Assembly: GCA_036172245.1 (NCBI GenBank)
Contig: JAYWIR010000003.1
Span: 1,240,001-1,304,000 of the forward strand
Length of the DNA stretch: 64,000 bases
Source: Raillietiella orientalis
Lineage: Eukaryota
Direction: 5' to 3'
The translations under genes and the position numbers were made by a program. Positions 1 to 64,000 of the stretch are shown in pieces. The notes beneath the pieces were generated by a model that had not been told where the DNA came from, searched no databases, and saw only the letters and a list, made by a program, of their open reading frames with translations. Each line of letters starts with the position of its first letter. Position 1 is the first letter of the stretch.

Positions 1-908
1 GATGACTAGGTACACTATCAAATATCTTTAATTAACATACTTTACCATCCTAACAGATTATGTCTTGTGTGGAATGTAGCCTTGTTATCTAATTTATCAT
101 GTGATTTTCAGGACTAGTCATGACAGACAGGAATATTGGTGAATTGAGATTGTGGATAGGTTTAATTCATAATATACTTACAGTCTTCATTCTGTTTTTT
201 GTAATTCTGTGTATAGAGTCGAAAGCCTGTGGAAGATCTTTGACTTTACCATTTGGTTAAACATTTTGTTATACATGTCAATAAAATTAATGGATTTGGT
301 TAAAAAACAATGGCCTCTTTCATTGATAAGTTTAATTAATACCGGGTTTATGTGGAAAAGCAGAGTTATATTTGAGTCTCGTTTTGACTGTTATGGTGGT
401 GCAGTATTCAATTAGTTTTTGTTAGAGCCAAAAACATGAAACCATAATGTTTTCATGGATTCATGATCCCTGGGTTTGGTTTTCATACGCTGGGATGCTG
501 TTTATTCGTATTCCCGAATCAAATTTTGCTTTACAGATGTGTATTATAAAACACAATCTTAATGAGCTGTTACATGTGGAGTGCACATGTAACCATTTTA
601 ACATTATTTTACTTTAGAAATGGGAATGTGGTATTATTTTCTACAATAAAAAATATTTTGATATTTTCATGCAGATAAGGTACAGTTTTGAAAAGCAGTT
701 GAAGTTCTGAAAGAGGTGTTTTTTTCATGAGCTGTCATATAGTATTCTAATTTAGCTTTCTGGATGTCGTTTTGGGTTTTTATTGAGTTTTCGTCAGGGG
801 ATTATTGAGTATAAAAATGTGGTTTTAAAACATAAGTCATTCATAAATATAATTTTAAGATTTTTTTTTTTTTTTTTTTAGATTCTGATTACTTTTATTT
901 TGTTGCAG

Positions 909-1235
909 AATCTTCAGATGCTGAGTCCGGTTTATCTGCTGTGCAGAACTCTGATGATGATGATGCTGTAAGAAGTAATGATGCAGATTCTTCTTCTGAT
1001 GCTTCTGATGTACCAGTTGGAAATGTTCAGAATGGTGGAAATCACTTGCAATCAGAGGAAGATTCTGATGTGGGCAGCTATGAGGAAGAAGATAGCGTGA
1101 ATCATGATGAAAGTCACCGTTTCAAGCAGTCACTAAAGCAGGAAGAAGAAGAATATGAAAATGAAGGTGGACAGAGTGAAGAAGAGTATTATGATGATGA
1201 TGAGGAAAAAAAGCAATCTTCTGATGAGCAGCAAG
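909..1235 (+). CDS. LEO1: LEO1 internal exon (acidic low-complexity N-terminal region); upstream exon(s) not located
   Basis: Acceptor ttgcag|AA at 908/909 (alternative in-frame acceptor at 881/882); donor G|gtacgt at 1235/1236; D/E/S-rich frame continuous with the Leo1-domain exon. Confidence 0.75.
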
Positions 1236-1283
1236 GTACGTTAAAATATATTTTTGTCTTTTGTTCATGGAAGTCATTTGCAG

Positions 1284-1394
1284 ATGATTCTTCTAGTGAA
1301 GAAGATACAAATAGTAAGCGAAAACGAATTGAGCTTAGCATAGGAAGTGGAAGTGATATGGAAACCAAGAAAGTCAGGGTGCAGGAAGATGAAA
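1284..1394 (+). CDS. LEO1: LEO1 exon
   Basis: tttgcag| acceptor at 1283; A|gtattt donor at 1394/1395; phase-1 junctions keep the frame on both sides. Confidence 0.75.
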
Positions 1395-1444
1395 GTATTT
1401 TTTGAAGTTTTCTGTTTTTTTCTGATTACAATGATTTGTGTTAG

Positions 1445-2344
1445 CATCTAGATCACCACTGGGATCTTTTGATGAAGGTGCTGACATGTCCTCTGATGGT
1501 GAAAAACATATGCAACAAAATAATGAAGATCAAGATGCTGCCTCAGAACCAAGAGAAGATGGAGAAGTTGATGAGGATGAGGATGCACTTCCTGAAACAC
1601 GGATCGAAGTAGATATTCCGCGTTTGATTACAGATTTGGGTCGTGAAATCCATTTTGTGAAACTTCCTAATTTTCTGTCCGTCGACCCTCGACCTTTTGA
1701 TCCAGACACTTATGAAGATGAGATTGATGACGAAGAAACTTTGGACGAAGAAGGTCGTGCTCGACTTAAACTTAAAGTTGGAAATACGCTTCGTTGGCGA
1801 TCTGTTTTAAGTGATGATGGGCATTTTACTCATCAAAGCAACGCGCATTTAGTGCGCTGGTCCGATGGCAGCATGTCTTTGTTGCTGGGTAGTGAGGCAT
1901 TTGATGTATGCAAACAGCCTTTGCAAGGAGATCATAATCACTTATTTCTGCGCCAAGGAACAGGACTTCAGGGACAAGCTGTGTTCCGAACCAAATTGAG
2001 TTTTCGTCCTCACAGTACCGAATCACTGACACATCGCAAGATGACTCTTTCTTTAGCCGATCGTAGTCAGAAAAAACAGAAAGTAAAACTCTTGACACAA
2101 GTCTCTAATGATCCAGAGGCACATCGTGGTGAAATGATCAAACGTGAAGAAGATCGATTGCGTGCCTCGCTGCGTAGAGAAAGCAGGCAGCGACGCATTC
2201 GAGATCGCTTGTCAAGCGGTCGTGCTGGTCTTACGGCAAGCTATCTCGAGCCAGATCGAGATATTGATGATTCTGATGATGAAGGTGCAATTTCCTTGGC
2301 AGCTATCAAAAACCGTTATAAAAAAGGAGTGGGTTTGGAACGAG
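1445..2344 (+). CDS. LEO1: LEO1 exon encoding the Leo1 domain (RNA polymerase-associated protein LEO1, Paf1 complex)
   Basis: [17 protein letters not shown]...[20 protein letters not shown]...[15 protein letters not shown]...[42 protein letters not shown] matches metazoan LEO1; ttag| acceptor at 1444, G|gtatgt donor at 2344/2345. Confidence 0.96.
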
Positions 2345-2392
2345 GTATGTACGTTCTGAGCACGTGAAGAGATTATGTTCATCATTCCTTAG

Positions 2393-2526
2393 ATTCGAGA
2401 CCACCTATTTACTCTTCAGATGATGATGCCAGTGATATAGAAATTCGCAAAGCGAAGAGGCTGGAAAAAGCAAAAGCACTGAGAGATAGTGATGAAGATT
2501 CTACTGGTGCCCCTATTAGCGAATAA
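2393..2526 (+). CDS. LEO1: LEO1 terminal coding exon
   Basis: ccttag| acceptor at 2392; reads DSRPPIYSSDDDASDIEIRKAKRLEKAKALRDSDEDSTGAPISE*, including the IYSSD motif of the LEO1 C-terminus; TAA at 2524-2526. Confidence 0.88.
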
Positions 2527-2541
2527 GTAACGTAAACTATC

Positions 2542-2547
2542 AATAAA
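2542..2547 (+). promoter_or_regulatory. Candidate LEO1 polyadenylation signal
   Basis: AATAAA 15 nt after the stop codon, followed by GT-rich sequence. Confidence 0.6.
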
Positions 2548-3796
2548 TGTGTTGCTTCAATGGTATGTTCTTAATATGCGTGTTTCTTTGGTAGTTGCCT
2601 TGCACCCAAGTTTTACTTTATTCTCCAAAATGATGCCTTGATCGTATGTGCAGAAACATGTGTGCATCCAATATGCAACGTTCCGTTATTGCCACTTTTA
2701 TCTGTAATTGCGCAGCCATGTTCAGAGACACCGACGTTCCTCAAAGACCTTATTCACCCTTTGATTCCACTACATATTTCAAGGAATTATGGGGAAGACA
2801 CCACACTCGATTCGTATGATACAGGTAGCTGTCGAGGCTGTTATTAATACGAAAAACAAATAAACTCGAGCTGCCGAGCTGTCATCAGTTGTGACGTGAA
2901 TTCAGAAGGAAACGGGGGAGAAATGCTTTCCGTGTCAAAAAGATGAGAAGATTAGCACACATAAGTGCTGTTTAGGAAAAATTGCACGGAAGTCATCGCC
3001 GTATACGATTCAGGAGCTGCCTGAATTGGTGACGTCTGGCTTATAGTGATTATCACTTACCGGTATAATAGTATCGCGTACAATTCAATCCTTGTATTCA
3101 GGAATTGTACCGAGCAAGTTGTTCCTGAGTTGCTTTTTTTGTAGTGTCCCAGTAGTGGTGAATGAACTAGGTTTTCTTTTTTTTTTTTTTCAATTCAGGA
3201 AAGTACTGTTGAAATAGAAGGAACTTATCTTTCAATAGCATATTTTGGAACCGTTCCTCCTGCATGCACGCGCAGAGGCTTCTCGCCGATACTTTTCAAA
3301 CCTCGGCAAGGTCTCGAGTTCAAAGCATCCGAGGCCGGGGGACAAATAGTATTTCCTTTTCTATCACTTGTGTTTATCAGTACACCCACTTCTGTTTGGC
3401 AATTATGATACGTTTATTCTCTATGACGATTGGAAATCATTCCCAATTGAGTTTCCCAGCATGCCTCCCTTCTTCGGTCGAGTATGCAAGAAGGGAAAAA
3501 TGGAGCTGTAGCGTAAGAACAACGCCATGGAAACGTACCGTTCTTAGCGTTGCCATCTTCATTCCGAATAGGCGTGAGTGAGGACACAAAGAACAGAGTT
3601 GGCCAAGTTGATTACCGTTCGATTTGGGAAGGACCATTATCTGCAGTTTGAAGCTGCCCAAGCTCGGCCAACATTGACGAAAGAACGAATTCGGATCCCG
3701 AATCTCGGGATTGCTGTGCGAGGGATGCTCAGGATGGGCATTTCGCATAATTAACGTGGGCCATTCGTGCAATCCAAAATGTGCAGCTGCAATGGC

Positions 3797-3827
<31 letters not shown>

Positions 3828-5879
3828 GAGAGTCTTTTGCGGAGACGAAGAAAGTTTGGAATCACAGTAATCTTTGGTGGTTTTGTATTCCACATTTTCA
3901 TAACAGGAAGGCATTGCTGTCTTGCCAAGGTCTGAATAATAGATCCCAGCTCGAATCGGCGCTGTTTTGCAGATCCTCCATCTTTGTGGTTTCTTGGTGG
4001 GTTTTCATTCCCTTCATCATGAAAACTGATGCCTGTTTCCTGTCTCTGAATCATGGAATTCCAAACATTTTCCCATCTGGAATGAATTGCAGACGATATA
4101 CCTGGGTTTTGTTGGGCAGCACGTTGGGCCGTGTCATGATCCCTGTGGAGGACTCTTGAAGGAAAAAGATGGAAATCAATGGATGAGTGCTGAGCCACTG
4201 CAACCGATTGCTTGTCGTCGTGCTCAGCCCAGAAGCAGAGCGGTTCCTTTAGCACCGATTTCTACATGGCACTAATTACAATCTTTCATCCACGCATATT
4301 ATTACTCCTTTTGGGACAGTGTATTTATTTTGAAGGATACCTATCGAGGGAAACTGCAGATTTCGAATTACCTAACGATTGACCAGTTGGCTTCAAGGAA
4401 CGGTGCTTTTCATTTTCGTTTTTCTGAGCATCGGAGATGGGCTCAAGAATCACGGGGGAATTCGTAAACAGCGGCAGAATTGCAGGGCGAATTCTGAAAG
4501 GGGAGCGGAAAAATCGGGCCAAAAGGGCCAAAAGTCGCGTTCAAAGGTTCAGTAGCTGCATGAATAACCGCGTCACCGAGTAGTCACTGAGTGCATACAC
4601 GAAGTGAGAAAGCAAGTCAACTCAACCCAGTCAAGCGATCGGAAGTAATGGTCCTTGATCCACGCATGGCCACGAACGATGACCAAAAAAGGAAATCCCG
4701 TTGACCGCGTTAGATTCAAAGAACACACACACACACACACGAACGTGCACATTTGAAATTAAGGGAGGAAGAATAAAGCACATCTCTCTTTGCTGAGAGA
4801 TGGCTGCCCTATTTCTATATGGGAAGATCATCCTCATGAATTTCCAGCTAGCATCCATAATCTTCAAATCCTTGCTTTCAGAGGACAGCGATTCTCGGTC
4901 CTGCTAAGTGGATTTCCATGTTTTCATTCACGTTTTCTTCTTCAGTGGCCACAAGCTTTTTTTTTTCTTTTTTCTTGTTTTTTTCCTCTCGTGTTTTCGC
5001 ATGACACTGAGTCTATGCAAAAACCCTTCCAGCGACACTCTTTCTCTTCACGGACGCCGGCCAGCGAAGCTAGGAAAAAACGGATAGGTGACGGAGATAT
5101 GAGTCATCCCACAAACAGTGTGCATCCCCCTTGGAAACCTGTGGGAATAAATGAGTTGGAGGAGAAGGTGGGACTGCTAGTTGAAAAGTGGACTACCGAG
5201 TGTTCTGTGAGCCGAAGAGCAAATGTCATCCCAGGATGAAGGTGATGGCGTCTTGGGATGTTTTTAAATCAAAGTGAGGAGGAGAGGGTAGAAGGATGCT
5301 ACGGCCCTGGTAAGAGAGCAATAAAAATTCGATAAGGGGATGCACCTCTCCGAGGGTGGCTAAGTCGGAATGAAAGGGTTGAGCTACATCTGGTATCGAA
5401 GCACGCAGTTGAGCGGAAAAGGTGCTCAGCCATAGGGATTCACGTTCGGGATGCCTTTGCAGATGCTCCAGATGAACAGTAAGATGGAAAGCTTGCTGTT
5501 GCCTCCGCACTGAAAATATACTTTGATAGCTGAGGGAGAAAACACTCACACACAGATACACGTTCGTTCGGTTGCAGATGACATCTCAAATTCCTGAGAC
5601 TCTCTCGCGCTTCCCTCGAATTCCACGTTTCCTCCGAGATTCCTTCCATAAACCGCAGCCATGGGATAGACCGCATTTTTCCAGGCCAGGGGATTTCGGC
5701 TGCACTGGATGCCTTCCACGTGGTCCACGTGATTCTAGAGGAATTTTGGAGACTAGGCATGCAATGTGCGTCTCGGTGCTCAAACCACACCTGCATGCAT
5801 CCCAGCATGCACATCGATTTTTTCTTTTTCTTTTTTCTAAAATCCATGCTTTGGTTTTTATTGAACAATCCGAAATTCC

Positions 5880-6300
5880 TTTCACTTTTCTATTCTGAGG
5901 CTTGTGAGTTGATCCCTGCACTTTGCAGTGTAGAGGAAGAGGGGGTGGCGCTTTCCGCCCCAAGCTCGGAATCGATCCCCCTTCACCAATCTTGGTCTGT
6001 GGGTAGGGGCCTTGGTTCGCGGGGTCAACCATCTCGAAGCCACTTCTCTCGAGCAGAGCTCCTCGCCATGACTGCCGTCGCCGGTGGCGGCGAGATCGCA
6101 CCTGTTTACCGGTGGTTCGCTCTGGGTCACTTTTTTGCATAGGAAGTGGACGTGCTGGGAACGGGGGATGACCATCGCGGAGCACAGGATGCTGCAAGAG
6201 AGGAGCTCCGCGCAGAATTTCAGTATCGAAGGAGCAAACTGAAAATCGAGAAACATCTTTTCTCCTCGTGTGGGAGATGGTGCGCTCCGCGCTCTTGGGA
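5880..6300 (-). mobile_element. Diverged L1/Tx1-like LINE 3' fragment
   Basis: Minus-strand REVASRWL resembles the family C-terminal motif (RMASRWL/KIATRWL). Confidence 0.3.
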
Positions 6301-7787
6301 AGAAAGGGATGAGAGAAATCAGATGTGTCGTCTTACCGTGATCCGGTGAGGCGATCGCGCCAGAAGGAGAGGAAGGAGAAAGAGGAGAAAAAAAATGGAC
6401 GCCCGAAGCCGAGAGGGTCGTCGCTCCAAAAATATGAAAGGCACATCCTCTTCCGGGAAAGCAAACAGGGGATCCTAACTGGGGACCATGCATCCCAGGG
6501 ACTGCATGCTCCTTCTCCCCTGTCCTGGGTCATCATCGGCCCTCCTCCTCGCCTGGTGTCGGCGGATCGCCGTCGCTCTTGCTCTCTCCGCCGGGCGCGG
6601 GCGAGGGGGGGGGGGACGATCGAGCGCCGGTGGGATGGCGTGCGCGTGGCTTCCAGCAGAGTGGAACCAGCGGAATGAAGCGGGAAGGGGAGAGGGGCGG
6701 AAAACTCTCAGCAACGGCCCCCCGACGAGCTCCAGCCACTCTTATGATTGTCGGCGAAAAGGAGGGGGGGAAGAAGGAAGGTGTGGCGTTTCGTCCTCCC
6801 GCGTCTTTTCGAGGTTCCTAAGAGGCAGCGGGAAGATTTGCAAGCATTGGGTTTTACCTTCATGCTCTCAGCCCGATGCGGAGCCGAAGACAGCGGCCGG
6901 AGTCTGCAGCCAGTCACCAGGGCGGCAGGAGGAAGAAGCAGAGCTCGGGAGAGGGTCCCCTCTCTCCGTTTATATACGTGAGGATTCAGAAGGTCGGGTT
7001 ATTCGATTTGAGAGGGGATGAGGGGATCGTCATGCATATGAAAGAGGCGCCGCCGCGATGGCTGCTGAGACTCTGGGACTTCACCCTCCCTCCTTGCGGC
7101 GGGATGCGCGGCACGTCACCAACGCGGCCCAGAAGCTCTTCCATACGGTAATCCAATGTCCAGTCGGCATTAGCACCCAGAGCCGGTGCTTCGCGGAAGG
7201 GAAGGATTCGCCGCTGCTTTGGGAACGGCCAGACGGGGAGGCGCGGCCTTCAAGAAATCCGCCTCGTGTCCGCTTCCTAATGGGAAAATGGAAGAAGATG
7301 TAGATTACGAATCGCATCTTCCCATTAGAACGAGATCTTTGATGTAGCTGCGGACGCAATTGGTGCTGGACATGGGCAGCTTGATGTGTGATGATTGTTT
7401 TTTGTTTTACCGAAGGGAAGCTTCGCCGAATCTCCGCTTCGTCTCAAACGCCAGCACGCCCTCCTTCCCTCCCCCGCTCCCCCCTCTCCTCCAAAGAGAG
7501 CGCATGCACCCCACCTCCTCCAACGCACTCCTCCTCGACGCGCGTTCAGAAGTCCTCTCTCCTGATGCCCTGCACCACGATGGTCAAATCGCACGACCCG
7601 TCAGAGGAACTCGCAATCTTCCTTCGACGGAACTCCTCGCATCTTGCTCTCCTCCCTTCCGGATGAGTTCTTCCGATCTTGGTACAGCGTCCAGACCCCA
7701 AGCGCAGCTGAGGAAGCCGACCTGGAGTGCTGAGAACGAGAATCCTACGGACACCACGAGTAAACGTTGGTTCGTTTCGTTTCCGCG

Positions 7788-8295
7788 AGGTGACAGCCGC
7801 GTGGTTGCAGCGGTCTCCGCGCGCAGCACCAAGAGTTGCGAGTTCGAGTCCCACCGGGAGGAAGGGGGGAGGGGATCGACGCCGGAAAATGAAGGGCGCG
7901 TTGTGGGGACACGAGTCCACCCCATTCCCGCATGATTACTCTGTTCGGCCTGTCGGCTTCGGGATGTTCCCGAAGAGTGCTTGGGATTGGAAGTTGACCT
8001 CCCAGGGTCCTCCCAGGAATCGAAGAGACCCTTTTACCCTCGGGTGTACTCTCCATCGCGTACCATGGGACTGGCTGACACCTCCTCCACAGTATCAGAA
8101 GCGCTCTGCTGCCTTCAAGGAGAGCGCTGCAGAGGAATCGAGAAGCGTCCCTTCGGAGTTCTCTTCAGAGGAGTTGAGACAGGGAGTGCTTCCCTTGCGG
8201 GTTCCTCTGGGGGAAGAAACGAGGGGAGGTTCGGGGAAACGGGGGTTCCTCCGGAGAAAATAAGGGAGAAGTTCCCTTAGGAGACAGCAATAGTC
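7788..8295 (+). mobile_element. tRNA-headed SINE-like element, 5' part (interrupted by a LINE)
   Basis: A-box-like AGCCGCGTGG and B-box GAGTTCGAGTCC at ~7797-7851; body (gaagcgtcccttcggagttctcttcagagg...cccttgcgggttcc) aligns to the copies at 15410, 21215 and 35296. Confidence 0.65.
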
Positions 8296-8301
8296 CCTCC
8301 C

Positions 8302-10795
8302 TTGCTGCAGCACCGACTTCCCTGAAGGAGGCGAATGACAGCAGTCAAACGGCGAGGTGGGAAATCTCCCGCCAAATCGTAGGCAGGAGGAAGGGGATGA
8401 GTGGATGGACCACGGAGCAGCTGGCAGATACTGCGATCCCAAGTGCCCTTCCATGAGGGCTGCAACGCTGGTGCGAGCGGCTCGGCATTCTTAGCGAAGA
8501 CCTGGAGTGATCCTTTGTGCTCAAGAACAGCAGCTCCCTGAAGTGGCAGAGGTCCGCACTTCTGATGCTCAAACTGGGATCTTCTTTGCGACGCATGCCG
8601 ACACAACTGGACTCTGGGGAGGGAGAGCTTGGAATGTCGTAGGTGCGGAGAACGGGAATCCCCCCTCCCAAACCTGCTCGTGGACTGCATTGTCCTTCGG
8701 TCCCTGTGGAAACGTCTCAGAACGACCTTCCGAATCCCGGTTGGCGTCCCCCGGGACGTTTCACGGCTCCTCTTTGTGCGGGACACCCTGCAGCCAGCCT
8801 CAGCCCCAGCAGCGCATTGCTGCATCCGCGAGATTGCGGCGGTCTGGAGCGAAACCGACGGAGGAGGAAACGAGAGGGACGTCGTCCAGTTCGCAGTGCG
8901 CTTTCTGCGGATGGCGGTCAGTTGGCCTCACATGGGATCTATTCGGACGGACCTAGCTGGCATCCTGGGAAGGACGCAGACGCGTCCCAGTGGACAGTGG
9001 TCAACCATAACCTCTCAAACATATTGATTTATTCTTTTATTTTCTTTTTGTGTTTGTTTTCCACTGTCTTCCTTCGCTGCCGAGGTGACCCCCGCCGGTC
9101 TGAGTACCAGTGACCCGGCGGCTCCGTGGACAAACGAAGTGTGGCAGAACCACGTGCCCTACCACAACATGTGCCACCTTTGCACGCAGCAGAGGACTGC
9201 TAGAGACGCAGCGGGGCGCAGGCCGTCACGCAGAAAGAGGCGACGGTAAATTTCCTTAGGGTCGCCTACTGGAAGATGGAGGATTGGGGCGATTCGACTC
9301 CAGAGTCCATCCAGGGCGACACACTCGAGAGTGAGATGCGGGAAGGTTTCTCTTTCTCCGCACTCGACACAGCGGGCATCCACATTCCCCAGTGTCCAGT
9401 GAGACAGGCGTGCTCTGCTTAACAGTCCCCAGTGCAGAAATAGCAACGCCGTCTTCTGCCACTTCAACGGAAGTGTGCCGCAATCCCAACACGCTGGGGG
9501 CCACTTCACCTCCTCCGGAGGTATTGCGAGCAGCTCTCCCCAGCGCGAAAGTCCGTGAGGCGGGATGCTCGGGGTGGCAGCGTCCGTGAGCTCCCGAGTC
9601 GCCCACGCCTTTAAAGGTTTTTTCCTGCCTCGGATGAGGCAGGACACTTCCCACGATGCCCGATCGTTGCTGCTCCTAGTGTTTTTTAGGGAGGACAGAA
9701 CGGGGGCAAGGGGGCTGAAAGAAGCCCACAGAAACTCCCGGGGCGTGTTGATAATCTCCTGCAGCGGCTGTCGAGCGTACGGTCCTCGTCGTAGGCAGTT
9801 GTATTCCTCCTCGCTCGTGCCGTTGATCTTAGCCCACGCGGAAGCTGACTCCTGAAGCCAGGCAGTGCAGTTCGCGGGGAGGCAGGAGATCCAGGTATTC
9901 TCCCTCATCAGGGCGACCATCTGGCGCAAATCGGGGCCACAGTTGGAGAGGCTGCGCTGGTAGGCCACGAGGATCGAGGACAATCCTTCGCAGCCGGTCG
10001 CTCTTCTGGCGAGGAGCCGTGCCGGATCGCACCATGGCGTCATCCATAAGCTAGCCGCAAGGGCTAACTTTCGAAGTGTTGTTTGTAGTTGGATGCGCTC
10101 CAACGTAAGGAGGCCCAAGCCACCATCCCTGCGTGGAGCGCACAAGTCTTTCAATCGGACTCGCGACCTCGCTGTGCCCCAAAGGGCAGTCCTCAAGAGG
10201 GCTTTGGTCCGTCTCTGTATGATGGGAGGGGCGGGGCAAACAAAAAGTAAGGGGCGAAGGAGGGGGGCCGCGAACGCGTTCCACACCGCGGCCCGCTCCT
10301 GCAAGTAAAACTTGTGCAAAGGTGGCACGCCAGAAGAAGAGGCCCAAGATGCAGGGACGCCATCCACTGGACGACGATCTCTTTAGAGACGGCGACAAGG
10401 TGGCGTCTACCTTTCACAATAAAAACCGAACTTGACTGCATCCTCAACAGGATGCGGAGGACCGACCCAGGCGCCCAGTGATCCCTTCCCTGCCCCACCC
10501 CCTCTCCTCATATAACTGTTTTCCTCCCCGTTATCTCTCTTTTTGTTTGTTTTTGTTCTAGTTTTCCCTTCCCATGCGCCTCGGGAATGGACCTAACCGG
10601 TCTATGCACCGGCAACCGACACGTCAAGCAAGGTGGGAGAACCCAGTGTTTCCCCACAGAAAACATCTTTTTAAAGACTTTATTATCTAATTTTTGTAAA
10701 AAATTAGAATAATAAATGCCCCGGCATATCCGGGTGACAAACCACAACATGTGAGTTTCCTTTGAATTTTAAGAAACGTCCCGGCGTGTCCAGTC
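8302..10795 (+). mobile_element. L1/Tx1-like LINE 3' copy, host of the nested inverted insertion 9174-10740
   Basis: zf-RVT-like CRRCGERESPLPNLLVDCIVLRSLW; colinear with the copy at 45480-46392, including the 3'UTR that resumes at 10754 (gagtttcctttgaattttaagaaacg). Confidence 0.8.
9174..10740. mobile_element. 5'-inverted (twin-primed) L1/Tx1-clade LINE insertion; ORF2 thumb plus zf-RVT C-terminus, stop-free
   Basis: 13-bp TSD ACCACAACATGTG (9161-9173 and 10741-10753). 10313->9171 on - encodes ...ALWGTARSRVRLKDLCAPRRDGGLGLL...CVECGERETFPHLTLEC...CCVQRWH; 10314->10481 on + continues VQRWHARRRGPRCRDAIHW...DPGAQ*. Confidence 0.92.
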
Positions 10796-10990
10796 TCCCT
10801 CCCAAGTGTAAGAGGAGTGGACCCCTTCCTCCGGAGTATTGCTGGATTCATGGGGTGGTCTCTGCTGGGGTATCCCCTAGCATGAGAAGTCACATGCACC
10901 CTCAGGTGACGTGGACAATGCTAAAGACCTTCATGAGCCCTCCTAAGGAGGTTCTTCAGTTCTTGGCAAACCAAAAGAAAAAACGAAAAC
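10796..10990 (+). mobile_element. tRNA-headed SINE-like element, 3' part with A-rich tail
   Basis: taagaggagtggacccc...ggattcatggggtggtc matches the 3' portion of the copies at 35960-36169 and 62610-62670; picks up close to where 7788-8295 stops. Confidence 0.6.
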
Positions 10991-13174
10991 CTGAAAGAAA
11001 AAAAAAAAAAAAACAGCTGGAAGGAAAGCAGCGAAAACAGAAGAATTCCCAAAGGGATTCCCACCATCCTAGGCCAACAGCAACGATCTCCCCGTGAAGT
11101 CGCTACTGGCCCTTAAAAAAAAAAAAAAAAAATGGTCCTCGTTGGCGTGTGGTGCAAAGCACGGACAGACGCGGGCTTGTCACAAGGACGCAGAAGCAAC
11201 AGCGGCAACCCGATCCGAAACTCTGAGGCTGCTAGATGAGGGTAGGGATCGGATCAGGAAGCCGATGCTGAGAAGCTGCAATCCTCGTGCGTCCTGAAGC
11301 TTCGAGCGCCTTCCTTCAGTTTCATCGAAGATCGTTGTGACATCTGCTTTTCTCCTGCTCAGCACGAACTTGTCTTGCACTTTCGGTGGTTCTTGCGCTC
11401 TACCTTTAAGGTGCCTTTCCGTACGAATGATTTCTGCTCGCTCTTTGGTTTCACGGCCGCCGCTCTCGGCAAGTGTCAGGGGTTGTCGATCCCTCATCAA
11501 GATGGCAGCTCGGGGTTGAGATTTCCTGGAGTTCTTGAAACTGGATGCACTGCGATACCTTCGGGGGGTTCCATCTTCATCGATCTTGCTCAGAAGCGGT
11601 TGCTAGGATCCAGCCCTCGTTGCCTTCGACAAGACCGGAATGCGTTCCGAAGCGACTGCTGCGTCGGGAAGACTGGTGCTGTGGTTTCCTGCCGCCTCCT
11701 CCGGATTGTTCCAGTGGCAAGGGTAGTCAGGGGTCCGACTCTTCAAATGAGCTATTGAGATCTGACCAGAATCCACCTGGTTACCACTAGCTCTTTTAGA
11801 TTCGAGATACTCGGAATAACCCCTCTTGATCCTTCGATTCATAAGAGCCGTTGACCTTGATCTTTGGACTGTAGATTACTAGGCAGTGGCTTTGTAAATG
11901 ACTTGTTTCAGATTTCAGAGTGCTAAAGAAGAGGACATGAAAACAGATGAAGGCAGAGATTCCACAACCTATCTCTTCTCTTCCATTTGTGCTGTAATTT
12001 TCGGAGTTTCTCATATTACAGGAGTATTCCTGGATGTTTCAGAGAGGAGAGAAGAATTTATCAACGCCGCTACAGAAAGCAAGGAGAGCAGAAAGAGAGA
12101 AAGATGAGGATAATCGCAAGGTAGGAGAATCGTCTTCAATAGATCAGTTAGAAGCCAGACGAGGCTTACAGAAAGGCACGACGAGCTGGTGGCCCGGGTC
12201 AGAAGTGTCATCCTGAAATTCTGGGAGTTGTCCATTCAGCACACAAAGATCGGAAACCGAGGTCCGATATGGTGCTCCAGGGCGAATGAATGGTAGTCAT
12301 ACCCGACGTCGCTTGCCCTTGCGAGTATTCGTCTGCGTCACTGGGAGATGTAAGATCGAAGAGAGAGAGCTAGTAGCGGGGATTGGCTTCCCGATTCACC
12401 TGGGATCCGGCAAACGGTGAACTGCTGAGGGTACTGGAAAGTTCCAAGAATCAGGTGGGGCACATCGGAAAGGGGGCGGTGCACTGGAACATGCAGCATT
12501 TCCACGACGGGTGCTGGGAACAACGGATGGACCAACTCCCGCACTGAAAGGACATTCGGATGTCAAAGAAGGGGTTGAAGAAAGATGGTGCAAAGATGAT
12601 TCTCCCTCCTTCATCTTTTTCTAACCCTTCCTTGACAACGTCCCGTGTGCCTGAATGCCAACAAGAAAGGTCAGGTCATTTCAGGCACACTGAGTTCACC
12701 AAGTGACTCCTTTTTTTGGATCTCGATTACAAGATCAATGCAGGATAATTTAGGGCAAAGGGGTTCGGATCACTGCCCTAAATGTCGTCGTTGCTATCCT
12801 CGTCCATGTGCTCATCGTTGAGGGAGGTAGTCAAACATCCTACGCACGGCGGAGGGCAACGCACTCCAAAAGTAGGCGCAGCAAGGTTTCCTTTTCGCTG
12901 CTCCTGTCACACTCTGGGGTCACACTTTCCCCTGGTCCAGCGATAAAGGCGTAGATTGCGCGGGGAGGTTGCGCGCAGCAGGATTTTGTAACTTGGACAA
13001 GAGTCGTCTTCTCCTCTGTGAAGCCAATTCTATTGTCTGGGCAAAATCTCCTGCTCTTCTGTGCTCGAATTCGCTGAAGAAGATGCAAAGGGAGGGGGGG
13101 GGGGGACGGAGCACGCAGACCAAGATACCTGCCTGAATGGTTGCAGGGAAAAAAAAAAAAGGATGCTTGAAAGC

Positions 13175-13774
13175 GGAGCAAATTCGGTACGCGTCGTTTT
13201 CGAGGCTTCCTCTCCCGGATCGCACACTTTGAAGGACTTCCGACAGATGCTCCGGGCGCAATCAGCGTTCGGAGCGGCATGAGATCGCGGATCACGTCAC
13301 GAACAGATGATTGCCAGCATCTGAGGAGGGAGCAGCAGCAAGGAAAATCGGGGAACGGTGCGAAGAGACGCATGGAGATGGCACGGAGTGGAGCATCGCA
13401 AGAAGGTCGAGGCGGCTCCCTCAACAGGGAGACGAGGACGCTGCCGGCTGCGTTCCGGGCACGAAAAGGTAGTTCCGGTCCACGCTGCACCGAGAAGAAC
13501 GGGACGCTGACGTTGCTGCTCTGCAAAGGGACGAAGAGCGTGCTGGACGGAGGCGGGAAATGAGCCGGATCGGCCTTCGCCTGGCAACGGCAACGAGAGA
13601 GGACCAGCGTGGTTTGTGGCCGGCAGAAGCCGTAGCTTCTGGGTGGTGTGGCTGGTCGCAGCGGGTCCTAGGAGAGCTTCCCGAAACAAGGCTGCAGGCG
13701 GTTGTTTCGCATTGGCGAAGAGGAGTCGGGAGCATGGCGGCGATTATGCCGAGCAACAGTGCCCGAGGCACGTG
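13175..13774 (+). repeat. 600-bp near-identical direct duplication, copy 1
   Basis: Matches 59405-60004; only two mismatches seen (13381 g/c, 13424 a/g). Confidence 0.95.
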
Positions 13775-14310
13775 GCCGGTTCTGCAAAAAAATTTGAAGG
13801 TGTTCGAGAAGTTTTTGGCTCACAAGAAACGAATGAGGGCAACAACTGTTAGGGGCCTCCGCGGCACAATTCTGTTCACATGAAGTTCGGGATGCGCCTG
13901 AACACCCACGCTCACCATGGCTGATGGATGAAAGGAAGGGAGTGGTACGTGCTGCACCCTGCCGTGGTTCATACGAACAGCAAGCGCTGCCCCAGCCAAG
14001 CAAGCGCTGGAGCGCGCGCTGCTCGAAGGACATCAGGGAAACGAACGAGGTTCCAGCAAAGCAGGATTCTCAAAGTCTTCACGCTGGAACACCATCGAAC
14101 CCTGTCGAAAGGACGATCCCCGACCGCGCAGACACCGAATCGAGTGCATTTTCCGGGAATCGAGAGCGGAAGGAGTGTCAAAGTAAAAGAATCTACTGGA
14201 TTCTGGCAGATACCTCAAAGGGAAAATCAGCTCACGGAGGTGTGGGTCGAAGACGCGACTGCCTTATCGAGAGGCATCAATCCGGATGTCATCGGAAAAA
14301 TTCAAAGAAA
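13560..14310 (+). mobile_element. Degenerate tyrosine recombinase remnant (DIRS/Ngaro-like)
   Basis: NSARGTWPVLQKNLKVFEKFL resembles the YR N-terminal helix; frameshifted KSAHG..RR / ATALSRGINPDVI resembles the HxxR box; nucleotide homology to 20640-20800 (-). Confidence 0.4.
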
Positions 14311-15409
14311 AAGATCGTGGTTTCCTTGACTTCCTGCACGGATCGCAAAAGGGGGGAGGGGAAAAAAAGATCCAAAAAAAAAAGAGAGTAAGGAAAAACA
14401 GTGTGGAGGACCTCAGCGAGATTGAGGTTTCATGGAGAAGGTGCTACGAGATGATTTCTGGATGAACGAAAGTTGCGTTCGACGGACGAACAAAGGGATC
14501 TCGCGGAACTTCATTCAGGGATTCTCAACTCTTTAATCGATGCTTCGCACAAGGAAGCGAGGAGCTCTTTTCTCCGCTTTTCATCCGTCAGGAGCTTCTT
14601 ATCTCCGAGAAACAGCAGTGAGGACGTTCATCAAGGATCCCGTCTTCGGGAAATTAGGGGAAAACTATCGGGTGCACGCGTGGTCGCAGAAAACACCACG
14701 CGCTCTTACCGCTTACGAGCTATCGGCTCAGCTATCTGCTGGACCGAGAGCCGGTTACGTCGGAGAGCCTTCGCTGTCTCCGCTCGCAGGGGAACGTTCC
14801 CGAAGCGTCTTCGGTGGACGATCGAGCGGGGAGCCGCCTCGCGCCTCATCTCCCGACGTACCTCGAAGGATGCTTATCCTGCTCTTCTTCCAGGAAGTTT
14901 TCCGCGAACCCAGAGACCGGAATCGAAGAAGGAGCGGATCGCATGCTCTTGTGCGACCGCGCTCACTTTCTGACTCCCTTCTTGGCCCCGTGGTCAGGAA
15001 GACAGCTCTCAATCCCCGCTGATCAGAGCAGCGCCACCGCCATCTTCGGATGCAGCAGCAGAACTTCTAGGACGAGGAAGAGAGAGCGAATCGGCGCATG
15101 TTTAGGAGAGCTCCACGCAGCAGCTTCACACTTACTGATTGCCATCGCTGACCTCACTAGTAGCACCGATAGTTGTCTAAAATCAGTTATGGGCTCAGGT
15201 TTCAGGTGTTGATTTGGAACACTATAACCAATCTGTGTAATCAATTGATAGAAAATGTCCCAGTGGTCGTGCCGACCTTAATACCAGTATGAACAATCGA
15301 ATGATGGCTGTTGCTCTCAATCTAACTATGTTGGTAGGCAAACTTGTAGGAGCTTACCCTACTGCCCATGCTGGTTCTCTATTGGCTTTGCTTTTTTTTC
15401 CGGGTTTTC

Positions 15410-16175
15410 TTTTTTTTTTTTCGCAGAGTACCTCGAGAGCGGTCACGTCCCTGGCGGCGGCTCATGCAGCTCTTTGACACTGTTCCACGCCACCAAGGGT
15501 GCGTGTAATTCTTCAAGATGGAGAGGTGCCTCTGCAGGGGACCGCCCTATGAATCCAGGAAGGGCTCAGATTCCGTTCCTCTCACTCCTGGAAAGGGATC
15601 CCCGAAGTCTGGTTGCCTCCACAGGGAACCTCCAAGGGAAGCTCCTTCCTTATTCTATACGGAGGGGTCTGCTCCATTTTTTCTTCTCCAAAGGGACTCG
15701 GAAAGGATCCAGTATTAGAAATTTCTTCTCCAGAGGGACCCTCGCAAGGGAACCTTTCCTGATTTTCTCCATGGAAGAGAACCCCGAAGGGACGCTTCCG
15801 AAATTTCTCAGAAGGGAGCGGCACGCTTCTCTGCACTCTGGAGAGGTACCACACCAACCACATGGTACGAGACGGAGGCCCCCCTTGGAGGAAGGGGGTC
15901 CGCTTCCTTGCACGACCGGAAGAAATCCTGGATTCTGTCTACTGGAAGGACCCGGAGGGTCTCCCAGTCCCAGCCACTCTTCGGGGGCATCCGGTTTGAA
16001 CTGCTACCAGTGCCACATCCGAAGACGGGCCAATCAGCGTCATCTTGCAGGAGGAACTCGAACCCACGACGCACCCCCTATCTCTCGGAATATCGGACTC
16101 TTTCCGTGTATTCGAACCTGCGACGCTTGGTGGTGCCGTGCGCGGAGACCTCAGTTGCCACGTGGCCTCCGACGC
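15410..16175 (-). mobile_element. tRNA-headed SINE-like element, near full length
   Basis: Minus-strand head GCGTCGGAGGCCACGTGG...GCGTCGCAGGTTCGAATAC; second B-box-like GCGTCGTGGGTTCGAGTTCC; A-tail at 15410-15421. Confidence 0.75.
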
Positions 16176-17500
16176 AGCCAAACGTCCTGCATCTACGGTG
16201 CAGGTGCCACGTGCAGAAAGAGCTTTGCTTGGAGCTCTGAAGACTCGCCACGCTACTCCAAAATGTGGTTCGATTTGCCATGCTCATTCAGCTGGGCAGA
16301 GCAGCACTGGAACCAAAGGGAAAGCACCACGTATGCTGGCAACTCCAACATCTTGTTTGGATGCTCTAAAAGAAGCAGCTGGTCATGCTCTAGGACAAGA
16401 ACGTCGATTCAAGCAAGGAGCCAGGCTCAAAGAATTAGAGAAGGGCACTCTTAGTAGGGCATCTCGTCTGGGAAGCCGCCAGGCTAAACTTCACTACCAC
16501 ATTTATACACCACTCCCACAAAGGAAGTTCACGAGTATCTGACTGTTACAGACTCAATTCTGCCAGTAAAGCGGGGATGGACATCATCATAAGATGATGC
16601 TCCATAACAACATAAAAGGATGAAAATTCAGGAAAAAGGCGCCTGTCATTGAGGAACACCAGGCACCACGTATTGGAAAAAACAAGCGCGCCTAAGAAGA
16701 AATTTCGCGATTCCAAGAATCAGCAGACTTTCGAGTACGAGAAGAAGAAGAAGAAAAAGACGCCTTTGCCTTTGCCTGCAGTGTTTCAGGAGGTTGACGA
16801 TCAGCTGACGTTGTTCATGGCACTTTGCCATCAAACGTAAAAAATAACAACAGCAGCAGCAGCAAGATTCTCAGGTAACTCGGAAAGTAAGACTTTCCTC
16901 ACACCCGGGAAACTTCGAATTCCGACAGTTCGTTGTTGTTGTCTCATAAAAAAAGAAGAAAAAAGATGTAATTGAGCCGCCGGAAGATGCACAAGGGGAT
17001 CTGCGGTAATCTACCCGTACTGGCGACCTTGCTTCTTTCTGAACAGAAACGAACTCCAAAACCATCTCAGGAGTTGAGGTTGCTTCATGGAGATGGTGCA
17101 GTGTTAGAACCACCGAAAAGTGAAAGAAAGGAGTTTGCTCCTGTGATGGTTGAGGAACCTTGGCTACGGATAACTCGGATGCAGCTGATTTAGGTACAAT
17201 GCATCTAGCATTCTTCAATTACCTCTCTTCACTTTCAAGCGCCCCCGATGTCCATCGTTCCCAACCGCTGATGGAAAAAAAAAAGGAAAAAGAAAGGGTC
17301 ATTTTAGGCGCATTTAAGTGTTAGGCGTGTTGAGCGCGGTTCAACTCGGTAACTCTCCGAAGCAGATGGCCCTATGAATATCCTGAATAACGAATCCTTC
17401 ATGAGGCTGGACGATGAGGATGCATCTGCACTTTCATAGTCATCTAAAAAACTCAGCTGATGGAAATAGAAATGGAAATCTTTACTGCACATCTCACTGA

Positions 17501-18106
17501 TCTCGGGGGAGTTGCCTCCCAGAACTGTAGAAGGTCCAGAGCAGTGGAATCGCTCCCGCAACAGCTCTTCGACTGAGGTAGCCTCCCAGGACTGTAGCAG
17601 AGGCTGTCTTCAGCACTCATGCGCCAAAGGGATACCACCATCGGCATCATGCGCCGCTTCTTCGCCCGTGGCGGCCTCTCTCTAGGTGCGGCCATCGCAA
17701 CGATCTGTTGCATCCGCGCTATCGTCATGGCCGCCGCCTGCTGGAATCTCGAGCGATATCCAGAGAGGTCACCAGGATTGCCGACGACAACTGAGGACGG
17801 CTGCTAGGTGGCCTCATCTCAAGGAAGCCTCAAGGAAGAAGATCTCCGGCATTCAACGCCGGTTCTGAAACGACGGAACGGACGAAGTCAAAGACCCCTG
17901 TCCCTTCCCCCACCCATGTCTTTTTTTTTGTATTTTTTATATCTATTTGTGATCTTCTCCTCCTTACTGTTCCGGACTTTTGATGTGACCGACCTGTGTA
18001 TCGAAGAACCCTCCCCTTGAACTTCTTTTCCCTTAGTCAGGGAACTTTGTTCCTGGATTTGTTTGTTCTTTTTTGAAATGAATGCCCCGGCGTAACCGGG
18101 TGATAA
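17501..18106. mobile_element. Second 5'-inverted LINE insertion (older, degenerate)
   Basis: 10-bp TSD ATCTCACTGA (17491-17500 and 18107-18116). ~17501-17615 on - reads KSCCGSDSTALDLLQFWE (zf-like); ~17616 onward on + reads IMRRFFARGGL...ICCIR; ends in the family terminus atgccccggcgtaaccgggtgataa. Confidence 0.65.
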
Positions 18107-19402
18107 ATCTCACTGACCCGACATTTGGATGTCATTTGATTTCCGTGTGGTTCGCACTTGACCACTGCATTGTTGAAGATGCGATCAAAGTGTCTCAATC
18201 TCAGTTACGCAAGATGCACAGTGGGTAACGCATGGATCACCAAGGCAACGAGCCCTTCAGCATCGGCAGGATCGTGGAGCAGATTTGGATCTCGGTGAGT
18301 TGATCTTGCGTCAAAGAACGTCCAAAAGAACGTACGTCGATGGCCCGAAGAGGAAAAAAAATAAGAAGAAAAAGATATGTTTCTTACTGACTCTCTCCGC
18401 CTCTCAGCTCACCTCCAGATCATCCGTGCTCTGACGCCGCAAGTAGGGCAAATCACACCGCATCCAGTGCGTCATCGTTCCGGAGCTTTGTGAAGTTCCA
18501 GGTGTTTATGCAAAGTGAGTCGGATTCAATTTCTGGTCCAGACGCTAACGCCTGCATCGATCATTCTTCTGTTAGACAGTTCATCATTGCTACCGTGCAA
18601 GGTGCAGTCGCACAATATCGATTCCGGTTGATCTCACGGGAAAAAAACAAAATTCAGTGCACGAGCATTTTCCGCCATTTTTTTTTTTGGCAATTGGCTG
18701 CTGCCCTATCGGAAAGGAATTTTTTTTTAGGTAGTAAGCAAAGATGTAAGGGTAGTAAAGATGCCAGCAAAGATGGCGTGCTTTCCACAACGTGCTTTTC
18801 CCCAACTTTGTTCTCTTCTGAAAAATGAAGGCGGGAGGATCGGGAAGGCACTTTCTTGGGTCGGTTTCCAAACTCTGTTGTACTGCCGGCCTTCTAGATG
18901 AGTGCCTGCAGGCGCTCGCTCGTGCGTGGGGACCTTTTTCGAGATTGCAGCCAAGGGAGGGACGGAGAAGGATAGAGGAAGAAAGCTGTCCTGAAGCGAC
19001 AGGACAGCATGCTTCAGAGGCCAGATGCGACCTCAGGGGTGCAAGCGGGAAGAAGGGTTCTGGCAAAGCGACTCACAGATTCTTTCCTGACGCCCCACGA
19101 CATGGGAGAGCTGGCCATCGATCGTTTCCCGGACGACTAAGGACAAGGCGATCGCAAGATCCTTCTACACCCCTGTCGTTCGGAGCACCATGGCTAGCAC
19201 TGCACTTTTGCAACGCCGGGCGGAAGTCTGGGACTCTGCCCGCACCGTTTTTCGTGTGCAGCGGTCGCAGTCCTTCGGGACTCGGAGCGCTGGTGGCACA
19301 GTCCTAGGTGGAGGGCTCGGGTCCACTTTGTCGCTCGCACAGCGGGGAGGGGAGGGGGGCGGAGGTCCTCGCAACCGCAAATTGGATTCCCCAGGAGGCT
19401 TG

Positions 19403-20143
19403 AAGGCACAGTGCATCTGCCTACGAAACAGCAGATACACTCGTCAGTCGTTGAGGGAGATACTGGGTAACACCAGGAATCTGCTTTGGGAGTCGTTCAC
19501 CCCTCTTTCCCCACCTGCTCCCATGGGAAAGGAAGAGACAGAAACCTTCCGGCAAACTGGGATGTGACGTGAACTATCGAAAATAGAAGAAAACACCTAA
19601 ATGCCTGGATAACTCGGGATCTGACAGATGCTGCCACTCCGAATGTCCAGAGGGCAACCCCAGAAATTTCCTGAAGCGCCTCTTCCAGCGCGACGCCTTC
19701 ACGCTGGCCGCATCCCTAGCAGCACTTTTCTGCCCATGCGGCGGGACCGTGGCTGCATGGAGCAACTCCAGAGGAGGCCAGGACGACAGGGATGCCATCC
19801 ACTTTGCCGTCCTCTCCATGAGGATGGCTTCAAGATGGCTTCATCTGGGGACCTTTAAACAGGAACTTGCCGGGCATCCTTACAAGGATGCAGAGGACGC
19901 CCAGCATCCGGTGATCCCTTCCCAAACCCTCCCAATTTTTTTTGTGTATGTATTTTTTTGTTTTATTTTTGTTTGCCCCTCGCTCCCCCTTTCTGCTGCC
20001 GAGGCGAACCTTGCCAGCCTCAGTGCCGGTACTCGGCAGGTTGCCATGGTTACATTTGTAACGTGGCAGGACCAAGCGTCCTGCTGCTGACCTGTATGTT
20101 TATTTTTTATATAAACAAACGTCCCGGAGTAACCAGGTGTCAA
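19403..20143 (+). mobile_element. 5'-truncated, internally deleted L1/Tx1-like LINE
   Basis: TSD CCAGGAGGCTTG (19391-19402 and 20145-20156). YTRQSLREILGNTRNLLWESF...AWITRDLTDAATPNV joins directly to the PRNFLKRLFQRD region; 3' half nearly identical to 48820-49300. Confidence 0.85.
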
Positions 20144-20156
20144 TCCAGGAGGCTTG

Positions 20157-20930
20157 GCTGTGCTGCTGGCAGGCAGCTCTCTGCAGCAATGTGGGACTGC
20201 GCAGTCCCACGGTATGCGTCGTGTTGGGGATTACCCCCTCCGGAGAGCGTCAGGAAGGACCGCTCCTGGCATCTCTTACACATGCCATTGCGATTCGATG
20301 GCAACTGACTGACTCTGACGTCAAAACCGGCCCGCCAGTCGGAGAATCGCATGTGCCAGCGGCGTGAAGGACGTGGTGGAATCGCCACCCGGGATCCAGT
20401 CGATGCATTCACGGTGCACTCGGCTCGCGGATTCCTCTCCATGGATTCTCGTGGGGTGCATCCCTCAGCCTTCTTCGATGCCACCCACTGGGGATATCTG
20501 TCGTTATGTGCCCTCTATTCAGGTTCCCATCCGAGGTCTCAACATGCATATCTTGAGCTTCCTATTCGATTCTCTCGCGCACAAGTCCAAAGGTTCGTCG
20601 ACTTCCTGGGATGTCGGTCGTGTGCCAGAAGCCCCTGCGATTCCAACAGGGTTCTACGAAGTCTCAAGGCAAAGCATTTGAGAACCCTACTTTGCTAGAG
20701 CCTCGCTTGTTTTTCTCGATATCTTCCGTGCAGCCTGAGCTTCAGTGTTCTCTTGCTTGGACAGCCCTCATGTTCGTTCGAACCTTGGCAGGGTGCAGCA
20801 ACGGCGCCCACGATTTAGGCAAGCACCGCCTAAGCAGCAGAGTAGGAGCAGGCGCTTCCTTGGACACAACAACTCTCAAAAAGGCGGCATCGGTGCTTAG
20901 GCAACAGCTTCAAAACACGTCGGAATCTGC
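20157..20930 (-). mobile_element. Degenerate tyrosine recombinase-like remnant, homologous to 13950-14110
   Basis: Reverse complement tgctgcaccctgccaaggttcgaacgaaca...gcaaagtagggttctcaaa...gaaccctgttggaa aligns to the 13950-14110 segment. Confidence 0.4.
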
Positions 20931-21214
20931 GGAGTGCAGTCGGAACTCATCGCGTCTGCCTGTTGGTTAGGAGCATTCCCACAGAATCGCCACGTAACCT
21001 CCTTTCACACGCCTTCCACTCCATTGATTTGCCATCGCGCATTTCCTCGAACCTGCCCGCCTGGCCAACACCTCCTCTTCCTCGTCTGCCCCCGGGGGGC
21101 GTGGGAAACAGGGGAAAAACGGCGATATGCGTGCGGCTCGGTGGGTGGCGCGCGCGCCGGCGCTCTTCAGGCTCTCTCCCCTCGGATCCGGCACATTGTT
21201 CGCTCTATTTTTTC

Positions 21215-21685
21215 TTCTCCGAAGGGAACCTTGGCATTTCTTATCCAGAACCCGCAAGGGAACCTCTCCTGGTTTCCTCTACAAAAGAGAACCGCGAAGG
21301 GACGCTTCCGAAATTCAGAAAGACTCTGCTTAACCGAAGGGATCGGCTCACTTTGGACTCTCTTTGGAGAGGTGGCGACACACCTACACCAGGGCTGGTC
21401 CACCTGGAATGGAGATCCGCTCCTTCATAACCGGAACTCCTCACTCCTTAATTCCAGGAAGGACCGGAAGGTCGACTTCCATTGCTCCGACCCTCATCGG
21501 AAGCATCCGGTTTTAACCGCTACCAGTGCCACACACGGATGAATGCAGGCCGACCAGCATCATCTTGCGGGAGGAACTCAAACCCACGACGCACTGCGTC
21601 GATTTCTTTTCTGCGGAGTATTTGAACCTGCGACGCTTGGTGGTAGCACGCGCGGAGACCACAGTAACCACACAGCCTCCGACGC
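21215..21685 (-). mobile_element. tRNA-headed SINE-like element, 3'-truncated
   Basis: Head GCGTCGGAGGCTGTGTGGTT...GCGTCGCAGGTTCAAATACTCC; body aligns to 15740-16175. Confidence 0.75.
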
Positions 21686-23549
21686 GGGCGGGCATGCAGG
21701 CCGCCATTTCCGGGCGGTCTGCTTGGTGCGCGTCGGTTTGTCGGTGCTGCGAGGAGATGAAACGGGAAGCAAGAACTGCAGATGACGAAGAGCGATGAAC
21801 CTTCACTTGCGCGCGCGCTGCTGAAGCAACGAGATGGAGTGAACCCCTCCCTCCCCCTCCCACAAAAAAAAAAAATTTTTTTTAGACCCTTCGTGATTCC
21901 GAGTCGAAGAACGGGATGGCTCTTTTAGAAGTCCGTTAGGTGAGAGGGGAGCAAACCGGACGCCGATGTGATTAGATCACGGCGGAATCGCTTCCTGGAG
22001 CAGATCTGTGCTCTGAGCCGTTAATCCTTTTCCTCACGGTCGGAAGATGAAAGCTTCAGAATGATGGGATGGAAATGGCAGAATCCTCACATGGAAGCAA
22101 GCAACCTGGCACGACATCCATCTGTTTGTTCTTGAATCCAGACTCTCCGATGCACTCGAAGAGAGGAGCAGGGCCTTCGACGCCGGTGCTCCAGCTGCCT
22201 ACAGCAAAGAGGAATCGCGCGGCCTGCTTCCGGGTCGGTGATGCCTGGGAGCGCTTTAGAACGGAAACTGCAAGAATACGGAAAGAGCTTAGCGGAACGG
22301 AACAAACGCAGAATCCGAAGATCCCAGGAACGAGAGAGCATCGGTAACTGCTTCGGTTCGCAGCAGCACGGAACACCTTTTGACCAAAGGTCGGAGCTTC
22401 CCGTCCTTCCTGAAGAAAGGAATCAAAAGAAGGCGTGACGACAACCTCCGTTGCGTGCGTCACGCCATCTCATCCATCGCCTATGAGATGGGGACTCATC
22501 TGCGGAAAGGCACTTCAGTACATGCAGGGTGAATAAATTTGGTACGAGTTTGGTAGGAACTGAACTTTAGACATCAGCAGTCTGCTTCCCATCTCAAGAA
22601 GCGAACTGGCAGAAGATGGGGAGTGGAGATTCTCTGCCATGGGTACGTTTGAAGGATCTCAAAGCATCCCCCGTGGAAAGGTCCTGTAGATGGAGTCAGG
22701 TGCAGCCTGAAGGATGTGCACCAATCGGTCGCATGCTTAATCTCGAAACGGAGATGTTGGGCATATCATCAGTTAGCTGGAGTTGAAAGGAGGTTAATAA
22801 CGGAAAACACATCCATCTACGGTCATCAAGGTCACGGTTCCCTTGCCAATTCATGATTGGTCCCTCCCCACGTTCAGAAAACCTCCGGTCCCGCGGGCGC
22901 GTGGAAAAGGCGTGCTGGAAAACGCCTGTCTTCGCAGTTCTGAGCGGGCACCCTGCGTCCCTCTTCCTGTCTGCCAGCAGTCCGAGGTCACCCTCCTTCC
23001 TCTTTGCAACGGCGCACCTTAGAATGGTGCTCTCTCTGCTCCATCACCCCCGAGATTCCTGTGTGTTCCCATTTTCTGGCACAATCCACAGACAGACCAC
23101 AGTTCCCACGGCTAACTATACAGAATTCATTGGTCCATCAGCGACGCGGTCGGCTTTCGGGAATTCGGAGAAATTTCACATGGCCTTCCGAGCAGGATGA
23201 GAGCCGAAAATCCAGGAGAGATCGGTTCTTTCAGGCGCGAACCGGAGCTGGAGGTGGGGATTCGTGAAGACGTGGCTGAAACACTCGTCCCGCGTCCAGA
23301 ATCCTGTAGCGGCCATAGAAGGCGCGTCTTCCCGTGCTTCCTGCAATCTGGCAACCACCGGGTCCTTCGGGGCCTGAAGCAACGGTCAAAAATCCCTCCT
23401 TGCTCGGGAAACCCGATAGCGGGATAAACGCGCGATTCTTCCCAAGTGATCTCGGATCCGCGTCCCAGTTCTTCTTCGATTCGGCATGCCGATCGAGAAG
23501 ATCAGTCAGGCTGCCACGGGGTCTGAAGACCCTATATTTTACCCCCTGT

Positions 23550-24925
23550 GATCACCACGGTCCCTTCCCTCCTATTGAACCCTGCTGCACTTCCGAGAGC
23601 GCAGGTGGACTCTACCTGGCCCCTAGGGGCGGCACTCTCCTTGAGGATGGTTCACCTACAGACTGCCCAGTTGTTTCCCATCCGGATTTGCCAGAGGGTC
23701 CATCATATAAAATGGAAAATTTACAGGTTGTGGTAGGACCCTCGGTCTTACAACGTACAGGATATACAAAAGTTGCCGAGCAGTCGGTACGCAGACCACG
23801 ACGTGGCAGCGAAAGGGAGGCAAAGAAAAAAAAAATTTTTTTTGGAGTGAGGAGTGAGGGAGAGATTCAGAAAGAGTTCATTGCTCTCCCCTGGACTCCC
23901 TCTAAATCCTATCCTAGATACCGGCAAGCTGGTTGCGGATGTTGCCAAGGTGACACCATTTCGTGGCGGTCTTGGAGAACACTCCCGACCAGTGGATGGT
24001 GTCCCTTTCATTATCCCGGCCTCTTCTTTCTACGTTCCAGGCCGCCACGCGAAGAGAGAGCAGAAATGGCGATGCACCCGCAAGATGAGAGGCATTCCGC
24101 GAGCGAAATCGCGAGGAACAGAAAACAGTTGGGATGCTGGACGTCGCGCGTCAACTGGCTGACGCGCGTATCCCCGCCGCCCTCCCCAGAGGGATTCTTC
24201 GAGAAGGGGAGCTTCTAAAGATTCTCTCCTCAAGAAGTAGGAATCTTCCCAGCGTTTGCGGACAGCTCCGCACTTCCTCTGGAATGACAAGGCTCTGGGC
24301 ATTGCAGATCCCATGCAACGCGCCAGTCCATTTCAGGACGAGGGGGAGAGCGACCTCAGAATGTGCAGGGTGCGGGAAACGGTAAACCTTCCTGCAACTG
24401 TTGCTAGATCGTATTGCCCTCCGAACTGTGTCCGGGATCGCTCCGCTGCGACCCTCTCCACTCCCAGTGGGCAATGCCGGAGAGGTCTTGCCGGAGGTTC
24501 CTCTTCACACGAGACTCGACGTCGCCTGCAGCTTCCCTTGCAGCCTCGGACTGCCTCCGTGGGATTGCGGCGTCGAGGAGCTGCGTCGAAATACACCATT
24601 CGAACGGAGGGATCATCGCAATCGTCTGCTCCTTCATGAAGAAGGTGACAAGATGACCGTATCCTTGCCAACAAAAGGAGAAATTTTCCCCAATCCCCCA
24701 GAGGATGCTGAAGACGCCAGGAAGAAATCTGTGATGCCTTCTCTTCCTTCCCCAACACATTTGAAGGTAGGGTTTGTGTGTGTGTGCGTGCGTGGTTTCT
24801 GTTTGTTTATCTTTCCCTTACTTCTCCTGTGCGGACCTCATCATGGCGCTGCTTCTCGTGAGTCTCCGAGGGCTCTCCCTTCGTAGTGATGCCGTGAAGT
24901 CACCACGAAAGAAGATATCTTGTTA
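23550..24925 (+). mobile_element. Degenerate L1/Tx1-like LINE 3' copy
   Basis: Frameshifted zf region (RMCRVRETVNL) and 3'UTR colinear with 47600-48140. Confidence 0.7.
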
Positions 24926-24934
24926 GATGATAAA

Positions 24935-25300
24935 GCGGTGACCGGGCGAGAATCCCACCAAGACAGCAGAGAACTGCGAGGGCGGCGGCAGTGCGGCACT
25001 CACGAAGAGGCGTTTCAAAATGTTCCTGAGGCCGCTCACCAGCATTCCAAGAATCGTCGCTAGGCGATCCAAAAGGGGTCGGAGGACAACACAGTCAAGG
25101 AGCAGGTGCGCGAGGGTCTCGCTTTCCCCCTTTGCCTGTCGCACCCCGCGTCCGCACGCCCCTTTGACCAGTGACGAAGGCGTGCTTTGCACGAGACTCC
25201 CCAATGCAATACCAGCAGCGCCGGTGGGAGGGTGCAGTTGCTCCAGTACGCTGGGAGATCACTTCAGGTCCTCCACCGGAGGAGCAGCTCTCCTCAACGT
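24935..25300 (-). mobile_element. L1/Tx1-like LINE fragment
   Basis: GESETLAHLLLDCVVLRPLLDRLATILG...RNILKRLFVSAALPPP. Confidence 0.75.
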
Positions 25301-25928
25301 ATGATTTCTGTAGGTTCGGCTTCCCGACCTTTCGGCTAAGATTAAAGTGGGGTCCTGTGGATGGGACGCTCGGGACTGCGGCGTGCTGTCCACGCACCCG
25401 GAAGTTTCTTTTTTTCCTGAGATGCAGCAGATCACTTCCCATTTTGCTGCTCAGTTGCAGGGCTTGTACTGTTGCCTTAACACTCTCCAGCACTTGTCGC
25501 TCCGTATTCCCCGGCGATTTCTCATCGATTCCTCAATTTAAACGATCTCTGTCCAGTTCGCGGGAGAGAGAAGGCCGGGAGGCTGGCCGCAAGGCCACGT
25601 GAATTCCTCGAAAGCAGCCAAATAAGTGGATATAAAAACCCTTGAAATCGTGATCGCGGAGCAACAAAAGGAAAAGCGGGTCAGATCTGTTCTTATTCTA
25701 CAAATCTTTTCGCTTCCTATTCGAGACAGCGCACTGAATCCGCAAGAGACCTGACGCAGCCCGCGGGCGAGGCGAGAGAGGGGTCTTCCAATTCCTGCTC
25801 TCCAGCTTTGCACTGGGGCAGCTGCTCTCCCGCGGAGTTTTGATTCTGGGGGCATTGCAGCACAGGGTCCACCCCGCGACAGAAGAGGAGCAAACCCAGA
25901 TCCCGTCCACCTCCAAGAAGTAGTTTAA

Positions 25929-26468
25929 CCCTTTGGGTGAGGAGGTCATCAGATTTAAACGTTCCGTGTTGACGGCACGCGAGTCCCAGTTGCCATCTCC
26001 GTGGACGAAGTGCTTTTTGGAGTACTGCGTGCTCTATCGAGGTGCCGATTGACTTTATGAAGTGCTGATTAAAGTTACACCGCATTAAATAGAATATTTT
26101 TTTCCCGAACATGTATTATTTAGATTATAATTACAATTCGAATAAATCAGTGATCCATTTACATTTTTTAAGATATCCCAAATATGAAAAATAAATTATA
26201 TACGACACCGAGAAAAACTGAGAATACTTAGTCGATATAAATAGAATTTTGTTTACTGTCGCTGCTAAGGTAATTATAAGAGCGCAAGTGCGTGCGTCCA
26301 CATAAATAATAGTAACTTATGTAGCGTATACATGGTAAAAACATTTGCAAAACGCATATGTGAGTCCACAGTCCACGCGGATGTTTTTCGCCGAACCCAC
26401 AGATCCGTCCACGGGGCACGCCGATAGTTTTCGTCGGACGCACCTATGTGTCCATAGCATTCAAAGGG
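25929..26468. mobile_element. piggyBac-type MITE, copy 1
   Basis: TTAA|CCCTTTGGG ... TTCAAAGGG|TTGA; internal homology to 36803-37167; AT-rich, non-coding. Confidence 0.7.
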
Positions 26469-28641
26469 TTGAGTTTAACTGGCAGCCCAGGTAGGCAGTG
26501 AGGTATCATACATTAAGGGTACAAAAATGGAAATTAAGGATGGTGGCTGTACACCATCTTCAAACTTTTGGGTTCATCTTTTGGGTGCGGCGACGCATCC
26601 GAGGAAGAACTCCCGCGAGTGGGGGGGTGGGGGGGGAGGGGGTCCTTGGTGACATTCTCAAGGAAGGCTTCGAGTGGACTTAGAGGGGAGGTTGCACAGA
26701 GCAACGGAGCGCCCCGTTCAGTAATCTCGAATTCTGCTCGAGGGGATTTCCGGTAGCAACGAAAGTTATCTGGCTCGATGGTGAAGAAGTCTCGCTGCGA
26801 ATGTGACCAAGAACAGAACTGGAGCAAGGTCAAGACCAGGGGGAAGGGAATTTGCAGGTTCTCCACGGAGGCTGACTCGAAAGGAAGGTGGGGCTGGAAT
26901 GGAGATTCAAAGGGCATTCCATCCCGAGCGACGTGCCCGCGCCTCTTCACGGGCAGCGTGTCCAGACACCGTGAATCTTTCGGTTCCACAGAGGAAGCGA
27001 AAGACTCGCATCGTCTGTAAGAAAAGGAATCCGGAAGTGAAGGCATGTGGCACTGCCAGGGAAGAAGTCTGAAGGCGCTGTCGAGAGGAAGGAAGGATTG
27101 TTGCCTGGCGACAGCACGAAGTTCAACGCGCGTGAGAGACCGGGATCGCAGGTCTCGGGGCCGTTTCCTAGGAAGGCACGCCCCTTCCATTGCAAATTCG
27201 AGATTTCAAAGATGATCAGCGGCCAAGCGCTTTTTGCTCCCGTGTGGAAACGTCAGCAGGGTTGGTCCATCCGCCGGGCAGTGGGGTTAACGATTAGGAA
27301 TGGGGACGCAAGAGAAGATCGGGAGCTTCTCATCTCGATTCGCACTCACAGGAAAACGCCAGGTGCATCCCGGGTGAGGGAGTGGGCGGAAGCGGCAACA
27401 GCGCAGGGGGCTGAGTCCATGGTAAAATCGATCAAACTGCAATTATCTTCGAGAGGAATCCCGGTTCAGCTTGATGGATGTTCGAGTTTCGTAATCAGCT
27501 GCCCGGAGGCTTGCCGAAACGTCACGAGATGGGCCCTCCTTCTCCTCCTCCTCCGCTATCGCTTCTGAAAATGCCCGAGGTAGCCGTCTAATCGCGGTGA
27601 TGGGGTACTTTAGAAATGCAAGGGCAGACGGAACGTTCCCCTCTTTCCTTTGCTTGGAGGATCCGCTTCTGTCAATAGCCTTTTCGACTGCCCCCCTCCG
27701 TCTGCGCAATTTAAAGACGAAGATGCCGACATGCTTGCCGCTTGCCATAGCTTACCCGAAACGCGTTGGTGCCTTCCTTAGGGAAAAAAAAGGGAGAGAA
27801 TCATCTCAGCAAGGTGGGGGGGATGATGCTCTCCCTGCATTGAAGCCTAAAAAGACATTTCTGGGTGCGTGAACAACTCGGGAAGGTGCGACCCACCCCA
27901 AGGAAATCCACGCTGGGGAGAGCTGCTTGCGATCCCGCCGGAGAACGCGAAGTGGTCCCCAGCGTGCTGGAACAGTGGCGCCCTCCCCTTCAAGTGGCAG
28001 GAGTCGGCGTTGCTGGTGTTCCATCGGGGGACTCCCCTGCAATGCACGCCGCCATCACTGGACACGGGGGAGTGTGGATGTCAATTGTGGAAGATGCGGG
28101 AAGGAGGAGACTTTCCTGCACCTGCTGTTAGACTGCGCTGCCCTTTGACCCTTTGGGGATCGCCTCGCGACGACCCTTGGAATCCCGTTAGGCGACCCCA
28201 GGGACATTTTCATACGCCTCTTCGTGCGTGGTGCCGTACTGCCACCGCCAGTCGCGTATCGCTTGCAGTTCCCTGCGGTGATGTTGGTGTCTTGGAATGC
28301 AGGAAGAAGAGGCCGGAATGGAAGGGAAGCCATCCACTGGGCGAGAATCCTCTTTAAGATCGCCACGAGATGGCTCAACCGGGGCAACACACGGACCGAA
28401 ATTGCCAGCACTGTCCTGGACAGGATGCAGGGGACGCCTTGCAGCTCCGCCCCTCTTCCCGAGTAAAAACTCTCCCTCTCTTTTTTGTTTGTTAATTTTT
28501 GCTTTCGGTTTTCCCTTATTCCCCTTCGCTGCCGGAGTGGACCTCGCCGGTCTGCGCATCTGTCTTGGGCAAGTTCATTGCGCGTGGTAGAACGGAGCGT
28601 TCCACCACGGAAATTCACTTTCATAATCATTTTTGATAATA

Positions 28642-29754
28642 TTAGGTTGGTGCCAAAATGATTGCGGTTTTTATCAGTTCAAGTTTGGCGCCGATTTTTC
28701 TAGTTACCGTTATCTTTCGTTGTAGCTATGTAGTACATCATTGTAAGCAATGAAATTGGCACTACTGACTTCAGCTCGTGTCCCTTGTTTTCATTCTTTA
28801 GTGCTGTTGGGTATGACCAATGAGTCATGAAAAAAAAAAAAAAAAAGAAGAAGCAAATTCGCTCGATTTCGTTGTATGGGTTTCAATCGGATTGGTGGAG
28901 CAACAGAAACTGCTTGAAATATCGAATTTGCTTCCGGCGAAGAGTCGGTCAGTGAACGTGCAGCTCAACACGGGTTCCGAAAATTGCGCGATGGGAAACG
29001 AAAGCCCCGAAAGTGACGTGGGTCGTGGACGTCCACCAGACAACCATGATTTAAGAACCGTTACTGAAGCGGACCCACGTATAAAACAGTTCGAGAGGTG
29101 GCGGAATAGGAACTCGGTGTAAATCAGGCCATAGTTGCTCGACATGTGGGCCGAATGGGAAAAACGGAAAAGCTGGATCCACGGAGTCTGCTCTGCGCTT
29201 CTTTTGCGCGAAAGAAAATGATCCTTTTCTTGATCGCGTCGTCACATGTGATGATGGCCGATCGTAAATGTAAAATTTCACTCGGGAACGGGGGAGGGGG
29301 GAACGAGGAAGGGATCGCAGCTCGCTGCGAGGCGTCCCCTGCATCCTGCCCGGGGCAGTGCTGGCAATTTCGGTCTGTATGGTGCCCCGGTGGAGCCATC
29401 TCGTGGCGGTCTTCAAGAGGATTCGCGCCCCGTGGAGCCACTGCAGAGAATCCACAAGAAGAAGAAACACGTCCATCGCAGCAGCTAGACCGAGGAGAGG
29501 CGCCGAAAGAGTTTCCTGAACCGAAGCTCCGTGAAAAAAAGATCGTGGTCACTGTTTGGTGGTCGGCCAGTGGCATCATTCACCACGACTTCCTAAATCC
29601 TCGTGAAATGACAGCAGCAGACAAATATTGTCAGAAAATTGAAAAAAAAAAAAAAAAATGCATGGAAAGCAGCGTTAGTCAATCGAAGAGGACCTGATAT
29701 ATGCGTTTTTATACTCGATACGCAAAAACCGCACTCATTTTTGCACTAACCTAA
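28642..29754 (+). mobile_element. Defective mariner transposon (cecropia/Hsmar1-like), internally deleted
   Basis: TIR TTAGGTTGGTGCCAAAATGATTGCGGTTTT and its inverse; TA TSD at 28640-41 and 29755-56; transposase remnants DPFLDRVVTCDD and EAPKEFPEPKLREKKIVVTVWWSASGIIHHDFLNP. Confidence 0.92.
29260..29445 (-). mobile_element. Short LINE 3' fragment inside the mariner
   Basis: ARILLKTATRWLHRGTIQTEIASTAPGRMQGTP closely matches 28340-28440. Confidence 0.8.
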
Positions 29755-30404
29755 TAAATGCCCCGGCACCAACCGCGTGGAAAACCCAAAGTGCGTTCTT
29801 GACTGGAGGGTGCCGACCCTATTTGTTCCCGGAGCTCCCCATCTTGTGCACTTTGGAGGTTTTCCGCGTCGCTTCCTACCAACGAGTGCAGCGCGAAACT
29901 GCGCGTCCGTGTTTCTCGCACGACATGCCCTGGGCTTCAGAAAGGCACTCCAAAGACATCAGTCGCCAGTTTCCCTCTTGAAGGAGGGCAAAGTGGGGCG
30001 CCGTGAAATCAGGACGCAACCTGGAATGACAAGCGAATAGAAATGCAAACAAAAGGATCCCCAACTTTCTCCATGAGGGTGCACCGACTAGTCCACAAGA
30101 TACCTTAGCCAAGATGATTGCAGCTTCCACACCTTGCCGGAGCTTTCCAAACTTTTTGGAACCCACAAGCCACTCAGTTCGCTGATCCCGTAAAAGAGTG
30201 GCGTCAACCCATTCCGTTCCCCTTGACCGTGTCTTGAACCTGCAAAGAATCATCGGTCACCGACTTGGCTGATATTTGAATGTCAGCCGTTTCCGCCTTC
30301 CCATTTCCGTTCTACTCGGAAACCTTGACGACTGCATCGCTCCATTTTTCTCGGTTTCAATGGAAACTTTTCCTCCTTCACTATATTTGAACACTGCTCA
30401 TGAT

Positions 30405-30608
30405 CTGAATTGCACACACGTGTGTGTAGAGTATGCAATTATGTTCGTGGTGTGTGCGCACGCATCCTATTACATGCACAAGATGCCGGTGCATTCGGAA
30501 CGATCTCCTGGGAAAGGAGGAAGGAAGCTGGAGCTCTACGTCAGATCCGATGACGAGGAACCAGCGACATTTCAATGAGGCTGTGTCTCCCGTCGTGAAT
30601 AAACACCG
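30405..30608 (+). repeat. ~200-bp repeat, inverted partner of 32341-32537
   Basis: Long shared core aggaggaaggaagctggagctctacgtcagatccgatgacgaggaaccagc; AATAAA near the inner end. Confidence 0.9.
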
Positions 30609-32340
30609 AGGATTTTTCATGGCTTAGCTGAATGCTCCTTTAAGGCGTTCCGTGCGATCACACCATCCCCGATCCGGCTGGAAAGTTTGGTCCAGCATAC
30701 TCCACGCGTCGAGCAGGAAGGTGAAACTGGCCTCTGAGAATTTTCCGGCTTCTTTCGCATCTTGCCTGTCCCCTTGTTTGCCAAAGTCAAAAAGAGCGCG
30801 CTGTAGGAAACCAATGAAGAGGAAGAACGAACGTTTCAGGATTCCATCTATGAATAATCTCTCCTTGCACCTTAACCCCAAGTGTGCTTCTGACGTTTCC
30901 GAAATCTCGAAGTCAACAAAATCGATGTTCCCGGGAATCATTTGAAGCTTCAGCTGCATGCCGGGCCAACGGAATGGAGGCTGTGATTCATCAACAAATT
31001 AAATATCCATACGAATGCAAACATTTTTTTTTCCTTTCTGGTATTGGATTCGTGATCACGAATTCAGCGGCAGCACAACCACAATGCGAGGTTGTACTCT
31101 ATTTGCATGATGGGAATGGTGCAGCTCATAAATCAGATTGACTGCCGAAGACGGCATGCTCCAGAGAGCAGGCGCAGAAAATCGGGTCTGCCGGGAAAGC
31201 CGATCTTTGATTACCTATCACGATGCGATCTTTATTTTTCACCGTGTGATGAAGGCTAACAAGCATAATGAGGCACGAAGACATGAAAGAGATTTCGGAA
31301 CACACGAAAACCGGAAGAACACTTTCGGATCACAGATTATGGATCGCTTCGGATTGAAACTTCGTCTCGAAGCGCCGGAAGTCTTTAAAGATGGCTGCCC
31401 GTGCTTTGCGAGCCAACGTCCTCATCAGCAAAGTCCTCTGGAAGCTCAACGCATGGGATCTGCACCCGAAAGCAAGTCACTCGTACAGAAATGCAAATTC
31501 CCACGAGTGTTACTGCTAATTACTATTTCGGTTTGTGTTCCTAATTATCGCTCTGCGATGGGAAATCCTTCGGTTGCTGCTGCTTGGAAGTATGAAAAGC
31601 TGTTTCGAGAAGTAAATCTTCCGTCTAAGGACTTGATTGCGGAACTTCGCCCTCGGCGGATTTGGAAAATCCACCTTCCGACTTGAATAAGGTGTATTCT
31701 TAGTTGTACACACGTAAATAACCTTTCCAATCCGACGACACTTTGGGCAGAGGTAAACATCAAGCAACTCTCTGATGGGGAGTTGAACACTTTGTTTTGC
31801 GAATTTCTAAAGTGTACTAGGAACGTACAGAGAAAAAAAAAAAAAAAAAATCACGCTAGCGTCGTCTCAAGCTAGCCTCCAGACAGTTTTGGTTCTCACG
31901 AGACCACGTTGGGCGAACTCAGGAATGCAGTCTAAATGGAGCTTTTCCGGAAGTAGATGATTCCATGCAATGATTCATAGTAATTCCAAGATTCCATGCT
32001 TAGTAAGAAACCAGCGAGGTTACTGCCTGTATTTACTTACTACTTCGGATCTGAGCGAAGGTTTTCCAAAGAGCCCAAGTCTCAATTCTGTCGTGGGTCC
32101 CCTTCCAGTACTCGGGAGCCAGGAGAAGGGAATCTGCCTCAAGCGCTGCAAGCGCCTCGTGTGCAAGAGTCCGGTTTCGGATGCAGAACTGGTACTGGGG
32201 GACCTGCAAGTCAAAGTCCAACCGAGAAGCCACTGACGAACTCAGAGATGCGCCTAGGGAATCCAGCAGGAAGAGTGCAAGCGAGAATGCGCGGTCAAGA
32301 ACCGAGACCACGAACACTTCCCCAGAGAAAAAAGTCAACA

Positions 32341-32537
32341 CGGTTTTTATTCACGACGCGAGACACAGCCTCACGAAATGTAGCTGGTTCCTCGTCATCG
32401 GATCTGACGTAGAGCTCCAGCTTCCTTCCTCCTTTCCCAGAAGATCGTTCCGAATGCACCGGCATCTTGTGCGTGTAATAGGATGCGTGCGTACATACCA
32501 CGGACATGGTTGCAAACTCTACACGTGTACAATTCAG
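32341..32537 (-). repeat. ~200-bp repeat, inverted partner of 30405-30608
   Basis: Reverse complement aligns along the full length. Confidence 0.9.
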
Positions 32538-34879
32538 AGAAAGAAAGTGAAGTGTCCACTTTCTTGCTCTGAGAACCGAAAGATCTTTGAACGTATCGTT
32601 TTCATCTTCTGCTTCACCTTTCCAGCAGGATGCTGCCTGCCCAATCATTCCTGTTGGCTGAGGAAAGAGATCGCCGCACGTATCGGCAAGTGCTGCATGG
32701 CAACCACCGGAAGCACCTGTTCCATTTCCAGCGCGAGGAATCTCCTTCCAGAAGCCAGGAAGCGTAAAGACATTGGTCGCGAAAGGTAGTGAATCGGGCA
32801 ATCGTCGGAATTCTCGACTCTGGTAGCACGGATGGCGCTGAGGTCTGAGAAATTCACCGGTCTCGGATTTCCAAGAACATCCTTGCAAAATGCCATAATC
32901 GACGAGAGGGAAATCAGCAGAGGAAGACGTCAATTTGTCCCCTTTTCTCCTCCAACTTCATCCGCACTCTCTGTTCGACAAGATTCCTCGAGACGAAATT
33001 GCGGAGAAAGAATTCCGACCTTCGTCGTCTCCAGAACCTTCCAGAGATCCTGCGCTCCTGAGAACCCAAAGCCCTTCAAATGAGCTTCTCGAACTTCTTC
33101 CAGGTTCACTAAACAGGACTCCAGCTTTTCAAGGGAGCATTCAGCTAATTCAGGAAGAGGAGGAGGAGGTCCTTTCCGGTCCCTCCTCCCTGGTAGCCTG
33201 CGGTTCCCATCATGCCGACTCCAGAGTACCGGCTTCTTGCGTCCGCCGCACTCTTTCCCAGAGTTTCATTCCTTCTTTTGCCTCGCTGCTCTGCAGCGTC
33301 CCCGGATCAGTTGTGTCATCCATCTTGATAAGGGTGCAGCGCAACAGGTGGGTTTCCACGGCGAAGGGTAGAATGAGTCACGGCAGCCGACGGTGCCAGC
33401 TACGATCCACTGATCGGACCAATCCTCGAAGGGAAGGGATCTTCCCTTTAACAAGTTAAGCACACCCTTAACTTGTTAAGGGTGTGCAACCAATCAGTGT
33501 CACGTTCCATTGGTCTGAAGAATGCATAGGAAAGATGCTTCTTTCAAAGGAGACTGCTAGAAGACCCAAGTTATAACTCACTATCTACCAAATCATAATG
33601 ATTCCTAACCCATGAACTTTAATCCATCGCCTAAAGGCTGTATCACCTTACCCCATTCCCAATTTATTTGACCCTCTCACCATTGCAATTCCCTTTCAAA
33701 TTTCAAAGTCCAAGCAACACTGAGCAACATTTATTATTATTTCGAAAACTCCTCGCATCACCTTCAACGCATTTCTTCCTAAATAAAAATTCCTCCAGCC
33801 CCCCAACCGATTCGTACTGGGAAAGTCCATCACCATGTAAAGATGGGATCCAATCTGGCTTACGCCGATCCACACTCAAATCATGCAGGATTTTCAGTCT
33901 ATCAGAACCGCCACCGTGAGTCTTCTACATCCTTAAGGGTACCTAATTTAACGCCGAGGTCGAAAACTTCCACATCAATTAAAACTCTTCCGTGAAAATT
34001 ACGCCGTCGTCCCTCAGATGAGTTCTTCTTCATTTCAATATCATCACCCTTTTGCAGCTAATCCCGTAATCGTGAAGATCCATTCTTCATTATCCGCCCC
34101 AGTCGACGTCGTAAAGTTTCATCTTGCCCCGACTCCCGAAACATCCCAAGGACTCCTAGTTCTGAAGGGTCCTCCCATCCCCCGAGCTCACTATGCATTT
34201 TCCACTATGACATGCGATTCGGAAGCCCCAAATAGGACAGCCTTACGCAGTGGGAGCTTCCATCCACCAATTAGGTACCATCAGTACGCTGTCCTTTGCG
34301 CAGTCAAAACACCGCAGCTGCTCATTAGCACACCGAGCAGACCCCGCGTTACGTCATTCAAAAGAAAATGCCCCCGAGGAACATTTCCAGGGAACTTTTG
34401 CCAAATTCCCTCATCACGTTCTCACCTTACCGCTGCCTTACTTTTGCTCATGGAAGCCTTGTTTCACATAAGCCACGATTAATTTATCAGTAATAACTTG
34501 AAAATCCATTCTCACTTGGTAGCATGGAAACCCTACAGTAGCCAAATCCAATCTCATAGCCCTGCCCACCATCTCACATTTGGCAAAAACGAAAAAGCAA
34601 GCTTTCCTCATTTTCTCATTCATTAATCATTACGAATATTAATTTGTCAGCATATAAAAGCTTAATTACACTCCTGCTATACACACTCACTTAACTCATC
34701 ACCATCTGAGTGATGAATAGCAATTTTTGATTCATTTCAGCCTGATGCAAAAGATAATTACTGTTCGTACACTATAACTACTCTGCTCAACTCACTACCC
34801 CCTTTTCGATACTATTCCCTATCACCAATCAATTAATCCATCACTAATAACTCCACACTACAACGCAGCGAGGAAAAAA

Positions 34880-35200
34880 AAACAGAAGAAAATCCACAAA
34901 TGTGGATATCAAGGCGATCCTCTGCATCGACAGACCTCTCCTAGGTGCAGCTTCTGGAAGACCCACTGTCGTTACCACTTATCTTGGGCCAGAGCTCGGC
35001 GGGCGATTTGCACTCGATGACTCCATTATGCGACCTGCCCTCCTCAGGCAAATTTACAAACCAAGTCTTACTTCGGTACAAAATTGCATTCGTTTGTCCG
35101 AATTTAGCGGAGCGTGATCCGCTCTTACTGCTCTCCACGTTGCATCTCGATTAGAGCTCTTGGTCACCCTCTATTAAGGACATCAACCACTCCTGAATAA
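34880..35200 (-). mobile_element. Possible RTE-like reverse transcriptase C-terminal remnant
   Basis: ILYRSKTW resembles the LLYGSETW motif; heavily decayed. Confidence 0.25.
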
Positions 35201-35295
35201 TCGAATCTACCATCTCCGAGCACTGGAAAGGTGAGCCCTTCGTGGGTGATCCCCACCCGAGCAAACTCCCCTACCCACCTTTATAAACCTTGCCC

Positions 35296-36169
35296 GCGTC
35301 GGAGGCTTTGTGGTTAAGGCTTCCGCGCGTGACCCCATGCGTCGTGGGTTCGAATACTCCGGCAGAAACTGATGCCACTGCGTCGTTGGGTTCCGAGTTT
35401 CTCCTGCAAGATGGCGCTGGTTGGCCTACATACATTCGGGCGTGGCACCGGTGGTGGTTTAAGCCCGGGACCCCCGATGAAGGCCGGAACAATGGGAATC
35501 AACCTTCGGGTCCTTCCAGGAATAAAGGAGTGGGGAGTTTCCCCTCCTGTCGTGCGATGGAGAACCTCCCTCCGGTTTCAAGATGAAGCAGGAGCCCTCA
35601 CGGGCACCTCTTCAGTTGTTCAAAGGAGTGGACCCCCCATGTTTCGGGGGTCCCTCCGAGTCGTGGCCTCTTCACAGAGTGCACAAGGAAGCAAGCGAGA
35701 GCGATTCCCTGCGGGAAGCTGCAGCGCCCCTTCTGAGTTTCGGAAGCACCCCTTCGGGGTTCTCTTCAGAGGAGTGAACAGGAGCGGTTCCCTTGCGGGT
35801 TCCCTCCGGAGAAGTTGAAATTGAGAGGATCCTCCCCCATTAGGGGGTTTCCCTCCGGAGAGAATGAGGAAGGAGGTTCCCTTCGGGGTTCCCCTTCGTT
35901 GACAACCAGGGTGGGAGGTGCGATCCCCCCCCGGATGGGGGGGAATACTTCACCGAAGCGAGAGAGGAACGGACTCCGAGCCCTTCCTGGATTCATAAGG
36001 CGGACCCCTCCATCCCGAGGTGCCCCCTATCCTGGAGAATTTACACGCCCTCCCTTGCGGGCTGCTGCAGGCGGAGTGGCGTATAGACGAAACAGTGTTT
36101 AAAAGGGCCATGTTCTCCGCGAGCCACGCAACCGGCTCTTGAGGCTCACTTAGCGAACCAAAAAAAAAA
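35296..36169 (+). mobile_element. tRNA-headed SINE-like element, full length (~870 bp)
   Basis: GCGTCGGAGGCTTTGTGGTTAAGG (A box)...GCGTCGTGGGTTCGAATACTCC (B box); second B-box-like copy at ~35380-35400; A-tail at 36160-36169. Confidence 0.8.
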
Positions 36170-36802
36170 GAAGAAAATCCATATACCTCCAAGCAGCGTA
36201 GGACCCCTTCCTCATCCCCTCATTATCCACTGTATGTACTGACTGGTATCTGATTCTACATCAAAAGCAACACCTAGGTATTAAATCTATTATCTTCACC
36301 AAAGCAAGGAATAAGACGCTTCTCTTACGTCGAACAGCAATTTGGGGTGGCGCGTGCATTGGCAAAGCCTACTGCCGTCTGCTAATTCGACTTCCAAAAC
36401 CAAACACTGCATCATCATGCTTTTTAGAATTCTTATGCATACTTCACTTCGCCGACGAGCGACAAGTCGCACGTAAAAATTATTACCTACAGTCACAGCA
36501 CAATTACATCCTGGAATTCACGCATATGTTTCTGCCCTAGTAGACAGTTGACCTCGATACCTGATCCCAAGGATTAATTAGCAGTTTTTAGTGGCAAACA
36601 AAATGCTCTTCGTCAAACCACTTCTTGATTTTTATGGAAACCCCACAGAATATTTCCACATGCTTCATGCGAAAATATTTTCAAGAATAAAACTTACCCC
36701 TTCCATTAACTGGCACATTTTCTAAAAAAAATATATATATATTTTTTTAACCCGATATAAATGTCTTCACCATCACGCAGATCATTAATCGTTCACCATT
36801 AA

Positions 36803-37167
36803 CTCTTTGGGTGCGGAGCTCAGCAGATTTGCCCGTTGGCGAGTCCAAGTGGCGACCTCCGTGGAAGGAATGCTTCTTCGCGTACCGCGTGCTCCGCCGA
36901 GGTGCCGACTGATTTACAAAGTGCTCATTAAAGTTACTACCGGAAATTGCTTATTTATACCTTTATTTATTGCCTATTTATTCCATTTACAGAAAGAGGT
37001 GACTGAAAAACCGAGAACAGCTGGCCGACATAAACGGAATTTCGCTTGCTCTCGTTGCTAAGGGAACCGTAAGAGCGTGAGCGTATGCGTCCATCTCGAA
37101 CATCGATAGTGTCGTCAAGGTAAAACCGTTTGCCAGACGCACATATGTGCCCATATTACCCAAAGGG
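36803..37167. mobile_element. piggyBac-type MITE, copy 2
   Basis: TTAA|CTCTTTGGG ... CCCAAAGGG|TTAA. Confidence 0.8.
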
Positions 37168-38059
37168 TTAATCGAAACATTCAATGTGCTCTGTATTTGC
37201 TAAAGCGCATCGTTCTAAAACTTTCGAAATATTATTATAAATATTACAGTAAACATTAGATATAAAATGCAATTAGCTAATGGATGCTCGATACATTCTT
37301 CCACCTCCCTCTGCGCCGTCTGTCGCTGCCTCAGCAGATCCGCTGGTGGCATGCGGGGGTGCGAGCTCCGACATCAGCGCAAGAAATCCTCAGAGCTTTC
37401 CCAGTTTTCCGCCCGAGCACGCCTTTAAGCCCACGACCTCCAGCGCACACCATCGTGCTGCGCCTACACACCCCACGCCTACGATGAATGCAAAAATCGT
37501 CTGCAAGGGCGCGCGGTCTTGCTGCCACTACAGACACGAGGAAAAGGGCCCAGAGCCCCCAGTCCTCGCTCTCAAAAGTAGTCAGAGAGCCACGGAGCCC
37601 ACGACGCAACCACCACCCTTACGTAACCACTAAGGGATCCCCTACTCCCCACTACCCGCTTCGGTATTGCACTTGGGGCAAGCTCGGCCCCCACTTCCAG
37701 TTCGATTTCGTCTTCTCCTCAACGAGCTGCTCTCGTTGTCTTGCACGAGGCCGGCCTGAGGACAGGTCGAATCCTTCGCTGCATCCTTGAAATTCTCATG
37801 CCGATTCGTCGCTCATCCCTCGCGTTACCCTTCGGCCTCTACGACTGACCACCTGCATCCCCACCGCCACCCCCAACGTAACCAGAAAACCTAGTTTCTA
37901 ACCCGCCCTGTTACCTCCCAGCGCACAGCGCTAATTACTTCAATCCATCCCCTTACAGGCTGCACGGCCCTCATAACTACCCCATTTTGACACTCCCGCC
38001 CACTGAACTCCCCAACAAATCTTACGATCAACCAGAGTTGCACGAGCCACACTCAACCT

Positions 38060-38900
38060 TACGTGAACTTCTCGTTGCGGGTTGCCGGTTCGTCCCACTC
38101 AAAGTGAACGAATGCTCTCAAACACGGACGGCTAGAGGTTAATCTGTGCAAACCCTCATTCAAAGATGCCATCCTCCCTGGGGACAGGAATGGGGTGAGA
38201 AGGGAGGGACGAAGAAGAAATGAATACGCAAACAAAGAACGGGACGCACGGGTCACATGGTACTCAAGAGGATTCCCGGGGGTCCTACGTCGCATAGGGA
38301 AGGGAGGGGAATGCGTTCAGCAGTGCCGGGTCAGTCTTCCCCCCGCATCGCCCAAATGGTCCCTTGTAGCCTACATCCCAGATAGGGGTCGTTCCACTGC
38401 CCTCCGCATGTGGACGATGGCAGTGGCATGACGGCTACGCGCTCCTCCACATTGGCGGACAGTGTTCCGTTGCTCGCACCTGGCAGCGGATTGGCGGCGA
38501 GAAGGCAGCTGGCAACCCTGCAAGAGTATTTCGAGCCGGGATCTTCGAAGGGGTGGCGCGGGTTGAGGCTGGGGGCGCCGGAGCAGCTCATCGACGGACT
38601 TCCGTCCTGGACGCATCGTCCCACCTCTAGGAAGGACGTGCGGCAGGGTTGCCAGCCTGGCGGAGTGGGTGTGGCGGCCGTTGGTCACTCTCCTCACCGC
38701 TGAAGCATGCCGTGGCGTTCCTCGTTTCGCGGGAGACCGCAACACTCCAGCAACGTGGCGGTCTGCCGGCGGCGAAGAGGCTTCCAAGTGGGCGGCATCT
38801 TTGGGCGTGATCTCGTCCGCCAGCCGGCTTTCTTCCCATTGGGCGATGGACTCGGTGAACTTCGAGATCCGGCTGGTCGCTTCTCGGGCCCAGGGCTGTT
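38060..38900 (-). mobile_element. Diverged LINE-like 3' remnant
   Basis: Loose resemblance to 53700-54200; 38709-38755 shares sequence with 49351-49395. Confidence 0.3.
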
Positions 38901-40009
38901 CAGCTATTCCTCACTCCCACCGATTCCCGCCCTCGGATAGCCATTGGCGCTCGGGCATCGCTCCGGGAGTGAAGCAGCAGGTTAAAAAAAACAACTTTTC
39001 ATTCGATGCCTCATCTTCTACGAGACTCACGCGCACCGAACAACAACGGGAGCGTGGCCGATTACGTTCCTCCGCATGACCAAGTGACCTCGATATACAC
39101 AGAGTGTGAACCCGCTCGACCAAGTCATCCCTACTTGACAGCATTCCATTCGAACCCGTCTGTACGCTTTCAAATCGTGGACCCAGTCTGCTGCTCAGGT
39201 ACTCTCAAGCACGCTCTCTCTGCCGTCTCCAAGGTAAATCAAGCTGCAAGAGGCGTTTAAGGAAGTCGCTTGAGCTGGATGTCGATCCGACCGCACTCTC
39301 TAAAGAATGCATCCCTACCGATGCTGTATGCTGGTCTTGCAGCCTGGAAAAAAAAACACAGAAAAATCGATGACCTCAGCGCGTCTTTCTTACCTAATCC
39401 CGTGCATCCATAGAGACTTGGCACTCGCCTCAAGGAAGACCGGGCCCCTAGCAACGAAATTCGGCGACTGGTTGGTAAAATGCGCGAGTCCTCCGGCAAG
39501 AGCGGACACTGAATCTCACAATGGCAACGATCGCTCCAAAGGATGTCTTAGACTCATGAATTTACCAGACGAGGCAGATGCCTTCTCAGCTCGTCCGAGC
39601 TCCTCGTTCTGCCGTGTGCCTACGAGCTGGCTACGGCCCTCCTGACGGTGGTCGCGGAAAAGATCCCACCGCCACCGCCTACGGATCTTGGAAACCTTCA
39701 AGTCCTGAGCGGTAGAGGGGAGTTCCGAGATGCCAATGGTTCAGAGATGGAGACGTGAGCCTGCCCACTATCAGACTCCTTCATGCCTGGGAGCGAAGTG
39801 GGCCTACCACTGATAGTTACCCCGCAGGAGGTGCTTCCGATGTACCCGCTGTTCAGAGTGCGCATCTGGGTGGTGCTCCCTAGTTGGGAATCACCTTTGT
39901 CAGGGAAGGATCCTAGCATGCGCGGAGATTCGCAGGGTCGTTGCCCATTTTTTCGAGACCAGCGTCTGCAAGGGTTGCTTCAGCCTCATTCTGCTCGGCT
40001 GGACTCGGA

Positions 40010-40083
40010 GCCATTACGAAGGCACGGCGTCCGTCGCCGACAGAGCACAGCCATCACGACCGCATGGCGTTCATCGTTGACGC
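40010..40083 (+). repeat. 40-bp tandem repeat (~2 units)
   Basis: gccattacgaaggcacggcgtccgtcgccgacagagcaca / gccatcacgaccgcatggcgttc... Confidence 0.75.
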
Positions 40084-42094
40084 CGTACCTTTGTGATGGC
40101 TGTCCTCTGTCGACTCGGCGCATATCAGCTGGGTAGCCAGGACCATCCGTGGGAGCAGGAAGATTGCTGCCTTCGCCACTACCAGCAATGGGACGAGACA
40201 CACAGCCGCACATTTTCAAACCATCGTGTGCGACTTGCACTCCTGTTTGTTTGCCGGGAGGCACGGTGCCATCGCTAGCATGACGCGGCGAATAGCCGGC
40301 TCCTGCGATTGCCGGCAGAACATGGCGGCTGAGAATGGGGCCATTCCCATCCTCGGTTTGGCACTTCGACCAGATCTTTTCCTCACGGAAACGCAGCGCA
40401 ATAGCTGTATCGCACGTCCGATACCTTTTCGGAAGGGCCACAGCACCGTGGAACATGGGACTGTTCCTCTGCCCCCTCCCTCGCCCCCCACCTACTCAGA
40501 CCTCTGTCCCTGCCGTAGTTTCGGGTCTCTTCGACTTCTCCGAACCAAAAAAACAAAGATCTGCGCGACTCGCGTATCTCTCGAGCGGCATTTAGAATTG
40601 GGGGTGAAACTCATCGTCCCAACCACCGTTCGACATCCACAGGACCCATTTCTTGTACCCATCGGTTGGGATTATCGGAGTCGATGGAGGCGAGTTCTGC
40701 TGATGAGCAGCGCGGATCGCTGGAACAAGAAGTCGATGATCCATTGTGGACCACTCCTTGCCAATTGGCCTGACCACACTGGTCAGACAGACTGGATGCT
40801 TACCCATTCCGCTCTTCGATCGCGTGAGCTGTATAAGATGTACACTTCCACCCTCATCACGTCGGTCGCTATTCATACTCACCATGCTGCTTCCTGTCCT
40901 CATCCATACCGATGTTCCATCCTCCTCCCTAGAGAATGGAACATCGGCATCGTCTGACAGATGCCCAAGTCGGCGGGTCCAATAAACGTCTCAGGTAAGG
41001 CGAATGCAAGATGAGGCTACCAACGGTCTCGTCTTCGCATACATGCGCAGAAATACCAAGGTACGAAGGACTGCACAATTAAGCAAGTCCCCACTTCCCA
41101 CTGGTCCCCACAATCCAGGAACGCGTTTCAGCTTCGATGCCTTTCAGGGAAAGCTGAACGGACCACGCTCTGATGCTTCCGTTTTTTTCATTCCTGGCGG
41201 TGCTGAAGGTTTCCTCTCCGTTTTCGAAGAGCAGACAACTTCTTCCATCACCACATTCGACTGCCCTTCTGCGGCACCAAGTCGGGCCGCAAAGGAGAAT
41301 CCAGACTTGTAGGTACCAGGCTCCATCTTGCTAATTCGATGGCAGCCTGTTCTTCAATCTCCTTGCGATCGCATCATGCCTGGCTGTGTGGAGGCGAGAC
41401 TGCCTCATGAAGGGATTTGTTATATGTGGCGGCGTCTCATTCCGTAGAACCCAGAGGCGACGTGGAATTAAAAGGAAAGGGGTTTCCCCCTCCTTTTAAT
41501 TCTGCATGCGAGGAGGGGATCCAGCCAGGAAGAATTCCCTTCTCCGCGTCCCTATTTCAATGAACTCATCTCCAACGAGGTAAATTGCCCTTACCAGCTT
41601 CTGCCCAATGCTGCCATCTAGTGGCCAATGCCACGAGTGCAACACCTCCACGGTTGGTTGACCTTCAATAACTGCACCGACAACGGTCACTCACAAGAAG
41701 ACACAATCAACGCAATTGTTGCTCAGAAAATTGGCTTACGAGCAACAGCTCACGTTAAAGGATGCTTTCAAATTAAGCAGCTATGCACCCTACGACAACT
41801 CGAGCAATCCCCACTTTACAAAGCCCGATAGAAGAGACAAAAAGCTACGACACTGCAAAAGACGGAACCCTGACGTATGCAAGAACCCAATCCAGAAGAT
41901 ACACCAAAACCTAGAGAGGAAACCGAAGTACCAAATCTCCTCCAAAGAGGGAAGGCAGCACTCGACATGTTGCACTGCGATCCTGCACTACAGCAATCAC
42001 ATCAACTATGATGAAAGAGTGTATTTGAACGACGTATAAAAAAAAAAAAATCAAAAATCGAATGACAAACGAAAGACTGAAGTATTAACGACTC

Positions 42095-42244
42095 CGGCAA
42101 CGAACTCTGTGCAGTCGTGATGGCTGCTTTCTGTTGACGACGAATGCCATGTGGTCGTGATGGCACTTCTCTGTGGACGACGGATGCCGTGCCTTCGTGA
42201 TGGCTTTGCCGTGTCAACGACGGACGCTGCGCCATCGTTACGGC
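42095..42244 (-). repeat. 40-bp tandem repeat (~3.5 units), same unit inverted
   Basis: tcgtgatggc at 42115, 42155 and 42195, and tcgttacggc at 42235 (exact 40-nt period). Confidence 0.85.
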
Positions 42245-45200
42245 TGTCCGCTGGCTTGCTGACTTGGAAGGAGGCACGCGCCAGTCTACATGCCCCGAAT
42301 GCTCCTGCAGACAGGAAGATGTGCACTGTTTAAGCAGGACGACGAACTCTGATGCAGACCAGTTGTTCTCCTACGGACCAGCAGCCATCGTAGATCTCAC
42401 GAGAGGTGGTCGTGGAGCGATCAGACGCGAAATCATGGAAGAATGGAAAAAGGTGGTGATGGCGGGTGTCGACATTTTGACAGATGGCAACACCATCGGT
42501 CGAAATTTTCCTTTTCCTTCTTCCCATCACAGTCGTGGATGGCTGTCTACCATGCATCTCCGCAAGCCTTTCGGAGGGTTTGACCAGAAGCACTCGACAT
42601 GATCTTGGCCTGCCTTTGTGTTCGAAATACCATCTGTTTCGCGAGACGGATGGAACTCCACCGGCGGGAGGAAACCCTGTGGGTATAGTTTTCAACTAGC
42701 AATAATCGCGCCTCCCTAAAGATCAGCGGCGGCGATACTGCCCGTGAGCAAAAACCCTGTGGGAGAGACGGCTGCTTTCGCTTTCTTTTGCACCGAACGA
42801 GTCGGCTCCGACATCGCCGTCCCAACGAAGGCAGGCAGCAAGGGCGTGGTAAGGCTGGGGCAATGAAGATCTTGAAGAAGGGGACAAAAAAGAGAAGGGA
42901 AGGAGGCGATCCGATGAATCGGTTTTGCTTTTCCCCATGTCCCTGCCTGGACGAATATCCGAGCGTGGTCCTAGGAACGGGAGCAGGGTGGAGCACACCC
43001 GGAGGTCGGAACCGGCCAGCTGCTCCCGTGCTACGAAAACGCGGCCGGATCTCGAAAGATTTTTCTTCTTTCCTCAGCTGTCCCGCTCCCCAGGGTCTTC
43101 CCTTCGCACTCTGCGAAAGAGCATCTGCAGTCTCCGTCCAGAGAGCCTTCGTACCTCAGATGAGCGGTGGAAGAGCAGCGTTGGGTGCGCGTCAGCCGCC
43201 GCAGCCTAATTAACTCGATCTTTGCTCTCCGAAACAAAAAATAAAAAAAAATGGATTGTTTTTTTATTGATTTGTTTTTCCAGGAAGGAAGGGGGAATTC
43301 CCGCTTCGTGTGCTCTGGAATTCAACCGCGCTCTCCCGGTCGCCCTGCCACTGGCGCGCCAAATGGGTTTTCCTCAGACGCGGGAAGACAAAAACAAATG
43401 AGTCCCGTAAGTTCGAGGATCCTAGTTCGGGGACAGGAGGTCTGCCTCTGACTCTCGGCTTCGATGCGTGGCTGTCGGAGCAGACCAGGATCCATCCCGG
43501 ACAAATGGGAGGGAGCCCAGAAGGGGATCCGGGGAGGGAGGGAATTTCTAGACTTTCCCGGACAGGAGGGAAAGGCGGCCGAGCTTCAGCCGATGCATGG
43601 GACGGCCGCTCTTCAGTGAATCGCAGCGGGAGACTGAAGGGAGAGGCGTGCCAAGACGCATTTCAGAACCCGGGTGGGCGCGGTGCTCCGACGACGCCTC
43701 TAACTTGTGGGCGGTCCACTGCTGACCTCTTTACAAGGGAAGCTCCCGGGGAACAGGCGCGACCGGCCGCGCTGCGCCCGCAGTGAGTTTCCTAGCCTGG
43801 AGCGAAGCTGCAAGGGAGGTGCAGCTGCGCTGCAGAAGAATGGAGCGGAGGACGGGGGTGCGCGGCCATCCGGTTTTCTCGAGCGGAGGGACCTCTGGCG
43901 AGGCCTGCCCGGATGATGAAGAGGAGGTCTCGCGAAAAGGGACGGAGACGGGACGGGAGGGTGACTCCGAGGAGGCAGGGGGAGTAGGTAAACCCAGAGG
44001 GAGCATGCTGGACCAAAAGCATGTTAAAGTCTGCACGCAACGACGTGGTCCTTGGAGACGCAGCTTAGGGATGGGAGGCATCCGTAAACGTTCTTCCTTC
44101 CCAGTCCTTGGGTTTCGCTATTCACCTCTGTTCCTGACTCTTGCAGGGTTTTTGAAGGTGACCCTCAAAACCTCTGCAGTCGGGTTGAATCCGACGCGGC
44201 GTGGCACGCAGCGAAGCAGCCCGGGAGTTCCTCAACGCTCGACTACCGTCGGAGAATTGTTTCCGGCGCACACTCCGGGACCCGGAAGGTGGGCGAGCTG
44301 TGCCTGGCCAGGACGAAGCCAGAGGCAACCCTGGAGGAAGGCCGGAGGCGACCCCGAGGCTCAGAATGGTCACAAGGGCTGTGCGCAGGAGCGAGAGACG
44401 AATCGAACCATCGGAGGGAACAGCCGGCTCCCTCCGAAGTTTCCCTCTGGACAGCTGGCGTCCGTCGGGGCGGCAGAAGAACGAAGTCTTACCAGGAAAA
44501 GCAGGTGGTCGGGGAGAGGCCATGTAACCGAAATGACCTCAACCCGCCGTCAAACTTCAACTGGACACAAGGAATCCGGCTTGCTTGGACGCTGAAGCGC
44601 GGATCGGAGAACCCATGAGCGCCCCCTGAGTCCATTTTTGGCGAGCAGAACTGGCTCTCATTAGATTCCGCGAAAGGTGTCCATTGCTATGGACAGCAGA
44701 AAGGTGGCAACCACAGAACCCGGAATAGACTAAGGAGTGTCGGGAGCGACTCAGAGACCGAAGCCTAGCCCACCCAAGCGCCAGAAAAGAACCAGGAGGG
44801 AAGGAATAGAAGTGGATCACACTTCGAAAGGGTTCCTCAGAGGCTGGATGAGGCACCCGAGCGCCTTTATGCGGTTGTCTCTCAAGGACGCGAGAGAGGC
44901 TCACTCCCTTTAGAGTCGCCTGGAGGACCTGCCGCTAGTCGTATCTGACGGCGGTGAAGAAGATGGAGGAAGGACGGTGAAAGTGCTCAAGGCAACGGCT
45001 GCCTTACAGGAAGCGAGGAGCCGAGATGGCCGGCTCTTACGTTTGGTAGGAAACCCCGAAGGTAACCCTAGCCCTAGTTGTCTCCGAAGGAAACCCCGGA
45101 AGAGTATGCTCATGCTGGAGCGAATGGATATCTACGTTGCGAAGGAGAACGTCATCCATCGCAGCGAACAACTGGAGTGACCCTGGTGAGTTCCCGCACA

Positions 45201-45479
45201 CCTCCTCGCCTGACGTGCAGCCGGAACCGAAGGACTTGCGTCTCGCCTCCAGGGCTTTCGGAGAAAGGCAGAAAAGTGCAGACTTCCTCTGGGATAGTTG
45301 ACCACACTAGCAAAAAGGAGTAGCCGGAGGTCCCGCTTCCCTTCCAACTGTAGCGGCTGCTGGTTAGAAAAAATCGTTGGCTCGTGGGCTGAGCTGAAGG
45401 AGACCCGCTCGAAGGCGTGGGCCCGCCTGTGACAGTCGGCACGCTCGCTGCGGAAGATCCTGAAGTCCCAGCATGAGCG

Positions 45480-46392
45480 AGTGGGAGGAGCACACCCCCC
45501 TTCCGTGTTACTGCGGCGCTACCCTCTCTGAGGGAGGCGAATGGCAGCAGCCAACCGACGAGCTGAGAAGCCTCCTGCGAGATCGCAGGCAGGGGGAAGT
45601 AGATGAGTGGATGGACCATGGGGCAGCTGGAAGATACTGCGACCCCAATTGCCCTTCCTTGAGGACTTGCCAGCTGGGGACAGCTGCGCGGTATCCTTAA
45701 GGAAGAGCTAAAGTGCTCCCGGTGCTCGCAGGCGGCAGCGCTCTCCTCTTGAAGCGGCAGGAGTCGGCATTTCCGCTGTTGCACCGGGGTCTTCCCTGCA
45801 ACTCCCGCCGACACCGCTGAAAGCTGGTGAGTGCGAGCTCGGACTGCCACAGGTGAGAGGAACGGGAATCCTTCACGCATCTGCTTGTGCTGTCTTCCAT
45901 CCTCGATGGGAACTTTTGAGAACGAGCTGCAAGCCCTGGTTGGCACCCCCAGAGACCTTGTAAAATTCCTCTTCACACGGGATGCCCTGCAGCATCCTCA
46001 GCAGATCTTCGCTGCATCCGTGGGCTCGTGGCAGCCTGGAGCGACGCTCAAGGAGCATTGAACGAGAGGGACGCCATCGGGTGGACACTTTGCTTTCTGC
46101 GGATAGAGGCCAGATGACCCCAGCTGTGTGCAATCCGGACCGACCTAGTTCTCTGAATCGTTTCCAGGATGCAGAGGACGCTCTCCAGAGGACAGTGCAT
46201 CCTTCTTGGCTCTCCACAGTGTTTTTATTTATTTTTCTTCTGTTTCCCTCTCCCCTTGCTGCTGAGGTGGATCGCCCTGGTCAGCGATCCGGCAGTTCTA
46301 CAGGTAAATCGAGCGTGGTATGACCGCGAGTGCCCTACCACAATTTGTGAGTTTCCTTTGAATTTTAAGAAACGCCTCGGCGTGTCTGGCAA
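45480..46392 (+). mobile_element. L1/Tx1-like LINE 3' copy with an uninterrupted 3'UTR (reference for the empty target site)
   Basis: Colinear with 8302-9173 plus 10754-10795; GC-rich upstream 43250-45480 may be its decayed 5' part. Confidence 0.8.
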
Positions 46393-46850
46393 CTCCGAAG
46401 GGAACCCGGAAAGCATCTGCTCCTTCTTCCCTCCTCTGAAGGAAACCCGGAAGGAACGTTTTTCTATTTCCTCTGGAGGGGTGCTCTTCGGAGGGAGCTG
46501 CGCGTTTCCGGCACTCTGGAGAGGCGATGACCCGAGGAGGGGCATCAACCAGCTCCTAGGAACGGCTCCACTATCCCAACCGGAGGCGGACCCCGAAGGG
46601 GACTGGCTCCTTGATTCTTGTAAGGACTCTGGAGGGTCAACTTCCAATACAGGACGGTCAACGGGAGCATCCGGATTCCAGCAGTGCCTCCCCCGAAGCC
46701 TACAGTCCTGCCAGCGCCAACCTGCAGGGGTGAACTCGAAATCCACGACGAGCCCATTTCTCGGCATCGATCCTCCACCAACTGGGAATTCGAACACGCA
46801 ACGCTCGATGCCACACGATGAGCCCGTAGCCACGTGGCTGCCAACGACCT
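46393..46850 (-). mobile_element. tRNA-headed SINE-like element, diverged and 3'-truncated
   Basis: Minus-strand head ...GCAGCCACGTGG...GCGTTGCGTGTTCGAATTCC; body aligns to 54510-54960. Confidence 0.6.
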
Positions 46851-47499
46851 CCTAGGGAGCCTCCAGGAACAAGGACGACCAATGTCGAGCATGATGAGGG
46901 TGACGGTCGGGGACATAGGGAGAGGCTTCCGTGCAAGAGGAAGGGAGGGTGGGCGGATGGGCGCCTCGGACGAAACTGGGCTGCGCGCTTCCCTACCCTG
47001 AGGGAGGTTTCTGTTGCTCAGGCGTGGGCTTCCCGCGCGATTCTCTGAAGGTCGCCTGAGCAGCCGACGAAACCGACGGCCGTGCAGCCGGACCATCCTA
47101 AATCGGCGAGATCGAGGGACTCCCGTCCTTCGATCCTTCGTGGAATCAACGACCAAGGGAACGGACCCTGCGCATTTCCCAGGAAGGCGCCATAGCACGC
47201 CCGCGGAGCACTGGCGGGGCGAAAGCCAAGGGCACACGAGATGAAGGGAGGACATGGGATCTTCGCGTGGAACGGGTTGCTTTACGTGTATTCACCTGAG
47301 GCAAGAAGTAGTACAAGAAGTGCGTCCCGTTATCAAAGGGAGGAACTTTATAGAAAAAAAAAAAAATCAGCAAGCGCGGAATCTCCTGCTGGACGGCTCT
47401 CTCGGATATTCCCCTCCCCCTTCTCCCCCCCTTTCCCCGAGATGTGGAGGTGAGCAGCCGAGCAGCGAACACCAATGGACTCCCACTTGACGCGCGCTG

Positions 47500-48140
47500 A
47501 ATGCCGTTGAGAAGGCGTCGTTCTGCGTTGGTCCTGAATCACGGCGTTTTCTGCATCGCCCGCATCCGTGCCCCCCTTGCTGCTCATCCGAGAGCCGGCC
47601 ACTGGGATTCATCACATTCCAACCCGTTCTTCCAAAAGCAGCCCGGAAGGAACATCGGCTCTCCCCATTCCCGATGGACGACGGCGGAGAGGTCGTGAGG
47701 TGCCTCCTCGCGCATGACTCGACGTCGCGTGCAGCTTCCCTTGCAGCTTCCGTGCTGCCTCCGTGGGATCGCGGCGGCGAGGAGCTGCGCCGAAGAGACC
47801 AATTGAATGATGAGGTCGTTGCAATCGTCTGCTCCTTCATGTGGAAGACGATAAGATGGCCACACCTCTGTCAGCAAGAGGAGGAAGTTGCCCTCTATCC
47901 TCCAGAGGGTGCAGAGGACGCCAGGAAGAAATCTGTGATCCCTTCTCTTCCCTCCTCAACGTTTTTTAAGCTGAAATTCCGTTTTTTTTTGTGTGTGTGT
48001 TTTTGTTTACCCCTCTCCCCACTTCTCCTGTGCGGACCTCATCGAGGGAACTGCTCAAGAGAGGCAGTGCCTCCGAGGCATCTCCTTTCGTAGTGGTCAT
48101 GTGAAACCGCTACGAAGAAAGACATTTTCTAATATTTTAT
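47500..48140 (+). mobile_element. L1/Tx1-like LINE 3' copy
   Basis: Colinear with 24300-24925 (gactcgacgtcgc..gcagcttcccttgcagc; gacgccaggaagaaatctgtgat). Confidence 0.75.
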
Positions 48141-48519
48141 GAGTGTTTTTTTATGACTTTTTTTTTTTTTTTTTTTACAATCAGACCCTCAGCGTGATAG
48201 GATGGAATGAATCTCTGATTCCTTCTTTTTCTTTTTTTTTTCCTTGCAAAAAAAAAAAGAAGGGAAACTGCGCTTCCTTCAACGACGAATCCCATCGCAA
48301 AAGACGATGGACGAAGAAAAGTGCGAAATCATCGAATCGATCCATCCGCATCCCATCAAGCGGTCCAAAACGCAGCCAGCGGCCCATTTTGATGCTTTTC
48401 TCCCTTCATCCCGGCCTTTTGTTTTGCCCGCACTCGGCTCTGGCACATAAACTGCTGGCGTCCAGGGATGACAGAAGCACGCGGATACGGAAGCAAATCA
48501 AAAAAGACTTCGAGAGCAG

Positions 48520-49320
48520 CTTTGGAACCGCTTCAAGGGATCGATCATCGGTCGCTCCAGTCCCACAAGGCATCCCTCCGGAGGAGGTGAATTGTGCCCC
48601 AACATGTTGGAACAGTGCAACCTTTCTCTTAAAGTGGCAAGAGTCGGCGATCCTTCTATTGTATTTGGGCCCCCCGCACAACGCCTGCCGACACCGTTGG
48701 ACACGAGGGAGGTGAATCCCAACTCCAGCAGGTGCGGCGAAAGAGAGTCCCTTCCGCACCTGCCCGTGGATTGCGTTGTCCTCCTACCCCTGTGGAGACG
48801 CTTTGCCGCGTCCCTGCGGCTCCCCGAGGACAACCCGAGAAACCTCCTGAAGCGCCTCTTCCAGCGCGACGCGCTTCCGCCGGCCGCACCCGTAGCAGCA
48901 CTTTTCTGCCCATGCGGCGGGACCGTGGCTGCATGGAGCAACTCCAGAGGAGGCCAGGACGACAGGGATGCCATCCACTTTGCCGTCCTCTCCATGAGGA
49001 TGGCTTCAAGATGGCTCCATCTGGAACCTTTAAACAGGAACTTGCCGGGCATCCTTACAAGGATGCAGAGGACGCCCAGCATCCGGTGATCCCTTCCCGA
49101 ACCCTCCCAATTTTTTTTGTGCATGTATTTTTTTGTTTTATTTTTCTTTTTCGTTCGTCCTCTTCCTCCCCCCTCCTGCTGCCGAGGTGAATCTCGCCGG
49201 TCTGCACACCTGCCTCCGGCAGATTTCTTTTAGTATGGTTCACAACGTGACAGGACCAGGCGCCCTGTCACTGACCTGTACATTTATTTTTATATAGATA
49301 AACTCCCCAGAGCATAAGAA
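48520..49320 (+). mobile_element. L1/Tx1-like LINE 3' copy
   Basis: RCGERESLPHLPVDCVVLLPLWRRF...RDAIHFAVLSMRMASRWLHLEPLNRNLPGILTRMQRTPSIR*. Confidence 0.85.
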
Positions 49321-52300
49321 CCCCAGCACTCCCCAGACACCTGAAACATACCGTGGTGTTCCTCGTTTCGCGGGAAGCCGCAGTACTACGGCAAGCAGCC
49401 TGACTGCTGCTGACCTCTATGCACGTAGTAAGAGAGGGGTTGCAAGCTGAACGGGTTTGCTAGGAGGCTGCCCCAAGAATAGCTGTCTGGAAGCTCGACC
49501 TCCTGGATTCCCAGAGAGGAGGAGTTCTAGATGCCGGGCTTCCTGGGAGACGTCTCCGTTTATCCGGGAAGGGAAGGGTCGAAAGAGAGGAGACGGGCAG
49601 AGACGATGGTGACTTTGATTCCTCCCCCTCCCCTTCAGACTCTGCACCTTCTTCTGCCGTCGAAGTATCAATTCAATTCATCAATTCAAATTCCTGAGTG
49701 GATTTCTCATCTCCGTGAGAGTGCCTGCACCAACTTGACGGCTCAGTGGCGCGGGGATGCTTTCTTGCGTTCCGGCGGGTGGCCGCGGCGACGCGCTCGC
49801 TCGGATTTGCGAAATCTCCTTCATCCATCCTGGACTGTCTCTGCGCAACGGAGTTGCTGCGTCGGGATACCATCCAGATTCCGAAGGAGGAGGGGGACCG
49901 TTTGTCCTCCCCTCGCCGGTCCTCTCACCGGCCTAAGAGAGGAGCAGAAGGGGGAAGGAGGTTGCGGGCAGTCCGAGCGGGAAGGCCGGGCGACCGAATT
50001 TCCACGAAAGAGGCGCGCTCAAGGACGCGCAGTGGGAACGCTCTGAGACCAACCTTCCCGGAGCGGCCTTCTGATTGGCTCGTTGCGGTGGATCGAAATT
50101 GCGGTGGAGGCGCCCTCCAAGGATGGGAATAGGTGGTTCCCGAGCATCGTAGAAGCAAAAGGAAAGGAAAAGTATCTGGAGTTCGAAGGAGATTCGGTTC
50201 CATCCGCAACAGACAGACCGTCCAGGGAAGGGGGATAGGTCTCCGTCCAGGAAACTTTGTAGAGCGCGGCTCGAATGCTCCGTGACCACTGGCTCTGGAT
50301 GCGTCGGGGAGGGGGTTGTTACCACGCACCGCGACCATTCACCCTCGGGAAGCGGGTACGGAATGCCAGTCCTTAGGGGCTTCGATGAGCCCACGGCAGC
50401 TGGTCGCCGAGCCTCTACTTGGAGCAAGAAAAATGGCGTTGGAAAGGGGGCGTGGCAGCCACAGCATCCGGTGATGGGTACCATGCGGATCGAGATCCAA
50501 GCGGTGATGCAGCCGGCACTACACCGTCACGTAAGGGGAGAGCTCGGGCGGCCGACGGGATAGGCATCCCGTCGCCATGAAGACGAAACGGAGTGTGAAG
50601 CGCTTCCGGAGAGCTCCACCCCGCTTCAAGCGGCCTAGACGTGGGTGCAGGTGGATCATGGATGATGGCAGATGGAAATTTTCGGAAGGGAGGGAGGGGT
50701 GTGTGAGAAAAAGCCCTCAGGCAATCCTAAGATCCTAGGATCCGAGAGCGGTCTTCTGCGGCGAGAGAGAAGGTAGCAGCGAAAGGCAGGCCCTCCGCAA
50801 CAAACGACGCGCCCGGGCTCACTGGTGGACTTCCCGGTGCTCCCTCGGCAAAGGAGAACTGCGGGAACGGGCCGCCTAGTGACCCCACGAAAAGGATGCC
50901 TTCCAAGGCGGATCCGAGCCACACGGCAGGGAGACTGGTCAGTAGTTCTGTGTAAGTGGCTCCTCCCGAGATCAGGAGGAAGGTCATGGCTCGCGACGGG
51001 TGGAAAATCCCGGATCCGGGGCTCCCTTGTCCTCTCTCTCTGGGAACGGACTGGGAGGCAGAGTGCCGGACCGAACGCTCAAATGCGGGACGCGGGAGCT
51101 GACCACGGCCCCTTCGAGCCCACCAAGTGGTCAGTACGGGACGGCACGTCTGGGATGATGGCGGAACAGAACAAGCGGGATGCCCCTCTATTCGGCGGAA
51201 CCGGATTTGACGCTCCAGGTCGGTCATCATTTCAGACCGGTCGCGCGGAAGGCGGGGGAGAACGGAGAAACGCCGGAGGTCGGTCACACCACTTGCCGTA
51301 GGAGACGCACCAAGAAGCGGCGCGGGAAGACTGCCAGGGAGGTCCTGCAGAAACGAGCTGGCAGGCCTGTGCGTCGCTGCAAGGCATCCCGGAGGGACGC
51401 TCCGGGGAGAGCGCAGTGCGGGCCATCGACCCAGCCGAGACGCCTTCCGACGGGACTCTCCCCGAAGGCGAGGGGAGCCGAGTGCCCCCTCCGGCTGCTC
51501 GCGCCTTCTGCCGAGAGTCGCGACGCGGGGCGACGACATGAAGTCCCTCCCTCTTTTCCGGAAGCAGGTTCGGGGACGAGGCCGGAGCTCCAGGGAGGAG
51601 GGATGCTCGCCTCTGGAGCAATTGCTTCATCGCGCCCGCGCTCTTTGCTGGATCGCGGGCTGCTGCGCCGGCCCCGCCAAGAGCGACGGAAACCGCAGAG
51701 TAGCGGCGTTAGGGGAGGTGACGGTTGCCATGGCGTTTCTGCTGCCGTAAAACCCCTCACCTCCTATCGTTCGGCAAGAACTCAAGCGGGGCCTTGCTTC
51801 CTTTGTGCTGTACGCAGCTTAGGTACCGACAGCAGCGAAGGTGTGCCCGCAGGGCGGGATCCGCCCTGGTCCTGCTGCTGCTCCAGCGTCTCCCTCGATT
51901 GAGCCTCCTGAGAGAGTCTCCGATCCTCCTGCGGCGTGGGCAGCAAAAGGAGGGGAGGGGGGGCGCTCGTCCCTCGCGGAGCCCTGGTGGGGACGGCTCA
52001 ACCGAGGGATCAACAGATTTCCGATCGAGTCTGCGAAAATCGCGGCGAGGTGGCGCGCTTAGGTGGAAGAGACCCCTCCGTGAGTCTCCAGCGCCCCGTC
52101 TCTCCCGGATCTTTCGGTCCGCCCTCTCCCCCCAGCAGCCACCTGCAGAGTCCCTCCGAGTTGAGCAACAGCTCTGGAACAAGCAGAACGGAAGGAGGAG
52201 GGCGTGTACCGAGGATACTTCCGCCATGTGACCTCGATGGAGATCGCCGGCAACGGCGGCTGCTCGCCGCGGGATCGTGGGGACCACCGGGATGCAGAAA

Positions 52301-53699
52301 ACGGCGAGGACACTGACGAAGAGACCGAAGATGGGCGCCAAAAGCACCGGGTGGGTGGGATCGTCCTCCGTACTGAGGGAGCCTTCAGGCATTGCAGCTT
52401 CGTCGCAAGGGAGGAGTGACCCCCCCCCCCCCCCCCAACGTAACGCGTGGTTGAGTTAAGGGGTTCTGGAGGAAAAGAAGCCCAGCACTCTGTGGGGTTC
52501 CGGAGAAGACAAAAGAACCTTGACACCCCTTCCTTCTTCCTCCTTCCCCCAAGCATTCGTGGGCTGGCGCGGTGCCCTCGGCTCCTCTCCCCGTGCACAC
52601 GAAAAGAGTCGGAGGAAGAGCAACATCTCCTCTTATGTTCCTCTCTGCAGCCTCTTCGCTCCACTGATCACAAGGGGGGGAGAGAGAGGGGGGGGAACGC
52701 CCTTTAGCCGTCTCCGAGCGCAGTTGCTCCCGGGAACGCCACGGGCGGTTAGCTGGAATTCAAGGCGTCGAGTCCCCCCCGTTCTTCGGCAGCTCCGCTC
52801 GCTTTTCCCGCGGACGAAAACCGCAGACGGCGGCGGAAGGAAGGCCGGAGGCACGGTTCTCTGGCCGTGCGGTCTCTGGTCAGCACAGCCGCAGCAAGCG
52901 CAGCATCTGCCGATCGCGAGGAGTCCTGCTTTGGAGCCGTCTAGTCCACCTCTTGCGATGCTGCTGCCCGCCCGGGGAGTGAGAACGACCACTTCTGCGC
53001 GTGGACGCAAATCAAGCCCAAGGGCATCCAGACTCCGCGGCTTCTTGACGCAGGCACATCTGCAAGGAAGACAAGCCGGAAAGCAGGGCACAGGCGCGCA
53101 ATCAACGAAGTGCCTCTTGCACGTGCGGATCGAGTTCGTTGCTGCGGAAACGGATGGGATTCCACCTTGGGGACGGCGGCCACGCCACTTCCACGGAGTT
53201 TTGATCACTGGACAGTAACTGTGACCATCTCCGTGAGATTTCCGGCACACGAGGAAAATTCATTCCGACGCAGGACCGAATGAAACGTCGCCAACGCTAC
53301 CGGATCTCGGCGCAGAGCCGGATGCGTGCCCCGTGGACGAGGTGGACCCGTCGAAAATCGCGCTCCTACAATCGGTGGTTACTGACTGCACGAAGCTCTC
53401 CGCTACTGAATAATCCGTAAGCCGAGAAGAAAATCTAAGACCACACAAAGCTGCTCCAAGTCACGGAGATCCAGTTTTCCGGAGTTCATGGCTTCTTCCC
53501 TTGAAGGAGGACGAAGTCATGGAGGACAAAGGTGACCCCGCCCGATCCCCGAGCTCTGCGGGAAGCGAAACGAAGTCAGAGCAGGTCCTGTCAATCCATC
53601 CTTCGTTCCTTCTCGTCCGCTACCCAAGGAGATGTCTCCACTGCTGTGACATCGGGTCACTCGAGGGCGTTCATTGCTGTCTGCGGCAACAAGGAAAAG

Positions 53700-54200
53700 A
53701 TTAAGATAAAAACTAAGAAAACAGACGGGTCAAGGGCAAAAGATGAAGAATTTTGGATGGGCTGGATAGAAGCCAGGCGACCTTCCGGCGAGGTCAGAAC
53801 CGAGGCAGGAAGGCAAGGGGTGCCAGGTGAAGAAATACGACAAGGGCACGCAACTGTCTGTGCCGGGGAGGAACGAAGGAAGGAGATCGCTAGGACTCCC
53901 CTGCATCCTGCGCAGGGTGCTGGCAGACCCCACCCTTCGATCCGCTAGGCGGCGACGCCTCGCTGCTCATCTCAAGAGGGTGTGGCAGTGGTGGCATTCC
54001 TGCCACTCGATGCTCCGGCGGCCGTCGCCACGGAGGCAGCGGACGGCAGCGCAGGTGGTCGCCATCTCCTCTGCAAGCGTCAGGTCGTCATATCCACTGC
54101 AGCGCGAGAGGGGGTAGGGGATGCGTGCTTCTGAGCATGCGCGCCGCACAGGGGACTACCCTGACGCAGGAGCAGTGTGGCCACCGGGTGTGCTGCCACC
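53700..54200 (-). mobile_element. Diverged LINE 3' copy
   Basis: ASTLRRMQGSP matches the family C-terminal ASTVLDRMQGTP. Confidence 0.5.
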
Positions 54201-54289
54201 GTCAGTGGCAGGGTGGGGTTGCTTGCGGAAGCCGCAGGGGTCTGCCCGGCAGGGCAGTCGCTTGTGACGGGCACCCGGGGTCGCCGCGC

Positions 54290-55020
54290 CGACAAAGCAA
54301 ATGTCGCCAGCTCCAGCTGCTTCAAGCGCTGTCCACGCCACCCCCGAGAATGAGTGTAACTCTTCAAGTTAGAGGGCAGCTCCATTGAGGGACCGCCCTA
54401 TAAACCCAGGTAGGTTTCGGAGGAAGGAGTCCTTTTCTCGTACGCTTGGGAGGGAACCTCGAAGGAACCTCCTTCTTATTCTCTCCAGAGGGGTCACCGA
54501 AGGTCATTTCTCCTCCGGAGGGAACCCGGAAAAGATCTGCTCCTGGGATTTCTTCTCAGCAGGGAACCCGCCGAGGAACCGCTCCTGGTTCCCTCCTCTA
54601 AAGATAACCTCGAAGAAACGCTTCCCAGTTCCTCTGAAAAGTCGCACCAGAGCGAGCACTTGGTACTCTGGAAAGGCCAGCTCCAGATCAACCAGCTCCA
54701 TGATACCCGATAGAGGGTCGCCCTCCGAGGGAAGGGTCGGTTCCATTTGCACAACCGGAGGGAGCCCCGAAGGACTCCTTGATGCCTTGGAAGGACCCCG
54801 GAGGGTCAACTTCCAACCTCGGCCAGTCAACGGAGGCATCCGGTTTTTGCCAGTGCCGTCCCCGAACCCTGTGGGCCAACCAGCGCCATCCTGCTGGGAA
54901 GACTCCAAGCCCAGAACTCACTCCTCGTTCTCGCCGTCGATCCTCCACGTGGAGATTCGGACCCGCAACGCTTGGTGCCTCGTGCCACACGACCGCCAGC
55001 TTAGGCATGGCCTTGACATG
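54290..55020 (-). mobile_element. tRNA-headed SINE-like element, diverged
   Basis: Head ...caccaagcgttgcgggtccgaatctcc; 3' motif cctgggtttatagggcggtccc. Confidence 0.65.
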
Positions 55021-58000
55021 GCCACTGCTCCTGCAACCGCGGAGCCTAACCAGGCGGCCGTCGGAAGGGTTCGAACGCCACCTACACTCTGCCGGGACGG
55101 GTACTACCGTGTTGGCATGCGGGACGATCAGAAGCGTTCGGGGACCTCGACGGCTGCCGAAGATTAGATTCCAGCAGCTGCAGTAGAGGCGTCCGCTGCA
55201 GAGCGGTCCTGGGGCGCGGTGCTGCCGGTCGATTGCTCAGGGAGCAACCCGGGCTTTCCCCAAGCCTTCGAGATGCCGAGATCCCACGCCTTCTTCCCGG
55301 TTACGAATTCTCCTCTCCTCGCGCTCCGCTCCCTGATTTCGCGCGCTGCAGCTCCCGGAGCCTCGTGCGGGATGCTCCTTTTCGAACTGGAGGAAGGCGC
55401 CGCTCTCGTGTGCTTCACCGTAGCTTCCGATTCTTCGCGCAACAGGACAAGGACACTCGGGGTACAGCACAGTCCACGTCGAGATGCCTTCCTCCGGGAG
55501 AGCCCGGTCTGCCTTCAGGGCGCGCGCGCCCGTGGCGACGTTCTTTTGCGATTACCGCGCGCGAAACGTGGTCGAACTTGAACGAAATCCAAGTACTGGA
55601 CGTGTCCGTGCCTACCGAACTTGCCGCCGAGGGGTTTCAGTGATTTCGTGGAACTGGTACTTTCGGATGCTGCGGACTCATTTAAACGACGGTGGAACTG
55701 CCGGCGCGTTTCGCTCTTTTCTTCTCTCTACGTAAAATCGAACAGCTTCGGAAGTGAGACCACCGCTAATTTAATCAACACATCTTTGGAGTCACTCTTG
55801 TCCGTGAGCGGGGGCTCCAAGTGCAGCATCTGCTGGTGGCACGCTTCCCTTTCCTGGAATCCTATGGATGGCTCTCCTCGAGGTCCATTATCCTCCTTCG
55901 AAAGCAGACTCTTGAGTCCTGCCGACTGCGTCGCTGGTGCTCGTTGCTTTCGTCCAGAGTTTGGCTTTCCGCACTTTTGCATGTTTTATTGCCGCTCCAC
56001 CTTTGCTGCTCTCGGAGTCGCAGCCCTGGACCGGAGACCAGAGAATTGCTGCACATCTCACTTGTTGCCTGATGCACCGATTTCTTTGGACATCTTCCAC
56101 ATTCTTCACAGAAGGATTGCGCCTTCGCAGCACACTCGAGAGGCGGTAAATTCTTATAAGGAGAGACGGGCGACGGGAGAGTGAGGTAAGCAGACACGGA
56201 GAATGGGGGGACATCGGCTGCACGTGGAGACGGAAACAGATGCCGGTGGTTTCACCAGCCTAGGAGTAAGGAAGGAAGAACTGTCCATCGTGATCCCTGA
56301 TTTCGTAAGGGTCCCTCGGAAGATCAAGGAATGAATGATCCAAGCGCCAGGAATGACCATCCGTGAAACAGCTCGCTACGAGTGGCAGTTGCCCTAAAGT
56401 GCAACTGCATCGCTGCATCACGAAAATGATGGGAAGATTCAGCCGCAGTACCCGTACGAGCGATGGGAACATCAAGCAACGGATGCGTGGTGACTGATTA
56501 CCAGAGCTAACACATGCGAGGGAATGAAGCACAAGCAGAAAGATGACGACTCACTGGACAAGGCCACCAATCGCTAAGGGATCCAAAACGTGAACCTTCT
56601 AGCGGTTGGCCCAACAATATGGAGGAGCGACCTACCACCGGACACTCAAGATGACCTACGGATGTACCACCATGGAGGAATCCCGAATGGTTTCCGACTG
56701 AGGTTTCAAACAGGTAACTGCTCAGACGAGCCCTGAAAGACACGTAGGTTCAGGAAAACCCATCTTCATGCTCTCACCTGCCCGACGCTGCGTCATATTG
56801 CACAACGCTGAAGGTGGTGACCAGTCTGCAAACGAAAACGAAGATGGAGGTCTTGGCAGGACTGTTTGAAGGAAGCAATAACGTTCTCCGATGCAATCCC
56901 ATGGTCTGCACCACTGCCGTTGCCCTCTTCATCGCAAGCATCGTGATAAGCATCGTAGATAAGAAGGGCGAAGATGCGGAACACTGGAGCAGTAGTCCTG
57001 TTGCCCAAGCAGCCCTAGTGAACCCTCCAGAGAGAAAGAATCCCGAACATGAAGAAAGAAAGTGATATTCATCTCCTTGAACTTTTACAAACAAAACTTT
57101 GCAGAAACACTCGACAAAGTGCCTGCAGGAATGTGTAAATAGTGAATTTGCGAGAAAGTTGTTCCATAAATTCATCCGCCGCTGGTCGGAAGCGGGAACA
57201 ACTGCGATAAGCGACATGCGAGGTGATAACAGATTGTGGCACTGGAAACTGTGATACCCTGTTTGTACATTTTCCAAGAATGACTAATAGGATACTTGTA
57301 CAATCCAATTGCCAATCGAGCAGCACATACATCATCTCTGATATGGGAGATCGTGCAAATAGATTTATTCTTTCATTTCAGCGGAACGAATAAATCTACG
57401 ATGGTTACATCTCCATGAAGAAGGGCATAATTCACACTTCAGCGTGATGTAGGCCGTGCTGTCTTCCGGAAAAGAAGGGAGACGCAATTCTTACATTGTG
57501 AGCAAAGGCGTAGTTGCAGTCTTTGACAAAGTTGAGGGAACTTTCAGCACGAGAATCGGCTTTCCGCTTCCACAAAGCAATCTTGGTGGGAGCTGAAAGC
57601 ACTCAGCGCAACAAACTTTTCCGCGTTTCCATGGAAAGAGGTTGGTAGGTTCATTAGCGAGGGCATGAATGATGGCGAAATTTCAGATGCCGACTTGCTG
57701 GTTGGATCGTTGTTCCGTCCTCTTCTTTATGTTTACTTTGTGATGGAACGGAGGAGAGTTTTCAGTAAACCCAAAGGCAAGCAACTCCGTTTCAGGACGC
57801 AGCTTCCCGATTCGAAAACAGCCTTTTTCATTGGCTGGACTGATGGTGCATTGCCGAAGTTCGCTCTCTTTCCGATGATAAGTAAGCAGCTATTCAAAGA
57901 GCCCACGTTGCACTGAGTGAAAGGATTTGAAGAGGACTTGTAGAGACCTGAACAAACTATCCACATCAAGTGAAACAGCATCGTTTGTTTGCTGTACCAT

Positions 58001-59404
58001 GGAGCCGTTCATCTTTGCGGCCACGCCGCCTTTCTCTGCTTTTATTTAAACACCGAGTTCTAAACAGCCGACGCTCGCGGGGAGCCAGACCATCTCCGGC
58101 CGTCGCGCTCTTCACCTTTCCACTCACTCAAGGCTTGGTTTCGAAGCAGAGCGGATCAGTCTTTTGAACCGCTCGCAGACTCTCAAAACAACGTGGACCG
58201 CGTCTTTCTGTGCGGCTTCCCATGGGCCGCAGTCGGGGGAAATTACGGCGTCATCATTTTTCCAAAAAGAGAGCCTGAGTTAAGGGACAGGGATGAAACG
58301 CATCCCAGGGGGAATGTGTTCAGATTTGTAAATTGAAATAAGTAGGGAAAATTATGTCAGGAGGAATTATGGAACGCCGTGAACACTCGAATGGACAGAA
58401 GGTCCCAAGAGAACGACAAAGGTATCACCACGAGTTGGTCAAATAGGAATCGATGTGATTACCAGTGGAAGAAATATCCATGTACCTCTCAGCAACAGTT
58501 CTGAGGGGGTGCGACGTTCTCATCTTGCAATGATTGTTCCGCGCCCATTTCGATGCTTCAGCTGTGATTAAGAAATGAGCAGATTATTGAGAGCTTCGCT
58601 GCCGGCAATGCCAGTAGCTTCGCTGATGGAGTCAATCCATCTCAATCACTAGGAGAGAAACCCGAGGCTCCCAGCGGAAATCTGTCCTTCTGAAACGCGA
58701 GGGAGAGGGAAAATCCACGAGACGCATTCCCCGTGGAACCACCGAAAAGATGGCGGGAGAACGAAGAGAGCTCCACCAGGCAATGGCGAAGTTTCCGCGT
58801 GGATAACTCGATGGCTCAACAAGCGCCTCTGAATTCTCACGATCGGAATTTTCATGCTTCGAGGGACGCGCAGCGAACAGCTTCCCATGCAAAGGCAAAA
58901 GTCAACAACAGGAGAAAACCAGGAAGAGCATTATTCCTAGTTTGCTCTTCAGGTTCCGTAACTTTTTCTTCAGCACTGCCACCACTGCCCAAGCACTGGG
59001 CGCTTTCGCAGCACGTAGGGAAAATCTTCATACAGCTTTCGGCCTGGCACTGGTCATACGGTCTGTCTGATTTCAACCGTCGTTCTTACGCAAAGTCGCC
59101 GGCGGAGATTCCTTTACTTGACCTGGGACGCACGCTGGAATGTTCCGCTGCTCTCCTTCACTAACAACAGCAGAGTTCTCAATCACTAACGTCGCTGGTA
59201 TCCACGCAACGCAATTTTGCCGTAAATTCCAACTCACTGCTCAGTAACGGCTCCACCGATTTTCACGAGACCCCTTGTGTACCCAGTTCAGAAGAGGAAA
59301 CAACTTGTAAATCCGATCACGTATGCAGCAGCAGCAGCAATATACTGGAGTCATAAAGCAGAGGTTTCCTCCATATATTTCTTTCGGGCAGAATCAGAGG
59401 AAGA

Positions 59405-60004
59405 GGAGCAAATTCGGTACGCGTCGTTTTCGAGGCTTCCTCTCCCGGATCGCACACTTTGAAGGACTTCCGACAGATGCTCCGGGCGCAATCAGCGTTC
59501 GGAGCGGCATGAGATCGCGGATCACGTCACGAACAGATGATTGCCAGCATCTGAGGAGGGAGCAGCAGCAAGGAAAATCGGGGAACGGTGCGAAGAGACG
59601 CATGGAGATGCCACGGAGTGGAGCATCGCAAGAAGGTCGAGGCGGCTCCCTCAGCAGGGAGACGAGGACGCTGCCGGCTGCGTTCCGGGCACGAAAAGGT
59701 AGTTCCGGTCCACGCTGCACCGAGAAGAACGGGACGCTGACGTTGCTGCTCTGCAAAGGGACGAAGAGCGTGCTGGACGGAGGCGGGAAATGAGCCGGAT
59801 CGGCCTTCGCCTGGCAACGGCAACGAGAGAGGACCAGCGTGGTTTGTGGCCGGCAGAAGCCGTAGCTTCTGGGTGGTGTGGCTGGTCGCAGCGGGTCCTA
59901 GGAGAGCTTCCCGAAACAAGGCTGCAGGCGGTTGTTTCGCATTGGCGAAGAGGAGTCGGGAGCATGGCGGCGATTATGCCGAGCAACAGTGCCCGAGGCA
60001 CGTG
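59405..60004 (+). repeat. 600-bp near-identical direct duplication, copy 2
   Basis: Matches 13175-13774. Confidence 0.95.
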
Positions 60005-62519
60005 ATCGGTTTTACAAGAAATTTTGGGGTCAAATGATTTCTGTCCCACAAGAAGAAGGAAGGAGAGACAGAAAATCAGGCGAAAGGCCGCAGCATAATG
60101 TTTTACTTGGCAGGGGAAAATCTATTTTTCCACTTTTTTACTCGTTTATCTCCGTGAAACCACGCAAATTAGAGCAGACCATCACAAGTCGTTAGGTCTT
60201 TGCACAGATTATTTCTTCAGTGGATCGTCAGCTGCATTCTGTATAAGGAAGAAGTGTAAGGAATGAGGTCATTATGGTTTGTTGCTTGCAAGAGAAGATG
60301 TTAATTAAAGAGATCTGAAGTTTTACTCTGGAAATGCACCGTCTTCAGCAAGCAGGACATCTGATCTCGCTTTACCGGGGTGTTGACTCGATTTACGCCT
60401 ACGCACACAAAGGCAAAGTGAAAACTTATTTTATCCACAATTGATGCAGCAGTTGCGGATTCTGAGATGTGCACAATGAACTCATTATCTGTTTTCTGGA
60501 ACTCGCAAGGACTAGCCGAAATTTTCAGCTGGCAAACAAAGGGGGATGCTATTAACTGAGTGGTCGAGCCGGCTTGGAAACGCAAATCTATCAACGAAAT
60601 CTCGTTGAGATGAAAAACGTCGCTAAGGAAACAGCATGATCTCTGAATCGTTAGTGAGACGATGTATCCCGTAACGAGCCTTGCCATGAACGCACATCAG
60701 TCTGAAGTCGCTTCTGAGGGTGGAGAAAATAAAGGATGCTGAATTTCCTCCGTAGCTGGGTCTTAACGTATTTGTCTACGCATGGCTGTTTTCCATAATG
60801 GACCAAGGGATGACTGTTATGGGGTATAGCTTTTCTCGACATTAGGAAGGCCAGGGTCTGTTTCGGTATCTCCCAGCGGACCAATCCTTGCTTTCTGTTC
60901 TCAGAAGCGTCCTTGTTATCAGCAGCTGAAGGAATCTTTATTTAGAGCTTAGACTTCCGGAAATTCCGATCCGTAGCCTCCTATGATAACGACACAGAAT
61001 CTTTCCTTATATTCGTGGCGAGGCATCCAACGATTTATCTCGGAAATCTTCGAAATTGGTCACAGCTTGATGAGTCATCGCTCCAGGCTCACAGTGAACT
61101 TTCCTAAAAAAAGTCATCATAGAACGACAGGATCGGCGATAGTGGTTCAGAGCGAGGGTTGGCTTCTCCTTTGTCCACGAAATGCCAGATAGTGGCCCTT
61201 GTGCCACGAGAAGGCAGCCTCCAAGCACGGAATGAGCTCGTCGCAAGCGAAGAGGGGTCCCTCGCTCCCACGATCTTCCAAAAACCAAAGGGCAATCAAT
61301 TCTGCTTCCTGGAGTTTGCCTGGCCCATCGGGGGGAGGGGGTCGAAACGACTCGTTCCTTTTTTGGGAGAGCTCGTTTCCATGCTCTTGCTCCTGTTCAC
61401 GCGCCCGCCCGCTACCCGACGAATGAGCTCGAAGAAGTCCTCGGGTCCAGAGGCCGGTGCGGAAATGGGCAACAGGAGAAGCAAGTCCACGGCCGGGGTG
61501 CCCGGGCAGGAGCTTTCGCAAGTCAGCCAGGGTCAGCTTGTACTCAGCACCAACTCGAAGATTCTGAAGAGCAGAGGGCTGAAGCTGTTGTCCTGCCTGA
61601 TGCCTCTGCGCCAGAAGTTGTCCTCCCTGCTGAGGTGTTCAGCGCGCCGGAAGCTGCCTGCGGACGCTCCGCTGGATGCTGCTCGCCGTAGGCGGCCCGG
61701 GTCGCGAGTAAGTGCTTGAGGTCGCGCCTGAAACGGAGACGCAGGCGGCAAGCGGGCGGTGAGGCTGGCCGGGCGGGAGGGGCGCGTCGCTCCCGGAGGT
61801 GGGGTGCGCTGCTAATTCGCATCCCGCTTCCTCTTCCTCTCTGTTCAGCTGGGAAAGCTTCGTGTCGTCCCCCGCTCGGCCGTCCGCCGGCAGGCGGCGC
61901 GCGGTAATCGAGCGGCGCCGGCGCCAGCTGTTCTACGGCGCCGTCCGTGCCTTGCATGCGAAACCTCCCTCGAGCGTCTTGCTCTTTCAGCCTCTGTCTG
62001 ACGCCACCAAAGACCTTCCTCGTGACGAGCTTTCGGGGCATTTCCCAAATGCACGCTGTTGCACACTGCTGCACCGCTGCTCCCAGGCGCCATCCTACAA
62101 TTCCTTTCCAGCTTTCATGGAGACGTTTCGGAAACGCCGCTGCCGAGTTCCTTTTCCCCACGATAACGGGACCTCGGTGGAAAAGTGGATGGCACGCCGT
62201 CCGTCGTCACTGGTGCCTCGAAGCAGCGCCGACTTCCCCGCTTTTGCAAATGGAATGCATCCTTTACGTTACGGCCAGCGATGGAAGCCCTTCGATCCCG
62301 GTGCTGGCTTCTTTTATGGAAGCAGAGCTCCCGCAAAAGAATAGCAAAGAAGGTTCGTAAAAGTGGCTGTAAATCATGGTGTGTCGATGCGTTGTCTTCC
62401 AGCTACCAACTGCTTCGTCATTTACGGCGACAACGAGACGGGGATTCATTCTTTCCCCGAACCTCTCCCCAAAGCGTTTTCTTTCCCTAATGCGATTCCT
62501 CGGCGTCTGTGAGGCATTC

Positions 62520-62690
62520 GGTGATCCCCTCCGGGGTTCTTCTCGGAGAAGGGAACAGGAACGGTTCCCTTGGGAGAGACCACCAGGACGAGGGTTCCTT
62601 CCCGAGAGTAAGAGGAACGGACTCCTTTCCACCGGAGCCTTCCCGGATTCACAGGGTGGTCCCTATGGTATCACCCCTAACTTGAAGCGT
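62520..62690 (+). mobile_element. SINE-like element, 3' fragment
   Basis: gaggaacggactcc...cttcccggattcacagggtggtccc matches the family 3' region. Confidence 0.55.
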
Positions 62691-62732
62691 TAAAGAACTT
62701 GTCATCGCGTCGTGGCAACGACGCGGCGCCTT

Positions 62733-63395
62733 CGCGGCGTCGCCTGGCAACGAGGGTGTTTTGTCAGCGCTCTGCGCCTGCGTTCCTGTCGAACGGGCTG
62801 CACCCTAAGAGAGGGGGAGGAGGGCGGTTCCTCAGCACCTGGAGAATCCCTCCCCCCCCAAAAAAAAGAAAAACCTGGAAGGAAAGCAGCGAGAGCGTGA
62901 GAGCCCCAAGGGATTTGCGCGTTCTTCATTGCCTTCTGTGGCAAAGAGACATATCCGGACACGAGACCAGCGTCCGAGGTCGGCAGGAGAAGGCTACCTT
63001 GAAGGAGGGATGAGTTCGTGTTTCCGGGAGGGGAAGCGTCGGGCGAAAGCACCGGGCCTGGAAGGAAGGGAGAGACTGGAAGACCTGGAAGGCTGGGAGA
63101 GACTCTCCCAGCCTTTGAGACCCAACAAGTGAGACAAGCGCTCGGACCAGGTAATGTGCGCACTTTGCTCCCCGCCTGAGGAGGGCGATTTCGCCTCAGG
63201 GCAGAGCACGTGACCACGGGCACCTCGTTCCAAACCTTCTTTTATTTGGAAACCGAACATCTCGGTCCTCGCACAGGGAGGGAGGGAAGGAGTGCGCGAC
63301 GACGTCGGCACTCTCGCGGCATCGCCTGGCAACGAGGAGGGTGTTCTTGCCGCAAGCTGCGCCTGCGTTCCTGTCGAACGGACTGCATCCTGAGC
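62733..63395 (+). repeat. Pair of ~80-bp direct repeats (62733-62810 and 63315-63395)
   Basis: Both contain tcgcctggcaacgagg...tgcgcctgcgttcctgtcgaacgg.ctgca. Confidence 0.8.
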
Positions 63396-63583
63396 GGGAA
63401 TCTGCTGTCGAGCGTGGAACCGCGTGCTTCACATCTGGGCAATGCTGCCAGCGGCTCCAAGTCAGGGACTGCCTGGGGCCGAACGTGGGGTCCCCACAAA
63501 AAAACAAAAAAACAAAAAAACTCAAACTTTGACGTTTCCCCCCCCCCTGGAGCGTGTTTCTCGGAGCGCAAGGATTTCTGCGC

Positions 63584-63757
63584 TTAGACGAATCCATGGG
63601 AAAGCTCCAGCAGCTTGGTGTTGATGGGTTTTCTATCATCGTAGAGGGTCGGTGCTTGCAAGATTATGGCAGCCGTTCCTATGAGCACAGCGAGCGTAAA
63701 TATCCAGAGGAAAAGCCTGTCGAGCACCATGGCGACGTACTTCCAATCTTCTCTGAT
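63584..63757 (-). CDS. Nicotinic acetylcholine receptor subunit (arthropod alpha1-4/alpha8/beta2-like group), last coding exon with transmembrane helix M4
   Basis: tttcag| acceptor, then [57 protein letters not shown]; absent from the supplied ORF track; rest of the gene lies beyond the window. Confidence 0.95.
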
Positions 63758-64000
63758 CTGAAACGGTTAGGAGGCTCATTCGCAAGCGAAACGGGGACGG
63801 GAAGGCCGGTTGAATTTCCGGATCACGCATTTCTGATCGCGGGCTGCTGGCTGAAACAGCTGCGTGGCCGACGAGGCAGCTGAGACTCGGAGGACGCGCG
63901 GTCCGACGCGAAAGTCTCAGGGAAGGGGGAGAGGGGAACTGCTGCGTGACGTCACGGATCGGCGCATCGTTTGCGACCCTTCGCAGCCGGATCTTTCCGG

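Follow-up and report, generated by a model that had tools for sequence, protein, structure and literature searches.

We find that a LINE copy in the stretch of DNA analysed here (64 kb, hereafter the window) carries its 5′ part in inverted orientation relative to its 3′ part, with both parts enclosed by a single 13-bp target-site duplication (TSD), and that twin priming at insertion is the best reading of this one locus and probably the correct one. Such an origin had been proposed in a sequence-only reading of the same DNA, and our analysis recovered every structural hallmark of it, together with two uninterrupted paralogous targets. The inserted LINE, here called F, lies within an older, related LINE, here called A, and the features of the locus and of its paralogues are as follows.

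8277–9160, plus strand: host LINE A, an older, related LINE; ORF2 C-terminus and first part of the 3′ UTR
9161–9173, plus strand: left TSD copy, 13 bp; its last 3 nt also begin the 15-mer of the inverted arm
9171–9185, minus strand: 15-mer at the TSD-side end of the inverted arm; proposed internal priming site
9174–10313, minus strand: inverted arm, 1140 bp; antisense part of ORF2 after the RT domain, 380 codons, stop-free
10314–10328, plus strand: 15-mer at the start of the direct arm; overlap of the arms in element coordinates
10314–10740, plus strand: direct arm, 427 bp; last 55 ORF2 codons, 259-nt 3′ UTR and element 3′ end
10661–10740, plus strand: 3′-terminal 80 nt; AATAAA at 10711–10716, GC stem-loop at 10720–10734, predicted hairpins
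10741–10753, plus strand: right TSD copy, 13 bp; exact repeat of the left copy
10754–10795, plus strand: host LINE A, last part of the 3′ UTR, resuming after the insertion
46334–46348, plus strand: paralogous uninterrupted target in a sister of LINE A, bordered by homologues of the left flank and of the right flank
23723–23737, minus strand: second paralogous uninterrupted target motif, located in a further LINE's 3′ UTR

The insert occupies 9174–10740 (1567 bp, of which 1140 bp form the inverted arm and 427 bp the direct arm) and lies between two exact copies of the 13-nt sequence ACCACAACATGTG, at 9161–9173 and 10741–10753. No third match to this sequence was found in the 64-kb window at up to one mismatch (chance expectation 0.05), and two or more matches occurred in none of 100 shuffles. 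The duplication described in the sequence-only reading was thus recovered with 13 of 13 positions identical, enclosing 1567 bp of which the 5′ 1.14 kb is inverted with respect to the 3′ 0.43 kb. A repeat search also returned the 15-mer GTGCAAAGGTGGCAC at both of the places claimed for it, at 9171–9185 on the minus strand and at 10314–10328 on the plus strand, the pair being 100% complementary; at up to two mismatches, no other match is present in the window (0.04 expected). Positions 9171–9173 are common to the left TSD and the 15-mer, which is the 3-nt overlap that had been reported and which amounts to a 3-nt microhomology at the 5′ junction. In element coordinates the arms overlap by 15 nt, 12 of them unambiguous and 3 common to the TSD, and at the inner joint (10313/10314) there is at most about 1 nt of microhomology. 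These 15 common nucleotides are the sole direct sequence comparison between the arms, and a common source subfamily for both arms would rest on them and on one contig from a public sequencing run, described below. Arms of different subfamilies with TSDs of their own had been named as an observation that would speak against a single event; in the repeat search of the window, neither arm was found to have flanking repeats of its own.

To un-invert the element, the reverse complement of the inverted arm was joined to the direct arm with the overlap counted once, yielding 1555 nt. In the joined arms a frame of 431 codons is open from the very first base and closes with the TGA at 10479–10481, the ORF2 stop in the direct arm, in agreement with the stop-free ORF2 C-terminus of this length that had been proposed, and the other five frames contain 7–20 stops each. 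Of the two protein motifs reported alongside it, GGLG is present in the translation of the inverted arm, and zf-RVT is matched weakly by the same arm, at 26.9 bits (E = 7.7e-6), below the Pfam cut-off of 27.5.

An exhaustive HMMER search of 1.84 billion representative proteins returned four relatives only of the 380-residue inverted arm, none of which bears a name. The nearest, P0001, is 57% identical over 188 residues (arm residues 1–188), and the region matched by the arm, residues 424–612 of P0001, stands directly behind its RVT_1 domain. Two distant relatives, P0002 and P0003, have the full architecture of Exo_endo_phos, RVT_1 and zf-RVT, and the Cys-rich region of the arm aligns with the zf-RVT regions of both. 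The best solved-structure matches of P0001 are to human L1 ORF2p (E = 7e-40), compared with E = 7e-17 for R2 proteins; its full-length relatives, among the matches listed, are at most 31% identical to it, and most have APE and RT domains, often with zf-RVT in addition. Solved structures gave no match to the 380-residue arm up to E = 1, nor did a homologue search set to longer proteins, and a related-locus search of metagenome contigs, in which 120 pattern stretches matched, yielded no relatives. The copy itself is without RT and endonuclease (EN) domains, and LINE F would belong to the L1 superfamily by proxy of its relatives; the earlier assignment to the L1/Tx1 clade accordingly stands to the level of the L1 superfamily, reached through those relatives.

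The element ends at 10740 with no A-run. Its last 80 nt are predicted to fold with a minimum free energy of −18.2 kcal/mol (z = −3.66), and one in 200 shuffles folds equally well; a search of 7000–13000 against Rfam matched no family. Features of the mammalian L1 type are absent, there being no poly(A) tail and no T-rich/AA target or nick site. Further copies of the family were available from one public sequencing run (X1), in which 36 contigs aligned to the window, covering the element and leaving its flanks almost uncovered, a gap that speaks neither for nor against the locus as assembled; three of the 36 are at least 99% alike, seven are at 95–99% and 26 at 90–95%. Among the X1 contigs listed, three part from the window sequence at about 10742 and continue in unlike flanks (agreement 0.59), which places the 3′ end of the family at about 10740–10742. 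The unlike flanks at the 3′ end in these few contigs would also argue against a single fixed target sequence.

The LINE into which F inserted is related to it, the ORF2 end of LINE A (8277–8997) showing 36–42% protein identity to the insert. The left flank (8319–8956) is about 70% identical to 45525–46148 and the right flank (10741–10790) is 92% identical to 46337–46386; this flank homology, together with the uninterrupted motif in the sister copy, identifies the host sequence as the 3′ UTR of an older related LINE. Within the window, the target motif is occupied in one of three copies. As two paralogous 3′ UTRs contain the target without interruption, both arms entered as one unit. A reading of the 13-mer as the conserved 3′ end of a family was considered on the grounds that 11 of the 18 preceding nucleotides agree, and it was rejected, the paralogues continuing through the motif into the right flank.

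Twin priming, a model of Ostertag & Kazazian 2001 as described in the available text of PMC2912911, PMC4245944 and PMC12016303, would produce this arrangement from one RNA of F, a tail-less LINE of the L1 superfamily, copied into the 3′ UTR of the older LINE by target-primed reverse transcription, with both nicked strands acting as primers. The bottom strand, with its nick on the left border of the 13-nt target, would prime from the RNA 3′ end and give the direct arm, the cDNA of which would end with the first base of the 15-mer. On the top strand the nick would fall 13 nt downstream and leave a GTG end, placed so that it could pair with the CAC at the end of the RNA's 15-mer, and the top-strand sequence onward from there reads as an antisense copy of the 1140 nt upstream, that is, the inverted arm. 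The locus fits the model with no further assumption. From this arrangement we infer annealing and priming at an internal RNA site, followed by joining of the two cDNAs at 10313/10314. The product would be ordered TSD, inverted arm, direct arm, TSD, with 12–15 nt of the RNA copied into both arms; the 15-mer would be common to the arms because the first cDNA had run 12–15 nt past the internal priming site.

The dimensions of the locus are close to those of 5′-inverted L1 elements in mammals. In the excerpts of PMC2912911 at hand, 5′ microhomology is missing in only 28 of 605 human 5′-inverted L1 copies and measures 2–5 bp in about 70%, a range that includes the 3 nt seen here. Human copies described in the accessible sections of PMC12016303 have a median TSD of 13 bp and a median arm overlap of 12 bp (quartiles 4–17), to be compared with adjacent arms overlapping by 12–15 nt at our locus, and the portion of PMC4245944 available to us states that 5′ inversions accompany TSDs of 10–20 bp. 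With 5′-inverted L1 of human, chimpanzee and mouse, as described in these sources, the insert also shares a single TSD of 10–20 bp round both arms, inversion of the 5′ arm and a direct orientation of the arm that bears the 3′ end. It differs from mammalian L1 in its non-mammalian host, in having a predicted stem-loop end and no poly(A) tail, in a nick site that is not T-rich/AA and in its target, which is the 3′ UTR of another LINE. According to the same excerpts of PMC4245944, 5′ inversions in human cells are almost absent outside human L1, a finding that makes them less expected a priori in other LINEs and hosts. The proposal of the sequence-only reading that this family uses second-strand internal priming probably holds at the present locus, and its generality rests here on that one locus.

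The X1 contigs that reach the inner breakpoint bear on the form of other family members. Six of those listed pass 10311/10314 from the inverted arm into sequence absent from the window, and the onward sequence is common within sets of two and four contigs (agreement 0.98 and 0.89, respectively), so the family extends beyond this copy's inner breakpoint. One contig of 205 letters aligns to 9182–9309 on the minus strand, with no differences over 128 letters, and then continues on the plus strand near 10312, as a co-linear, uninverted family copy would. Its joint, from 9182 to 10312, is six places off a simple co-linear join at 10318, and no letters fit both sides; six extra in-frame letters in the X1 copy, at an indel-prone spot, are most likely the cause of this offset.

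A second LINE in the window breaks at the position at which the direct arm of F begins. When the LINE copies of the window were aligned (alignment A2), LINE D (from 24951, minus strand) was seen to part from the family at the column where the direct arm starts, and at that point it adjoins the 3′ end, at 24950, of the antisense LINE E. At the breakpoint, F is also without 10–13 aligned columns (about 3–4 codons) that five other A2 copies have. Random internal priming does not predict a coincidence of this kind. It was spotted post hoc among roughly ten LINE joints, and may be due to chance.

Among the alternatives to twin priming, one that we consider very unlikely is that the front part of the element was broken and flipped, either after an ordinary 5′-truncated insertion or at integration through a 12–15-nt staggered cut of the nascent double-stranded copy, perhaps made by a LINE endonuclease, and reversed re-ligation of the freed fragment. 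A staggered cut with fill-in would likewise leave a 15-mer on each side of the inverted segment, but an inversion arising later would need its second break to hit the boundary between element and TSD within 3 nt, and the 3-nt microhomology at that boundary is what internal priming predicts. The length of the overlap is that of a TSD, a likeness also pointed out for human L1 in the available text of PMC12016303, which, on the other hand, reports that no endonuclease motif was found at such breakpoints in human L1. The coincidence with the breakpoint of D hints at a preferred cut site; this evidence, however, consists of one post-hoc coincidence. That the arm overlap is the staggered footprint of a LINE endonuclease at a preferred ORF2 site, namely the column at which D and E are split, seems to us very doubtful. 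Were it true, 5′ inversions in these LINEs would stem from a nascent copy being cut and re-joined, and there would be a mechanistic reason for the likeness of overlap and TSD lengths, which for human L1 is left unexplained in the sections of PMC12016303 at hand.

We regard it as very unlikely that the insert is a retrocopy of a rearranged master, that is, of an F copy with an antisense F insert at this ORF2 site, the read-through RNA of which was reverse-transcribed from its 3′ end and 5′-truncated inside the antisense part. This explanation requires a chance 5′ truncation within the same 15-mer at which the host copy was split, with no mechanism offered for it, and all seven X1 breakpoint contigs listed (the six loose ends and the one joint) are uninverted, the inverted joint being found in no X1 contig among those listed. 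Contigs can, however, miss rare forms, X1 has 20 further loose ends outside the listing, and the 3′ end of LINE E (24950) adjoins D exactly at the column of F's direct-arm start, a point in favour of such a master.

An assembly artefact, in which a 1.1-kb repeat segment was placed in the wrong orientation, is highly improbable, as it would yield neither an exact TSD overlapping a duplicated 15-mer nor arms that meet in frame, even though the region is rich in repeats, the junctions 9173/9174, 10313/10314 and 10740/10741 are spanned by no X1 contig, and flank cover is almost nil. The least probable explanation, and one we consider close to negligible, is that of two independent insertions in opposite orientation side by side, for although LINE-in-LINE nests are frequent in the window, the inverted arm has no 3′ end; it stops inside ORF2 and so cannot have been inserted separately by priming at the 3′ end of an RNA. 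No flanking repeats accompany either arm individually, and one TSD surrounds both arms, the element coordinates of which meet within 15 nt and in frame.

The 5′-inverted insert does share with nested antisense LINE-in-LINE arrangements a head-to-head placement of related LINE families and a breakpoint that matches another LINE's break, and differs from them in an antisense part without a 3′ end, a single TSD and one continuous frame. Nests of this kind are common in this window. The locus at 23.7–25.5 kb, considered as a candidate for a second inversion at the same ORF2 position, was rejected and is a nest, LINE E and the LINE called C-right each having their own 3′ end. Within it, 59 nt at 24049–24107 were compared with six references; four scores were within the shuffle range, the two above it gave contradictory placements, and the stretch was assigned to neither neighbour.

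Relative to previously described systems, we rate the locus as a clean case of an already described mechanism, in a LINE lineage and a host that are new for it. The twin-priming papers surveyed, going by titles and abstracts with subscription journals outside, concern nearly exclusively mammalian L1, and among those consulted in their text one reports a single non-L1 inversion, in cell culture (PMC4245944); in the portions of PMC2718515 and PMC6007223 available, the term twin priming appears in the reference lists only. The non-L1 case, as given in the available text of PMC4245944, is a single 5′-inverted insert of zebrafish Nimb-2_DR, an element with a typical TSD of about 12 bp, recovered in chicken DT40 cells. 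That insert resembles ours as a 5′ inversion by a LINE other than mammalian L1; it belongs, as far as this partial source describes it, to a different LINE group and was obtained by experiment in cultured vertebrate cells, whereas the present one is a natural germline copy. From the comparative experiment in the same excerpts it was concluded that the occurrence of 5′ inversions is governed by the LINE as well as by the host. The present locus adds a natural case of a tail-less, stem-loop-ended LINE of the L1 superfamily in an arthropod-like animal, with values for TSD, overlap and microhomology the same as those of human L1. These human-L1-like values suggest that RTs of this group are generally capable of second-strand internal priming and require for it no poly(A) tail and no mammalian host factors, and the genome offers an independent lineage in which the frequency of 5′ inversion and the rules governing its breakpoints can be measured.

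The insertion had been called young and recent, and this description holds in a relative sense, without an absolute date: the TSD copies are identical, the overlap is identical between the arms and the 431-codon frame is open. With 4.3% of substitutions in the frame creating a stop, the chance of the frame staying open is 0.33 at 2% neutral divergence, about 0.06 at 5% and 0.004 at 10%. By these sequence comparisons, the insert is clearly younger than its host LINE, itself about 70% identical to its sister copy.

The description of the LINE as non-mammalian is in keeping with a neighbouring LEO1 exon, the top identities of which are 69–72% to arthropods (ticks, a millipede, a bug and cladocerans), compared with 64–69% to vertebrates. 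Two Logan records likewise match this exon at 70–72%, and its identities would fit an arthropod host.

Three diverged LINE copies in the window have a conserved 15-nt motif, CCTACCACAAYNTGT, in their 3′ UTRs, about 50–60 nt upstream of the 3′ end of each copy:

9158-9172, in a LINE 3′ UTR
23723-23737, minus strand, in a LINE 3′ UTR
46334-46348, in a LINE 3′ UTR

Across the window, four matches to this motif were found against 0.54 expected, one of which, carrying two mismatches, is the right TSD copy (10741-10753) of the studied LINE insertion (9174-10740). Directly after the 3′ end of host LINE A, the older related LINE that this insertion interrupts, we observed a repeat in its own right (10796-10863), with 75–78% identity to 62596-62664 and 54388-54455 (minus strand).

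A nest of LINEs was also seen at 23680-25456:

about 23680-24048, minus strand, LINE ‘C-right’, a third LINE on the 5′ side of LINE E
about 24108-24950, plus strand, LINE E, whose 3′ end adjoins LINE D
from 24951, minus strand, LINE D, abutted by the 3′ end of LINE E

The join between LINEs E and D (24950/24951) falls in the same alignment column as the start of the studied element’s direct arm (10314-10740), and the 59 nt at 24049-24107 could be assigned to neither C-right nor E.

Comparison with contigs of the public sequencing run X1 gave a summed contig depth of 48.8 in the bin 10226-10332, against 4–19 across most other parts of the studied element, and several contigs match the element only from 10227 or 10233 onwards; the part at 10226-10332 may be common to more subfamilies.

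Further LINE fragments and a host gene were located in the window:

19418-19868, plus strand, internally deleted LINE ORF2 C-terminal copy
61383-61610, minus strand, RT fragment
836-2367, plus strand, exons of the LEO1 (PAF1-complex) gene

The deleted copy passes straight from query residues 173-250 to residues 348-416. The RT fragment shows 58% identity to residues 282-364 of P0001, the nearest protein relative of the studied element’s inverted arm, and no other piece of the window matches the RT domain of P0001. The 309-residue LEO1 exon has top identities of 69–72% to arthropod LEO1 proteins, with two unnamed records equally close, compared with 64–69% to vertebrate LEO1 proteins.
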